The notes below the pieces were generated by a model. The model was not told where the DNA came from. It saw only the letters and a list, made by a program, of their open reading frames with translations, and did no database searches. A stretch of DNA of 62,533 nucleotides, counting the filler, from Basidioascus undulatus (lineage: Eukaryota), in NCBI GenBank assembly GCA_000826855.1. It is 10 parts of 10 records of this genome, joined end to end, with 100 filler letters (N's around TTAATTAATTAA, not from the genome) between each part and the next. Parts side by side here need not be neighbours in the genome. Positions count along the whole stretch, not along the records: positions 37,665 to 43,812 come from JTLS01001798.1; 9 more parts are not named here. One strand, given 5' to 3'. This document shows, piece by piece, positions 1 to 62,533 of this stretch (position 1 is the first letter of the stretch; every line of letters begins with the position of its first letter). Made by a program: the position numbers and the translations under genes.

Positions 1-26
1 CTACCCCGCCCCCCTCCTCCATACAG

Positions 27-221
27 CCTTCTCCAACAGGGACACTGAGGAATAGAGGGCCCAGAAGAACCCGTCCTAAGAGCCCGCCCCACCTGCACGT
101 CTTCACCGGCCTCGTCCCGCTCGCCCTGGCGGGCACGAACGCCTACCTGGGATTTGGGGAGTGGTACCGCGTGCCGGAGTGGGCGGGGTGGGTGCTTCTT
201 GCTTGGGCTTTGGTTGGCTTG
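27..221 (+). CDS. Exon of a membrane protein, possibly the C-terminal part of a fungal cytochrome b561-like domain (gene truncated by contig start)
   Basis: Open frame between a CAG acceptor and a GTACGC donor reads ...PPHLHVFTGLVPLALAGTNAYLGFGEWYRVPEWAGWVLLAWALVGL. This gives two hydrophobic segments with an H-x3-G...N..LG pattern like fungal b561 heme-ligand helices. The family call is recognition only. Confidence 0.35.
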
Positions 222-1204
222 GTACGCAATTGATACAAGAAACATTTCTTGGACTGAGCGGGAAAGGAGGATCAGGTGGTTGTCGGCGCGTATTACGCTG
301 GCCTTGTGGTGTTCTTGCCGGAGCAGAGGACAAAGAGGAGCAGGTGCGCGACGTCGCCTGTCTTCCTCTAAGGGGCAAACGATGGCTGATGAGGTTCTTG
401 GATAGGGTGGACAGAACCCATCTTTGCCTAATCAGCAGCGGCCGCTCCTGTGACTTGCACGAAGCAAGGCGAGGAAGAAGCGGCACAAACAGCAGTATGT
501 TGGAATCCGAAGACAGCTTTCCGTACCTCCATGCTAATTCCCATCCAGTCCCCCCTGACATAACTATGGCCCGGCTCCACGGATTCACGCTCATTGTAGA
601 CGCGACACAGGCAGCAAGGGAGGAGATGGTTGATGAGATTGACGGGCATACGGACCACCTCCCTTCTCCCCGCCCTGTTCTCCCATCAAGCCGCCCCCGA
701 CCCAGCACCACCCGGACCTGTCTTTAAAACGTCCGGGAGCAGAGTCAGCACCGTAGTCTTCAAACAACTTCATCCAAGAGCCCAAGGCGTGTCCGCTCAG
801 TAAAGGTTGATAGAAAGATTATCTCCACAGCACCCGAAGGCACGTCGGACAATGTAGATAATGTAAAGACATCATGCGGACGCCCTGCTTCCCTCCAGAA
901 CAGAAATATGATTACTCACAAGCTGATGATGAGAGATGAAGGATGATGGAGATGAAGGAAGAAGGGAGGTCAGCGGCGTCTTCTCGTCTTCCTCTTGGTA
1001 ACGCCGACAAGGGAGGGGAGTTTTCCTTATCCGAAAGCCCTCCACCGGGAAAGCCGGATCGAGTCGCCGAAAGATCGCATTTCGCGTCTTCTCTACAGCC
1101 TCCATCTCTCTCCTCTTTCTGACAGACAGGTACAGCTTTGATCACGATATTCATGGCTTTTGCACTGGTCTAATAACTGTGCTGGGGCGGTGGAAGCAGC
1201 AGCG

Positions 1205-3627
1205 ATGGTGAAGGACACGGCGCTGTACGACCTCCTGGGCGTGAAGCCGGAGGCCTCGGACGGTACGTCTTCCTTCCTTGCATTTCCCTGCATCACTGTC
1301 TCAACCCGCTCCCATCCCCCCCAGCCGAGATCAAGAAGGCGTACCGGAAGAAGGTGCGCCGCGCTGCGGTTTGCACGGAGGGGAAGCAGCGACCTGACCA
1401 CTCCACCTCCCAATCTCCTCCGCAATTGTTCCGGCCCACCTAGGCAATGGAGAACCATCCCGTCCGTCCCCCTTCCAGTCCGAGGGGAAGAGTCACGCGA
1501 GCTGGGCAACTTATGCGAGGCAGCTGCTGGGCGGCGGTGCGGCGGGTAGGATAAAGTGCGTCTTTCGAACAGGAGGGAGATGCGAACGAGGGAGACGGAG
1601 CGAGGGAGACGGGGGATCTGATGGAAGCGGCGTGCGGTCGGTGGTAGAACCCTGGTGATGCGGAAGCGGGCGAGCGCTTCCAGGCGATCGCGAATGCGTG
1701 GGTGCCCTCCCTCCTCTCCCCTCCCGGCCCCGAGTCTCATACTCGTTCCCTTCCCAGCTACGAGATCCTTGTCCGCCCCTCCTTTCTCCTCTCCCCCTCT
1801 TTCGCCTCTCACACAGCCGCCATCTCACCCCCACCCGCATAGTCCAACTCCACCTCTCGCGAATCCTATGACAACTTCGGCTCCACCTCCACCTCGGGTG
1901 GGATGCCCGGCGGGCCGGACGTCGACATGGACGACATCTTCGCGAGCATGTTCGGGGGCGCGTTCGGGGCGGACCCGTTTGCAGGCCCCGGCGCAGGAGG
2001 AAGAAGGGGGAGAAGCAGCAGGCCGAGGAGGGGCAGGGACGAGATCGTGGATTATGAGGTCACGCTGGAGGATCTGTTTAAGGGGAAGACGGTCAGCTTG
2101 ATGTGAGTCGGTTTGGGGAATGGGCTGATGGCGTGAGCGGGGAGCAAGGGAGAGACGCTGATCGGGAGAGGAGGGATAGGTTGGAGAAGAACATTATTTG
2201 TGGGACTTGCGAGGGGTACGTTTGCGGGAATGGGGCAGGTGGGAGAAGAGAGTGGAAGGGTGGGTGGGATGCTGATGTGGGAGCGGCGGGAACAGGCACG
2301 GCGGAAAGCCGGGGACGAAGCCGAAGACTTGCGTGAGGTGCGATGGGAAGGGGAGCATCATGATGTCCCGACAAGTGCGTATGCGTTTCCAGTTCGCTAG
2401 CCTTCTACACTCTTCTTTTTGCTCGCCCTGCTCCTCCTCGCCCCCGCGACGGCGTCCTCCGTCCCCTTCGCCATTCCCTGCCGCCGCGTTCCCGTTCCGA
2501 CCCCGCATGTCGCGAAGCACCGGAACTGACGCGTCGCATGGCGCTGTGTTCGGGTGGACAGGTAGGACCGGGTCTGATCGGGCAGATGCCGACCGTTTGT
2601 CCGGAGTGCGACGGGGAGGGCGTCAAGATCCGGGAGAAGGACAGGTGTGTACTCGCAATTCTTGCCTTCCTTCCCCGCGGCGCAAGCACTTGCAGTAGGC
2701 TGATTTCGATGTGCGGGACCGGACTTGCAGGTGTAAGAAGTGCAAGGGCGCCAAGGTCGTCAAGACCAAGAAGCGCGTCGAGATCCACATCGAGAAGGGC
2801 ATGCGGGACGGGCAGCGGATCGTCCTGGAGGGGGAGGGTGATCAAGAAGTGCGTTTCCCTCTCCCTGGACCCTTCTTCCTGGCACGTCGCTCATGCTGAG
2901 CGGCTTCCCCCATTCAGCCCGGCGTGACTCCCGGCAACCTAATCTTCGCGCTCCGCCTTCTCCCGCACCCAACCTTCCAAGTCGCGCACCCCGACCTGTC
3001 CACAACCATCACGCTCACGCTCTCCGAAGCGCTCCTCGGCTTCTCGCGCGTCGTGCTCACGCACCTCGACGGCCGGGGCGTGCACGTCTCCGTGCAAGCC
3101 GGCGAGCGCGTCGTCCAGCCGGGGGAGACGATGGTGCTCCGGGGCGAGGGGATGTGGGTCGGCGGGCGCGTGGGCCGCGCGGGAGAGAGGGGCGATCTGT
3201 ATGTTAGGTGCGAGGTCGAGATGCCGAGCACGCATTGGATTAAGGGGGCGGATTGGGAGGTGCGTATTGTTTTGGGAGGAGAGAAGGGGAGGGATGGGAG
3301 CGCTCATAGGAGATGGTGGGGCGGGCGAACAGGCGCTGGAGAAGCTTTTGCCGCCCCGAAGACCGGATCTGCAGCCCCGGCCGGAGGTCGTGGACGAGGC
3401 GGAGTTCGAGCACGGGGATATGGCGAACGTGAGCGGTCTTCTTTACCCCATTCGCGTCCCTCATTCCCTAGCACAGTGACCGCCGCGCTTTGTACACTGA
3501 CTGCTCAGTTTTCTTCCTTCTCTATTTTTCGCAGTTCGGCAAGTCCCATCGCGGGTTCGAGGACACGTACGACGAGTACGAGAGCGAGCAGTTCCCGGGC
3601 GGGACGGGGCAGTGTCCGGCGCAGTAG
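1205..3627 (+). CDS. Type I Hsp40/DnaJ co-chaperone (Ydj1/Xdj1/Mas5 family), multi-exon, complete, with a C-terminal CaaX motif
   Basis: Spliced: [74 protein letters not shown]-rich region follows, then four CxxCxG zinc motifs ([28 protein letters not shown]) and the C-domain [19 protein letters not shown]. It ends GQCPAQ-TAG at 3625-3627. Confidence 0.95.
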
Positions 3628-3957
3628 GCGGGTGCGTGCGTCCTTCGGTGCCTTGACATCCTGCTCTCATGGTGGTTGCTCACATGCAGGCAATGTTGGA
3701 TAGGCTGGGTCATAGAAGAGGACTCTGGCCGGACGGACACTCGCGGCTGTGGGAGGAAGGTTTATTCGCCCGACACTTTCGCTACGCTTCGCACATCATT
3801 GCCGCATTTCTGCCCTGCTCTAACATATCATACCATCCATGCAACACCCTCTCATCTGCCTGTTCTCGACTGCGCCCCACAGCGTCACAAACCCGCTGGG
3901 TCCTCCGACTCGTACCCATCCCCTGCCTCCGCGTCCTCCTCCCGCTGGTATAGCACT

Positions 3958-4503
3958 CACAGCGCGCCGATCTGCGCCTTCTTGAGCGTCTCCAGGTCGA
4001 CGCAGAACTCGCGCGCGCGCGCGTCTCACCGGAAGTAGGTGCTTGACATGCGCATCTGCTCGGCCGTCGACGTTCAGCTTTGTACTTGAGGGATGTGAAA
4101 CGAGGAGGAGGATGGAGATATGGAGGATAGGGAGGATGGGGTGAAAAGGTTGGGAGGGAAAGACGCACACTGTTGATGAGATCTGCGGCGCGCTGGGCGC
4201 CGGCGAGGGTGAGGTCAGTAAGCGAGCTGGCGAGCGCGGCTAAAGGGACCTGGAAGGGGGGCGGGTGCATGCGGTCAGCTGGCTTTTGCATAGAAATTGC
4301 GATCTGGGATTCAGTCGGAAGGGAATGCATTGGTAAAGGCAGGCCGCGACAGACACCGTGGCGAGTTGCGGTTGGGGAGAAGTCCGGGGTCGGAGGGCTC
4401 GGCGGGAGAACGTCGAAGTACTTCGCTATCGTACCCCGAACAGCCAAACAGACCGTTCAGCTCGATACTTCTGAATCCCAAGCACTAACCAATGTCGAGA
4501 CTC
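3958..4503 (-). pseudogene. Small spliced hypothetical gene, probably frameshifted in a (GC)n run
   Basis: Exon-like segments AKYFDVLPPSPPTPDFSPT, VPLAALASSLTDLTLAGAQRAADLINS, LNVDGRADAHVKHLLPVRR and EFCVDLETLKKAQIGAL are bounded by plausible splice sites. The last two are out of frame across the GCGCGC run at ~4011-4023. Confidence 0.3.
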
Positions 4504-5843
4504 TACTTTTGAGAAGTGGACGAAGCGGACGAAGTCCCCGCCGAAGCGCCGGCTGTGCCGGAGCGGTTCGCAGGCGTGTGCGGCGGCAGAGAGGAGGTCG
4601 AGGACGATTCTATCAACCGTATATAAGCCTTTTAGAGCAATTAAGGCGATGTGAAAGGAGAAGAGGCGGACTGGGAAGGGTGTTGGCTCGGCTGGGAAGG
4701 CGAGGGTAGCAGGAGGAACAGGACGTCGAATGCACAAACGAGCTCGCGGTCCGTCCGTCAGAGTTGGAGCGTATGCACGCTGTCTGTTAACCGGTGTTGA
4801 CGTCTAATGGGACTATCCACAAACAATGAGAACAATAACGAAATGTGCGGAGTTGCTCGAGGCAGTCAGGCTTCTTGAACGACATGCCTTTGAGGGGAAC
4901 GCTTCCATGCGCAGCGGTCGGCCGCAGCGTACGGTTGATTTCGGTTTAATGGGCGCCGTTAAACATGACTGGGCACGGAGTTCCTTGTGAAATCAGAACA
5001 TGATCAAACACGTGTTTGCCCCTGCCTAGTCCCACGGTGTTTTTCGCTTTTTCCGATAACAGACGGGACTTTTGGGGTTTCAAGCTGGTGACAGTACGCA
5101 CAGCCAGGAAACTACTGGTGTGTTGCACTGGCACGCAGCGCTCAAATCTTCTGTCGGCAGGATCAGGACGTGTAAAGGAGGTATTAACTCTTTGTGGGAT
5201 GATTCACAAATGAACCTTGCGACATCTTTTTGTACGACAGTAGAGGATATTCGACGGAAAGGTCTTGGAAACGATGTCCAGCATTGTGACCTGGTCTTCA
5301 TCAAAAGTGATCCAATTGTTCTTGCGTGCAGTATGGGCCCTGATCATACTTGAAATGGCATCATGAATCAATTGAATGTTGAGAAAGACTGAAATCTTTA
5401 AATTCGAAGAAGGGTGCCCTTCATGTCTTCAGCGTTGCATTGCCAGGGAAAGTTACCGCGCCTGCCCCTCCACAACTCGCATGAGGATTTTAAGTTTCAG
5501 AGGCATTTTTCTACTTCTTGTTGGTGTTGTTTACTCAACTGTCTAACAAATAGGACAGAGAGGGAGGGTGTTGTCTGCCGCAGAGTGTGTAGAACATTTC
5601 AAGCCTTGACCCTCTTAATTCACTCAGGTACCTTGATCTTTCAAAGGTGATTATTTTGCCGCTCAGAGTAAGTGCCATTCATGGAAGAAAGAGCTCAACG
5701 GGGTCGAGAAAATCATGCGAACTGTCAGTGTCAACTGTACTGTCAAACTTAAGCGAGCGCGGGAAAACAGAAGACCTCGATTCCAGCTTCCCAGCTTCCT
5801 GCCTTCCTTCCCCCACCATCCCAACCCCCTCCATATAGCCGTC

Positions 5844-6187
5844 ATGTCCTCCCCTTCAATCGAAGAGCTCCCCGAGTCCCGCCTCGGAACGAAAGAGCAG
5901 TGCATCCTCCTCCCCTCCCCTCCGTTCTCCCTTCCGTAACTCACCCCCCTGGCATGCAGCTGGGACACAGTCTACGCGTCCGTCCTTCCCTCCACATTCA
6001 CAAACAGACCTACATGGGATTGGTTTTAATATGGCGCTTGAGATTGTAGGCGCGAAGTTGAGAACTATGACGACCATGGGGAGGAGGGCGAGGTGTGGTT
6101 TGGCGAGGACGCGGTGGAGAAGATGGTTGATTGGGTGCTGGACAACGTAGAGCTGTCTCCTCCGACGAAAGTACTCGAGTGCGTCTC
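5844..6187 (+). CDS. EFM4: Protein-lysine N-methyltransferase EFM4/See1 (EEF1AKMT2/METTL10 family), 5' part
   Basis: Spliced: MSSPSIEELPESRLGTKEH|WDTVYA|REVENYDDHGEEGEVWFGEDAVEKMVDWVLDNVELSPPTKVL. This matches the characteristic S.LGTKE.WD..Y..E...G..GEVWFGED N-terminus. Cut by the contig end. Confidence 0.88.
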
Positions 6188-6287
6188 NNNNNNNNNNNNN
6201 NNNNNNNNNNNNNNNNNNNNNNNNNNNNNNNTTAATTAATTAANNNNNNNNNNNNNNNNNNNNNNNNNNNNNNNNNNNNNNNNNNNN
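6188..6287. other. Artificial contig linker
   Basis: 44 N + TTAATTAATTAA (stops in all six frames) + 44 N, identical at nine positions. Confidence 0.99.
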
Positions 6288-8245
6288 GGAGGCTTCCCCC
6301 GCCGGCTGCTAGCGGGTCGCTCTTCACTTGAACCTCACTCCGCCCGCTTGCCTCGGACTTCCACATTTACTTTCAAACAATCTACCTTTCTGGACTTCCT
6401 GACGGATAACTGCTCTCGCGCCTGCCTTCGGGCGCACCGTCCCGTTCCACCTGCATCTCCTTCTTACCTCGCTCGCACCTGAACGCCGACTCGGGCCTGT
6501 CCGCCGTGAAGCATCCGCACACTTGCGCGTCACACGAATGGGACGCTCGGGGGACTTACTCTGCCCTCCGAGAAATGCCAGATCGTGTGAAGAACTGGGA
6601 GTGCGCCAGAATGAAAAGCTCTTTCAGACGAGAGTGCGGTGCAGTGGGACCTGCTCATTATCCTCTCGCCAAATATTGCGGACTAAATCAGATCAGGCAA
6701 TCAACCAAAGCCCTACTTCTGAGGAAATCGGACGGCCACTGCTTGCTCTTCCTCGTCACGTTCGCCACTTCGCGAAAGGAGGGAACAAACCGAGGAAGAG
6801 ATAAGAGGTGGCCAGCCTCTTGTCCCCCCCAGTCGGATGGGTGATGAATTTAGCCTTAACCCCGTGAAGTTCGTACAGGCTGGATTTGGTTATCCCCGGA
6901 CTTCCAAGAGTATGTGCAACCTTGGAACGCAACCTTTACTTCGGGATGATCTGCCTTTGAGACTGGAAATGCACCGGAAAGGCGTCGATGGAATTTTCCA
7001 GTACTACGGCCAGAGGAGGGGAAGAGGAGTAGAGGGAGTGCGTACTGGGGTGTTGTATGATATGAGACAGCGGCTGTGGGAATGTGCCTTTCACGGGGGC
7101 AAAAAATGACGATTGCAAGAGAAATGCGACCTGCAGCCCGAGGACGAAGTGCCTGCGGTGTTGCGCAGGGTGTTTGGGAAAAGCCTCATATAGAATCGTC
7201 CCGAATTTGGTGGCGTTGTTGGCAAGTTTCCTGAGGGGTTGACTTTTGCTGTGTTCTGGATGGCGAAGATCCTGAAGGAATGTTTGCAGTTTCTGTGCGG
7301 TCCTGGGAAGGCAGGAAAGTGACGCATTACGATGGCTTTCCTTCACCCATCAGAGAAGATCACATACTTTGACGGTGGCGTGCTGTTGTTTGTGCCACGC
7401 TTATGTACTATGATGGACCGGACGAGCGTTAGAAATCATCAAAGACTGCAAAGGTTGCCGCGGAGTGAAAAAACCTGCACTTTTCTTTGTCGGACCGCGT
7501 TGGCTGTAAAACGGTTCTCCGTATTTCCGGAATGGGTGAAGGTAATTCAGGGCAAACGTATCTTTGGGGCGAGGGAGAGGATTTGCTTACCTCTGAGCGT
7601 TCAGCCTGTGTGCTGAACGTCTGTGTTGCGCATGTCGACCCTCCCACTGTTAGCACCGACAGGAGGGGAAGAATTAGAGCCTGAATGAGATTACGTGTAT
7701 TTTTTTTTTCGACGCGGCTTGCTGTACCGGATATAGTGAAGTTGCTACTTGGAGTTGAGCGTGAGGAAGTGGGATGTGGCGAAAGAGAGACGGTGGGCCG
7801 TGCCCGCCTTTTGTAAGTACCTTCGGCGAGCCTGCGCAGTGTGTTTCCCTTTCGTCTGAAACTAGCGACGAAAGCGGGAGTGGTTAGCCCCTTGAGCGGA
7901 GGTCATCGTGCCCTTCCGGCCCAAACGCGGACGCATCGCCTGTCGTGGACAAGTGCGTGCCTGTGCTGGAAGTTTAGCCATCATCTTTCATGCCGCCAAG
8001 CATTCGTCTAACTTGTGGCGGTGGGATGTCCCATGAAAGAAAGAGCTCAGTGTTTGTGCGGCCTGCATCAAAGGTGCCCCAAGGCAACAGCAGCAAGCTC
8101 TTCACAATTCTCCGTTATGGATACCTTTCAAAGTACCACATATCAAAAACCAAGAAGGAAACTTCATCTCGGTTCCTTGTAGAAGGGCAAGCTGCACCGT
8201 TGAGCACTATTAGACCTAAGTGTTAAAACCAGATTTTTATTCGCC

Positions 8246-8328
8246 GGGCATATGGTGTAGTGGCTTATCACGCCTTCTTAGCATTAGCTGAGTGGAGGAG
8301 GTCTCCGGTTCAATTCCGGATATGTCCA
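8246..8328 (+). tRNA. tRNA-Ala (anticodon AGC) with a 9-nt intron (8284-8292)
   Basis: Acceptor stem GGGCATA/TATGTCC-A, D arm GGTGTAGTGGCTTATC, anticodon stem CCTTC/GGAGG with loop TT-AGC-A-[TTAGCTGAG]-T, and T arm TCCGG-TTCAATT-CCGGA. Followed by a T-run Pol III terminator. Confidence 0.95.
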
Positions 8329-8342
8329 TTTCTTTTTGTTTT
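8329..8342 (+). terminator. RNA polymerase III T-run terminator of tRNA-Ala
   Basis: TTTCTTTTTGTTTT directly after the discriminator base. Confidence 0.7.
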
Positions 8343-8899
8343 GTCTTCTTACACTCTGGAGCTGCGTCAGTCATTCCCAGACGGTTTGTATACATAAACA
8401 AAGCTGCTCCGAGGGCTTTACCTAAGCCGAGTGCAGCGACTTCTCTCCACCAGCCACACCTACCGGTCGCTGCCAGTGCGGCGGTACGGAAAATGATACC
8501 CGTACTAAGGGATGAAAGATATGAAGAGACGGAAGAGGAAAGCTACGACACGAGGCTCCTTGAGGCTCTACACTTTGGAGTCGACGCTGTCGGGCCGAAT
8601 AGCGGTTAATGTGCGTCATGTGGGTCGACGACATGTCGGTGTGTACAGTTGATCGATGATAAATTCGAAGAGTGCGATCAGCGGTACAGGCCAGATACTT
8701 CGGTATCAGTTCCATGCCTCGAATCTATGCTGAGGATGAGGCTCGAGGAGAACAATGTTCCAGGGCCGGTGTATCTGGACGCATAAGAGCCTGATGAGCT
8801 TACACGACCTGAGGCTCATTACCGCAAGACCCCCCTCTTTTCAACCGGATCATGTTTATCAAATGTTCTCTTATAGCTGTTGGTGTGCAGCAATACAGA

Positions 8900-11052
8900 C
8901 GCTCCATCGTCGCTGGGAGGACGCGTGCAGCGCGTTCGCGTTGTCTGTCGTGCCCGACATCGACGCTTCGCTGCTGTACAGCAAGTATTACCCCGAAGGC
9001 GCACTCTTCAATGAGACGGATTCAAACATCCGAACACTTCGCTCACGACTAACAAGTATGTTTATATACCATTTCGCCAATGCGAATCTCCGTGAGTTGA
9101 CGCCGCCTTGCAAGTCACAAGGGTTCCTGCTGCGTGAAAGTGAACATCACGACCTCCTCTACGTCAAGTTCGCAATCGGAAGTATGGTGGGTGTTTCTGC
9201 ATTCTCAGCGATGTTTTTTGAAGGAATATCTTGCCTTGACTGCTTTACCCTAACTGCAGGCTTGGCTTCCCAATGATTTCAAGGGGCGTTTTCTCGGCGT
9301 TGGCAACGGCGCCAGCAGCGGCGGGTGTAAGTTGTTGAACTCACTCACTTTTTAACTTGATACAGCTTGGGGGGACATGGGGTTCTCTGGTGTCAACTAC
9401 GGCTTTGCTGCGCATGCGACCAACGGCGGCCACAGCTCGAACGGCTCGTCGGCGGCATTTGCGGTCGGGAACCCAGAGAGCCTGATTGACTGGAATTGTC
9501 AATGGTGAGTAGTGGTAGTATCCGCGACTTCAAGTGACCTTAATCACCTTGAGGTCATGCAGCACCTCGGAACGCTCGTGGCGAAAGCAGTTGTCGCTGA
9601 CTACTATCAAGACTCATCATTCAAGAGCTACTACGCTTCCTGCTCCGCTGGTGGACGGCAAGGTGACCTTTTGAGTTGCGCCTCAAGATGTGTTGCATAG
9701 TTGTACTGACTCTCAGGCACGTCCCATAGGATGGATGGAAGCGCAACGCTTCCCACAGACTAGTCAGTTCCATTTATTCTACCATTTTCCGAGTTCCGAA
9801 AGTTCTTATTAACTCCCCCAAACCCCGTGAACAGCGATGCGATCATCGTGGGAGCCCCGGCTGTCGACGACGTTCACCAGTCGGCCGCTGCGTTCTATGG
9901 GAACCAGCAGGTCCTCCCCGTGAACGGCTCGACGTGGCTCTCTAAGGCGACGTGGGCGGCTGTGCACGCTGAGGTGTTGAACCAGTGCGACGAGCTCGAC
10001 GGGGTATGTCTAATTCCCTGTTCTGCGTTCCCTTGTCACGCGCTGCAGAATCTGACATTCTCCTCCCACCCATAATAGCTCAAGGATGACATTCTGAGCA
10101 ACCCAGAGCGCTGCCGGTACGTCTTCCTCTTAGCTTATCTTGAGCCTTTCAAACTCAAGTGAGGTTCTGTGAGCTCCGCCAGGCTCCAGCCGCAGAAGAC
10201 CGCCTGTCGTCCGGGTCAGAACAACACCTCTTCCTGCCTGACGTACGACCAGATTCAGACTCTGCGATACGTCTACGAGTGCATCCGGGTCAACGCTTGC
10301 GAATCGGACAGCTCAATTCCACACCACTGACGCTCTTCTGAACACCAGGCCTTGGGTCGACGAGAACAACACCTACGTGTACCCGGGCTATCTTTTGGGG
10401 GTTCCATCCATCCTTTTCCTTCAACCGCCGGAAAACTAAGCCTTCCAACATGTGTCCGGATGGAACGACCCCTTCATTACTGCCTCCGCTTCGATCGACT
10501 GGCAGAAGGAGGTGGACGCGTGGATGTCGACGCATAGGGACATCACGACCCTACTTCTGGCTCTTCTTGGTGCGGGGGATGAAGCACTGGTGTGGGGGAG
10601 TGAGTCGCGCCTTAGTTTCTCAAGGCAGTTGTCTGAAATTCAACAAAACTTCTGATCCGTACTTTCTTTCTGTGCAGGGTGGTGCCAACGCTTTCGGCCA
10701 GCCCAACTCGTACAAGAACACCCCGCCGTGTCCACCGAGCCCGCGTACAACGCCATTTGGGCACTCATCGACTAGTTAGTGCCACAGCCCATCCTCCTTT
10801 CTCTCCTTTCAAACTTCTAAGGAACTTCCTTCTCGCTGACGCCCCCGAAGAATTCATCGGCACATCCTACAGCGACAACAACGCGTCGCTCGGGATCAGC
10901 TACCAGCGGCCGATCTGCCAGGTACGCCGGCTCCACTCCTCTCCTTTCAGGCGCACGTATTCATAATGTCTCCATTATTGGAGTACCCCAAGAGCGCCAT
11001 CTACCACTCCGGCGACCCGAACCTCTCAACCAGCTTTTCTTGCGAACTTTGA
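8900..11052 (+). pseudogene. Tannase/feruloyl esterase family gene, degenerate (5' boundary approximate)
   Basis: Exons read SEAWLPNDFKGRFLGVGNGASSGG, GFAAHATNGGH, SYYASCSAGGRQG|WMEAQRFPQD, DAIIVGAPA, AEVLNQCDELDG|LKDDILSNPERC, FWLFLVRGMKHWCGG and RPICQ|YPKSAIYHSGDPNLSTSFSCEL*. The usual HG.AD catalytic-Asp segment is not visible, frames shift around 10270-10560, and some splice sites look damaged. Confidence 0.8.
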
Positions 11053-12472
11053 ATTGCTGCCGGTGCGGGACGCATTGGTGGTAGTTCAAGAGGAGGAGGG
11101 AAATTCGAAACCGAAAAGAACGAATGTATGGTTTCTGCGTAAGAGTGGTAAAAGATCCAAATGTACTTGCAAACGCATTTTTGCAGTCCCACCGTCGAGA
11201 AAACACACGTCCGTCCTTCCTTTTGCCGCATAAGCTCCCATTCTATTCGAGAACTCCAACACCCGTTGAGATACCAAAAAAGGTTCAATTAAAAATTATT
11301 CGATAATTTTTGGTCGTTCATGCATACCTGCGACAGTATTCATGGCAGGCAGTCTGGGCAGGTATCGCCCGCTGCTTACCTGCGGTTGAGGACTTCCTCT
11401 GACGGTTCAATTCAGCGTCACCTACCTCTTCTCCCAAAGCGGCAGTCCAAGTACCACCCCAAAATTCTTCTGCCATGGGTACAGTACATTGCGGGTGACC
11501 GCCATTGAAGATTGGCTGACGTCCAGTCTAACAACACGCCTTCAGGGATGCCCCACCCCCTCATCTCTTCATGCCCTCAGCATGCAGTTGCATGTTTGAA
11601 GATAATTTGAATTCCCATACATTCTAGTGGGATTCTTTCTGAGTACATGAAGCACCTGTTCACATCGCCAGCTAGTGTGGGTTGTCAGCGCTGCAAGCGC
11701 CGAGCTGAACAACTGCGCGTCTCTAAGGCTTTCTCCTTTGGGAAACTATGCTGCCTTAAAGTGCCATTTCACAACACTGAATGACGGCCAGATACAGTCG
11801 CAAGAAACTCTCGCTATCCCTTGTGCATCTCTCCGGAGCCTTGGCCACCGTCGCAGCTTCGCAGTTTCCTGGAGAGCTGCCCTTGACCTGCCTGGAAGAA
11901 TAATGTCCCTTCGCGACAAGTCACTTGTGTGTAACAATTAGTCCAGATATATTCTCTGATCGGTGTCCCACCTCAGTTCTTATGCCAGCAAACAATAGCC
12001 TCAGTGCGGCTGCGTGGAGGAGGCAGGAGGCCTCGGGAAGGCCCCGTCTTTCACTACTTCACTTTGACCAGATTGAGTTGATTCCCTTGCATGACGAAAA
12101 TCCAGATGAACAGATTGATGCCAGGATGGGGTACGTATCAGGACATTCGGCTGTTGGCCGCACCTCCCAATTCCGTTGCAGCACACCAGGCTAGCCCGGC
12201 GCCATGTAGACGCAACCGTATCCCCACGCAAGAGCAAGAGCAAGAGCAATGATGCTTGTAGCTTCAACGAACGCCAATTAAGGATACAACATGTACTATC
12301 AAGGCAAAACAACAGCCCAAAAAGAAAGTGGAAGCCAGCCCGCATGGATTATCGTGCGTGTCGCTGAGCGTCGGGGGCGTGCTCGGGCAGCTGGGGGAGG
12401 TCTGCGGCGGGCCCGCGGGGAGGTGAGGGGGCGAAGAAGGATGGGTGGATTGCGGGGAAGGGCGGGGTAAAG

Positions 12473-12572
12473 NNNNNNNNNNNNNNNNNNNNNNNNNNNN
12501 NNNNNNNNNNNNNNNNTTAATTAATTAANNNNNNNNNNNNNNNNNNNNNNNNNNNNNNNNNNNNNNNNNNNN
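12473..12572. other. Artificial contig linker
   Basis: N-run/TTAATTAATTAA/N-run. Confidence 0.99.
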
Positions 12573-12857
12573 CAGCCGCAGGCGGCACCTGCGGCGCCGG
12601 CGGTCCACCCCCTCGCGGCCAAGGTCGCGCACCTCCCGCCCGAGCAGCAGCAGATGGTCCTCCAGGTGCTGTCGTTTACGGCGGAGCAGATTGCTGCGCT
12701 GCCGGTGGAGCAGCAGCAGGGGATCGTTAGTCTCGTACGTCTCCCTTTCGCGTTCCCTTTCCCTCTGCCGCTCTTCTTTCTTGAGGGACTGTAGGAAGAT
12801 GGACGGCTGACGAAGATGGGGATGGGGCAACAGAGACAACAGTTTGGGATCGTTTGA
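12573..12857 (+). CDS. RNA15: 3' end of a CstF-64/Rna15-like polyadenylation factor (CSTF C-terminal domain)
   Basis: ...AHLPPEQQQMVLQVLSFTAEQIAALPVEQQQGIVSL|RQQFGIV*, matching the QVL.LT.EQI..LP.EQ...I..LR motif of the CSTF C-terminal domain. One GT-AG intron. Confidence 0.75.
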
Positions 12858-14035
12858 TCGGTTTGATGGAGGAGGAGCGGAGAGAGGAAGGAGGTGGAAG
12901 GAAGAGGGAATGCCAGGGGGGGAGGAAGGAGGAGCGCGCGTTTGCGCGTCGGAACGGGATGGGAAGTCCGTTGCTGTTTGAAGGTTGCAGTTGGGAGCTG
13001 TGATGGGATGGGAAATCGGAATGCGGCGGGTTAAGTTACTTATAGACACTTGCTTGCCATTGCTGTCCTGTGTCCTGCCTGCCGTGCCTTGTCTTGTTTT
13101 GTCTGTATGTTGCGTTGCTCGATTGATTAGTTGTGCGGATTGAAGCTCGAGTTGGACGGTGTTGTGTGGTGTGGCTGAAGCGGGGAAGAGAGAAGTGCCC
13201 ATCTGGGTTTACGGTAGCATGCAGGCCATGCAGTTGGCTTGAATGATTTCGCTCTTTCAGAGGTGTATGATATTCGCAAACTGGGGCTGTCGTGAAAAGG
13301 GGGATAGTGGAAAATCAAGGCAAACTGAATGCTGGCTTTCGTGCCGGTGTGGTGAGCACTGAGCAAGGGCTGCGGGTTTCACGGACACCTGTTGACATCC
13401 ATCCCCTTCCTAATTCTATGCCTTTGAGACTAATGTGCTGGGGCTTTCTGTCAAACATGCTTGTGATCAGAAGAAGCAAGTTCTGTCAAGCAGTTGGTTG
13501 TTTGCCCACTTTGTAACAAAGTCAGGTGACATGCAATGAGCCATCCATAAAGACATGCATAGGAGAAGACTTTCTTGAACAACTGTCTTGAGAAACATGA
13601 GGATGTTTGTGAGGACATAAGGACATCTGTGAGAGGACACAAGGATGTCCTTGAGGGGTGGCAGACTTTCTTGCGGACATCCATGAGCACCCAAGGGTAT
13701 CTGTTTTTTTTAGGATGAGTACTTTGTTGAGGACACAAGGGTTCTTGTGAAGACATGAGGACATCCTTGATGGGTATGTGGGCATGAGGACATCCTGGAG
13801 GATATGGGCATCCTTGAGTATATCTTTGGGACAGGATATGTGCAGATGTCCTGCAGGACAGGATTGAGCACAGCTCTACATGGGGACTTGAGGGTATCTG
13901 GGAGGATGTGCAGATGTAGTTGAGCATGTGAGGACATCATGAGAATGTCTGTAAGCACATGCAGTGAAAGGCTGCAAGTGGCATGCACTGGTGTGTCTGC
14001 GGCTGAGACAAGGTGTGCCTGATGCTCAAACAGGT

Positions 14036-14166
14036 TTGTCTGACCCTAAGACATGGCTTGTCTGACCCTCAGACATGGTGTGCTGACCCACAGACATGGC
14101 TTGTCTGAACCTCAGACATGTCTTGTCCCACACCCAGACATGGCTGTTTGATCTACAGACATGGCT
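14036..14166. repeat. Tandem array, ~6 x 21-22 bp, internally palindromic (TTGTCTGACCCTCAGACATGGC)
   Basis: Units read directly; the best unit contains the perfect inverted repeat TGTCTGA-CCC-TCAGACA. Confidence 0.9.
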
Positions 14167-14172
14167 GAACAA

Positions 14173-14540
14173 TTGCCATTTTGTCAAAGCTGTCCTGCAC
14201 TCAAGGACTGCCATTTATGCAAGACAGTCCTCTAATCAGTGCCTGCTTCACTGAAGGACTGCCATTATCAAGGCTGTCCTTCACCTGAACACCTTTTGGT
14301 TGTCAGTCTGACTGAATGCCTTCTGGTTGCCATCCTGACAAAGTGGACTGTAATTGTCAGAATGATAGAATGCTGTCTGGTTGTCATCCTGACAGAATGT
14401 CTTCTGATTGGCATTCTGACTGAATGCCTTCTGGTAGTCACCCTGACAAAGTGCCATTTGTTAAGGCAGTCAGCAGTCCTTTACTGAAGGACTCACATTT
14501 CATCAAAGTGTCCTTCACCCAAGGACTGCCATTTTCTCAA
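14173..14540. repeat. Compound array: ~6 x 27 bp (CTGACTGAATGCCTTCTGGTTGCCATC) flanked on both sides by AAGGACTGCCATT...GTCCTTCAC palindromic units
   Basis: The 27-bp period over ~14290-14455 shows up as a 9-aa repeat (LLVVILTEC-like) in ORF 14239..14487. AAGGACTGCCATT recurs at ~14203, ~14254 and 14521. Confidence 0.85.
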
Positions 14541-17500
14541 GGTGCTGAGCAGACGAGGAAGAAATGAGGTTGGGCAGGCAAAACACACCCAGTACTGGCA
14601 TGCCAATGAGTTATGAAGTGCCAATGGACCAAAAGCTGAGCTGATCAAGTATATACTCTTCTACAAAGACAATTGTGTGTGAATACCAATGAGATTCACA
14701 GAGCAATTTTTCTCCTGAGCATTTGAAGCTACATGATGTTCCATCAGGCTCACGCTCAAACTAGCAAGGCCTGGTGTCTTGATCATCCATCAGAGGTCAC
14801 TCCACTTTCTCAGTACTGCCTTACTTGTTTTCAGCTGAGCATATGGCACTTGGATTGGAGTGCACCTCAGAAACCCTGAATACAATGAATTGCAGGGAGG
14901 CTGGATGCTACGCTGCATTATTTCCGTTTGCACCTTCCTTTACCAATATAACTCCAGCCCATCCTCGTCGTCTGGAGTTCACCTGGTGTCCACCACCGGA
15001 CCGGGACGCAAAGTCAGTCTTTTCCTGGCTGGAAGGTCTACAGCCGTTCCCAGTGAGGAAAAGGAAACCGGAGCTGCAGTTCTCTCTCCACAAGCATAAG
15101 CTCGGTTTCAGGTTTTGTTTGTGCGATGGCAGACCAACGGAGCAAGGAGGGGAGGAGGAGAGGTGGAGTAGTTAGGCGGCGATGCTGGAATACGGTTTGC
15201 GTTCGTCGAGGGACGTTCGTGATTGCTGGACAAAAAGAGCTGTCATGCGCCGAGATGATAATCCGATGGCCCATAAAATCGATCAATACTGAAGATTCGT
15301 TTAAAGCCCGCCTATACTCGTGATAAATAAGTCTGGTTGCACGGCTGTTTGGGCAGTCCACGCTGTGTACTGCGTTGCCAGCCAGATTCGGGCAGGCTGC
15401 ACGCCGGCGCAAGGGAGCGAGCATCTCTAACTAGACCACATGCCTCGTGTATAACCCCCCATATGTTCCACAATTCATAATAATCGTCTTATTGCGGGGT
15501 TTGGCTTCGTTCGGTTCCTGGTCAGCGGTCGACGATGCCCACCGGTGGTGGCACGAGGCATTCACACGTGCGTGGACGAGACGAGGCACCATGCGGAGAT
15601 GCAGACGTTGCGGACGACTCTAGGGACGACCAAGCATAGCCCAGCATGATTGTTACATGCGTAAAGTTCGAAACGCGAGAGACGGTCGGAGTTGGCGGAA
15701 CGGACGGAACGTAGTTCAGGGGAGGTGAAGGTGACATACCCGTTTTGGGGAGGGTCGGTTGACAGGGAGCGAAAAGTCTGTACACGGCGCACGGTGATAA
15801 GTAAATATAAATTTAATGTGTTGATTCCAACCAAATGCACGGGGTGGAGAGACATCTCTTCTCCTCAACGCGTAGGGAGCTTGATGCAACTTCGCACGAC
15901 TTTCTAACTGACGAAGGCTGGTGATCAACAGCATCATCGGTTAGAGTTTATTGGGGCGTGATTTACTACCTGGAGATCCTTTCTGAGGCATACGAATCTG
16001 ATTGTAAAGCGAAGACGGTCAGGACAAGGATGCACCGCAGCGTGCTCGAGCAAGAAGGGTATTCCTCGCCTGGAAAGGCTCTCCGTGGAAGACTGGCGTT
16101 GAGGGAGTTTTTTAAGTGAAATATCGCTAAAAGGCTCATAGTCAGGCAGGACGACCAACGCAGCAGCGCCGGCATGGCGTTTCGGTGCCAGGGCAAGTCC
16201 AGAAACTTGCGCTGCTCTGCTTGCCCTCTCGTGCTCGCATCCTAGCTCACTTCCGAAAATACAGTCAGTGTTCTTGCTTGACTTTCCACTCACTCCTCTC
16301 GCAGGCTTAAGAGACTGCCTCGCCTGAGCTGGCAGCCAGTCCGCAGCGCACTGCCCAGTTCTCAGTCGCGCTCTGCTTTGTCTTCTCTTCGTATCGCCCA
16401 TGCTCAACCACTGCAGGTAGCGGCAGATTTAGGGCTCCAAAGCGGATCATACCTTGCCAGCCGCGCAGCCTCCTCTCTCTCCCTCCAGCCTCACACAGAT
16501 CGCTCTGAGAATCAAAGACTACCTGTTGGCCGCCGAAACTTACGGCGCACGGTAAAAGAAGCCCCATCACCACTCCTCAAACGAATCCCTCCCCCAATCC
16601 TCCCCCTTCCTCCTCCGCAAACCACAAGCAAGTCAACAACCAACCTTCCTGCCCCCTCCGTGATATCTCCTCCCTCGGCTCGCATGGCAGCCACAGTCAC
16701 GCGAGCTGTGCCCCCTTCCCTCGGCCACGTGCGTTTCATTCTCCAATTCCCAATTCGGAGAAGCAATAAAACGTGGGAGATAGTCCGAGCGTCAGGGAGC
16801 GGGTGCGGGGGAAAGCGAAGAGGGGGCTGGGGAAGGCAGGGGGAGGAGTTCTTTGTTGCGTAAGCTGTCAGGGTGGGAGTCCGCGTTTCGTCTTCTTTTG
16901 ACGACGCTTGCTTGAGGGACTTGAACGGTGACGGATAGAAAGTATGGAAGCAAGGACGTATTTTGGGTATAAAGTTGGAGAGGAGCCGGAAAGAAAAGAA
17001 GGAGGCTGCTGCAGGTACAGCGATCGACCAGGAGCTCGCACTCCTGTATGTTGGCTGCATGCTTGTCAGCGCCGAGCGCTCATTCGCCACGTGGGAAATG
17101 ATAAGATTATCCCTTTCATGCTTGATTTTTCGGTTCGCGTAGCAGACACAAGAAAGCCACGCGAGCGCCACGCTGGGCTTGGAAGAAGGGGAGCTGGGGG
17201 AGGGGGAAGGCGGAAGACCGCCCCGGTTGTGCGGTTTGGTTGATGGGGAGCATAGCGATGTGTAGTTGAAGTGACCAGAAATATGAATTGATAAACGTTT
17301 TTTTGGCAGGTAGAGAGCAGTTGTGGGTGGACTTTGAGGGTCTGAGCAGCTTGGAAGGAGGACTGAGTGCCTGCCGGCCAGCTGTCTCTTCAGTGGACCA
17401 TCCAAGACGTCAGAGCCACATGGCAGGAACATTCCATACTACCTACCCCCTAGGTACTATCCGCCCCTGCACACCCGCACTCTTGTGGGCGGCGATCTAA

Positions 17501-18312
17501 AACGCCGACCGAAAGCGGGCGAGCAAGAACAAAAGCCGACACACCGCGCGGCTGTCACTTTCGACAGCCGCCTCTGCCCGCCTTTCATTATCTCGCTGCC
17601 TGTGTTGCTGTCAGGGCCGGCGCGACTGCATCGACGTCTCAAAACTACGTGAGCAGTGTGCAAGTCACAGTGCGCCACTGAAAAATGTGGATGTGGTGAA
17701 CTGTCGAGCCGAAGCAGGAGAGAGGGGGAGAGAAGACGGTCGGCGGCAGCGAAGATCGTCGACTGCAGCAGCGGCTTGTTGTTCGCCCTCCTCCTTGCTC
17801 TGGCTCTTCACCATCATCATCCTCGTCATGCTTTCCCGCCCCATTCAATCCCTCGCTCATATTCCCCCGGCTCGACACAGTTCATCGGCAGACGACACAC
17901 AGCGGCGCATTCCCCTTGACATCCCGCCCGTTCTCCCCATCCAAATCCTCCTCGTCCTGAACGACACAGACTCTTGATCCCCCGGATTGACGTCTGGCCC
18001 GTTCGACTCTGCACCGCAACTTGTTACACCGCGCAGACAGCCAAACATCCACCCCTCGCCCTCACGTGGCTATCGACTCGTCGCTCCCTCCGAACCTCCG
18101 GGCTCACTTCGTCCGCCGTTCCCTTTGGCGTGGCCTCGAGCTACACACACAAAGAGCCCACTCTGAGAACCGTTCATAAGCCCAAGCATCCCAGTCAGTC
18201 TTTCATTCCCCTTCATCTCCTTTCCCCCTCCTCGCCCCCGTCGTTCACACACACAACCCAACTCACGTACCGTCGTCTCTTTCACCGTCCACACAGTACC
18301 CAAACGACCCAG

Positions 18313-18755
18313 ATGATGTCGTACCAGTGCCGACCCTCCCCGCCGCACGAGCACCCTTTCGCGTCCTCAGCGCCCTCTCCCCGCCCGTCCAGCTGCAAGT
18401 CCTCCATCGCAGGCTGGCAGTCCAGTGAGTGCCCGTCCCCTTATCGGCCGGGTGCAATAGCTAGCAGACCACCTGGGGGCGCTTCCGTCCGATTGTCCAT
18501 GCGGATGCAAGGGCAAGGCGTTGCAATTTCGGTGCCAGTTCAACTGAAGGTTGTTTGCAGGGGGAGCGAGGCACGACGGCGGGCTCGTTGCACGTGTTAC
18601 ACCGAGACAATGTCTTAGCCCGCCAAAGTGCCTTGAACCTCAACGCTGACTTCTCTCGCTCTCCTCCTCCTCCTCTGTTCCTGCTGGTGCCCATGCACTC
18701 AGCTCACGCTCTGTGTTCCTTTTCGCACAGTTGCATCGACCTCTCTCCCTCCCAC
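18313..18755 (+). CDS. 5' end of a hypothetical spliced gene
   Basis: MMSYQCRPSPPHEHPFASSAPSPRPSSCKSSIAGWQS, followed by a GTGAGT donor and a pyrimidine-rich acceptor (GCACAG at ~18730). Cut by the contig end. Confidence 0.4.
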
Positions 18756-18855
18756 NNNNNNNNNNNNNNNNNNNNNNNNNNNNNNNNNNNNNNNNNNNNT
18801 TAATTAATTAANNNNNNNNNNNNNNNNNNNNNNNNNNNNNNNNNNNNNNNNNNNN
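18756..18855. other. Artificial contig linker
   Basis: N-run/TTAATTAATTAA/N-run. Confidence 0.99.
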
Positions 18856-19004
18856 AGGCGCTTGAGGAGGGCGGCGAGGTTGGAGAGCGAGTAGGCCATG
18901 CTCGGCAGGCGCAGGAGCTTCCCGTTCCGCTGCGACGACCGCCGGCGCTCTGGCTTCTCGGACCCGATTGTCGGGGGTGGGGGTGGTGTAGACGGATGTG
19001 CCAT
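18856..19004 (-). CDS. 5' end of a hypothetical protein
   Basis: MAHPSTPPPPPTIGSEKPERRRSSQRNGKLLRLPSMAYSLSNLAALLKR, open to the contig edge, with GC3-rich codons and a C/T-rich leader. Confidence 0.45.
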
Positions 19005-19740
19005 GCTGGTATATCCGAATATCGGGGGCTCGGGTAAAGGAGGGTGTGAAGGAAATGTGAAGAGGAAACAGCGAGGAGGATGTGGGCAACGGTCAAGATG
19101 AGAATTCGCCTGGCGGGCGGCCGGGCGGAGTGGAGCGGCGAGGAGGTCTGCATGGTGGTGACTGCCGACTCAGGACACCCGTCACCGACTCAGGGCGAGT
19201 CAGGGCAGCGGGGGAGGCCTGTGGCGCGTGGCGCGTGGCGCATGGCGGCCATGCGAGCCTCGCGTAAGGGCGGTGGCGCAACCTCGCCGAAGCTTTGCAG
19301 CGAAAATTTGTTTCACTGAACTAACATCCGGCGCTGCAGCTTCCAACGTTCTCCAGAGTTCTCTGAGCGCCTTCCATTCAAAAGATGCTCGTGAAAGCAA
19401 GTGGAAGCGTGTGAACACAGGCGACGAGGCAGACTCACGCACGTCATTTCGAGTTGTCTTTCTGCTACACACGCGAAGATGAAGCTACCGTGCAAGGAAA
19501 TTGTCAGAAAACAGTAATGTCGGTGCAAATTCTACCATGCTGACTGAAGACCCTTCAGTGCTGCTCGAAGATTGTCGAGGCCGGCGCGCACAGACAAGCA
19601 TCGGCGTGGTTGCAGGGAAGGATAGGGAGGGCTTTCATTCCCAGTTCATTATGTATGTCCATCAGGGGCAGGGCGGGAGCCACGTTCCTGCAGATGACGA
19701 AATTAACTGCAGCCTATCCTGTATCGCCCCGTCCGGGACC

Positions 19741-20190
19741 TTAGCGTTGCGCGGAAAACCTCTGGAGCCTTTGTGAAGAAGTTAATAACTTGGCAGGTTT
19801 TTCGCAGGGGGTAAAACCTCTTGGAAAACAGTGAGAAACCACCACAACCGCGTCGCATATTAAAATATACATTCAGAAGCAGATAATCTTTCAGAGTTGT
19901 TGGTGCAAGAAATCATGAGATATTCTAAGATTTGAAGCTGATGAACGGTCTTTTCCAGGTGCTCGCGCCATCAACCACAAACTACGTCCCAGCAGGAGTC
20001 GGTGCAAGTCGCAGCTGGACGGACGAGCGTAAGAATGGCCAAGAATATCTTGTTTATGCTCAGGCAGGAGGTACACTGGCCAAATTCATCTTCATGTCAC
20101 AGCCATTTCATCCAGCAGCTTCCGAACCCCGTGAAAACCGTCTTCAGGAGTAACATGTTTCTCCCCGGGAGGGTTTCCGCGCAACGCTAA
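19741..20190. mobile_element. 450-bp non-autonomous DNA transposon (MITE-like, possibly hAT-derived)
   Basis: Perfect 17-bp terminal inverted repeats, TTAGCGTTGCGCGGAAA (19741-19757) and TTTCCGCGCAACGCTAA (20174-20190). Both flanks contain TCCGGG. An internal minus-strand frame G*WREH...EYLMISCTNNSERL resembles the hAT dimerisation motif. Confidence 0.65.
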
Positions 20191-21900
20191 TCCGGGTGAT
20201 GCGTCCACTGCAGGCAGTTGTCGTGGGAGGTCTGCAACACGACGATCCTGTCTCCTGGAATCTCAGCACTGGCAACGGCGACTTGAGACTGTTCGTTGAC
20301 TTTCTCCGTATCAGTTATCAGTCCAGAGGAACATTCAACAGAAGGGCGGGGACAGTGTGTTAACGCGCCTCGGGATCTCTGCAAAGTGGTCGTGCAGTGC
20401 GTACACTTTGTTCCAGCTGTATAAGGGGGGCAGACCAGTGCTAACGTCTTGCGGTTTCCCTGAGCTCGCTCTCGCCTTGTACCATGAAAGGACTGCAGGG
20501 GATCTATTCCCTAGGCAACGTCGAAAAGGAACGTTGGTCGCACGACTCCCCATCCCAAACGAGTTATGCCCGCCAAGAATAAAAGAGACGCAAAAGCTCG
20601 ACTGCGTATCAGAGTTCTGATCTCAGTATCTCCTCCCAAAAAGATCCACTACTCCATAATCCCATAATCACGATTCTACCCGTTCGCACAAAAAGGCAAG
20701 TCACCCACGCGCAGCAGCGGTTCATTCAGTCCGGCAAAAGAAGCTTTGGAGCGCCACTTCAACTTACTTATCCTCGCGAGTGGCCCTTTGTCCGGATATC
20801 TGATGAGAATCTTTAGAGTTCCAATACCGTTGGCTTGGCCGTCCGCGCGCTCGGTCCTTGTATGTGGTAGGTTCGGGCAATCAGCTGCATCAGGAGACTC
20901 TCCGCCGAGGATGCAATGCCAGCTGTTGTTGCATGATTCAGAGGTGACCTATTAGAGTTGATAAGGGACATGAAGTGAGAGAAATTATTGTCCAGTTCAG
21001 GCAATCATGATGTCTCTGCGAAAACGGACAACGTCCAGGCTTGGTAGCCTCCTGATAGCGAAACGGTTGCCAGTGCAATGTTGTACTTGGGTCGATACAG
21101 CTTCCCAGACGACACTCACTCACAGCTTGCTAGAAGACCCTTCCGGTTGGTATACCTCACACGGCCCCAGGGCACTGCATGTATCGACTACCCTTGATGC
21201 GTCCCTCGTCAAACTCCATTGTGATTCCGACATGCAACAACTTCCGTCTAATATGAGGGTAGCACACGAAATGGCAAACCGGGAGTCATCGACCACTGGC
21301 ACTCCCAAATTAACCTAGAAACATCTCACTCCCTAGAACTTGAGTCTCAGCCGCTGGAGAGATCCGGCACCGCGTGCTGCCTCTCCTACGCGCAGCATCA
21401 AACCTGCGCTCCTGATTGATGCAGTGCGTTTGACCAGTACCTCCTGAACCCTCCGCCACTCAAGTTTGCCAGAACGAGATAACACCTGTGCACAACATCC
21501 AAACACGGACAGTGCCTGGTGTCTGTGGCTTGTGCGATGGGGGCTGGGCTGATAACGACATGATGATTCCTCCTGGAAACGGAAGGTCTTATACACAGCA
21601 CGGAAACATCCTATGTATTCTGGAAATACCTAACTTTTGAGTTCTGACTGTGGGCGCAGGTCCAATGCGCCCGGGAGATCTACGCGGAGTTCGCTATGAC
21701 AGCCTCGTGTTGCCGAATCTTTCATTTACTCCATTGGCGGCGCACAGCATTCAATTACCATTCATAAGGCACACCACTCGAAACTCGTGTCTCACAACTT
21801 TTCCAGTCACCCCCCTCCTCCAATTCTGCCGTTGTCGACCACCTTTCAATCCTCTGCAGGCCACTGCCTAAGTAGCCTACACCCTTTCAGGTAGTCAACA

Positions 21901-22430
21901 ATGGTGTGTGCTATCGTTTCCCTTTCCCTCCTTTGGATTTGCGAAGGTCTTATAACATCCATATACCTTGGGCAAACAACAGGGCAAACAACAGGGCGCT
22001 TGCCACTCTTGCCTCGTGACGATCGGCCACGCCCTACTCGACACCGGCAATGCCATCTACACAGCCCTGTTCACCCTCGTGCACTCGCACGGCTCATGGT
22101 ACTGGCAATATTCGACTGCCTTACATGGACCTGCGGCGTCACAGCGGCAGTCAATCAAGACGTCAGGACTAACCCTACGACCACCGGGACAAACCGCCGC
22201 ACGTCCACGACTACAGCCGCAACGGCAGCCAAGACGCTCTCGACGGACACGCAGCGTCCGGTGCGCCGTTGCTGTCCTCTCCTGCTCCCCGCTCTTCTCC
22301 ATACTCCCCTCGTCAGGTCAGCCGTCGCCATTCCCACCGGTCCGTTTGCATTTGGAAGTGCCAGGCTACGCCCTCTCCATTCCCCCCGAAACTCCCGGCT
22401 TTCTGTTAGTTGGCAGGGCTACTAGATGGA
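21901..22430 (+). pseudogene. Small MG-Cys-rich, putatively lipid-anchored protein with an apparent frameshift
   Basis: ATG|GT intron, then GACHSCLVTIGHALLDTGNAIYTALFTLV, continuing in another frame as ALARLMVLAIFDCLTWTCG...TTTGTNRRTSTTT. This resembles small fungal MGxxxSC...CLTCG proteins. The 3' end is approximate. Confidence 0.4.
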
Positions 22431-22559
22431 GGCGGCTTGAGAGGGGCTTTGGGTCAGCATGATAATTTGAACACTGTACTGTAATGCATTGATGAACATA
22501 TGAGCGTCCCGTAAGTCAGACACACTTCACCAGGAACAGCTCAGCAGTCGATGCATTCA

Positions 22560-23404
22560 TGCAAACTCGGACTAAACGTCCATACGAGTTATCTGCTCTC
22601 CCAACCACGCACACCAGTCTTCAACGTGCTCCAGGAACGGCATTGGCAAGAAACGGTAGCCACTTTCGTGAGGAGCAATCACAGTAACCCATCGTATGGC
22701 GCTCAGCGCTTGTAGCTTGAGCAGCGCTACGCTGTGGTTCTGTCTTGCCAGCTCTGATCGATTCCTTGGGCGTCAGCCCAGTTTCACATTCCCACGAATC
22801 CAGCCACCCTCACCTCTCCTGTGCTCCGCTCCGGCACGATCGACATGGGCAGGATCTCGTAATTCTCGAGCGCGAAACGGGGCGGCTCAAGCGTCACGGG
22901 GTTGGCCGTGATGCATAAGAGGTAGCCAGCGCAGTTGGGACCCTCGGCCCCAGGCAAAGAGCGAGACGAAGCGCGGTAATGAACGTCTTCTCGTGCATGA
23001 CCTGCCATGCGTGCAACGCGAGCATGAGGTCTGCGTCCAGCGCCCGCGAAGGGTCAGAGCGCAATCGCTGCTCGAACGCCACGTTGTAGTCGCAAAGCGC
23101 CCTGTTGATGGGTACTTGCGTTAGTTGCGGGCGCCGTGAGGGTTCCGTCAAGTATGAACTTGTGAAATGGCCAGTGCTGGCGTTGGCACTCGGCCGAACA
23201 GTAAGCGACTGCACGGACAATAGAGCGGTCAACCTGCGAGAGTTGTGGAGGAACGTATCCTGCATTATCCCGGTGTACCATCTTTGCATCTGCCACAAAC
23301 CCGGAGCTTGGGGACATCCGGCGCGGTCGCCTCCTTGCTGCACGGGATGTGTGGCATGAGCCCGTGGTGCGGCTCCTGCCAATGAGCTTGATGTTTGGGG
23401 CCAT
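22560..23404 (-). pseudogene. MYND-type zinc finger protein, frameshifted
   Basis: MAPNIKLIG...CH / CSKEATAPDVPKLRVCGRCKM | VAYCSAECQRQHWPFHKF gives the MYND signature. It needs a frameshift near 23345, and stops lie downstream. Confidence 0.7.
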
Positions 23405-24608
23405 CGAGTTCTATGGGTGAGTGGGCAAAGATAAAGGGATTGGAGTTGAAATATGTTGGACAGAAACGAGAGGGCTTGATGACGGGCGAGCGATACTTGC
23501 GCCAGCGCACGGTGAGAGCTCTGAAGCTGACCGGGATCGAAAGGCAATGACGGAGTCCGATGGCGCAGCATTCAACCCAGTCGCCGCTCGCCTCGTTACC
23601 AGCAGATCATTTATCAATTTATGAGGTATTTCCTCCAACTCTGTTGCACACTTGATACCTCTGCTGCCGTGGACTGAGTAGTGCCGCATAGGACAACCCA
23701 CTCCAGGATTCTTAGTGTTGCGGGGAAGGCGTGGGCAGCCTTATATCAAGTCAAACCTGATTTTCCAGGATTATCCTAGATAAACTTAACCATATCCCAT
23801 CCAACGCATGTGAAAGCTTGGTGATAAGCAGGTCACCGTCACGAAGTTGCAAGTGTTGTTTCGCGTTTTGCCTACGCTGCCAAGAGGAAATCAACATGTA
23901 TCGCTAGCGCAAACATGATGCGGTTGATTAGCCTAGTTGAGATTAGGAGAAGGTAGTCTCTATGACAATTAGTAGGCCTGATTCAAGAGCCGCAGGCGCA
24001 GAGTGAGTGTGCGATTGAGCACTGCGGTGAACACAGGAAGCGGGGTTCCCGTATCAATGTGCCAGATTCGAGCTCTCAGATAATCCCTTTCTGAAGAAGG
24101 GAGATTCAACGTAGACCTTATCGGCAAATAGCCAAGGTGAAGGTAGGCCCGTACCTCCGCGACAACCAACTTCCCATCCCTCCACTCTTGTCTTGGCCAT
24201 GGCAGCCTGCTCTCAGGCTAAGAAAGAGAGAGAACTGCAAAAAGCACAATCATAATAATGCTATAGACTTTAATGGTCCCCAGCATAGCTGTGGGTCTCG
24301 GGTAGCTTCTCCACCAGAGCGTTGTGAGAATGGGATGTGGTAGTTCAGCGCAATTGGAGGTGGTGAGGCCTTTCCAAAACTGAGCATCGATCCTATCCCC
24401 AAGGCATTCGCTTCGCCATTGTGTTTAGGGGAAATGTACAGTGCGGAAGCTGGCGACCTCGGAGGACAGGACCGAGTGAAAGCAACTGCAGCCATACCGC
24501 AGTGCAGTACACCAATGAAACTAACTGGAAGGGGAGCACAGTTTCCGGATACGAAATCAGAGGTTCTCAACTTCGTGGTCCTCCTCCACTCGACGCCGCT
24601 GCGATCGG

Positions 24609-24670
24609 CAAGTGAGTCCGATCGACAAGTGAGTCCGGTCGACAAGTGAGTCCGGTCGACAAGTGAGTCC
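24609..24670. repeat. 17-bp minisatellite, ~3.6 copies (CAAGTGAGTCCGGTCGA)
   Basis: Read directly; one mismatch in the first unit. Confidence 0.95.
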
Positions 24671-25028
24671 TTCCCTCCGCCTGCGAGAGGACGCCGTCGA
24701 CACTCCCACTTCCACTCTCACTCGACATCAAACCTACCGCGGACTCGGATTCGGAATGTAACTAGAAATCGATCGAAGCCTGGTGCACTGCGCGCAACAT
24801 GATCAATCCCCACCCGCCCCTTTCCCCCGTCCTTTACCTGTCTTCCCTCCACTCCCTCCGTTGCCCTTCCTTCCCACGCGACAAATAAGGACGCAAGCAT
24901 CCCTCCCGACCCACATCAAGCCCAAACCAAGTTCAACCCCAAAAAACAGTATAATTACCCTCCCCTCTCTCTTGCCCTCCTCCTCCCCTCCCTTTCTCCC
25001 CTTTCCCTTGTAAACTTTCCCATTCATC

Positions 25029-25128
25029 NNNNNNNNNNNNNNNNNNNNNNNNNNNNNNNNNNNNNNNNNNNNTTAATTAATTAANNNNNNNNNNNNNNNN
25101 NNNNNNNNNNNNNNNNNNNNNNNNNNNN
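25029..25128. other. Artificial contig linker
   Basis: N-run/TTAATTAATTAA/N-run. Confidence 0.99.
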
Positions 25129-25184
25129 GCACACCCCGCCCAGCATGAGCGTTCCGAGCCCCATTCATCGCTTCGGCAACGCAC

Positions 25185-25193
25185 CTCGGCCAT
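25185..25193 (-). CDS. Probable first coding exon (MAE) of a gene truncated by the contig start
   Basis: ACA-ATG-GCC-GAG followed by a GTGCGT donor, after a C/A-rich leader. Product unknown. Confidence 0.4.
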
Positions 25194-26429
25194 TGTAGTG
25201 AGTGTCTGTGGTTGCTTTGGGAGGGTGTGGGTGTGGGATACGGTGGCGATACGGAGGTGGTGGTGGGTAGTGGTCAAGGAGCAAGGAACGCGGACGTGTC
25301 GAACAGTGCGGCGACCGCGTCGTGTCTTCCCCCGATTGCGCCATTCGGTCGCCTTCACGTGTCGTCGTCGTCGGTGCTGACTGCCAGGCTGACTGAACAT
25401 TTGTAACCACTTTGCTTGGCTACACGTTGTACGTTGCGAAAAGGAGTTTGTAGAACGAGAGTATAGGTAGAAACCGGATATTTTGCGGCAGTTCGACAAA
25501 GGCAGATAGATGTCCTTGCCAACTGAGGAGGCCGGCTGCCGGCGAAACGCCCCCTTTCAACTTCCAAGGCTGGCTGCCCTTTGATTCTTGGGCAAAACAA
25601 AATCGATGCTTTGGAGAAGAAACAGACATATTGCTTAGTCGATATTGTTAAAGGTTGTCATGCCGGCGTTCCGCTGCAGTTCCCAAACAATCGTTAGCTC
25701 ACGACAGCCTGCTTCGAGTGAGCTACTACGGCCTCTGCTCTCTAAAGTTCATTGGAAGATGGAACATCTGAGCGGACATCAGTCTTTCAAGAAACCCCCA
25801 TTTTCTTGGGGGGAAGGCATTGAGGGCACGGAACTCGCCGTTGACGTCAGTTTCTTGCCCTCAAACAGTCGAAGTGCGCCGATGGGGAACGGAGGCAGGT
25901 CTTCATTGGACTACAGATGTAAATAGGCTTCTCTTTGTACTTGGTGTGGGAACGGTATAGCCCAAGAAAGTACTTGGCGAGAGCTTGAAGGTGGCTGGTC
26001 GAAACGATGACGGACCGCATATGAGTAGTGAAAGTCCCAGAGGCTTATATAGCAGGTCTATTCTGTACTGGTAATTAAGGGCAATTCGGTGCAAAGCGTG
26101 GAACGGCTAGACAAATCGAACGCAGGCACCGACCGAGATACAGACGACGTGCGGGATTGTTTGGAATGGATTGTCATGTGATGACTGCCAGGAAAGAGGA
26201 CAACCACGGTTCCCGTTTCATACATCGCCTTCAAAATTGTGATTCTGTGTGCAATATGTGTGTGGATCATGCGTAACTTTCCAACTGTAGACTTCGGTCT
26301 CAGTCTGACTGTAACGCTTCCGCCGGTGCGTTGCTGTTGTTCCCTTTCAGATGCGCCCTCATCCTTGAACCGAGTCTTGTGTGTCCTCGTATGCAGCTAC
26401 TATCAGTTTCCCTCTTCTCTTTCAATCGC

Positions 26430-27500
26430 CATGCACCTATCACACGCCTCCTCCCAAACGAACGCCATGTCCGAGTCTACCGCAGCCTCCTGTGAAACCA
26501 CATCTCCAGGGTCTTCGCCTCTTTCCTATCACGGAAACGCATACTTCCAGGCAACCTCCTCCTCTTCGACAACCACCTCTCCCCCTCATCCCCTCCCAGC
26601 ACTCCCCTCCGCCTCTGCGCCACAGTCCACCACGCCTACAAACCCTACACCAAGAGCGTCGTCCTCACCATCGACCTCTCCTCCCCCCCTTCCCCCTTCC
26701 CCCCCACTTAATCTTCAAGATGTTTGACGCGCCCTACCTCGACCTGCGCTCGCTTGAGCGATTTCCGTCCTGGAGGCTCGCAGCCGAGCGCACGGCCGCA
26801 GCCCGGCGGGGTGCCCTCAGCCGGAAGGCGTACGAGGATTACTACGCACGGAGTGAGAGGGCGATGGACGACGTGCTGTGGGAGGAGTACTTCTTTATTG
26901 ACACCAGGGGGCGTTAGAGGACGAGCGAGATGCGTACACCCGTCTGAGGGACCTGCAGGGGGCGGGGATTCCCCGCTGCTTCAGGAGTGCGAATGTCGTC
27001 TTCACGGAAGGCGACCGATGCATCTCCCCACACGCACTCATCCTCGAGTTCGTGCCCGGCCCAACACCGCCTCCCCGCACATCATCACACCCGATCAAGT
27101 CGCATCTCTCGCGGACAAGCTTCGCAAGCTTTGTGTCCGCGGCGTCGCGCAGGACGATCTCCGCGTGGACAACATCATCGTCTCGCCGGAGCGCGCTGTC
27201 CTGATCGATTTCGCCATGACCAGGCTCAGGGAGGAGGAGCACACGGATGACTATTGCGGAGGAGGTGAAGGGCGTGGGGGATGCCTGGCGCTTGTCTCTC
27301 GCACTGGAGAGGTGCGGCGTACCTGGGTGCAGCCTCCAAGAGCTCGGGCTGCCCCGACACCCCGGAGTGGAGTGGGTTCGATAAAAGGTGGAAGATCTGG
27401 GTGGTGGTATCGAGGAGGAGGGAGCTTCGCCGCACGAGGTGAGATTGCCTTCTGCCGCAGTCTTTCCATCATCATTGGCACACGAGAATGGCTTCTCACG
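26430..27500 (+). pseudogene. Fungal protein-kinase-like (PKL) gene with multiple frameshifts
   Basis: Across frames: LIFKMFDAPYL...EDERDAYTRLRDLQGAGIPRCF...HALILEFVPGP / RGVAQDDLRVDNIIVSPERAVLIDFAMTRLRE. These are the E..AY..L..LQG..IP and D....N...LIDF motifs. Shifts occur at ~26910, ~27060 and ~27255. Confidence 0.8.
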
Positions 27501-28977
27501 TCTCTTGCTGTCCTTTATCCCCCTTCCAAGGCAATCCCGACAATTGACCACATATAACTGAACAATCCTCTCTCAACAAGCGACTATTGTCTCTTCAAGA
27601 AACTTTCAGAAGCACGGGTGGAATTTCAGGTCGAGGACGCCAGCTTGGGCCTTTCATGGAAGCACGGCATCCCGCATCACACGCAACCCATCTTGGCCCG
27701 TAGTTGTAGACTATAATAGGACGGACTGTCTTTTGGAGTCTCACTGGACTTATTCGTCCTATTCTTACGTTCTGTCTATTTTCCTTTGGAGGTCAGCTAT
27801 ATGCCCGACGCAGCAGTCTACGAGAAGACGGATGGAGTTCGACCGTGAGGGCCTTGCAGTGCTGTGCCGCTTCGCTACTTGCCTTCGCCCTTCCAAATTT
27901 CAGCAGCCCTCTGCATGGAGCATGACTGAACTACTTTTAGGATATAGGAAGTCACTAGGTTGATGTTCCTCCTCCCTGGTGGTATGAAGGGTTGTCTACT
28001 CTGATCTTGCGGTCAGTACACAAGTCTTAAAGCGAACTCGGCCTTGACTTCATCTTGCATCAAGGAGAAGGAGATCACTGCCTCGCACGCCAGTCTGCCA
28101 TCGTATCTCCCTTTCTTCATGTGTTCAGCATCGCTCGCTCATATGAACGAACGCGCTCACCGTGCAGATCAGCTCGCGTTGGGTTTGAAGGTCCAGCATT
28201 CACCTTTCGATGACAATTGATTCAAGGGAAAACAGTCGTTGCTTTTCAATTTGGCCTTCTTTGAGCGTCGGGGACCGAGCGGTAGTCTTGCTCCGAGGAG
28301 AGCGAGCTATCGAAAGTCGTCCACGTCTGACAGCATGTTGTGTCTTACTCTCTTTCCCGCCCCGAGTCTCCTTTCGTGTGCCTTGGCATCGTCGCGTTTA
28401 TATCGCAGTTCAGCTCCCTGTCTCAGCCCTGAGGCGCAACAGCGCAGGAACAGCGCGCGCCTGTAAGGTCTGAAAGGTCCGCTGAGCCACCGGAGGGCCC
28501 TTGCCCTGAGCCTCTCACCCTTCGACAATGCGCTCAGCCTCTCACCCTTTTGCCCTCAGGCATAGCTACCGTGGGCCCGGATGGGGTGGCGGAGAAAACG
28601 TCGCCGTGAATGCGCAAGCGGGAGAGCGAGCAGCGGAAGCGCGAGGATGTATTGGGCATGGGCATCATCAGGCACTGCCTCAACGCTCGACAGACTGCGA
28701 TACTGCGCATGAATAGCTATCTTTTAAAAGGCCCCGCGGGAGGATCGTCGCTGCCTCGTGCTTTCCCCCCGTTCTCCGCTGCGTTTCAAAGTCTGCCTTC
28801 TCTTCCGCCCGCCCCCTGTAACCGACCTTTGCTCGGTACCACGACGACCTCGTGCTCACGCTATACACATCCTGGGATACCCGACCTCGACGCGAGCCCA
28901 TCATCTCGATCGTACTCCCCATCTAATCATCTCCTTTCGCTGCTCTTTCTCCATCCTTTTCGACCAGTTCGCCCCTC

Positions 28978-31102
28978 ATGCCCACCGTCAAGCTCCCCTC
29001 GGGCACCGTCCTGAGCTACACCATTCCCACTGCGCCGTCCAAAAAGGAGCTATTCTACAAGAACCGTCCCATCACGATCTGGCTCCACCCGTCCGTCACT
29101 CCTGGACTGCTTGCGGGGCGGGGGTGAACCACGCGAAACTGACTGCGAGGGTAGGGGCACAGCGTCTTGATGGACTCGTCCTTCTTCAAGCCGCAGATCG
29201 AGGACCCGCAGCTTTTCAACAACTTTAACATGATCCTCCTCGACCTGCACCACCATGGCGGCTCGATGCAGAAGAAGGTGAACGACGAGCACGTCCAATT
29301 CCTCCTGCCCTCCCGTCTGCCGACGGCGCGTGGACTGACTCCGGGTCGGAGGGATCGCAGGCCCATAAATTTCTGGAAAATTGCAGAGGACGTGTATCAG
29401 TTCATGGCGGCGTTGAACATCGGTGCGCCTTCGCAAGGATTGGCTGTCGAGCCCCACTTTCCGCTAACGCGCTGCGCTGGGAGTAGAGAAGGCGCACTTG
29501 TGCGTTTCCCGCTCTGTACTTGCCGGGTAAACATGCTAATCAGCCGTCTTACACTCTCGGTAAGCTTCGGAAACAGTGTACGTCGCGCCCATGACCCTGT
29601 GCGCCAGCGTCGTCTCACGCCTGGTTGTTCTTCAGCTGGGCGCTCTCGTCTGCATGCGCTTCGCGATCAAGTTCCTCCACCGCGTAGAGAGCCTCGTGGC
29701 TTGCTCAAAACATGCTGACCGTGAGCTTCATCCACTCTCTTTTCCCCAATCCGCTTCCCGACGAGGCTGACTGTGTGCTTCTCAGGCGGTACGTCGACGA
29801 CAGCAGTCTGAAATACATTGACCTTGCTCAAAGACGTCCCATAACTCAGAGAGCGCCGAGAACCTGGCGCAATGGCACGAGTAAGTCCCAAACGCTCTGG
29901 CTAAACTAATGCAGCTGAAACGACCGTCCTTCGGCTGCAGGTTGATCGATGCGTGGTTGGACGGGGAGGAGGAGGCGGGTAAGTTTCTCGAGGTCTCTCG
30001 AGCATGTCTCGCAGCAACCTGCGTACTCACCTGCGCGCTCTACCAACGGGTCAAACTGCGGTTCCGGCCCCGAAGGGAGGCTTTGGCGGGCTTTTCAGCC
30101 AGAAGGTCAAAAAGCGCGACGTTCCGAGCAGTCAAGCTGTGCGAGGTACGTTCCCTTTCATCCTCCGTACCTCGTCGGTAAGCGACTAGCGCAGTCCGGG
30201 CGAACAGGGGTCTTCTACATCTTTTTCGTGCCTCGGGAGTTGTGTGGAGAGTCGCACGGTGGTCTGACGCTGCTTTGGTCTCACAGGGGGACGAGTTCGT
30301 GGACGAGAGCGTTGCGCAGAACTGGCTGCGAACATGGACTGAGCGCTACCCTGTGGAACTTTCGCAGTTATATTCGTCCCTTCTTGCATGCTAATCGGTC
30401 CTGCAAATGACAGCCTTCGAAGGCCGCGCTGTGTCGGAAGGTCTTCAGCGTAGGTCTCTGCCTCCTTTCTCATACACGTTCGACATCGATCCGGCATGGT
30501 GAACTTGCAGATCTTCACGGACCGCGTACCCGTCACGCCGGAGCAGCTCGCGACTATCGCCTGCCCAGTGCTCATCATCCACGGCACTGCGGACCTTCCC
30601 TACCCTGTCGAGTGCGCCCATCGTACGTCCCGCATAGACACCGTCATATCTATTGCCTACCGGGCCAAACACACTGATAATCGACAATGCTTTCCATCTT
30701 GCAGTCCTTCACCAGCGCCTCGTCAACGCGCCGCGAGAGATGCACTTCATCGAGGGCGGAGCGCACGTCATGTACGTCTGGGGCCTTTGACCCCTACAGT
30801 CCGGGCCACCGCTGACTTTATCTTTCAAACTTGCAGCACGTTCACGCACAGCGTGGAGGTGAACATGTTGGCCCGAGACTTCTTCGGCCGGGCGTCCGAG
30901 CACCTTCCAGGTCCGTCTTTCGTCCGGACTGAGCACGACTTCCACACGCTGCTGACGCTTTCTTCCTCTCCTCTCAGGCGGCGTGGGTGACGGAACTCCT
31001 CTCGGATCGGCCCCCCGCCTGAGCCCAAAGGCGGCCAAGCTCGGCCTCGTCGCCGACGTCGGCGGCAAGGTCGCAGTCGCGATCTCGTCCGTCGGCCGCT
31101 GA
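28978..31102 (+). CDS. Alpha/beta-hydrolase fold protein, many introns
   Basis: MPTVKLPSGTVLSY...IWLHP|VLMDSSFFKPQIEDPQL..NMILLDLHHHGGS...AEDVYQFMAALNI|EKAHF|FGNS|LGALVCMRFA gives the GxSxG elbow. Then IACPVLIIHGTADLPYP and FIEGGAH, ending VAVAISSVGR-TGA. Confidence 0.88.
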
Positions 31103-31298
31103 GCCTGCTCCCCTCTCCCCGCCGTCCATGGCGTCCTCGTACTTTCCTCTCGTCCCCTTGGACTGTTGAACAAATATCCGCCTGATCTTGTTGTACATGA
31201 TCCCCGATGTTTCCACCTCTCGCGTTACCCTGGTATACCCACCCACCAACAATACCATAGCTCCTTCTCAAAAACCCAACCACCTACCACGCTTGTCC

Positions 31299-31398
31299 NN
31301 NNNNNNNNNNNNNNNNNNNNNNNNNNNNNNNNNNNNNNNNNNTTAATTAATTAANNNNNNNNNNNNNNNNNNNNNNNNNNNNNNNNNNNNNNNNNNNN
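31299..31398. other. Artificial contig linker
   Basis: N-run/TTAATTAATTAA/N-run. Confidence 0.99.
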
Positions 31399-32180
31399 AT
31401 CTCATTCACTTCCCGCTCCCCCTCCTCCGCTCCGCGCTCTCCATCGCCGCCGGCACCGTCTTCTCCGTCGACCTCCTCCGCCTCCGTTCGACCAACCTCG
31501 GCCGCGGCCGCTTCGCGCGCGCGTACGAGCATCTCCTCGGCCCGCTCATGCGCGCCGAGGAAAGGCAGCGCATCAACGGCGTCGTCTGGTACCTCCTCGG
31601 CGTGGTTGTGGCCATCTCGGCGTTCCCAAGGGACATCGCCGTCGCGTCTATCCTGATCCTCTCGTTCGCGGACACGAGCGCAAGCACGGTCGGGCGCCTG
31701 TGGGGGAGGTACACCCCGAAGCTGGGGAGGCCATTTGGAGAGCGGAAGAGCATGGCGGGGATGGGCGCTGCTGTGGCGGTTGGCGCCGGGATCGCGTGGG
31801 TTGTGTGGGGCACGAGTGTGGCGCAGAGGGGCGCGCTGGAGGGGGAGAGCGTTAGCTGGAAGGGCGAGGAGGGCGGCGTGGGGCTCGCGATGCTTTGCGC
31901 GGTCGTGGGCGTGATCAGTGGGGTCGTTGAGGCGCTGGGTGAGCTGCGTTCCATTTCTCGGTCTCGCAACGCTCTCAGCTGACCGCGTCTTCCGTTTGAC
32001 GCACCAGACATCTACAACCTCGACGGTCCGTCTTCCTCCTCCACTCCCCATCCTCCACTCCTCTTCTCCCTACCTGTCCTGACAGCCCCCTCCCCCTCCC
32101 CACGCCAAACAGACAACCTCACCCTCCCCATCCTCTCCGGCCTCTGCATATGGGCCTTCCTCGCCATCTTCCAGCACTAG
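31399..32180 (+). CDS. DGK1: CTP-dependent diacylglycerol kinase, 3' part
   Basis: DLLRLRS...YEHLLGPLMRAEERQRINGVVWYLLG...SILILSFADTSASTVGRLWG...KSMAG...VEAL|DIYNLD|DNLTLPILSGLCIWAFLAIFQH*. These are the Dgk1/cytidylyltransferase motifs. Confidence 0.92.
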
Positions 32181-33229
32181 ACGATCCATCTCCCCCGTCC
32201 CCATCTCCTCTACGCCCTCTTCTCCCTCTCCCTCTTTCCTCTACCTCCCTCTTCCCTCTACCTCCCCACCTCTCCCCCGCGCACCGCTTCCTATCCCTTC
32301 GACTCCCCCTCCGCACACACTGCTCTGTGCTACCCGGCCCCGACCCGATCCGACCTCGCCCACCCACGCCCCGACCGCCACGCATCTCACGACCCCCCGC
32401 ACGCCGTCCGCACGCACGCCCGTCAGCTTCAGCTTCGCATATACCCTTATTCTCCGCATCCGCTTCGCAGTCGCTCAACCTCTGTTCTCTCTTTTCGGAC
32501 GGAAGTCGCGCGCCGCACAGTGGCGCTGTGCCGTCGCCCGTTTCTAGCTTACAGTTCGATCTCGTTCTCGCGCTGCAGTCGTTCTCCCCCTCTCGACGCT
32601 TTCGCTCTTCACTCTTCGCTCTTCCCACTCCACTCCTCCCCTCGCTCTTCGTATCTCATCGAGACTCTTCGCTTCGTCCGCACACTCGTATAGCCGCACG
32701 GACTACTCTCCTCTTTCGATTTCCGTCTTTGTCTTCATCATGGTCCTTCCTCTTTGTCCTTGGGTCGGTTGGCTTAATGTCGATCATGTATTACCTAGCT
32801 CGCACATACGCACTGGTGGTGCTCGACTTGGCGCTTGACACATGTGGCTAAGCGCGGTCGAGAGCGTGCTGAGAAGGGGGTGCGATATCAAGTGAGGTGT
32901 GCGAGAAGACGAAAGCCAACTTGAAGGGCAGGTGAACGTTCGCGATGCTACAACATGCTCGTTCAATTCTGGGTCAGGAGTTAGAAGAGATGGGGTATTG
33001 TCCCGGAAGAGGCACGGTGCTGCGGTGGGTCGTTGAGATCGGAATGTTATTCGCTAGGGTGATGCTGGATGGTGGGCGGGAATTTTTGGATGTTGCAGTG
33101 AGAGAGAAGTAGGAGGGTGTGCGCAAGGGAGAAGACACACTACTGCGGTGCGCGGAAGGGCCCCCGGAGGGTGGACGGGAAGAAGGGTTCGAGGAACGAC
33201 AGCTGAAGGGATGTGACATTCAGCTGGGA

Positions 33230-34400
33230 CTCGCTAATCCTTTGCCAGACTCGACCAAGTGTTGTGTGTTAGTACTAATGCTTTAGTGCTGGGCCTGCGA
33301 GCCTCGGAAGATCGAGCATTGCGTAATGCTAAGGTAAAGGTGGGAATGGATCTTGGGCGCTTCCGATCGTGCCGTCCCTCAGCTTCAACATGACCTTCTA
33401 TCCTTCAAGATAAGAGGAAGAAGAACTTGCACCATACCTTCTGTGCAGTGCCTTGGGATCAACCGCCTTCTGGACGGAACCGCGGCTCGTGGGACTGCGC
33501 GAGCAACACACCGCCGGCGCCTGGCACTGTGGCTCATCAACCAGCGAGGGAGACGAAGTACCCTTACGAGCTTGATGGAACTTGATTTTCGGAAAGCTTG
33601 GCTCTCAAGGATCACTATAAAGAAAAACGGGGGAAGCCGGGGAGCTCGGCTCCGAAGAAGGGGGAAGAAGGCTTGGTACCAACCGTGCATGTCGAGAATC
33701 CCGTGCGGGACGTTGGTGAACCCTACGCATATGTGCTGACCTTAAGAACGAGGTTGAATATTTGAAACAACTCGTCCAATGCTACGCCGTGCGACCCAGA
33801 GACATGCGAGAGTGCAGCCTCTCCGAAGTGCCGACCGATCCTTCGGAGGTCGGAAGGATAGGCGATAAAATTCTGCAAATCGATATTTTGTGATTGCCTG
33901 TTGCCGCTCATCAGCTTCTGTGGCCGTAGTATCGTTGAGAAGAAAAAGTGTGGCCCACGTTCCAGCGTGTCGAGACGAGGCGCAACTGATCACCCCTGTA
34001 GAGCGAGTACGGAGACTCGAACCAACCCAGAACATGATCCAAGATTTGCGAAAGCGTCTCGTTGGGCAGTCGGGCGTTGAGATCCTTTCGACAAAGGGTG
34101 TGCATCAGCAGCGAAAGGTCAAAGGAGTAGCTGCAGGCAACCGGTTTCCTGTCACTTCGTGTTCCTTCGCAGGCGTTACGCTGAAACTGCAGATCATGCG
34201 GTTGTGCATTGTTTCCCAATTGGGTTTCCCCAGGAAAGCTAGAAATGAGGAAAGACAAGACTGCATCGCGGTTGACTGACCGCAAGGCTCGAATTGCCCA
34301 TCCGTGCTTCACTTGGACCAGCAAAGCGAGGCAGCGGAGGCCAAGGCAGTAATCAACCCCATCAAAGGCCACAAGCTCAGGTAATACTTTTCGCAATATA
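33230..34400 (-). pseudogene. F-box-like protein remnant
   Basis: ARLPNETLSQILDHV...LRLVSTRWN is F-box-like. The downstream Leu-rich frames are interrupted by stops. Boundaries approximate. Confidence 0.45.
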
Positions 34401-34690
34401 AAGTGGGAACGAGATAGAACTCCGATGCCAGCTGGGGCTCAGAAAGGGAAGGCGGTTGCGGTTACCGCTCCCCGGTAGCCCTGTCTCGGCTGCGTCCGTT
34501 CCTGTTGGGACTCGAAAGTTTATACTACATAAGCAACTATTAGGAAAGTATACGTTGCGGTTCTGAGATCAAACATCGTCATTTGTCTGGCAACAGGCGT
34601 TCTCGGCGACCATCGTTACGGCTTCTTGGTGAACGGTCGCGTCCCGCTCCCCTGCTTTCAGTCGTACTCCCTCTCTTCAGGACGGCTCGC

Positions 34691-36324
34691 ATGCTTGAAC
34701 CATACGCGAGTCCCTTCTGTCTGACCTTACCGCACACTCGAACTGATAGACGGTGATTTGCAGGAGATCGGCCTCGTCCTCCTCGGGCCGGTTTTCATCG
34801 TGGCAATCGCGACACTTTGCGGAATGAGCCTCCACAAGAGATACCTGGAGCTCCAGGAGCCTTCTATGGAGGAATGGGAGCGGTTTGCGGAAGAGGGTGT
34901 GGACCCCCGGGAAGCAGTGGTTCGGGTGAGGAAGGGTGAAAGAGGTGAGTTTCCACCTCCTCTCCGCAGCCCAGAATGCGCCTTTGGAGGGCTATGTTTG
35001 GTGGAAGGACGCTTACTGGTGATCCGACCGGTATTTTGCATTAGGATCAAAGACGTCCAAGCAAACAACCGAAGAAACGACACCGTCTTCCTCCGCCAGC
35101 GGTCTGAGCACCGTCTTCAAAACCTCGCCGCTACGCAACAGCAGCGCTACGCCGCCGCACCACCCGACCGGATCCGGGCCCACACCCACTCTTCCCTATC
35201 GTCCTCCTGCCCTGCCCCGGACATTGCATCGCAACGACGGGAATAGGGACTATTCGCCTCACCCCGAGAACGGAGTCCCTCACGGGGCACATCCCGCCCG
35301 CCCTGCGCGACCGCAGCCGAAGGAGAGACCAGACCCTCAGCGACCCCGCCCACAAAATGCCGAGCCCAAACCCTCGAACGGGGAGGGCGACGAGAGCACA
35401 AACCGAACTGAACGCGCTGCACCGGCTGCTGCGCGAGCGCGGGAGGATACCAGGCCAGAGCCAAGCACATCCCGATCGACAATCGCCCCTCGACCTGCAC
35501 GGCCCGAACAAGGCCCTCGTCCTGAGCGAGCTTCAAGGCCCCCTGGTCAACCCAGCGACGCAAGGCCGCCTCGCGGCCGCTTCACTAAGTTAGCGGAAAG
35601 CGCGACTGCGCCTGGTGCTTCATCAAGACCTGAACCGGCCCGCGCCTCGACGAGCACCTCCGGGTTGGAGGTGAGCAGAGCGAAGGATATCCGCTCGGAC
35701 TCTTCGAGTGCTGTTCAACAGTACCGACACGATACTCGACCGCCGGGCTCGAGGCGAGACGTTTCGGGCGACGGTCGACATCCGCAACGACAGCCGCAGC
35801 CTCCCCCGCCGCCCCCGCTGCCGAGGGCTACGCGTCCGCCGCCAGCAGCCCCGACTGATCCGAGACCCCTGCGTTCTCGAAGGCCGTCCGGAAACGAGCT
35901 CGCGGCTTCCTCACAGCCCCGGGCAGAAGCTGCGCAGCGGCCACTTCGGCCCGACGCTCATCCACCTCGCCCTCGCCGAACCGGCTCTCCCTCCCGTACT
36001 CACCCGACTTATGATTCCCGACAAAAAATCCCGGGCCTAACTCCTCCTCCACCATCTGCTCCGGCGGCACGCTCCTCCCCGCCTCGAACACCCCTCGCGC
36101 CTCCGGATTTTCGCCGCTCCACCTCGGAGTTCATGCTGGAGCTTACGGCGCCGATTCGGGGTCCGGAGGAAGAAGAGGGTGGAGGAGAAAATCCAGAAGA
36201 GGGTAGAGGAGGAAATTCAGGAGAGGGGACAGAAGAAGAGAAGGAGGGAAGGCCGGTGCGGGATGAGGAGGAGGAGCCGGGCGGGTGGTACGCTGCTTGG
36301 GTGCGCAATGCGGAACGGGATTGA
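34691..36324 (+). CDS. Hypothetical single-pass membrane protein with a long Pro/Arg/Ser-rich disordered tail
   Basis: MLEPY|EIGLVLLGPVFIVAIATLCGMSLHKRY...KGER|GSKTSKQ... joins in frame to ORF 35224..36324. The first intron would be GC-AG (GCGAGT at 34706 to CAG at 34763). Confidence 0.65.
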
Positions 36325-36514
36325 GGTGGAGTTCTCCTGTAATACTGTTTGCAAAAAACACGACAAGGACATTCAAACCGGCTGGTATCTGTGTGAGTAA
36401 ACCTCCGATCACCTTGGTATCTTTTGCGACCGCGGCGGGCGGTGGACCAAGATCGTTTCAACGTCCAGGCTGCGAAGGGACATCCCAGAAAGATCTGTAG
36501 TACCCCTCCCGCAT

Positions 36515-37450
36515 CTAAAGATTGCATTTGGTTTCAGTTTTCCACTGTAGTACCTTTGGGAATCTCAGAACCTTGGGGTTCATCGGCATCGCGCCGGTTC
36601 GGACGGCGTCGCTGTACATCCCAGCCAGCGCTGCTGCAGACTGAACACCAGAAGAGCATATGCATATGAGAGCCGTCCTCCTAATCCTCCATAAGCACTT
36701 CGCCAATACTGATCTTCTGCCCACTGCCATCCACGAAAACCACCCCTTTTCCGGGAGCAATAGATTGCGAACTGCCAGAGGCGGAGCGAATCGAGCGCGT
36801 CGTTCTCGTCGTAGGCCATGAGCATCATGTCACGCGAAGGAGCTTCAATTCGCTTGAGTGAGGGGAGTTTCGAAAGATTGAGGTGCTCGATAGTTTGCAT
36901 CTGCTCGAACGGGATGCCCCCGTCCTCATCGGGAGGGTAGCCCGAAGCATGAGGGTGGTAATCGTCGGGTGTTGAAGTGCGAGCAAGGACGGGTGGGAGG
37001 ACCAGCAAGGATGGAAAGTGAGAAGTTCAGGTCAGATTTGATCGAGATGTGGATGGACGGCTATGGTGCTATCGACCCAGTTCAGGCTGAGTTCCCGCAA
37101 CTTGCGGCCGACGCATTCGAGGGCATGACAAAGGGGGGCAGTGGTAGCATCGAAGATGATACAGCTCGAGGTTCCTCGAGTGCACGAGCGGAGTAGGGGC
37201 AGTTTGAACGCACCGCGCCCTGAGTCACCAACGTTGTGCGGACAGGAAAGATTGAGGTGGAGGTGCTCCAGGGAACTAAGCTGAGAAACTATTGACACCG
37301 CCATCTAAGAGTGCAGTGTGCGGAAAGCTCGAGCGAGCGAAGGGCGGTGACTCCTACCAGCACTACCAACACTGCTCCCGCGCCCGAGCCTAATTGCAGC
37401 TACCCGTGCCCGTGCGAGTCGCAGGGCAGTGGACTGGGCATTTCGGTCGG
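36515..37450 (-). pseudogene. Leucine-rich (F-box/RNI-like) protein remnant
   Basis: LxxLxL segments (SQLSSLEHLHLNL, RKLRELSLNW, TIEHLNLSKLPSLKRIE) are spread over several frames with stops. Confidence 0.4.
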
Positions 37451-37564
37451 CATTGGAGCGGATGAGGCGGAGGAGAAGGAGGGATTTGTTTTCCAGATTC
37501 AGGGCTGAGAGTTCCGGCGGGAGAGGGAAAGTTTGTGGGGGGGGGGCCGGCGGAGGAGGAGGAC

Positions 37565-37664
37565 NNNNNNNNNNNNNNNNNNNNNNNNNNNNNNNNNNNN
37601 NNNNNNNNTTAATTAATTAANNNNNNNNNNNNNNNNNNNNNNNNNNNNNNNNNNNNNNNNNNNN
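37565..37664. other. Artificial contig linker
   Basis: N-run/TTAATTAATTAA/N-run. Confidence 0.99.
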
Positions 37665-39422
37665 GCTTCATCCGCTCTTCGTCGTCGTCGTCCTCGAGCA
37701 GCCCGGCAGCGGCGACCTTGGCACGGTTCGCCTCCTTCTCCTTGCGCTTGAGACGCCGGTACGTCTTCGACTTAATCTTCGCCATCCGCTTCGCCTTGAG
37801 CTCCGCGGCTTGCATCAGCGCGCGCTGCTGCCGCAGCAGACGATGCCGCTCGCGCATCGCTTCGGAGTCGGACGGCCGCTGATCGGGGAGAACGTCGCCG
37901 GAGGCCGCGGAGGCGGGCTGGGTGAGGTTCGAGGACTTGAGGAGCGATGAGATTTCAGTCTCGAGCTCGGTGCTCGGCTGCCGAAGAGAGCGTTGTTGTC
38001 AGCACCAAGATTGACCGGGACACTCAACTCGGGAAATACGCACCTGGAACTTGCCCACGAGCTCATCGACACCGCCCTTCTTCGTGCCCTCCTCCTTCCC
38101 GCCGTTACCAGGACCCTGGAGCGGGAAGCTGAGGGTCTCTGCCTCTCTAATCCCGCGCATCGCGCCCTCCCAGCCCTTGACCTCGCCGCGGACGAGCTCG
38201 CGTCCAGCCTCGCGGTCAGCACGCGCCTTGTGGAAGGTCGCGACGGGCGCGTCGAGCGCCTTGTCGCCGCGCTTGAGCGGCTTGGTGGAGGATGCGAGGG
38301 AGGAGGAGAGCGTGGCGGGGAGGGGGGCGAGGAGGGAAGACAGGGAGACTTGGCCTGCAGGGAATCGTGGGGGATGAGCGAGGGGAATGGACCGCAGATT
38401 GAAGAGACGCACCGGTCGTAGGGACGCGGAACTCGGAGTTCTCGCCAAGCGCGGTGGTGTCCTTCAGAACGCGGCGCTTCTTCGAGGCGGTAGTAGGTTC
38501 GGGGCCAGCGTCGGTAGAGGCGGAGGGGCGGGAGGGTTTCGGTGTGGGAAGGGAGTCGACGAAGGCTGCGAGGCGGTCCGCATCGCCCTCCTCCTGCTCC
38601 TTCTCCTCTTGCTCCTCTTCCTCTTCCTCATACTCCTCTTCGTCCTCTTCATCCTCCTCGCTACCGTCTCCCTCTTCCTCCTCCCCTTCCTCCTCATCCT
38701 CCGAGTCCTGCGGCATGTCGAGCATCGCGCTCAGGTCCACCATGCCGCCCTCCTCATCGTCCTCCTCGTCCTCATCCTCATCCTCGGATGGGGGCTCGGG
38801 CGAAGCGAGGCCGGGGTCGAAGTGGACGGACTTCCGGCGCGCGAGGGTCGCGGCGTCGGCGAGAGCGGGAGCAGTCTGAGAGGCGGTCTTGGAAGACGAA
38901 GCTTTGAGCTTTGCGGGTTTCTGGGAGTAAAATATGGCAGCAGTGAGCGAGTGCGGAAAGGGGCGACCTGACAGAGAAAGCCGCCACAGGGCCCGAACTC
39001 ACCGTGCTGCTGCTGCCGCTGAACTTCCACTCGCCATATCGCTCGTCGTCGCTCCCGCCCTCCTCCCATGCATCGTCCGAGTCAATCTCCTCGTCATCCT
39101 CCTCGCGCACGACGCCGTCCTTGTCATGATCGATGCCCACAAACCCGGCAGCGTCTTCGTCGCTGTCCTCGCCGCCGCCGCCCAGGCCCGCCTCCTCCTC
39201 GCGGTCGAGCGCGGTTGAGACGTGCCCACGGCGGTCCCTGGCCGCTGGGAGGTCGTATACGTCCAGCGCGGACGATGCGCCGCCCTTCTTGGCTAGGCGT
39301 CGGGCGTAGCCTGACTTGGCGGACGACTGGGTGTAGGGCTTGTTCTTGCGCGAGTTGAGCGACGCTGCGGTCGGACGGCCACTGCGCGTGCCACCGCGGC
39401 TGGGCTTGCGTGTCGGTCCCAT
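37665..39422 (-). CDS. UTP14: U3 snoRNA-associated protein Utp14, 5' part
   Basis: MGPTRKPSR...DVYD...EEDDEEIDSDDAW...SDDERYG, an acidic tract, LDAPVATFHKARADREAG...VKGW, and RALMQAAELKAKRMAKIKSKTYRRLKRKEK, the hallmark Utp14 motif. Confidence 0.93.
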
Positions 39423-39872
39423 TCCGGTAAGAGGAGTAATTATGGAGGATAAGAGGTACGGCGAGCGCACGCTGCCGAAAGGGTCAAGATGGCAGGCAGG
39501 AAGGCAACTTTGTGGGATTCGCTCGCTCAAGAATCCTGGCCGGCGTGGGAATTTCCGGCTGTCAGTCAACCTGTTCGGCCAACACTGATAGCTTGCAAAC
39601 ATCGATTGCATATATATCGCCAGAGCTGAATTTGCACATGTGTGCCAGAGTCTCCCCTTGCAGAAACCTTTGAGTCCTTGGACAGCCTTCAGCTGAGCTT
39701 TGTATAGGGTGCTCAGGCGGACGCTGCGAACGCACGCTTGCGCCGAGCAGGCGACCGTGCTGTTGTGCAAAGTTTTTGATAACTCAAACGCTGCGGTTCA
39801 AAGGTGCATTTTGGAGTGAAATAGGATGGAAAGAACTCCGTGTGGTCTGCAGTATCCTGGCTGATGGCCAGA

Positions 39873-41000
39873 CTAGTTACCGGACTGTCAAGTCGCAGTG
39901 CAGATTGGCTCAGCAAAAGCTTCGCACTACGATGGAACTAGGGAACTATGGATTGCACCTTTTTCTCATCCTTCTTCTTGTCGTTGTCTTTCTTCTTCTC
40001 ATCGTCCTAATTAGAAGGAGTTCCGCGAGGGAGGTCAGCAACAGAATACGATGGATATGATCAAAGCTTTGACTGCACCTTTTTCTTCTCATCCTTCTTG
40101 TCCTCGTCCTGACTAGAGGGGTCAGTGGAAGCTCAGACTTCACTGTGGACGCCAGTAACGCATCTACGGCACCTTCTTCTTCTCATCGTCCTAATGAGAA
40201 TGAGTTCAGTACCGGATCCGCGATCGATACGAGTAACTGTTGATTGCACCTTCTTCTTGTCCTTCTCCTCGCGCTTCCGCTTGTCATCCTTCTTCTTGTC
40301 CTTGTCATAAAATGGAGCAAGTCAGCGACAGCTCTGACTTCACTATGGATGCCAGTAGAGCATTGAAGGCACCTTCTCGTCCTTCTTCTCGTCATCCTGA
40401 TGAGGATGGGGTCAGCACGAGATGCACGATGGATATGTGTAAATGTTGAATGCACCTTCTTCTTGTCCTCGTCCTGATGGTGGGCTTCAGCCGCAGTCAA
40501 ACTTCACTGTGGATGAATGTAGGATCAAAACACCTTCTTCTTTTTGTCATCTTTCTTATCCTTGCGCTTTGTCTTCTTCTTGTTCTCGCCCTAATCGGCG
40601 GGGGTCAGCGACAGCTCAGACTTCTCTATGAATGAAGTGAAGCGTTGAAGCACCTTCTTTTTGCCATCATCCTTCTTTTTGTCGTCCTCCTATTCGCTCG
40701 AAATGGATCAGCAACAGCCCGCACTCTGTGTTCAATCCAGCATTGACTGCACCTTCTTCTTGTCGTCGTCCTTCTTTTCCTCCTGTAACAATCGGAAAGT
40801 TGGGCGTCAGCATCCCTGCTCCCCGCAAGTAAGTCGCCGCAACGTGCCCTCTTGAGATTGTCATTCCAACGGTGCTTGCTCAGCTCACCCGCCTCCCGAC
40901 GGCTGAGCATGTTGGAGCCAGTCGCGGCCTCGCGCGGCATGGCAATCGCCATGGCGGAGGCGGAGAAGGCGACGATGGCGAGGATGGAGCCGGTGCGCAT
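39873..41000 (-). CDS. Secreted Lys/Asp/Glu-rich repeat precursor (~158 aa) with 11 exons, nine of them repeated phase-0 micro-exons
   Basis: Exons: 41000-40848, 40782-40753, 40689-40654, 40590-40534, 40473-40456, 40396-40373, 40300-40250, 40190-40173, 40108-40079, 40006-39959, 39884-39873. Introns are 59-74 nt and end in AG. Donors are AAG|GTG, except intron 1 (inferred GC donor). Signal-like MRTGSILAIVAFSASAMA, with a propeptide ending LKR. Confidence 0.85.
39930..40810. repeat. Diverged tandem array of ~80-120 bp exon+intron units
   Basis: Recurring plus-strand (G)CACCTT(C/T)TT...GTCCT(A/G)A...(G)TCAG, with two intron types (CAGACTTCACTGTGGA-like and CGATGGATATG-like). Confidence 0.9.
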
Positions 41001-43299
41001 ATTTGAGAAGGGCGGAGAGGGTTTTTGTGTTCTTTTGAAGAGCTTGGGAAACAGCTGGTTGATGTGGCATTCCAACCCGCTTGAAGTTGGCCTTTTTAAC
41101 CGGGAGGCAGCATCAATGCGCAGCCGGGTGACCATAGTCTGTGGCACCAGACTGTTCCGCTGCCTTGTTGGTTCTTGAAGACATTTGCATATGTGCCCGC
41201 ACGAAACACGATGCAGTGGTGTGCACTATATCGCAAACCAGATCTGCCGTCGCTCATCGTTCGCTTAATGAGCCTGGACGTCCTGATTATACCTAAAGCA
41301 AGTCAGGCACAGCCGACGCAGACCCGAAATATATATTTGGTGGGAGACAATGGTGCAATTATTATGATGACTGTGGCTATGGTAGGCGGATGGTTCACGG
41401 TTTGTTTTGCCCGCGGACGCCGCTTGTTGCGGCCTCATTCTACCACCTCGCAGGCGGTACGTGTGAATTTTCCACTTTGATCTGGATATATTCTTTACCA
41501 ATGATCGTTAAAGCAGATAGAATCCCACATGGAGTGACCATCCTAGCTCAGTCTCCGCTCAAGGGCGCAGGAAAAGCAGCCCTTTCTGGTGGGGACGTGG
41601 CAAAAGTGCTTTTATGAGCCCCAGGCATTTTCCCACTTTTGACTGGCTAGTCCCATTTATACAAGACAAAACTCATCACCGCCACGGAGTCCTGCGCTTG
41701 ATCTGATCAGAGGCACGTCTGGCTGCAGGTTTTGGCCGCATCACACAGCTTGACTAGCAGAAATGCTGTATGTGAAGCATGCAAGAAGAGACTGATGTAT
41801 GATACAACTCTGGTGGGAAGCCCATTCATAGTCATAAACAAAGACTTCAACCAGCAGCTCCCGGCCTGTGGGCCTGAACGAGCAAGTAGTACACCATTAT
41901 CTTGGCGTCCGCAAGAGCTCCGACATGTTATTTGGGCCTTAGTGCAACTGTTTATCCACAAACCCTGAACGAAATCTGTGTACCTCTGAAAAATTGAGAC
42001 CAGGAGTCAACCCAGCAGGCGCCGAGCTGTGTCTTTGCACTTGCAGACATGCATGCGAGCAACATATACTGGATACTTGGCGGTACAGAAGCAAGCTCGA
42101 CGTAGACTAGAGATGATGTAATAAAGGATAATGAGAGGTGGGGATATGTAGTATACCCGAAAGAGAAACCACTTGTCTGCAACAGCAGGAGAATACACAA
42201 CCGAGCACGGCTCTGCCTTCTGCGGGTATAAGGTATCTCCCCCTAACATGTAGAAGATTATTCGACGGGAAGCATTGATGAAGTTGTCGATGATAGGTCT
42301 CAAGTACAGAAGAAAGGTGAGAAAGACCGAGCATGTGCTACCTATCTTCCCAACTCCGCAGCATCTCAACTGTCTGTCCCATTTCCTCATCGATGTGAGA
42401 TTTCTTCAAGTGAGCTTTTGCCTTGAACTTTTAATTTTTTTCTATGGGAATGGTCCTGAACTGACATAGTGCTGCCTGAAATGACTGTGCTGTGTTGAGG
42501 ACGGCCATGCCTTTGAAAGTGGCAGGGTGTCTACCAGGGCGTATTTACCAATACCACGGCAGCGATTGAACGGAGGCACGCTGATTATTGTCTTCTTCAT
42601 GAGTAAGGAACAGCTGCGACCTTGAAAGCCATCAGACTGTCCGACACTAACTAGATACACCCTTTGCATTCTCCCTTGCCAGATACAAATCTTATCTCAT
42701 ATTACTTTGTACAAGTTTGAAAAAGAGCCTGAACAACTGGCTCAGATTGATGCGCCTGATACTGGCCAGAGTGGGCAAGATGCGGCCCGCAACGCCATTT
42801 GGCAAGTCCACTTAGACCAACGGTGTCATGGAGCGATATTAGCAGCTTCAATACTGACTTTGACGATGAAGAAAGCGGATTTCATGACGAGTGAGCGAAC
42901 AGATTGCGAGAAAGCGAGGTTGCACGGGCAAAACAAACCGTGAACGTCCCGCCAACCACACTGCCGCGCATCGCAAGGTTTTCTCACTTACAAGCAGCGT
43001 TGCGGGAGGCGTTTGGTGCGAGTGCTTTCGTTGTCCGACATAGGCGCTGCTGGATGCTGGAGTCCTTCGCTTAACCCTGATTGATTACAATTGAGAGGCA
43101 ATATATGAAGCCCATGCCGCTCAACCCACTCCACCTCGACATGCGATGTGCAGCGGACGAAAAGCGAGGTTCGAATCTCGCGAACGAGGATGCCATATGA
43201 GCGTCAGCCGTTCAGTAAAATCCTAAGTCAGTGCGAAAGGATCAAAGCATCATCACGCTGCAGGATCAATCCGTCTAGATGCATGCGGTCCCGTCCATC

Positions 43300-43760
43300 T
43301 CACAGCAAGCCCTTGAGCACTGCAACCTCGGCGTTGATAACAGAGCTGGTCCTGCAACCGCAAAGTCCACTCAGGTCAGCATACGCCAGACGAGAACACG
43401 AAAAGGATGAAACGCACGCAGCGCCGATCTGGACGTTGTTGGCGAGGACGACAAACTTGATGTCAAAGACGTCACACTCGCGCACGCGGCCGACATTGCA
43501 GCCGGCACCGTTCTGGAAGTCGCGGTCGAGGCGGGGCTGGGGGCGGTCGGGCTCGTCATGGACGTAGACGACCTGTTCAGGCGCGGACGGCGCGCCGAGC
43601 TCCTGCGCCTCGCAGCGGTACGCGCGGAGGGCCTCGACGACCTGCTCGGGGGAGGGCGGGGGCCGCTTGGCGAAGCGGACGGACGCGCAGGCCATGTGCC
43701 CGTCGAGGACGGGCACGCGGTTGCACGCCGCGGAGATCTTCATCGGCGTCGACTCGTACG
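43300..43760 (-). CDS. HOM2: Aspartate-semialdehyde dehydrogenase, 3' part
   Basis: MKISAACNRVPVLDGHMACASVRF...DEPDRPQPRLDRD...VGRVREC..FDIKFVVLANNVQIGAA|TSSVINAEVAVLKGLL*. Confidence 0.96.
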
Positions 43761-43812
43761 CTAACCGCTTTTTGCGCTACCTTAGGCAATGGCGGGAACG
43801 GGGCTGTCGCTG

Positions 43813-43912
43813 NNNNNNNNNNNNNNNNNNNNNNNNNNNNNNNNNNNNNNNNNNNNTTAATTAATTAANNNNNNNNNNNNNNNNNNNNNNNNNNNNNNNN
43901 NNNNNNNNNNNN
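43813..43912. other. Artificial contig linker
   Basis: N-run/TTAATTAATTAA/N-run. Confidence 0.99.
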
Positions 43913-44360
43913 TTGCCAGTCGGTGTTGGCGATGAGATGCTGCAGGGTGTGTTAGATCTTTTCTCTCTGTCACGGTCGCGTGACTGATCATCTCGCCGAC
44001 GCGACGTACTCTTGGTTATCATCAGCCGCCACACCATGAGGATGCTGAATGCCGTATGTGTCCTGCAGAAATGCCAGGCGGAACAACGTGTAGTATCAGC
44101 TTATTTATATTGAGAGATATTGAATGAGAAGAAGGCAAAGGACGCACAGCAATATGACCAACACTGTCAGGACAATGGCCTTGAAAAGTTGCAACCCCAC
44201 CGTCTGCATCAGCCTTCTCGACCCGAGTGGTTCCTGCTGGCTCGGAAGTGGAATAAAGGAAATCAGCACATAATCTCACAGTGGACGAGATCAAGGCGCC
44301 TACGAGCATGCAGTTTGCCATCGCGCCCAGAAGCCAAGGACCCGTCTGTTTGACACCCAT
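43913..44360 (-). CDS. 5' part of a basidiomycete multi-pass membrane protein (DUF6534-associated type); may be degenerate
   Basis: MGVKQTGPWLLGAMANCMLVGALISST ... AIVLTVLVILL ... THTAFSILMVWRLMITK, similar to the GP.L.G...N..L.G / T.HTAF pattern of this expanded family. Confidence 0.5.
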
Positions 44361-46410
44361 CCACACTCATGCCTGGCAAGTCAAGACAGGAACTCGACGT
44401 GCAAATGGTTCGGAAAAGTAGTTGGGCAATCCGGGTGGAATTAGTGTGCTCATCCTTTCAGTACTGTTGAGCAGAGAGAGAGAGCTGTTCAAGTCGTATG
44501 GTCGTGGCAGAGTGGCATTGGAAGAAGAGTCAGCAAGAAGGAACGACCGGCCCGCGAGGTTGTGCAGTTAATTTATCTGTACTGCAGTCGTATCGGCGCC
44601 GAGGTACCCGTATTCTCGATGGTTACGCATGGCTGTTCCGCTTGTTCTCACGCAACGGAGGAATGGGAAGCATGCGAATCGCACCGCATTGCGCGGAATC
44701 TCTCGGACTCCGCCTCGCTTGCCCGCTTCCCCAGACGGGGCGGAAGCGCGGAAGCGAAAGGCATGATTACCATTGAAAGGCGCCCTACGGGAAATTTGTT
44801 TTCGTGCAGCAGCGGCTGCAAGCAGCGGCCCGCTGTCAATCGCATACATTCATAGACAGCTGTCAGCTTTACCAGACAACACGGTATCACGGAACCGAGC
44901 CAGTCCACATATATTTACGTGCTTCAGCATCACTATGAATCACCAACCACTGCAATTGTGAACGGTGAGGGCTTCAGTAGTTAGCATGCCTCCTTGTTAG
45001 CGACTTACAGCCGTGCATATGCCATGCAACATGAACTTCTTTTCGCGAAGGGGTTCTGTGGGGGAAACAAGGAGTTCAGGCATGCGACGTTGATGGCCGT
45101 GACAGACAGACCTGCCGTCCGAGCCAACTTCCCAGTCTCTTGGAGTATTTTAGTAGGTACGCATGCCTGTGTTTATTAGAGGATGAACACGGTCCGAAGA
45201 CGGAAGGAAATGGAACAATTGCCAACCGTCAATGAACAGCTGCAAGTTTCTGTCTTCTTTGATCTTCTTGAAACGCACCCCGGCAAATTAGTGGCCCTTC
45301 GTGCAAAGAAGCGATGTTGTATGACATATGCAAACGGCTGTAGCGTGCCTCCTTCGCTGTCGGAGACGCCCGAGCTTTGCACGGTCGCACAGCCCAGGTA
45401 CTGACAGGACGGCTCGTCCCTCGGTTCGTGAATCTTCTACTTCATAACCGGGGCAGTCTTTAAGGCCTCACGTCTCCGAGAAGCAGGGTCCCCTCAGCGG
45501 ATAAGAGAGGGGAACAGCGGCAGAGGGAACATCTAGGAAAACTTTCAGTGGGACGCTAGCAGCCCTGCATGTCTGTGGATCCTCAATGGTATTTGAGGTT
45601 CCTTTGGAAGTTAATAGTATTGAGAGCGGAGCCCTAGTCAACACGCAGGGTAAAGACTATTCACGCGAAGGGCGCTGCAGTCAAAAAGCGATCCGGTGAG
45701 AGATCCGCAACCCACTCTGGAAGGGGCCCGCCGAACTGTGCGCTTTCTTCCCCCGCCTTCCACAGTCGGCCGCAATCTTGCTAGAAACTTGCACATTTAT
45801 GCAGATACCAGTATATCACTGCGCATCGCCCATCCACGATCGCCAGTCCTGATCGCGCGCTCGCATCGCAACACATTGCGTCGCCGTCGCGCAAGTGCGG
45901 CATAACTTATAAGAAGAGTCATTTCGGGGCACTCAAGTCTGAGCCACCGCTGTTGGGGACTTGTGTTCAGTCAACCGGTGATATTGTAAAGTCTCTGAGC
46001 GCTAGTTACCCGAGCCCCCACATGAATGCGCACGGACGGGCAGTCTTACGGTCCCGCTCAGCGAGCGGGACACCGATATCATGTTTACAGCATTTAGCAC
46101 CTCGACAAACACGCCTACAAAGAGACAATCCCTCTTTTGAAGCAATCGCCAGTTAAATAATGCTGAATGCTGAAGAGCAACGTCGAGCACCAGGCAATGG
46201 TATAGTTGGGAACCTTTCAAGGCAATAACAAAGCGGTTTAATGATGACATGCGCACGTTTTACGAGACATTGTGGTCAAGGGCGGTCGGCTGAAAGCTAC
46301 CAACTCCAAAGAAGAGTCCTGCCCGTCTGCTCCTTTTCCCCCGTCCTCCTTGCAAAAGACCCTCTAAAAATCAGCTCAAACCTCTCATCTCACTCATACC
46401 TCCATCAATC

Positions 46411-47600
46411 ATGCCCACTTGGAAACGCTTCTTCGACGCCTGGCTTGAACCTGGTCAGTTGCCTGGGCTTCGCGTTTTGCGGGCTGGCTCGTCTGACGTG
46501 CTGGGTTGAAGAGGATGGGTACGGCGAGACTACTTCAGACGCCATGCATGAGTTTGGAGAGAAGGCAGAGGGACGTCGTCGGGAATTTTGGCCCCCTATG
46601 AACTACTCGAACGGCTGCAGGGGCGAGGAGACGGATGGGAGGACTGGGGCTTCTCGGGGGTGGAAGGTGGATTGGGGGACACGTTTGTCCGCTTTAAATG
46701 TAATGCAGAACATCTTCTGGACAATCCGATAGAACGGATTGGTGTCAAAGGCGTAGTGGCCGACAGATCGGCTTGCGTGCCCACCGCACCAAATGGTTGG
46801 AATAGGCTCGCTCACGAGGCGTGTGTTGCTGACTGCCTGAGGCTAGAGGATTGGGATGCTATAGGACACCAAGGCTATCGAACGTCTCTGAATCCATAGG
46901 CTTGGTGGACTTCTGATCGGCCTGCATGCCTGATGCTAGAAATCGGACACCAGGTCTATCAGACGTCTCACCGTCCAAAGGACTGGGGGACGATGAATTG
47001 GTTGCATTTTCCAGTCAATCATTCCGTGTGCAGCGCCAAAAAGACAATATCCAATGATATGTTAAGGAGATCCCATATAACGCAGTGCAAATCAACACAT
47101 GAAAAAGATTGGGGTTGAGTCCAAGGAAGGGCAGGTACACACGTTTTTCGCCGACGCTCGAGTTCAAGGATTGGTTGATTCATATGGCCTTCCTCAGAAT
47201 TTCATGGCCTACTGGAAAGACCTTCGCTTGCTGCAGTCCGCCAAGCGCTCTTCGCGCGCGTTTTTATGGATGGGGAGCTGGCGATGAGGTGGTGCAGCAC
47301 GGTAAGGACCTGCATGGGGTCAGCGCGGGGCGGGATGCGAGGCTGGTTGGGAACGGCGCGTAGTACCCCTTCAAAATTCACCAAGATCGTGGGAGCAGGT
47401 CCGTCTTCCATAGTGCGTGGCGTTCTGGAGGGGTAAGCTGAAAGTGCTGGAATGGACGCTCACACTGCGACGGTTCGTCGGACGCTGGCGAGGCAGGCAG
47501 CATCGAGCTCGGCTCGATCAAACTCGAGCTCTGGGACCTGAAGAACGACTTGCCCATACCAGCAAGCGTCTACTTCTGTCACCAAGCTTTCACGAGCGCC
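46411..47600 (+). pseudogene. Hypothetical spliced gene remnant with an internal duplication
   Basis: MPTWKRFFDAWLEP|EDGYGETTSDAMHEF... followed by long frames interrupted by shifts and stops. No family recognised. Confidence 0.35.
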
Positions 47601-47738
47601 AAACGCAGATCACGAGCTAGGCAGCCAAAGGCCTGACCCACAGAATATGCTGCGAACATCCCACCCATCTTGGATCCTCTCCTGTTTCCTCTGAACTTGG
47701 TGCTTGACGGGGGTCGCAGCTTTGGCAAGTCGCCGATC

Positions 47739-48816
47739 ATGCGGCCCGGCTCGCGCACGGCCGACTTTGACCGCAGTGTAGACGCAGCTCAAGGTCCTGT
47801 CGCGACCTTCGTCTGCCGGTACCGCCCTCGCGGCAAGTTTTCTCCTCTTTCGGTCATTGCCTGGGTGGTTATCTGACCAAATCCTACGCTATATTTTCTT
47901 CAAGTCGAGGGCCTTATCCCGCGCTGTACATCCAGAAGGCTGTGTACACTCGTGTGGGTGTCCTTGAACTGACAGTCCGTCGTGCTCAGCGGCCCCATCG
48001 ACATCGACGACGACGACGAGTGTGATGAACATCCCAGGATCCCTGCGCTCGAAGGAGCCCCCGGTAAGCCTTCTAGGAGCGGATTGCACAGCGACTCGCA
48101 GCTGCTGACCTCGAGTGTCTGTGCGCACCAGGACCGCGTCACGGAGCTCATGCTCGAGCGTGAGCGACTGCAGGTACGCGACCTTGTTTGCCTTGTCATT
48201 TCTTCGAGATCTGAGGGTTCGGTGACTTAAGACTGCAGTTCCCTTCCTCGTTTGCTGCATTCCACAGGGTCGGCACGACGAAGCACAGGACCAGCTCACC
48301 AAAACCGCGGGGCTAGTCCGCTCGCATAACGCTCATAGAACGGACGTCAAAGAGTACGAGGTGAGCCAACTAATCCTGTACAGCCCTGTGCATTCATGCT
48401 CAGCGTCAAGCAACAGAATCGCCTCAAGAAGCTCGACCGCGACATCGACCTGGTCAAGGTGCGCCTGTCGACGCAGCCGTTTGATACAATCCCCACCCGC
48501 GAATGCAAGATGCGCTGACCGACTGCTTTCCACGTTCTTGAGCCAAGCTAGATTAAGCCAACCGGTGGGCTTCTTGTGCTCTTCCAGCGTAGCCCGCGGC
48601 GACACGCCCGGCGAGGAGGCGTCGCGACGACCAGCGCGACCGCGAGCACGCGCAACCAGCGGAAGCGGGCCCGGGGACGATGCCGGGCCAGAGGATGCGG
48701 CGGGAGGACTGGGCGAACGCGCGTACGAGCCGGAAAGCGATGGCAGCAGCAGCAAGGAGCCCGGGTCGCGGTCGAGCGCCTATCTGCGGAAGAAGGGGAA
48801 GAGCAGGGCTGCATGA
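47739..48816 (+). CDS. Hypothetical multi-exon coiled-coil protein (possibly degenerate)
   Basis: Exons with splice sites read DRVTELMLERERLQ, GRHDEAQDQLTK...DVKEYE, VKQQNRLKKLDRDIDLVK and ...SSAYLRKKGKSRAA*. Not all phases are compatible. Confidence 0.35.
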
Positions 48817-49149
48817 GTTTTGAAGAGGGTAGTTGCAGGTCGTGCAGATGCTTAAGGGAACATTGGGAATAGTCTCTTGAACTGAAGCGCCGCGCAGTAG
48901 GAATCGGGCTTGCGCGACGGTTTGGGCATTCTTCTTAGTTGCGTCTTGTTGAATGAATGAATTTACGTTTGTGAATCGTCTGCTGGTGTGCGTGAATGAG
49001 AGCGGTGAAGCATTCGAGCAAGCGACAACGTGCAACGCGGCCGCTGAGCCAGGCATGGGCGATCCAATGCAAAGAGTAACGCCTGAACAAGCAAGCGAAA
49101 TGGATCATCCCCATCCTACCTACACACACCCCAATCTCCACTCCGCCTC

Positions 49150-49919
49150 TCATCGTCCACCCACAACCCCCACCGGCAGGAGCCCGAACCTCGCACCCGT
49201 CCTAGCGAGCGCAAGCATGGGCTGCTGCTGTGCCTGCGCGTCGGGTGGCGCGCCGAGAGGGAGAAGCGCTGAGAACTTGGCCGAACCGGACGAGGGTTGT
49301 GAGGGAGGGGGGAAGAGCGGGGCGAGAAGGAGCTGAGTACGCTGGAGCGCGGGGGAGAGGGTCGCGGAAAGTTGGGTGGGGAGGTCTGCCGTCGACGGCG
49401 GGGACAACTGGCGAGCGGCCTTCTCCAGCTTCTGCACCAGCGCGGCCCACTCCTCTGCCTCGGCTTCGCCCGCCAGGCCCCGCTGCACCACCTCACCGAG
49501 GAAAGCAGCATCCCACCAGTCCCGTACTGCGTCTCGTGTCCCCTCCTCCCCAGGACCGTCTAGTGCGTCCTTCGCCCCGCGCACGAACGCGCTCATAACC
49601 CCGCGCGCAGAGCCCCCGCTCGCCGTGGCGGCCTCAGCGAGCGCGTGTAGCGCGTGGAGGAGCGCGCGGGAGGGCGCGGAGGGGAGGGGCGGGTCGGCGG
49701 CTGGGTCGAGTTCGAGGCGTGAGCGGGGAATGAACAGGGGAGCAGGGAAGAGGGACGGGGGGAGAATGGACGCACCGGCCCAGAGCTCGTGCTCCGCCGC
49801 GGTGTCCTCGGGTGTTCGGGACCTGAGGAACGCCAGTGCGCGCTCGACCGCCTGCGTGTGCGCCGTGCGCAGCGAGGCGGTGTGGATGTCTTGCAGGCCT
49901 GCAGCGAGGTCCGCGAGGT
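49150..49919 (-). CDS. Last exon of a probable conserved oligomeric Golgi complex subunit 1 (COG1-like)
   Basis: Long GC3-rich exon: PSAPSRALLHALHALAEA...WWDAAFL...LQRTQLLLAPL...LLPLGAP...LALARTGARFGLLPVG. It resembles basidiomycete COG1 C-termini as recalled; the coding status is surer than the name. Confidence 0.6.
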
Positions 49920-50057
49920 CTGCACCACCGCAGACCAGTCAGAATCAGAGGAAAGGTAAAAGACACAGAGAGAGAAAGGCGACGAACCGTCCACCTCCAC
50001 GCCCAGATCCCTCCACAGCGCCTCGCTCCCCACAAGCGCTCTCGCGACTCTCCCTAC

Positions 50058-50157
50058 NNNNNNNNNNNNNNNNNNNNNNNNNNNNNNNNNNNNNNNNNNN
50101 NTTAATTAATTAANNNNNNNNNNNNNNNNNNNNNNNNNNNNNNNNNNNNNNNNNNNN
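50058..50157. other. Artificial contig linker
   Basis: N-run/TTAATTAATTAA/N-run. Confidence 0.99.
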
Positions 50158-51027
50158 CCCAACCGCCAGACGACGCTCTCCCCTCCCCGCCTCCGACCCC
50201 CCCGCCCAAGCCGAAGCGCCGCGCGCCGATGCCGACGATGCTCTTCCCTCAGGAGGTTCGCGAGCAGCTCAAGCGCGACCGTGAGTGGGCGCGGCTCGTC
50301 GCGGAGGATGCGTTCGGGGGGTCCGCGTGGGACTGAGGCCCCCAACCCCATCCTCCCTCACTTCGCTTCATCACATCGGTCACTCCCCTTTCACCTTCGC
50401 CTTCACACTCAGTGCAGGTCCACTTTCCATCATCGAGCCCTCATCCGACCCCCGCGACGCTCTCGGAACATTCTTTGATACTTACAATCCACACGCTCGC
50501 TCATTTCGTTTTTCCCATCCATCCATACCAGACCCTGCCTTGCGCAGTTGCTCGCTTGCCCTTCGCATTTTATATGTTGTATCAATTCGATTCCTAACCT
50601 ACTCGCACTCGCATGCATCCCGCATTCGCATCATCGCAAGTCCGCTTTCGGCGCGTGGGAACGCAGGGGCTGCGCTGGCTGCCTTTTCCCATCACTCGCT
50701 CGCGCTGATACTCACATTTTATTGATACGCAGTCCACTAACCAGTTCGCATTCGACAGAACGCTGTGCTTTTTGGGACTTAACTCGGACTACACTTTCAT
50801 GCGGCGTTCTAAAGGTCGGATTCGAAGCCGGACTCCGCGTGTCTCGCTTGTCCTCGTCCGTTCCTGCGACATGTCGAACTGTGCTCATCCGAGCCGCTAC
50901 GGGGATGGGTTCCACCCGATGGTCAGACCGCCCGGGAAGCGACTGGAGGTGCTTGAGGGTTGAGCTGCGGCCGCGAGTCTCGCGCGGGAAGGCCCCCTGC
51001 CCTCCCATCGCTCAAGGGCAGCGGACG

Positions 51028-52814
51028 ATGCCCACGCCCACGCCCACGCCCCCTCCCTCTCGGCCACCTTCAATCTCCTCGGCCTTCTCGATCGCGTCAG
51101 CATCCTCATACTCTATACTCACTTCCTCTTGCTCGAGATCGAGATCGTCCTCCATCTCAACCTTCACCGCCACGTCGACGTTCACGCCCGTCAGGCTATA
51201 CCCGCCCGAGCCCGCGCTCGAACCTTCCAAGCCGCAGAGACCGCGACGGAGAGCGGTCGAGCTCGTTTTCGACATGTAAGTCTTTGGAAATGGGAGGGAG
51301 ACAGTGGGAAATGGGGGAGGGGAGAATCCTCGGGCTGTCGCTGACGAGTTGCGATGGTTCGACAGGCCGCCGCCGAACTCGGTCGGTACCCGGGATGCCA
51401 TGACGCAGGTTAAGCCGGGCGCGGTATCGAGCATCCTCAGTGAGTTCTGTTAAACTTACAGCGGTCTTGCAATTCAGATAGCAACTGACTGGCGATTGAG
51501 TCCACTCGCCAGATCGGTTTGAACAGCGAGCTGGTCCACCGCTCGCAGGCAACGACCGTCCGCCGAAGCGCAAGCCGAACCCTCCTCCAACCGAGCCAAC
51601 ACCGCCCGAGACAGCTGTCGAGATCTCTCCTCCGCCTCCTCCCATCTCAACCCCCATGCCGAATTCCCCAGCCCCCGCACCCGCATCCGCTTCCGCACTC
51701 TCTGCGCGAAGGCGGCCCTACAAGCATGCCGAGCCTCCTCCTCCTCAACGCGCTGAGCTCCTCGCGCCCGAACCCGCCCAGCCTCCCGCGCCATCTCAGG
51801 CGCCACCTCCCAAAAACGCCTCGCTGCGCAAAGTCCGGGCGCCTGCGCCAGTCCCGCAGGCTACAGAACCGCCTACGCCAAGCTCGCAGCCGTTCGCCGC
51901 TTCCCGCCGCGCGCTGAGGCGCATCGAGCCCCCGTCGTCGACAGCCGCTCGGGCCGCGCGTAAAGCACCAGAGGCGTCTCCGCAGGTGGAGCAGGTGCCT
52001 GCGCCTCCGGCGGCAAAGGCCCAGCCGTCCTGGAAAGTGCCGCCGTCACGCGCGCCGCTGAACAGCGCTGCGTCGGGGGCGAGCGCGGAGAAGCAAGCGC
52101 CGCCGCAGCCGCCGAACGCCGCTACTGCGCGAGCGGCGGCGGAGGCCCAGGCCCAGCCGCACCTGCCTAAGGACGCTATTCCGCGACCGAGTGTGGTGAA
52201 GCAGCCGCAGCAGCTGCAGCAGCAGGAGCAGCAGGAGCGACCCCAGCCTTCTCGAACGAACGTCACGCGTGTGCTTCGCGTCTATCGCGAACCCGAGCCC
52301 GAGCCGCAGCCGTTCGAGATGGACGAGGGCCCACCCCCGCCGCCCGTGCCGACTGCAAGTCGACCAGCAGCCGCTCGTTGTGCGTACCTGCCCTCTCCTA
52401 TATTAGCCCCGAGACCCGAGCGCTCACTCAAACAATTCCCTACCAACAGCGCCAACACGGCCGGCAGGCATATCCTCTTCCTACGCCCCGTCCCCCGCCC
52501 CATCCTTTACCCTGCACCACCCCTCGCTCGACCGGCCCGCACCGCAGCGCGCACAGCCACAGCAGTCGGGCTTCGCTTCTGCGCGCGAGATGTGGGCTCA
52601 GCGAGACGCAGGCGGAGGCTTCGCCACCGGCGTGCAGCAGCCGCAGCCGCAGCCGCGGCTGATCGATATCTCTCCTGCCCCCTCTCCCTCCCCCGCGAGC
52701 GCCTCCCCAAGCGCCTCCTCATCCTCCTCCGTCAGCGTGCCCTGCACTATGCGGACCGGCACGCCCTCGTGCGCCCGGACATCGGCGGGAAGTTTGTCCG
52801 GTGAGCGAACGTAG
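51028..52814 (+). CDS. Pro/Ala/Ser-rich low-complexity hypothetical protein, 4 exons
   Basis: MPTPTPTPPPSRPPSISS...VELVFDM|PPPNSVGTRDAMTQ|RAGPPLAG...(frame of ORF 51656..)...AARC|ISSSYAPSP...GFASAREMWAQRD...SGERT*. Confidence 0.6.
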
Positions 52815-52982
52815 AGCGTGAGGTTGTACGGCGTTGAGGATGAGAGGGCAAAGCGCGTTAAGGCGAGGCCGGCGGCGCCTGCGTGGGGAGGAGCTGAGTA
52901 CAGTAGCTCTGGGAGGAGGGGCACCAAGAGGCTGACCTGTGGCGCCTATTACAAGAAGGTGCTTTGGACGGGCGGTAGGCAT
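52598..52982 (-). pseudogene. Truncated NAD(P)-binding Rossmann-fold protein (atypical SDR / BLVRB-like N-terminus)
   Basis: MPTARPKHLLVIGATG|AAGLALTRFALSSSTPYNLTLYVRSPDKLPA...VRIVQGTLTEEDEEALGEALAG. Similarity stops at ~52670 and the frame ends at 52598. Confidence 0.75.
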
Positions 52983-53299
52983 GGCGTTGAGATGAAGGAC
53001 AAAGGTGGATAAGGACAAAGGGGACGGGCTGCTGCATTTCTGGGGAGGCGGGCAAGCGACAGCGAACTGAAATGTCGTCATTGTGGGTCTGTTCGAATCA
53101 GCAGGCCGATCCATCTGCACTATTTTCTGTGGATCGGCAGTTGTGAGGAGTACGAAACGGCTTGAAAAAAAGCAGTCGCGATCTTCTTTGTTTTTACCTG
53201 TTGGCCGGCGGTAGTACAGGTAACGCTCACACTCGTGCAACTCGCGAAAATCGATGCTCGTTATGCTTTCCACTTGCCACCAACCTCCTACGCCCAAGA

Positions 53300-54110
53300 A
53301 CAAAGAGAAAAAAAGATGCCACATGTGTTCACCAAACGACGCCCAACTCACTCCCACAGCGTTCCGTCCACTCCAATAAAGGAGTTGCGCCACTGGACGT
53401 ATGCCATGTTCATTACCTTGGTCGGGGACGGCTTGGGGACGACCTTCCACAGTATCCAGGGGCGTCACCTCGGTGTGCCCACCGGAAAGTCGTGCCGAGA
53501 ATGAGCTTGCGCAGCGCAGGCGCGCTGGTCACGAAGCGCAAGACGCCGTCTAGGTATCTCACTGTATCGGGGGTCGGTGTTGTAGACAGCAACATGAGTA
53601 ACGCAAGGCATTTCAAGCAATGCTTCCACTACCTCTGGAATGTAGAAGGAGATAGTCCACAGGGCTAGGCGCTTGACCGTCTCCTTCGAATGTTTCGATA
53701 CATCGCCAAGAGTCTGCTACGAAAAAGAGCACTCTTCGAGAGCAAGCGAAAGAAGAGGGTTGCCTGGAGACTTGGAGTTCATGTACAGCCTACGCAGGTT
53801 AACCATACCCACGAAAATAACCTCGCTCTGTTGAGGCGATGGATCGTACTCGGTGCGGAATGAGTGGGTGAGAGCGAGTAGCTGCTGGTTGCTTTGAGCG
53901 GTGGTTGCAAGCTTTGACGTCTGAGCCTCGGTCAAAGTGCTGATCGATTTGTAGAGCAAGCGGGTCGCCACCGAGTTGAACGAGCACGACACGAGGCAGA
54001 GCGAAGCCAGGGTGGCGGCATCCCTGGTGTAGGCGAGCGAGTGCGAGAGCGCGCCAGCCTCGGCGATGATCAGCGCGTGGATTCCAGGGAACAGCTGGGG
54101 GAGGACCGTC
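53300..54110 (-). pseudogene. F-box-like protein remnant
   Basis: LPQLFPGIHALII...DAATLASLCLVSCSFNSVATRLLYKSI..., MVNLRRLYM and APALRKLIL. No clear ATG (ACG at the expected start), with stops and shifts downstream. Confidence 0.6.
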
Positions 54111-55449
54111 TCGAAGGGATTCCGTGAAGTTTCGAAGGTAAGGGGAGATTGTGCAGGTTTTGGTGGCGAGCGGACGCGCAAGGAGGTGGAGAGGGTGGCG
54201 TTCGGGAGACAAGAGACGACGCGTGCATCGCTGATGTCCCTGGCGGACTCTTTTAGATAAGTCCGGTATTTCTTTCACAAAGCATGAACCCCCAGAAGGC
54301 TCTCAACCAGTATCGTTTGATCTCACCAACAAGCGAGTGACTGCATTCAACAGTGCACGCCTGACTTCCTGGCTGACCAGTAGAAGAGGTATGAGAGTGG
54401 ACGGGAAACCTATTGTTCTCGTTAAATGAACTCCTGAAGCAGATCAGCGCAGGCCTTTGGCCCTGCAGAGCTTGAGTGGTTCAATGGGCCAAGATGGGCC
54501 TGCAACTAGCGGATTGCAGCGACTGATGCCTCTATGGACCTTCAAGTCACTCCAAAAAATAGCCTACAATACAGCTGTGAGAATCTCTTCGCCTCCCCCA
54601 GCAAATGCTTCTGAGCAGGCGAGCCTGCCGTGTCATCCAACAGGGCTGCATGAGGCTCTCGTTTGGTTCCCAGATACAATGCAGCTAGAGGTAAGAACTA
54701 TGATCCACATTTTCCTGGTCAACTAAAGGGTTTGTGGGAATTCGCCGCACAAAACGGCTGAGGGCACGTGGAACATATCTTCCTGCAGGGCGAGCCGGTG
54801 TCGTGTGAAGGAATCGGTAGTCTGAACCTCAATCACCATGGTAATTCGCCATAGAAAAAGAGAAAGTTCTTGCTCGACTGTCCACAGTTTCAAACGTACC
54901 TCCGCGCGTTGAATTGAAGCTCGCCCGTCGTCTTGCACTTCACCGAGAGTGCATGGATGAGAGTGCATGGATCAAGCTATTAAATACTGTACCTCGCCTG
55001 CCATGTTCATCCGCATACGCTCCCAGTCCCCAACCAAAGTTTGCTCGCGTAGGAAATGCTCTGCGTTGCTTTGACGCCCCTCGATCAAGCGTCGCGGAGT
55101 GGACCAGCCGCCTCCTCTTCCCCGCTCACCGCAGCCGTGTAGCCAACCAGGCCCTTACTTGGGCAAATACACAAGCCAGCCCCGAAGGGGACTTGACCAA
55201 TGCTGAGCGAGCGAGCGCTGATTCGGAAAAATCAGTCTTCTTCCGACGGCACGGCCTGGCTGCAACGCTCAACGGGCGCAGCACAAAGCATCTTGCCTTC
55301 GAGGTACAGTAGCCCTACAGCGTTTCATCTTTCTAAGGGATTTGGAGTAGAGCGAGGAGGGGTGAGAAGGGCGGGCAGGCAGCACGGGGACGATACTGTA
55401 ATGCTATCGTCGCACCGAGGATAGCTCAAGACGCGTCGCACTCCAACGG

Positions 55450-56297
55450 ATGCCACACCACAGGCGCGGACAGCTATGTAATACATGCGACATGGTCATG
55501 AAGAATGCGAAGCTCGCTGCGACCCCCCTCCAAAAAAAAAGCCGATGCTACGACCCCGACGCGGGCGCCTGCGTCCCCTTCCCCTTCCCCTTTCCATCCC
55601 CATTAGCCCCATTAACCACCGCCTTCTCCCCCATCTTCCCCCATCCCCCCAGCCCGTGCCCAACTCGCCCCTCAAACTTCCCCGCTGGACGCGTCTTCCC
55701 GACTCTGCCACTCTGGACCTTTCCGACGACGAAGGCGGCGTCGACGCCGAAAACATAATGGAGGGCCTTGGGGATCCCACGACGGACAACACCGCCAGCG
55801 CCACTCCCGTCGCAAGCGGGCTCGTCACCCCGCGGGTGCCGCCGAGCAGGGAGGACTCGACCGCCGCTGCGGTGAACACGAATGCGGTCCCTGCTCAGCC
55901 CGCGCAGGACCCCGCGCAGCAGGCGAGGGACGTGATACATCCCCCACCGGAGGCGCAGAGGCTTAGTCCGGGGGTGGTGGCGGAGGAGCAGGGGCATGTC
56001 GCGGTTAGTGCTCAGGAGGGGGGCGGGCCCGCGCCGCATGGACGTACGTCTCTCTTTCTCCTTCTGTTCCTTTCCCTTCCCCCTTGCCGGTTTCCTTCTT
56101 CCATTTCTCCGCTTTCCCCTCTAAGCTCCCAAGTGCTGAACGTCGCACGGTGGGGGAACAGGCGAGGAAAGCGCCCCGCCCGTCAGCCCCGGCCGCGCAG
56201 CAGCCGCGCACGCCGAGCCGACTCCTCCTTCCGGCTCTGGATCTGCACCGGCTCATGAACCTACACCTGCGCCAGAGGGGGAGACGGAGGTGACGGA
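55450..56297 (+). CDS. Low-complexity Pro-rich hypothetical protein (partial, uncertain start)
   Basis: ORF 55485..56258 with a GTACGT donor at ~56044 and a pyrimidine-rich intron. Confidence 0.35.
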
Positions 56298-56397
56298 NNN
56301 NNNNNNNNNNNNNNNNNNNNNNNNNNNNNNNNNNNNNNNNNTTAATTAATTAANNNNNNNNNNNNNNNNNNNNNNNNNNNNNNNNNNNNNNNNNNNN
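56298..56397. other. Artificial contig linker
   Basis: N-run/TTAATTAATTAA/N-run. Confidence 0.99.
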
Positions 56398-56999
56398 GGC
56401 GGCGTCGGGCTCGGATATGTCGATACAGGCGTCGTACGAGTAAAATGCGAGGTGTGGATGTGGGTCGATGGGAGGGCTGTAACGAGCGTTGGTTTGGAAT
56501 GCGAACGGGTATAAGTGGATGCAGGTGGATATGGCGCAAGTTGAAAGAGGGGCTCAGGAGAGGCAAGACGCGAGCGCTTGCGAGCCGCTTGCAAGCGCGT
56601 GGGGAAATCTTGCTCGGAATAACTCGGCTCCGATCCCTCGCGCCTTCTCTTTGGCGATCGACCCACGTTACAGCCGGCCCTGAGTCTCCGCCCAGCTCAG
56701 CTCTTCGCGCTTGCCTCTCCCTCTACTTCTCCTCAACCACTTTATTGTATCGTGAGTAGAGTTTCTTTTGCATAGGGAGAAAGAAGGGGTGGCCGCTCGA
56801 AGAGGACAATCAGCACTGGGCACTGAGCTACGCTCTGATGCACACGCTTTATGAGGCCTAGAAAACCTCGCGACTGAGAGCACACACGCCCTCCGACCGT
56901 GTTCCTTTTCTGTTGTAGCAGCTTGCTGATAGCGGTGCGCTGGGATTGTAGGACTCTTTCCATGCGGCACGGCAGGAGTTTAACACATGCACACAATCC

Positions 57000-58620
57000 A
57001 TTTGCATCACTTAGATTCGGGCGCCATTTGTGTGCGTGGTGTTGTAGCACAGCAGTCGGAGCCCGTTCAGCAATCGACAGCAGCAGAACCCCAACAGGAA
57101 GACATGGCAGGTCCTGCACCGCATGAGAATGGGGATCAGCACTGGGGTCGGGAGGCACCGGAGGAAGGATGGAATGGCGCTCACATTCGCCTCATGATCT
57201 CCTTCCGCATCTCAGCGCATCCGTCGATATCGATCGCTCCTTCACTCGTCCGTGTCGTCGTCACCACGCCCGGGCTCGACTGTTCACGCACGCCTTCGGT
57301 GTTTAACTATTACTGTCCGAAATCGATCATGCATGGAAAACTCACCTTCCGATGCGACGAGACCGAGCGTCTTGAGCGCGTCGCCCACCGCCTCGATCTT
57401 GTCCGCGATTTTGTCGAGCTCCGCCTTGGCCCGCGACCCTTCCGAACGTCTTCATCAGCTCCGGTTCAGTAGAGCCTTGGTAACTTGAAGACGCCACTCG
57501 CAGTACGGTAGCTCAGAGCTGGTTCTGCGCCGCCCGTCGCCCGCACCGTCGCTGTCGCACTCGGAATTGCGGTGCTGCAGAAGATCGGGCGCGACTACGT
57601 GGTTGAGGGCGCACGGTATCAGTGCGTTTATTTCACTGACAGTCGCGGAATGCCTCACCTTGGGTCGGGTCGACCTTGAAGAGCGCGAGCGTCTCCTCGA
57701 CCGCCGCAATCTTGTCGACAATCCTGCCAGAGAAAGCCTTGGTCGTCCATGCTGCAATGAAAATATTTCAAGGGCCGGTAAGGATCAGTGGAAAGTCTCA
57801 GGGTGAACACAGTCCCGAACACCGTTACGCACAGTCCGACAGAGCCGCATGGCTTTTCGCCACGAGGACCTCGGCCAGGCGCTCGACCTTGAAGACGTAG
57901 CGCAGCTTCTGAAATTGATTCTTGCCTGTCTGTTTCCGTCGCAAGTGGTCAAGAGTGGCCCTAAGAAAGTGAAGGAGAAAAGAAAGCACACACCGACTGC
58001 CGCTGAATCTCCTTTTTCTTCTCCCGCTTCCCCGCCGTAAACCTAGCAGCCAGGCGATGCTTCGGCTCAGCGCTCGCCGCCCGGCTGCGCCTGCACCGAC
58101 GTCGGAGCCTCGCGCTTCTTCGGCTCCGCCGAGAAGACATCGCTGTCCGTGCCACTCGTCCATCCGCGGAGGAGTGCAGGCTTCCAGCCGGACCGCAGGA
58201 GGCGGCCCACTGGCAAGCGAGCTCATGCTCCTCCAGGTACCGGGCGGGCATTTCGGGGTGTGGTATGGCGATAGGTCTGCGAGATCCAGCTGCGGCTTCT
58301 CGGCGTCGTTGATCGCTGCATCGGGCGCAGTTGCCTTGAACGGCGGCTCATTGGTGACTAGGCGCGTAGAACGCCAGGAGGCAGAGCTGGTTGACAGGCT
58401 CAGCTCGTCCCGCGGCACGCAGCCGCTGAGTGCGGATTCGAAAGGGTTGAAGTAATCGAGTTCCAAGGGAATTGTATACGGATAGGGAGAGTAGAGCGGG
58501 TCATACTGTTCAGAGCTGGCGGTCCGAAACGGTGGAGAGGATGGGCGGGCGAAGGGGGCAGACTCTGGGGCGGAGGGGAAAAATAGTAGGGCTCGTTGAG
58601 GCTCTCGTGGTTCATGGCAG
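57000..58620 (-). pseudogene. Hypothetical multi-exon gene, probably degenerate
   Basis: Long frame 57825..59111 plus helical exon-like pieces (IVDKIAAVEETLALFKVD; ELDKIADKIEAVGDALKTLG) with GTGAG donors but inconsistent frames. Confidence 0.3.
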
Positions 58621-60641
58621 TCACGATGCCACTGCTTTATCCTCAGCAACCATTTGTAGTACAAATTTAATAACATTAGTTGGACACACAAGCATAACTG
58701 AGTTTGCGGACAGACCGGTGATCTTAAGATTTGCTGCAGCGTACATGCCAACGGCAGACGTATCCTGTTCTTCGTGATGCTGATATATAGTGAACCATCT
58801 GCTCCCCGTTGAATAATGGCAGGACCTTGACGCAGATCGCTTGCCATGCATCGCCCCCACCAAGATCGCCCGGCCCGCTGAGCTCGCGCCCGACGAGCTT
58901 CGGGTCGAACTGCAGGTTCGTCCCACCAGACCTGCGCAGTGTCGCTCCAGCTCGCGCGAAGAGTCACTGCATCCCGCTTAAACGAGGTCGATATCAGCGG
59001 GCACCATGCCAATTCAGGTGGTGTCAGCTCTTTCCGTTCCAGGAGGCGAAGGCGAGGCTTTGCAGTTTGGTGTAACCAGCGTGGTTGGCGCTGGCAGTGC
59101 GCCGTTTGCACGCTGTCGGAGATTGGCGGACCCGCTCGGCCGCTCCTGAGCAGCTTGATAAGTGTCGGGACGTCTTGGAAGCCATCTTGATTATTTCTAC
59201 ATTACATCCCAAAAGCTTTTCCTGAAGCGTGAACGCTTGCAGGCTTTCAAAGTGTGAAGCAAGGCAAAGGCGAAGGCACGGTGATAGGGCGCAAAGCGGT
59301 GCTTCATCATGGACACACACCCCGCTCCACATGGAAGCCACATGGCGTAGCTGTCGCCCTGATGAGCTTAACTTATGATATTCCAGACGTTCAAGAACGT
59401 TCCAATCCGAGGGTCCGGTTCTGGGGAGATGGAGGAAACTTGTACCCTCAACTGGTCGGATGCAGATCAATGCAGTGTACTTGGCCCGAAAATGTATGTC
59501 AAATGTGATCTATGTCAGATATTTACTTCAATGTTTCTAGTGGAGGAAGGGGAAACATGCAAGAGTAGATGATGAGCTTCGGGATGGACAGCTACCGAGC
59601 TGTGCACGAAAGGATGAAGGCCGCAGAAGTGAAGCGGTCCGCCTCCAAACTGCATCTTTCGGAATGTATAAATGCCATACAAGCTGTTATGTCGGGGGCC
59701 CACCGGTACGCTTTCAGTGAACTCAGTCATGCACGCAGTATTGTATGAACAAAGTGCAGTAGCGTACCGCCGTGATGGCACAAAATCTCGTTCAAGCGTC
59801 TATAGTGTTCGAAGTTCATCTTGAACTAATAAAACCTATCCAACCAAGAAAAAACCCCTTCCGAAGCCTGACTGACCTCGTCCACAATGTCCAAACAGCC
59901 GGCGCCGGACAAGGTCATTCGCCGCCACTGGAACACAAGCCTCGTCAGGACCTTGCCCTTTTGATCACTACCTCTTGGGAGAGGTCGGGTCGTTGAAGTT
60001 TTGAAATTCCCTTAAGAATGTACAGTTTGCCCTGATGTCCTGGAGAAATATAGCAGGTTGCGGTATCCCTGCAGAACCTTCGTCATTGCTGACTCTTCTT
60101 GAGTAACCCACGGTTCCAAATGTCCAAGCTGTGAGTGAAATGCATTCTTATAATCCCAAACTCCTTTTCCAATGTCCGTAATGGGCCTCTCATTGAAGAA
60201 AGGTGCGGGGAAGGGTGATGCTGCCAGTGAGCGTGACGACCGAGAGCTCTTCAGGTCGCGACCGTCCCACCAGAAAAGAGATGGAACGAACGAGCAGTAT
60301 GGCACTTTGAACAAGACTACAGTTAAAAATATACAGTCATGGGAAGATGAACCCTTGAGCCATTCCAGCTCTCTCGTTGACTACTGTACGGGAGCGCCGA
60401 CCCCCACGACTTGCCAGATAACTTTGCAAGGGTACGAACCAATCGACGAGAGTCATCACGATGGTAATAAAGCCTCATGGAGTCTGAAAGACTACTCTGA
60501 TCAAGCTCGCCTCCAACACGAAGAGCAAATGCCATCAAGAAATCGTATGCAGTGGGGTGTCCGACCCTCACCCCCCGTTCACTCCTGATTCAAGTCCCGA
60601 TCCCCGCCCATCCTCCTCCGAGTCTTCCGCCGTCGAATCCA

Positions 60642-61076
60642 TCAAGCGTCCCCCCAAGGCCCCCTCCCCTTCCGCGGCACCTCGTCCAACCCCGGCGTAA
60701 GCCCCGGGCTCGTGTTCCCCTTCCTCGACAGCCAGAAAGCCTGCCTCAGCCCTACCGGCCGCTCGGTCTTATCCGTGCGCGGTGGGGGGAGCATCGAGAG
60801 GGAGATGTTGGGTTTGCGGATTCCCTCACCTCCCGACGGGGAGGAGCCCGTAACCCCGCGGTCGGTGGGCGGGGAGGTGGTGTGTGGGTGTGGGTTGGCC
60901 GGTGTGGGCGCGGCGGAGGAGGAGGGCGTGGGGATGGGGCTGGGGTTCGGGCTCGTGTTGGGGAGGATACTGGACGAGAAGGTGGGGGATGCGCGCCGGG
61001 CGGAGGAGGTTGCGGAGGTGAAGGGGTGCTCGGAGAGCGGGTCGAAGCGCTGCTGGGTGGTGGGGAGGTCGACCAT
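60642..61076 (-). CDS. Small Ser/Pro/Thr-rich hypothetical protein (144 aa)
   Basis: ACG-ATG-G start, MVDLPTTQQRFDPLSEHPF...LRQAFWLSRKGNTSPGLTPGLDEVP, with a C/A-rich leader. Confidence 0.5.
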   Translation of the reverse strand: MVDLPTTQQRFDPLSEHPFTSATSSARRASPTFSSSILPNTSPNPSPIPTPSSSAAPTPANPHPHTTSPPTDRGVTGSSPSGGEGIRKPNISLSMLPPPRTDKTERPVGLRQAFWLSRKGNTSPGLTPGLDEVPRKGRGPWGDA

Positions 61077-61776
61077 CGTTGCAGGGGGGGGTGTACGCTG
61101 TGTGCTTAGTCGGGAGTGTTTGCGATGCACTCTGCGAGTTTGCGAGTGTATATATCTGTCGGTGTATGCGTGTATGGCAACGCAGGCTGTTATACACGGT
61201 GGTCACCGAAACAAGCAAACAGGCGAAGTCCCGGAGAAAACCAGCGCCACCGCGCGGCTGTCCCTCTTTATGAACACCCTCTCACCTGAAAACACGTTCC
61301 GGCCACGGCCATGCAAGTGCGCCAGAGCGCATCATCTTTCGCCGGCCATCCCCTTCGAGGAAAGAAGCGGCGGGTTCCGCAGGTCAGCTGAGCGGCGTAT
61401 GATGAGGAGGCGAAATGTCGTGAAACGGCGCTGCGAGCTCGAGCCGGGCTGTGCCTGCGAGCGGGCAAGATTGTGCTTCCTGAAATGACGTCAGCGAGAG
61501 GGTGCGATAGTAGCGTTTGCTTTTCTTCTCTTCAGACTTTCGGCGGAACAGGCGTTGAAAAGGTCAAGGACTGCCAGATGTGGGATGGGACGGCGGGAGA
61601 GACAAGGATGCTGAGGGGGAAGGCGGAGGCGGGAGCCGCGGATGGCTGCGCTAAGGAGAAGTGAAACCCCCCAGCCGGCGCAGCGAGTGACGACCAGGCA
61701 CCCACGCGATGCTCCAACAAAATTAAATACAATCCCATCCAAGTCTAGTACGCGTCCTCCGAACAATGGGGGCCGG

Positions 61777-62533
61777 TCAATCCACCTCCGACGCCCTCAG
61801 CGTGTCCTCCGCCTCCCTTAGCGCCTCCTGCAGCCCTCTATCGCGCGCGAGCTCCGGCCGGGCGAGTGCCTTCTGGAGGACGGCGACTGCTGCGGCCGGG
61901 GAGGCGAGGAGGAGGTGCGCGCGGGCGGCGCGGTAGTAGCTGGGGAGAGGGTGGGGATGTGTGTCAGCGTAGGGAGGAAGGCGGGAAAGAAGGAAGGACG
62001 GGAGGAAGAAAGGAAAGGAGGGAGCAAGGGAGCAAGGGAAGCGGAGAGAGAAAGGAAGACGCACGCTTTCCCATACCCCTCATCCCACCTGATCGCCTCC
62101 TCCGCATCCTTCAGCGCCGCCCCCACATCCGCGCCGTCCCCCGCCAGCCGTGCCTGCGCACGATTCGCAAGGCACACCGCGCCGAGCCTGCCCAGTCTCC
62201 GCTTCTCCTCCCTCTGCGCACTCGAAACCTGCGCCATCCCATCCAAACAGCACTCCACGGCCTCCCCGTACTCCCTCACAGCGGCATCGCGCTTACCCCT
62301 CTTGAGCGCATCGTTCCCCGCCGCCTTGTGGCGCTCCACGGACGCCAGCGCGCGGGACACGTTGGCCGTGTTGAGGGAGTCTACGCCTGAGGCGACTTCG
62401 GCTGCTTCGGAGGGGGTCTCGAGGCGGTAGGCGAATGGGGGGGGAGGGAGGAGAGGAAGGGCGTGAGGGCGGGCAGGTGCGGGGCGAGCTTGAGGGCGAT
62501 TAGGAGGAGGGAGGGGAGGGAGGGGCGCAGGGG
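61777..62533 (-). CDS. TPR-domain protein, 3' part
   Basis: VERHKAAGNDALKRGKRDAAVREYGEAV...AVCLANRAQARL...AALKDAEEAIRWDEGYGK|..YYRAARAHLLL, giving three TPR motifs with one intron. Confidence 0.9.

Follow-up and report, generated by a model that had tools for sequence, protein, structure and literature searches.

On the minus strand of a 62.5-kb window of Basidioascus undulatus DNA (the window being the whole stretch analysed here), positions 41000-39873 present a gene-like pattern which, on balance, points to a real orphan (lineage-restricted) basidiomycete gene of 11 exons and 10 short introns, probably coding for a secreted polyampholyte. The pattern had been described in an earlier sequence-only reading and was recovered on this strand; the exon/intron model given there proved internally coherent and placed in the frame that carries the codon bias of the genome, and a single ORF containing the product is indeed absent, as that reading had stated. 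In the proposed mechanism, exon 1 would supply a cleavable signal peptide followed by a pro-region of ~30 residues closing in a dibasic KR, and nine phase-0 mini-exons of 18-57 nt would supply a lysine-rich polyampholyte of 107 residues. The product would enter the ER, shed its signal peptide and probably also the pro-region by a Kex2-type cut after KR51, and the secreted form would be a strongly hydrated, disordered and net-basic chain acting outside the cell by electrostatics, most plausibly through the binding of anionic cell-wall or matrix polymers.

Anatomy of the locus

The locus is located in the Utp14-HOM2 interval, next to the Utp14 gene, identified by Pfam, and concentrates most of the purine-rich tracts of the region. 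Ten of the 17 (RAN)n tracts with n of at least 6 found in the whole window fall within one 830-nt stretch of the locus, and five of the remaining seven sit in acidic parts of the adjacent Utp14 gene. The motif shared by exon ends and donors, AAGGTGCNNTCAA, occurs six times against 1.03 expected, every occurrence being inside the locus. The model is composed of a first exon of 51 codons, nine purine-rich tracts and a short last exon, separated by ten spacers of 59-74 nt that start with GT (nine) or GC (one), finish with AG and all present a branch motif of the CT(G/A)A type 13-28 nt from their 3′ end (Table 1). The exon-1 ATG has an A at position -3. Two other ATGs were observed in the vicinity of the TATA-like sequence, one in frame and upstream of it (41135) and one out of frame and downstream of it (41070).

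Table 1. Positions of the predicted features along the window
Feature	Position	Strand	Length (nt)	Description
TATA-like TTAAAAA	41093..41099	-		Possible core promoter element; pattern match by script; 93-99 nt upstream of ATG
Exon 1	40848..41000	-		ATG + 50 codons; signal-peptide-like residues 1-20/22, then ~30-aa hydrophilic pro-region, RR (34-35), terminal KR (50-51); GC3 0.86
Intron 1	40783..40847	-	65	Donor GC (GCACGT); branch TGCTGAC 24 nt before acceptor ACAG; retention shifts frame
Exon 2	40753..40782	-	30	10 K/D/E codons
Intron 2	40690..40752	-	63	Donor GTGCAG; branch TGCTGAT; acceptor ATAG; additional AG 7 nt upstream of acceptor; in-frame stop on retention
Exon 3	40654..40689	-	36
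Intron 3	40591..40653	-	63	Type A; donor GTGCTT; branch CGCTGAC; acceptor TTAG
Exon 4	40534..40590	-	57	With KR site
Intron 4	40474..40533	-	60	Type A; donor GTGTTT; branch GGCTGAA; acceptor TCAG
Exon 5	40456..40473	-	18
Intron 5	40397..40455	-	59	Type B; donor GTGCAT; branch TGCTGAC; acceptor TCAG; repeat family D4
Exon 6	40373..40396	-	24
Intron 6	40301..40372	-	72	Type A; donor GTGCCT; branch CGCTGAC; acceptor CAAG; in-frame alternative AG 6 nt downstream
Exon 7	40250..40300	-	51	With KRKR
Intron 7	40191..40249	-	59	Type B; donor GTGCAA; branch TACTGAA; acceptor TTAG; 76% identity to intron 5
Exon 8	40173..40190	-	18
Intron 8	40109..40172	-	64	Type A; donor GTGCCG; branch CACTGAC; acceptor TCAG; competing TAG 4 nt upstream of acceptor
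Exon 9	40079..40108	-	30
Intron 9	40007..40078	-	72	Type B; donor GTGCAG; branch TGCTGAC; acceptor TTAG
Exon 10	39959..40006	-	48
Intron 10	39885..39958	-	74	Donor GTGCAA; branch TGCTGAG; acceptor ACAG
Exon 11	39873..39884	-	12	3 codons + TAG stop

The joining of the exons by coordinates, performed in silico with a script, yielded a CDS of 477 nt coding for 158 aa with one stop, which is terminal. All nine internal exons are multiples of 3 and together they account for 312 of the 477 nt; they are symmetric, so the skipping of any one of them would preserve the frame. The retention of any of the ten introns, in turn, leads to an in-frame stop (seven) or a frameshift (three). With intron 10 unremoved, for example, the ORF stops seven codons in, one of these being a Val from the GTG of the donor itself. 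Two sequence types take turns along introns 4-9, defining a higher-order unit of ~200 nt with two exons, and the array grew through the tandem duplication of exon-plus-intron units.

Coding signals and the predicted product

The third codon positions of the model resemble those of the genes around it. GC3 reached 0.86 in exon 1, and in exons 2-10 it was 0.82, against 0.51 in the introns of the locus and 0.46 in the 5′ flank, and values of 0.77-0.91 were obtained for five of the six verified coding stretches of the window (ASD, three of Utp14 and one of DnaJ). For ASD, the best named matches came from Microbotryomycetes, with an identity of 60-66%. Beyond the proposed end of exon 1, only 34 of 73 third positions are G or C in the read-through frame, and 11 of 21 within intron 1 in the exon-1 frame. 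Synonymous choice has the same direction as in the verified genes (AAG:AAA 46:7, GAG:GAA 13:1, GAC:GAT 19:10). Moreover, 98 of the 104 codons of the tracts have A at position 2, and 35 of their 39 pyrimidines occupy position 3, with a binomial P of ~3e-13 that has to be read with the caveat that the copies are not independent. In fact, the multiple-of-3 lengths and the richness in AAG and GAC could alternatively stem from trinucleotide slippage, the nine copies being duplicates and not independent trials.

The 107 residues after exon 1 comprise K53, D29, E14, R3, G3, N3, T1 and S1 and lack C, W, F and Y, a recomputed composition that agrees with the earlier hand count of 99 K/R/D/E residues. 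This tail has a net charge of +13, and its acidic runs of 1-3 residues alternate with basic runs, mostly of 2-4, resulting in charges better mixed than by chance (kappa-like index of 0.043 versus 0.117 in 1000 shuffles). GRAVY ranges from -2.5 to -3.6, and Gly is found at 3/107 positions in the tail and 6/158 overall. KR pairs occur at residues 50-51, 81-82, 113-114 and 115-116 of the joined product, in exons 1, 4 and 7 as had been proposed, and RR at 34-35. The N-terminus was assessed by heuristics only: R2 is followed by uncharged residues from 3 to 22, with Kyte-Doolittle means over 11 residues of up to 2.3, by three overlapping A-x-A motifs at residues 14-20 and by P22, a layout that fits the signal peptide proposed earlier.

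Splice sites and the possibility of a decaying repeat

The reference for splicing consisted of nine verified introns of this window, each hand-checked through homology or the continuity of an ORF, which measure 58-187 nt and carry branch motifs like those of the locus. A GTNNGT donor is present in 9/9 of them and in 0/9 of the repeated introns, which lack G+5/T+6 (Fisher P = 4e-5). Consequently, splicing efficiency is doubtful, and the donors of the repeated introns, if used at all, are weak. The features kept across these introns are GT (9/9), G+3 (9/9), C+4 (8/9) and the exon end AAG (9/9), within a pairwise intron identity of only 48-76%. Introns 2, 4 and 8 each contain one surplus AG, located after the putative branch A and ahead of the acceptor used in the model, and the acceptor of intron 6, AAG, is of a poorer type. 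The earlier claim of consistent splice sites is borne out for the GT of the nine repeated introns and the AG that ends every spacer; it does not extend to intron 1, which has no in-phase GT and needs a GC donor, nor to introns 2, 4 and 8 with their extra AG. The AAG/GTGCNN donors depart from the genome consensus; splicing would probably lean on the perfect exon-end AAG, with the purine-rich exons serving as additional splicing enhancers.

Two wider surveys of introns were noisy: an ORF-joining finder returned 113 candidates with no donor consensus, and the search for hexamers enriched upstream of branch motifs counted GTNNGT 44 times against 38.6 expected. Pfam scans covered 19, 38 and 150 ORF translations, the last set being the first 150 of the 413 ORFs that reach 75 aa, and recovered only DnaJ_C, Utp14, Semialdhyde_dhC and zf-MYND, besides weak matches to Tannase and Nop14, a set too small to supply further introns.

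The donors of the repeated introns also speak for a different and rather unlikely interpretation, in which a former gene is decaying at the locus, or a tandem repeat of ~100-200 nt has cores generated by trinucleotide slippage; the exon-intron appearance would persist, but the sequence would no longer be spliced, or would never have been, into a K/D/E message. Besides the absence of the GTNNGT of the verified introns from all nine donors, position +5 is A in five of the nine donors, as if an ancestral GTGCGT had lost its CpG, a decay route that we infer. The surplus AGs and the absence of relatives from the searched collections agree with such an origin, slippage can generate runs of (AAG)n and (GAC)n, and gene conversion spreading from similar purine tracts could keep intron ends alike. 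Nevertheless, despite an intron identity of only 48-76%, the tracts maintain 312 nt free of stops, frameshifts and any T at codon positions 1-2, and every copy retains GT, branch motif and AG. Their GC3 is like that of real genes, in surroundings of ~0.5, and an equal bias is found in exon 1, which is not repetitive and has an ATG with A at -3.

Proposed connection of exon 1 to the array

The in-frame joining of the signal-peptide exon to the K/D/E exons, another claim of the sequence-only reading, would depend on a GC-AG intron that had been left unmentioned. By reasoning, no donor nearby other than this GC would be in phase 0 relative to the frame of exon 2. GC donors account for ~1% of fungal introns, and by a rough estimate a phase-0 G(T/C)NNGT would arise by chance in this stretch about a quarter of the time.

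With this intron as the only link, the K/D/E mini-exons might be spliced without being joined to exon 1, whose ORF would be separate, or the true 5′ exon would lie elsewhere; the product would then have no signal peptide and be more probably a nuclear or nucleolar K/D/E-rich protein. K/D/E-rich tails are a typical feature of proteins of the nucleolus, and Utp14 lies next to the locus. We regard this arrangement as very unlikely: the K/D/E frame has no ATG in exons 2-10 and meets a TGA nine codons upstream of exon 2, and in 41000-43300 we noticed no further ORF that combines an ATG with a phase-0 donor, the ORFs of this region looking non-coding and giving no Pfam matches. Moreover, intron 1 is typical of the genome in its size (65 nt), in its branch (TGCTGAC) and in its acceptor, and GC3 falls precisely at the proposed end of exon 1.

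The absence of a GT donor in intron 1 also bears on a highly improbable variant in which introns 2-10 are spliced and intron 1 is retained, resulting in an extremely basic secreted protein rich in Arg, Thr and Met. The unspliced ORF leads from exon 1 directly into the +1 frame, which is likewise stop-free through all nine exons and has AGG as each junction codon. This frame, however, would use AGA/AGG at 55 of 103 codons, whereas the one reference ORF that was counted prefers CGN (24 CGN versus 8 AGR); the variable base would land on codon position 2, swapping R, T, M and K, and third positions would be only ~46% G+C, against 0.77-0.91 in real genes. Two further readings were rejected. On the plus strand, the pyrimidine tracts give frames rich in L, F and S, and any GT...AG arrangement, judged by eye, needs ‘exons’ of 4 nt; as a 5′ extension of Utp14, the array would have a K/D/E frame with no ATG, and Utp14 has its own M-start ORF, which resembles the start of the family, including the yeast N-terminus.

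Searches for relatives

No relative was found in the protein and metagenome collections searched with exon 1. A word-indexed search of longer proteins gave 32 candidates, none at E<=10, and an HMMER scan of 1.84 billion representatives provided no credible relative. Its single match, a 660-aa repeat protein aligned over six stretches at 27% identity, was judged spurious and repeat-driven. In the JGI metagenome scan, 596 candidate stretches were selected by pattern and none was confirmed. A metagenome DNA scan with the exon-end/donor/branch pattern retrieved three loci, none with more K/D/E tracts and two of unrelated composition, and these were attributed to chance. In the ESM Atlas, the top scores of exon 1 were at most 0.84 (bacterial lipoproteins), with an MF_alpha_N cluster at 0.76; these values are below the 0.9 lead level and are at most a hint that exon 1 resembles a signal-bearing precursor. 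Since exon 1 has no relatives in the searched collections, conservation contributes no evidence to the model. Similarly, the searches returned no family for the predicted product, just as none had been recognised from the sequence, and Rfam returned no match at E<=1 for 39400-43300. Neither a fungal K/D/E secreted protein nor a fungal micro-exon gene was found described in the open-access literature.

Implications

If expressed, the orphan gene would be of a type that standard gene finders miss, with no ORF containing the product, exons of 18-57 nt, one GC donor and nine donors off consensus, and fungal secretomes might conceal a class of low-complexity products. It would also show in clean form how a gene is assembled by tandem exon-plus-intron duplication with every module frame-neutral, an architecture hitherto tied to parasite micro-exon genes. 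The secreted chain, 93% charged, net-basic and well-mixed, would represent an unusual extracellular polymer that might serve to hydrate a matrix, bind polyanions or target a host. The functions put forward in the sequence-only reading (protectant, ion binder, matrix component or effector) are likewise candidates. Should the locus be a relic, it would still be a useful warning of how gene-like a decaying repeat can appear.

Alternative splicing is documented for the micro-exon genes (MEGs) of schistosomes. A more specific proposal, which we consider decidedly unlikely and which is drawn by analogy, is that the locus is a fungal counterpart of these genes, created de novo by exon-plus-intron duplication, in which nine symmetric mini-exons, with donors (AAG/GTGCNN) kept weak on purpose and with their own purine-rich sequence as enhancer, would be used or left out in combinations, giving graded secreted lysine-rich polyampholytes of varied length and net charge from one locus. 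If this were true, such variants could, for instance, adjust the binding to polyanions of a host or of a matrix.

Comparison with known systems

The layout seen in fungal Kex2-processed repeat proteins, or KEPs (PMC6339444, PMC7329392, PMC9769878), had been proposed for the product. In PMC6339444, KEPs are defined by a predicted signal peptide with no transmembrane segment (SignalP/TMHMM), four or more fragments of no fewer than 2 aa once all KR/RR are cut, and at least three near-identical motifs interspaced by Kex2 sites that cover at least 15% of the protein. The predicted product shares with them the layout of a small secreted precursor: its N-terminus resembles a signal peptide, a pro-region that closes in KR comes next, and the body is repetitive. 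Cuts after R35, R51, R82, R114 and R116, with signal peptide cleavage assumed after A20, would produce six fragments of at least 2 aa (15, 16, 31, 32, 2 and 42 aa), enough for the first filter of the MEME-based pipeline of that study. The agreement ends at the repeats, and with it the proposed KEP layout: KEPs have near-identical cores flanked by Kex2 sites, whereas no KR/RR flank the unit found here (1-3 acidic residues and 2-4 Lys), and what KR delimits are three pieces of 31, 32 and 42 aa with a common composition but no common motif, as judged by inspection of charge runs. ‘Repeats’ appear only if KK is taken as a cleavage site, the cores then being 1-3 acidic residues. No sequence relationship was found between the product and any catalogued protein.

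The SP7-like effectors of Glomeromycotina are described, in PMC11333574, as carrying a signal peptide and 6-11 imperfect hydrophilic repeats, each closing in a conserved island. The Lys runs of the predicted product would read as NLS-like too, but these effectors are, as described there, specific to Glomeromycotina and have longer repeats with the conserved terminal ‘island’. In the per-exon translations, no island of this type was found beyond the Lys runs, and the homology searches of protein collections revealed no SP7 similarity.

An extreme K/D/E content with predicted disorder and no Cys or aromatic residues is also characteristic of the KKE/D-type tails of the nucleolar proteins Nop56, Nop58 and dyskerin, of hydrophilins/LEA and of ‘Hero’ proteins, and is shared by the predicted product. 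These proteins, however, are intracellular and have no signal peptide, their charged tract serving as a tail on a folded domain or as a cytosolic protectant. Hydrophilins are defined by Gly >6% and high hydrophilicity; the product agrees with the latter by its GRAVY and falls below the former by its Gly, in the tail and overall.

The schistosome MEG is regarded as the closest architectural analogue of the predicted gene, and not as its relative. In bioRxiv 10.1101/2023.06.21.545858, MEGs are characterized by short symmetric exons of 3-81 bp and long introns of 0.2-5 kb, and are specific to Schistosomatidae. Their introns are thus far longer than the 59-74 nt found here, the MEG family belongs to Schistosomatidae and the present locus to a basidiomycete, with no homology, and MEG products are not K/D/E polyampholytes. 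The features in common are a secreted product (predicted here) derived mostly from short symmetric exons, which in the present locus comprise all nine internal exons (18-57 nt; 312/477 nt of the CDS), a frame kept on exon skipping, restriction to a lineage and expansion by duplication.

Gene model and coding signal

The feature is carried by the minus strand, and its exons, joined by coordinates, gave a coding sequence of 477 nt and a product of 158 aa, absent from every single ORF as the sequence-only reading had held; a plus-strand gene was rejected because no workable splice pattern was present there. The ten spacers separating the exons, taken as putative introns 1–10, started AAG/GTG in nine cases and AGG/GCACGT in spacer 1, and carried a CT(G/A)A-type branch motif in 10/10 cases, 13–28 nt from the 3′ end (TGCTGAC three times, CGCTGAC twice, and CACTGAC, TGCTGAT, GGCTGAA, TACTGAA and TGCTGAG once each). 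All of them ended in AG, preceded by C or T in nine cases and by A in one, so that the splice sites described earlier as consistent stood at all 3′ ends and, with GT, at nine of the ten 5′ ends, but not at spacer 1, which starts GC. The tail, that is, the 107 residues following exon 1, consisted of K53 D29 E14 R3 G3 N3 T1 S1, with a net charge of +13 and neither Cys nor aromatic residues, in exact agreement with a previous hand count of 99 charged residues.

Features of the putative gene and its surroundings in the window
Feature	Position	Strand	Details
Linkers	6188–6287, 12473–12572, 18756–18855, 25029–25128, 31299–31398, 37565–37664, 43813–43912, 50058–50157, 56298–56397		N44-TTAATTAATTAA-N44
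Exon 1	41000–40848	minus	ATG at 41000, 51 codons
Exons 2–10		minus	purine-rich; 30, 36, 57, 18, 24, 51, 18, 30, 48 nt in order
Terminal exon	TAG ending at 39873	minus	12 nt
Spacers 1–10		minus	65, 63, 63, 60, 59, 72, 59, 64, 72, 74 nt
Utp14 (U3 snoRNP) gene, 5′ part	37666–39421	minus	Pfam E 1e-21 and 9e-15
Utp14 introns (three)	39002–38921, 38412–38355, 38043–37978	minus	
Aspartate-semialdehyde dehydrogenase (ASD) gene, 3′ end	43303–43758	minus	C-terminal ~130 residues; upstream of the locus
ASD intron	43417–43352	minus	66 nt
Ydj1-like DnaJ gene	1843–3700	plus	zinc-finger CxxCxGxG motifs, DnaJ_C
zf-MYND match	23057–23410	minus	E 1.7e-7; other piece than the locus
Tannase/feruloyl esterase match, weak	9764–10072	plus	E 2e-5, under the curated cut-off; other piece than the locus

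In the frame encoding the tail, exons 2–10 presented A at codon position 2 in 98/104 codons and a purine at position 1 in 101/104; 35 of the 39 pyrimidines fell at position 3, and T was never found at positions 1–2 (binomial P ~3e-13, the copies being non-independent). Trinucleotide slippage could have contributed to this periodicity. The G+C content at third codon positions (GC3) reached 0.82 in exons 2–10 and, in exon 1, which is not repetitive, 0.86. Five coding stretches that had been verified (one of ASD, three exons of Utp14 and one of DnaJ) gave 0.77–0.91, the introns of the locus 0.51 and the 400 nt lying upstream 0.46. In a sixth reference stretch, the last DnaJ ORF, which is long and may extend beyond the end of the coding part, the value was 0.66. 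The same direction of codon choice was observed at the locus (AAG:AAA 46:7, GAG:GAA 13:1, GAC:GAT 19:10) and in verified genes, and the third positions of the locus exons thus bear the codon bias of the genome. When introns were retained one by one, seven introduced an in-frame stop and three a frameshift, and therefore the nine tracts share one frame only with the spacers removed.

Repeat structure of the array

Seventeen (RAN)≥6 tracts were found in the window, ten of them within an 830-nt stretch at the locus, and five of the seven outside it were acidic runs of Utp14. The exon-end/donor motif occurred six times against 1.03 expected, always at the locus, and a 23-nt intron motif was present in three copies against 0 expected. 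The spacers are repeated too: introns 3, 4, 6 and 8 form one type (A) and introns 5, 7 and 9 another. Along the gene the two types alternate at a spacing of ~200 nt, and the array thus grew through tandem duplication of exon-plus-intron units. Since pairs of introns are only 48–76% identical, these duplications are old. Type A introns also carry a short inverted repeat, GTCAG...CTGAC, on the minus strand (40319–40340, 40121–40143, 40604–40626), whose pairing would put the branch-site motif in a hairpin; this may be a coincidence or may affect branch-site use.

Splice-site strength and alternative readings

The splice sites were compared with nine introns from other parts of the window, each verified either by homology or by an ORF that continues over conserved peptides, namely three of Utp14, one of ASD and the five of the Ydj1-like DnaJ gene (69–187 nt, all with GTNNGT donors). 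The reference donors (GTGAGT, GTACGT, GTGCGT, GTGTGT, GTGCGT, GTGAGT, GTGCGT, GTGCGT, GTGCGT) followed GTNNGT in 9/9 cases, as against 0/9 for introns 2–10 (GTGCAG, GTGCTT, GTGTTT, GTGCAT, GTGCCT, GTGCAA, GTGCCG, GTGCAG, GTGCAA; Fisher P = 4e-5), a mismatch that argues against easy splicing of the locus. These repeated introns were preceded by AAG in 9/9 cases and started GTGC in 8/9, and the reference introns had G at –1 in 5/9. In other eukaryotes, the exonic and intronic halves of the donor compensate each other, and purine-rich (GAR) exonic enhancers support weak splice sites. An extra AG was present between branch and acceptor in introns 2 (7 nt upstream), 4 (beside the branch) and 8 (4 nt upstream). 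The donor mismatch and the codon bias bear in opposite directions on the first alternative, that the array is a relic or a non-genic repeat, which is considered unlikely.

The junction with exon 1 bears on a second alternative, in which the K/D/E exons are unlinked to the signal exon. Intron 1 has no phase-0 GT donor; two GT donors, at 40888 and 40843, have phase 1, and their use would lead to a frame with stops from exon 3 on. Its GC donor, GCACGT, differs by one base from the verified donor GTACGT, and a phase-0 G(T/C)NNGT in this stretch has a chance of roughly 1 in 4, hence is not rare. In the exon-1 frame, G+C third positions dropped to 11/21 in intron 1 and 34/73 over the whole read-through ORF, indicating that exon 1 ends where the model has it, and unlinked exons appear quite improbable. 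The +2 frame has stops in 7/9 exons, and the Arg-rich +1 frame, stop-free in all nine and entered if intron 1 is retained, is the least probable reading, since its codons (AGA or AGG in 55/103, the variable base at position 2, third positions ~46% G+C) are unlike those of genes of this genome.

Predicted product and its possible role

By a heuristic layout check, residues 1–22 resemble a signal peptide, with R2, an uncharged hydrophobic core (windowed hydropathy of at most 2.3), three overlapping A-x-A motifs at 14–20 and P22, followed by hydrophilic residues 21–51 with RR at 34–35 and KR at 50–51. The tail alternates 21 acidic runs of 1–3 residues with 21 basic runs, mostly of 2–4 and twelve of length 3. 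With a charge-mixing index of 0.043, compared with 0.117 in shuffled sequences, the tail is a well-mixed polyampholyte, a class expected from polymer theory to form an expanded, hydrated coil. Its computed mass was ~13 kDa, its pI ~9.5 and its GRAVY –3.6. No relatives of exon 1 were found in protein collections or metagenome scans.

On balance, we lean modestly towards a real orphan gene that would encode a secreted, disordered, lysine-rich polyampholyte, built by module duplication and spliced from weak donors. Most simply, such a net-basic, hydrated extracellular chain would bind anionic wall or matrix polymers. Kex2-type cleavage at the tail KR sites (81–82, 113–114 and 115–116) would give predicted pieces of 31, 32, 2 and 42 aa; a role of released peptides is less likely than polymer binding, as is a host-directed role involving the NLS-like Lys runs.

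Genomic surroundings

The window joins ten pieces of ~6.1–6.2 kb, and neighbourhood arguments are therefore valid only within 37665–43812, the piece with the locus. Utp14 lies downstream on the same strand, its ATG near 39421 and ~450 nt past the stop of the K/D/E gene, and is truncated by the piece end, and the N-terminal two thirds of ASD are missing at the other. The best named matches of the ASD fragment were basidiomycetes, Microbotryomycetes first, at 60–66% identity (Pseudohyphozyma 64%, Rhodosporidiobolus 66%), and the best matches without a species name reached 73–74% at most, which indicates that the organism is a basidiomycete without a close relative in protein collections. The 2.3 kb between the locus and ASD (41000–43300) are ~50% G+C and unusually empty beside the gene-dense rest, with neither a convincing ORF on either strand nor a Pfam match, and may hold promoter sequence or a further unrecognised gene. 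Two upstream ATGs were observed on the minus strand, one out of frame at 41070 (a 61-codon ORF overlapping exon 1) and one in frame at 41135, which would add 45 residues before the signal-like segment; which is present in the mRNA depends on the transcription start. For the majority of the window's long ORFs there was no match to a Pfam family.

Comparison with known systems

In the open-access literature, neither a fungal K/D/E secreted protein nor a fungal micro-exon gene was found. The product had been likened to repeat proteins processed by Kex2 (KEPs), but this label was not borne out: by the criteria in PMC6339444 the fragment filter retains it, but Kex2 sites do not flank the units that are repeated. 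Schistosome micro-exon genes, as presented in bioRxiv 10.1101/2023.06.21.545858, share a secreted product (predicted here) and short symmetric exons with the locus, but have introns of 0.2–5 kb instead of 59–74 nt and no homology to it. With the SP7-like mycorrhizal effectors described in PMC11333574, the likeness is limited to the layout, in which hydrophilic repeats come after a signal peptide (a putative one here).

Follow-up and report, generated by a model that had tools for sequence, protein, structure and literature searches.

A cassette array of exons and introns in a charged, predicted secreted protein gene of Basidioascus undulatus, probably grown by frame-keeping tandem duplication

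Disordered proteins encoded by symmetric exons that arose by internal tandem duplication have been outlined for the SIBLING and enamel secretory phosphoproteins (Schad et al., 2013, PMC3632108). In the schistosome micro-exon genes (MEGs), by the account given in PMC4015677, exon skipping has been shown in transcripts and micro-exons make up as much as 75% of the coding sequence. The bicycle genes of aphids are summarised as a secreted family with many small internal exons of the same phase, in which length scales with the number of exons (Stern and Han, 2022, PMC9168663). The SP7-like effectors are described as confined to Glomeromycotina, with repeats that end in a conserved island (PMC11333574), and RR followed by EA or DA is given as the Kex2/Ste13 signature of alpha-factor-type precursors, KK being a lesser Kex2 site (PMC6339444). 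With respect to the origin of introns, the review in PMC3443670 does not count plain duplications of existing introns among the gains that create new splice sites, and it lists introner-like elements as known in fungi.

We analysed a gene on the minus strand (41000-39873) of the window, by which we mean the whole stretch of 62,533 nucleotides of B. undulatus DNA under analysis. The window is composed of ten pieces of ∼6.2 kb from different contigs with runs of N between them, and neighbours across the N runs are not genuine. The searched assembly comprises 32 Mb in 2992 contigs, and the gene lies in the piece 37665-43812 (contig C887). The predicted structure consists of a signal-peptide exon, nine internal exons, ten phase-0 introns and a short last exon:

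41127..41166, minus strand: upstream block common to paralogs (35/40 columns with C268, 33/40 with C2477); possible promoter
40848..41000, minus strand: exon 1, 51 codons; predicted hydrophobic signal peptide (hydropathy only), pro-region, invariant RR then EA (Kex2/Ste13-like site), KR end
40783..40847, minus strand: intron 1, 65 nt, GC-AG, unrelated to introns 2-10
40753..40782, minus strand: exon 2, 30 nt, K/D/E
40690..40752, minus strand: intron 2, 63 nt, third type; groups with introns 3 and 4 of C268 and intron 3 of C391
40654..40689, minus strand: exon 3, 36 nt
40591..40653, minus strand: intron 3, 63 nt, type A
40534..40590, minus strand: exon 4, 57 nt, net charge +8
40474..40533, minus strand: intron 4, 60 nt, type A
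40456..40473, minus strand: exon 5, 18 nt
40397..40455, minus strand: intron 5, 59 nt, type B
40373..40396, minus strand: exon 6, 24 nt
40301..40372, minus strand: intron 6, type A, 72 nt to the in-frame AAG ending at 40301; homologous acceptor at 40307 without AG
40250..40300, minus strand: exon 7, 51 nt (57 nt from the homologous start at 40306), basic
40191..40249, minus strand: intron 7, 59 nt, type B
40173..40190, minus strand: exon 8, 18 nt
40109..40172, minus strand: intron 8, 64 nt, type A
40079..40108, minus strand: exon 9, 30 nt
40007..40078, minus strand: intron 9, 72 nt, type B (weaker)
39959..40006, minus strand: exon 10, 48 nt
39885..39958, minus strand: intron 10, 74 nt, terminal; assignable to neither A nor B
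39873..39884, minus strand: last coding exon, three codons and stop

Directly downstream lies a Utp14-like gene (PF04615 matches; window 39422 to ∼37609, minus strand) that reaches the end of the contig piece; the Utp14 matches with a named source are from Agaricales, at low coverage. An RPB2 exon reached 75% identity in its best match, and one of the clusters included a Boletellus record; the host is accordingly treated as a basidiomycete. Tandem arrays of 22-nt and 27-nt units were also noticed at window positions 14006-14166 and 14292-14455, in another contig piece.

Like the SIBLING and enamel proteins as outlined in PMC3632108, the window gene combines a predicted secreted, charged and disordered product (disordered here by composition only) and a signal peptide in the first exon with class 0,0 exons that internal duplication has multiplied. 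Unlike them, it is fungal and lineage-specific, bears no sequence relation to them, and has introns that are short and still alignable, so that the order of duplication can be read. The layout reported for the MEGs in PMC4015677 is likewise that of a multigene family in which very small symmetric exons come in series after a signal peptide. Skipping has been demonstrated there and is hypothetical in the window gene, whose exons are near-identical low-complexity repeats. The internal exons together account for 312/477 coding nt (65%), and those within 36 nt, the size limit of a MEG micro-exon, for 156/477 (33%). With the bicycle genes it shares predicted secretion, many small internal exons of one phase and a length that tracks exon number, but the phase is 2 there and 0 here, there is no cysteine here, and the two are not homologous. 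The SP7-like effectors, by their description in PMC11333574, are similarly fungal, with a signal peptide, hydrophilic disordered repeats and basic stretches, and the conserved intron that precedes their repeats is a further likeness by analogy only; they differ in their confinement to Glomeromycotina and in the conserved island that ends their repeats, the exon-1 profile returned no true homologue, and the host here looks to be a basidiomycete. The KEX2-processed repeat proteins (KEPs) and alpha-factor precursors resemble it in signal peptide, pro-region and RR followed by EA/DA, as presented in PMC6339444. As in the exonic-AGGT tandem-duplication model of intron gain sketched in PMC3443670, intron number rises and the junctions read AG/GT; in that model the new splice sites come from exon sequence, whereas here a whole existing intron was copied. 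A literature search, with most subscription journals and supplements outside its scope, found no basidiomycete secreted protein of such build.

The ATG at 41000 (minus strand) starts an exon of 51 codons with a hydrophobic N-terminus, and after exon 10 there are three codons and then a stop. Exons 2-10 measure 30, 36, 57, 18, 24, 57, 18, 30 and 48 nt, exon 7 being 51 nt when the usable acceptor is taken, while the introns measure 59-74 nt and carry CTGAN branch motifs. The first-pass annotation had described nine exons of 18-57 nt, all multiples of three, in phase 0 and ending in AAG/GTG (exon/intron); this holds for 9/9 internal exons, and 10/10 introns are in phase 0. Parsing by splice signals and K/D/E-rich coding, with intron phase left free, returned the same ten phase-0 introns; the parser was run on the family without the exon-1 matches C391 and C2477 and the DNA-only loci C845 and C2542. 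The limits given earlier (39885..40847) run from the last base of intron 10 to the first base of intron 1, and the whole gene is wider (39873-41000). The splice pattern is a prediction from the sequence, and two of its sites deserve mention. The donor of intron 1, at 40847, is GC (a GC-AG intron), as it is in 3/3 of the nearest paralogs; a phase-1 reading from a GT donor at 40888 was rejected, since exon 3 would then contain a stop and the parser preferred GC. At the homologous acceptor of intron 6 the window gene has TAT in place of the CAG of C268. No further AG occurs until an in-frame AAG 6 nt downstream, which the parser picked and which stands 22 nt past the branch point (14-29 nt in the other introns).

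Comparison of the intron cores without their splice signals (45 pairs, 500 shuffles each) revealed that 12/45 pairs of window introns beat all 500 shuffles. These are all six pairs within type A (I3, I4, I6 and I8; z 5.5-9.6), all three within type B (I5, I7 and I9; z 3.7-7.7), and I2-I6, I2-I9 and I5-I10. As background, window introns were compared with 28 introns of distant paralogs: the 280 pairs had a mean z of 0.63 and seven exceeded 3.5, six of them on four introns, the single A-like ones of distant paralogs. Mutual similarity of the introns, proposed from inspection, is therefore significant on alignment and shuffling. It applies within A and within B but not to the whole set, as I1 resembles no other window intron (z at most 1.6) and I2 represents a third type. 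The four type A positions proposed (∼40134, ∼40334, ∼40498 and ∼40617) correspond to I8, I6, I4 and I3, and 6/6 of their pairs are significant. For type B, ∼40049, ∼40221 and ∼40427 (I9, I7 and I5; 3/3 pairs) stand, whereas ∼39930 does not: this is I10, which scores against A and B alike (17 vs 18) and groups loosely with the terminal introns of paralogs. The types run A-B-A-B-A-B over I4 to I9, and A-B dimers are 70-78% identical in register compared with 64-68% out of register, which substantiates the alternation and the higher-order A-B unit that had been suggested. No significant linkage emerged between intron type and the motifs of the flanking exons; for the exon-start motif and the upstream intron, P = 0.08.

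The gene belongs to a family of at least 12 members in this genome, exon 1 matching 12 places. The closest paralog, C268, has 13 introns compared with 10 in the window gene. Phase 0 is ancestral to the family: it was found in 32/33 introns of eight other paralog models, and the one exception belongs to C753, whose exon 1 contains a stop. Across the family models, intron 1 divides the leader from the tail. The same charged composition (86-89% K/D/E) is reached by two members that have longer exons and three introns each, C2 (158 aa) and C2656 (150 aa). One A-like intron each, the last or second-last, is present in C75, C2, C412 and C2248 (best z 7.2, 5.1, 3.9 and 4.4; 23 introns tested). When exon 1 was compared with longer proteins, 0/32 candidates scored, and a profile of nine exon-1 sequences searched against 1.84 billion representatives yielded no true homologue; two profile matches were discarded as composition artefacts in long Ala/Ser/Thr-rich proteins. 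A metagenome scan of 86 stretches gave one locus, whose 23-residue match was judged to be chance. None of nine family members (0/9) reached the curated Pfam cut-off, and the ESM Atlas gave no match at 0.9 for exon 1 or the C2 tail. No relative of the protein family was detected outside the genome in these protein, metagenome, Pfam and Atlas searches.

Several loci of the family, or akin to it, show peculiarities of their own. C1036 (1-280, L018) carries an exact 85-nt exon and intron repeat with a period of 191 that reaches the contig end; either the cassette was duplicated very recently or this is an assembly effect (a break in a longer array). In C2477 (about 1790-2400, L011) several exon and intron cassettes are inverted within the gene, and exon 1 has a frameshift. 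C2248 and C412 (L015 and L017) are longer members (289 and 338 aa) with all introns in phase 0; between their leader and K/D/E tail lie a conserved exon of 63-66 nt and blocks rich in G/N/D/R. C845 (about 1270-2050, L012) has family-like K/D/E exons with apparent frameshifts and no signal exon was detected in it; it is probably a gene fragment. C2542 (about 900-2800, L014) consists of multiple exons, many of them small with a lysine codon at the end, and is rich in K, D, E, P and H; some of its introns look alike, its DNA match is weak, and it has no exon-1 match.

The relationships among the introns permit the duplications to be ordered. In a tree of 31 introns over 69 columns, in which support is modest (6/28 branches well supported), five of the ten window introns each have a C268 intron as sole sister, and these pairs are colinear; the array is therefore older than the split from C268. 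The tree groups I1, I2 and I10 by position and does not resolve I6 and I9. The two copies differ in cassette count at the DNA level (10 vs 13 introns) and appear to be separated by cassette gains or losses after gene duplication. The single A-like intron in four distant paralogs indicates that the founder preceded the array and that an existing intron was multiplied; the window introns are thus copies of a pre-existing intron and not newly created ones. The earlier description of the locus as intron gain by duplication is accordingly right in that exon and intron cassettes were tandemly duplicated, but it is not gain in the strict sense, with new splice sites, as the founder is present in single copy in those four paralogs.

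It is reasonably likely, in our judgement, that this is a lineage-specific gene for a secreted K/D/E polyampholyte that grew by frame-keeping copying of exons with their introns. The ancestral family gene would have had a few phase-0 introns within repeats of K/D/E codons, and unequal crossing-over or slippage between these repeats may have copied an intron together with the adjoining codons. Every new exon would be symmetric because only the copies that kept the frame survived. Early intron copies would then have diverged into types A and B, and the A-B pair would have been copied as a unit before the duplication of the whole gene. All exons are probably spliced in constitutively. Of this account, the gene structure, the homology, the sequence in which the copies arose and the constraint on the exons have been shown from the DNA, and the splicing, secretion, processing and role of the product are inferred. 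The locus is a clear, though not unprecedented, example of gene growth by copying of exons and introns.

We then considered the constraint on the charged exons. Between the window gene and C268, introns differ at 113/519 sites and micro-exons at 35/273, and pN/pS is 0.44 in the micro-exons and 0.47 in exon 1. The codon comparison covered 91/106 codons, the three out-of-frame exons of C268 being trimmed. Among the 32 changed codons, 11 are synonymous, 13 change within K/D/E and 8 leave or enter K/D/E, so that 24/32 are synonymous or K/D/E-keeping compared with an expectation of about a third. A neutral simulation with realignment predicted 27.4 ± 4.3 escapes from K/D/E compared with the 8 observed, and 0/1500 runs gave 8 or fewer. 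These figures support the suggestion that exon changes are mostly synonymous or D/E/K swaps under selection on charge, and the micro-exons appear constrained to K/D/E content, with the provisos that both branches are summed and that slippage or conversion of the repeated codons could mimic part of the signal.

The product is predicted to have 158 residues and no cysteine. Its tail of 107 residues has a charged fraction of 0.93, a net charge of +0.12 per residue and a kappa of 0.036, i.e., well mixed and slightly basic; the GRAVY of -3.59 is a measure of composition only. A hydrophobic N-terminus, by hydropathy only, is kept in the nine exon-1 rows, RR is invariant in 9/9, and EA/DA comes next in 7/8 of the rows that reach past RR. 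Signal cleavage and Kex2/Ste13-like trimming at RR-EA would release the tail, presumably as a disordered polymer that would bind water and ions outside the cell, on its surface or within the matrix. Selection would then act on the composition and rough length of the tail and not on its exact sequence. A secreted disordered polyampholyte is the most likely product, and a KEP-type peptide precursor or an SP7-like host-directed protein is a weaker reading. The former would have the tail cut at KR/KK into short peptides and the conserved W-bearing stretch after the leader as the active product, and RR-EA/DA does fit the Kex2/Ste13 signature given in PMC6339444. A KEP would carry three or more repeated motifs with Kex2 sites between them, and KR/RR occurs only at residues 34, 50, 81, 113 and 115. 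However, unlike in the KEPs, no defined peptide core is repeated between cleavage sites, and with KK runs being frequent, cuts at every KK would leave acidic pieces of two to four residues; the mating-factor-alpha leader that came up as a weak lead in the ESM Atlas (score 0.76) is within the chance range. We regard such a precursor as improbable.

The polyampholyte reading also has to be weighed against other interpretations of the exons, the introns and the state of the gene. The symmetry of the exons is best read as a by-product of duplication and is probably no sign of skipping, for a frame-keeping duplication that holds one whole intron would of itself give an intron of the same phase and a symmetric exon. 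It had been supposed that any exon could be skipped in frame, so that combinatorial splicing or copy-number variation might tune length and charge. In a version modelled on the MEGs (PMC4015677), weak donors inherited by the cassettes would yield secreted isoforms of varying length, their charge depending on exons 4 and 7, with the paralogs varying cassette number in the DNA. A signal peptide with nine symmetric exons gives this some substance, the 512 exon subsets amounting to 244 distinct length/charge pairs, and the donors are indeed weak: +5 G occurs in 0/9 GT donors of the window gene and 2/13 of C268, compared with 25/33 in other paralogs and 7/8 in an RPB2 model (one stop kept). Nevertheless, the symmetry is automatic under duplication and family-wide, C2 and C2656 make the same type of protein without micro-exons, and the exons are near-interchangeable low-complexity blocks whose variants would differ little. 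Skipping would mainly alter length because 7/9 micro-exons are close to neutral (net charge -2 to +1), charge being concentrated in exons 4 and 7. To our knowledge, exon skipping is rare in fungi with short introns. The weak donors were probably inherited from the founder, and did not arise in nine independent events, because C268 has the trait too; the paralogs with a lone A-like intron also have weak +5 positions in it. Among 33 donors, exon-end AG and +5 G did not compensate significantly for each other (P = 0.42). We hold combinatorial skipping to be quite unlikely; if true, the gene would be a fungal parallel of the schistosome micro-exon genes.

A gene with the same history that is now decaying as a pseudogene is less improbable than that, though still unlikely. 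Each of its three nearest paralogs seems to be disabled. Three C268 exons are out of frame, with a stop falling at codon 121 of 189, and exon-1 frameshifts bring stops at codon 38 in C391 and codon 32 in C2477, which also has an internal inversion. The window copy is the sole open frame among these four, its intron 6 lacks AG at the homologous acceptor, and its lack of +5 G donors could be taken as further damage. Against this, the frame is open across 11 exons, though as the chance of no stop under drift is 27%, an open frame alone is a weak sign. The in-frame AAG is usable and falls inside the 14-29 nt range from the branch point, and the weak +5 positions look inherited, being common to C268 and the A-like introns of paralogs. 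Moreover, only 8/106 micro-exon codons are non-K/D/E, where drift on the window branch would have added 18 ± 4 new ones. Homologous introns in similar contexts could conceivably also stem from introner-like mobile elements (PMC3443670) inserted repeatedly at AAG/G sites. All 20/20 DNA matches, however, lie within seven K/D/E-gene loci, and searches with single introns returned only the gene itself and C268, although their sensitivity was low, as they missed known 77%-identical copies. The ordered A-B alternation and the colinearity fit tandem duplication, and we consider mobile insertion very improbable.

The family amounts to a natural experiment: within one genome, the same charged protein is built in two ways, by long-exon repeats in C2 and C2656 and by copied cassettes in the window gene and C268. 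With the founder intron retained in single copy in distant paralogs alongside these two builds, the order in which the introns multiplied can therefore be read. In essence, as the family shows, selection for skipping is not needed for symmetric micro-exons to arise.
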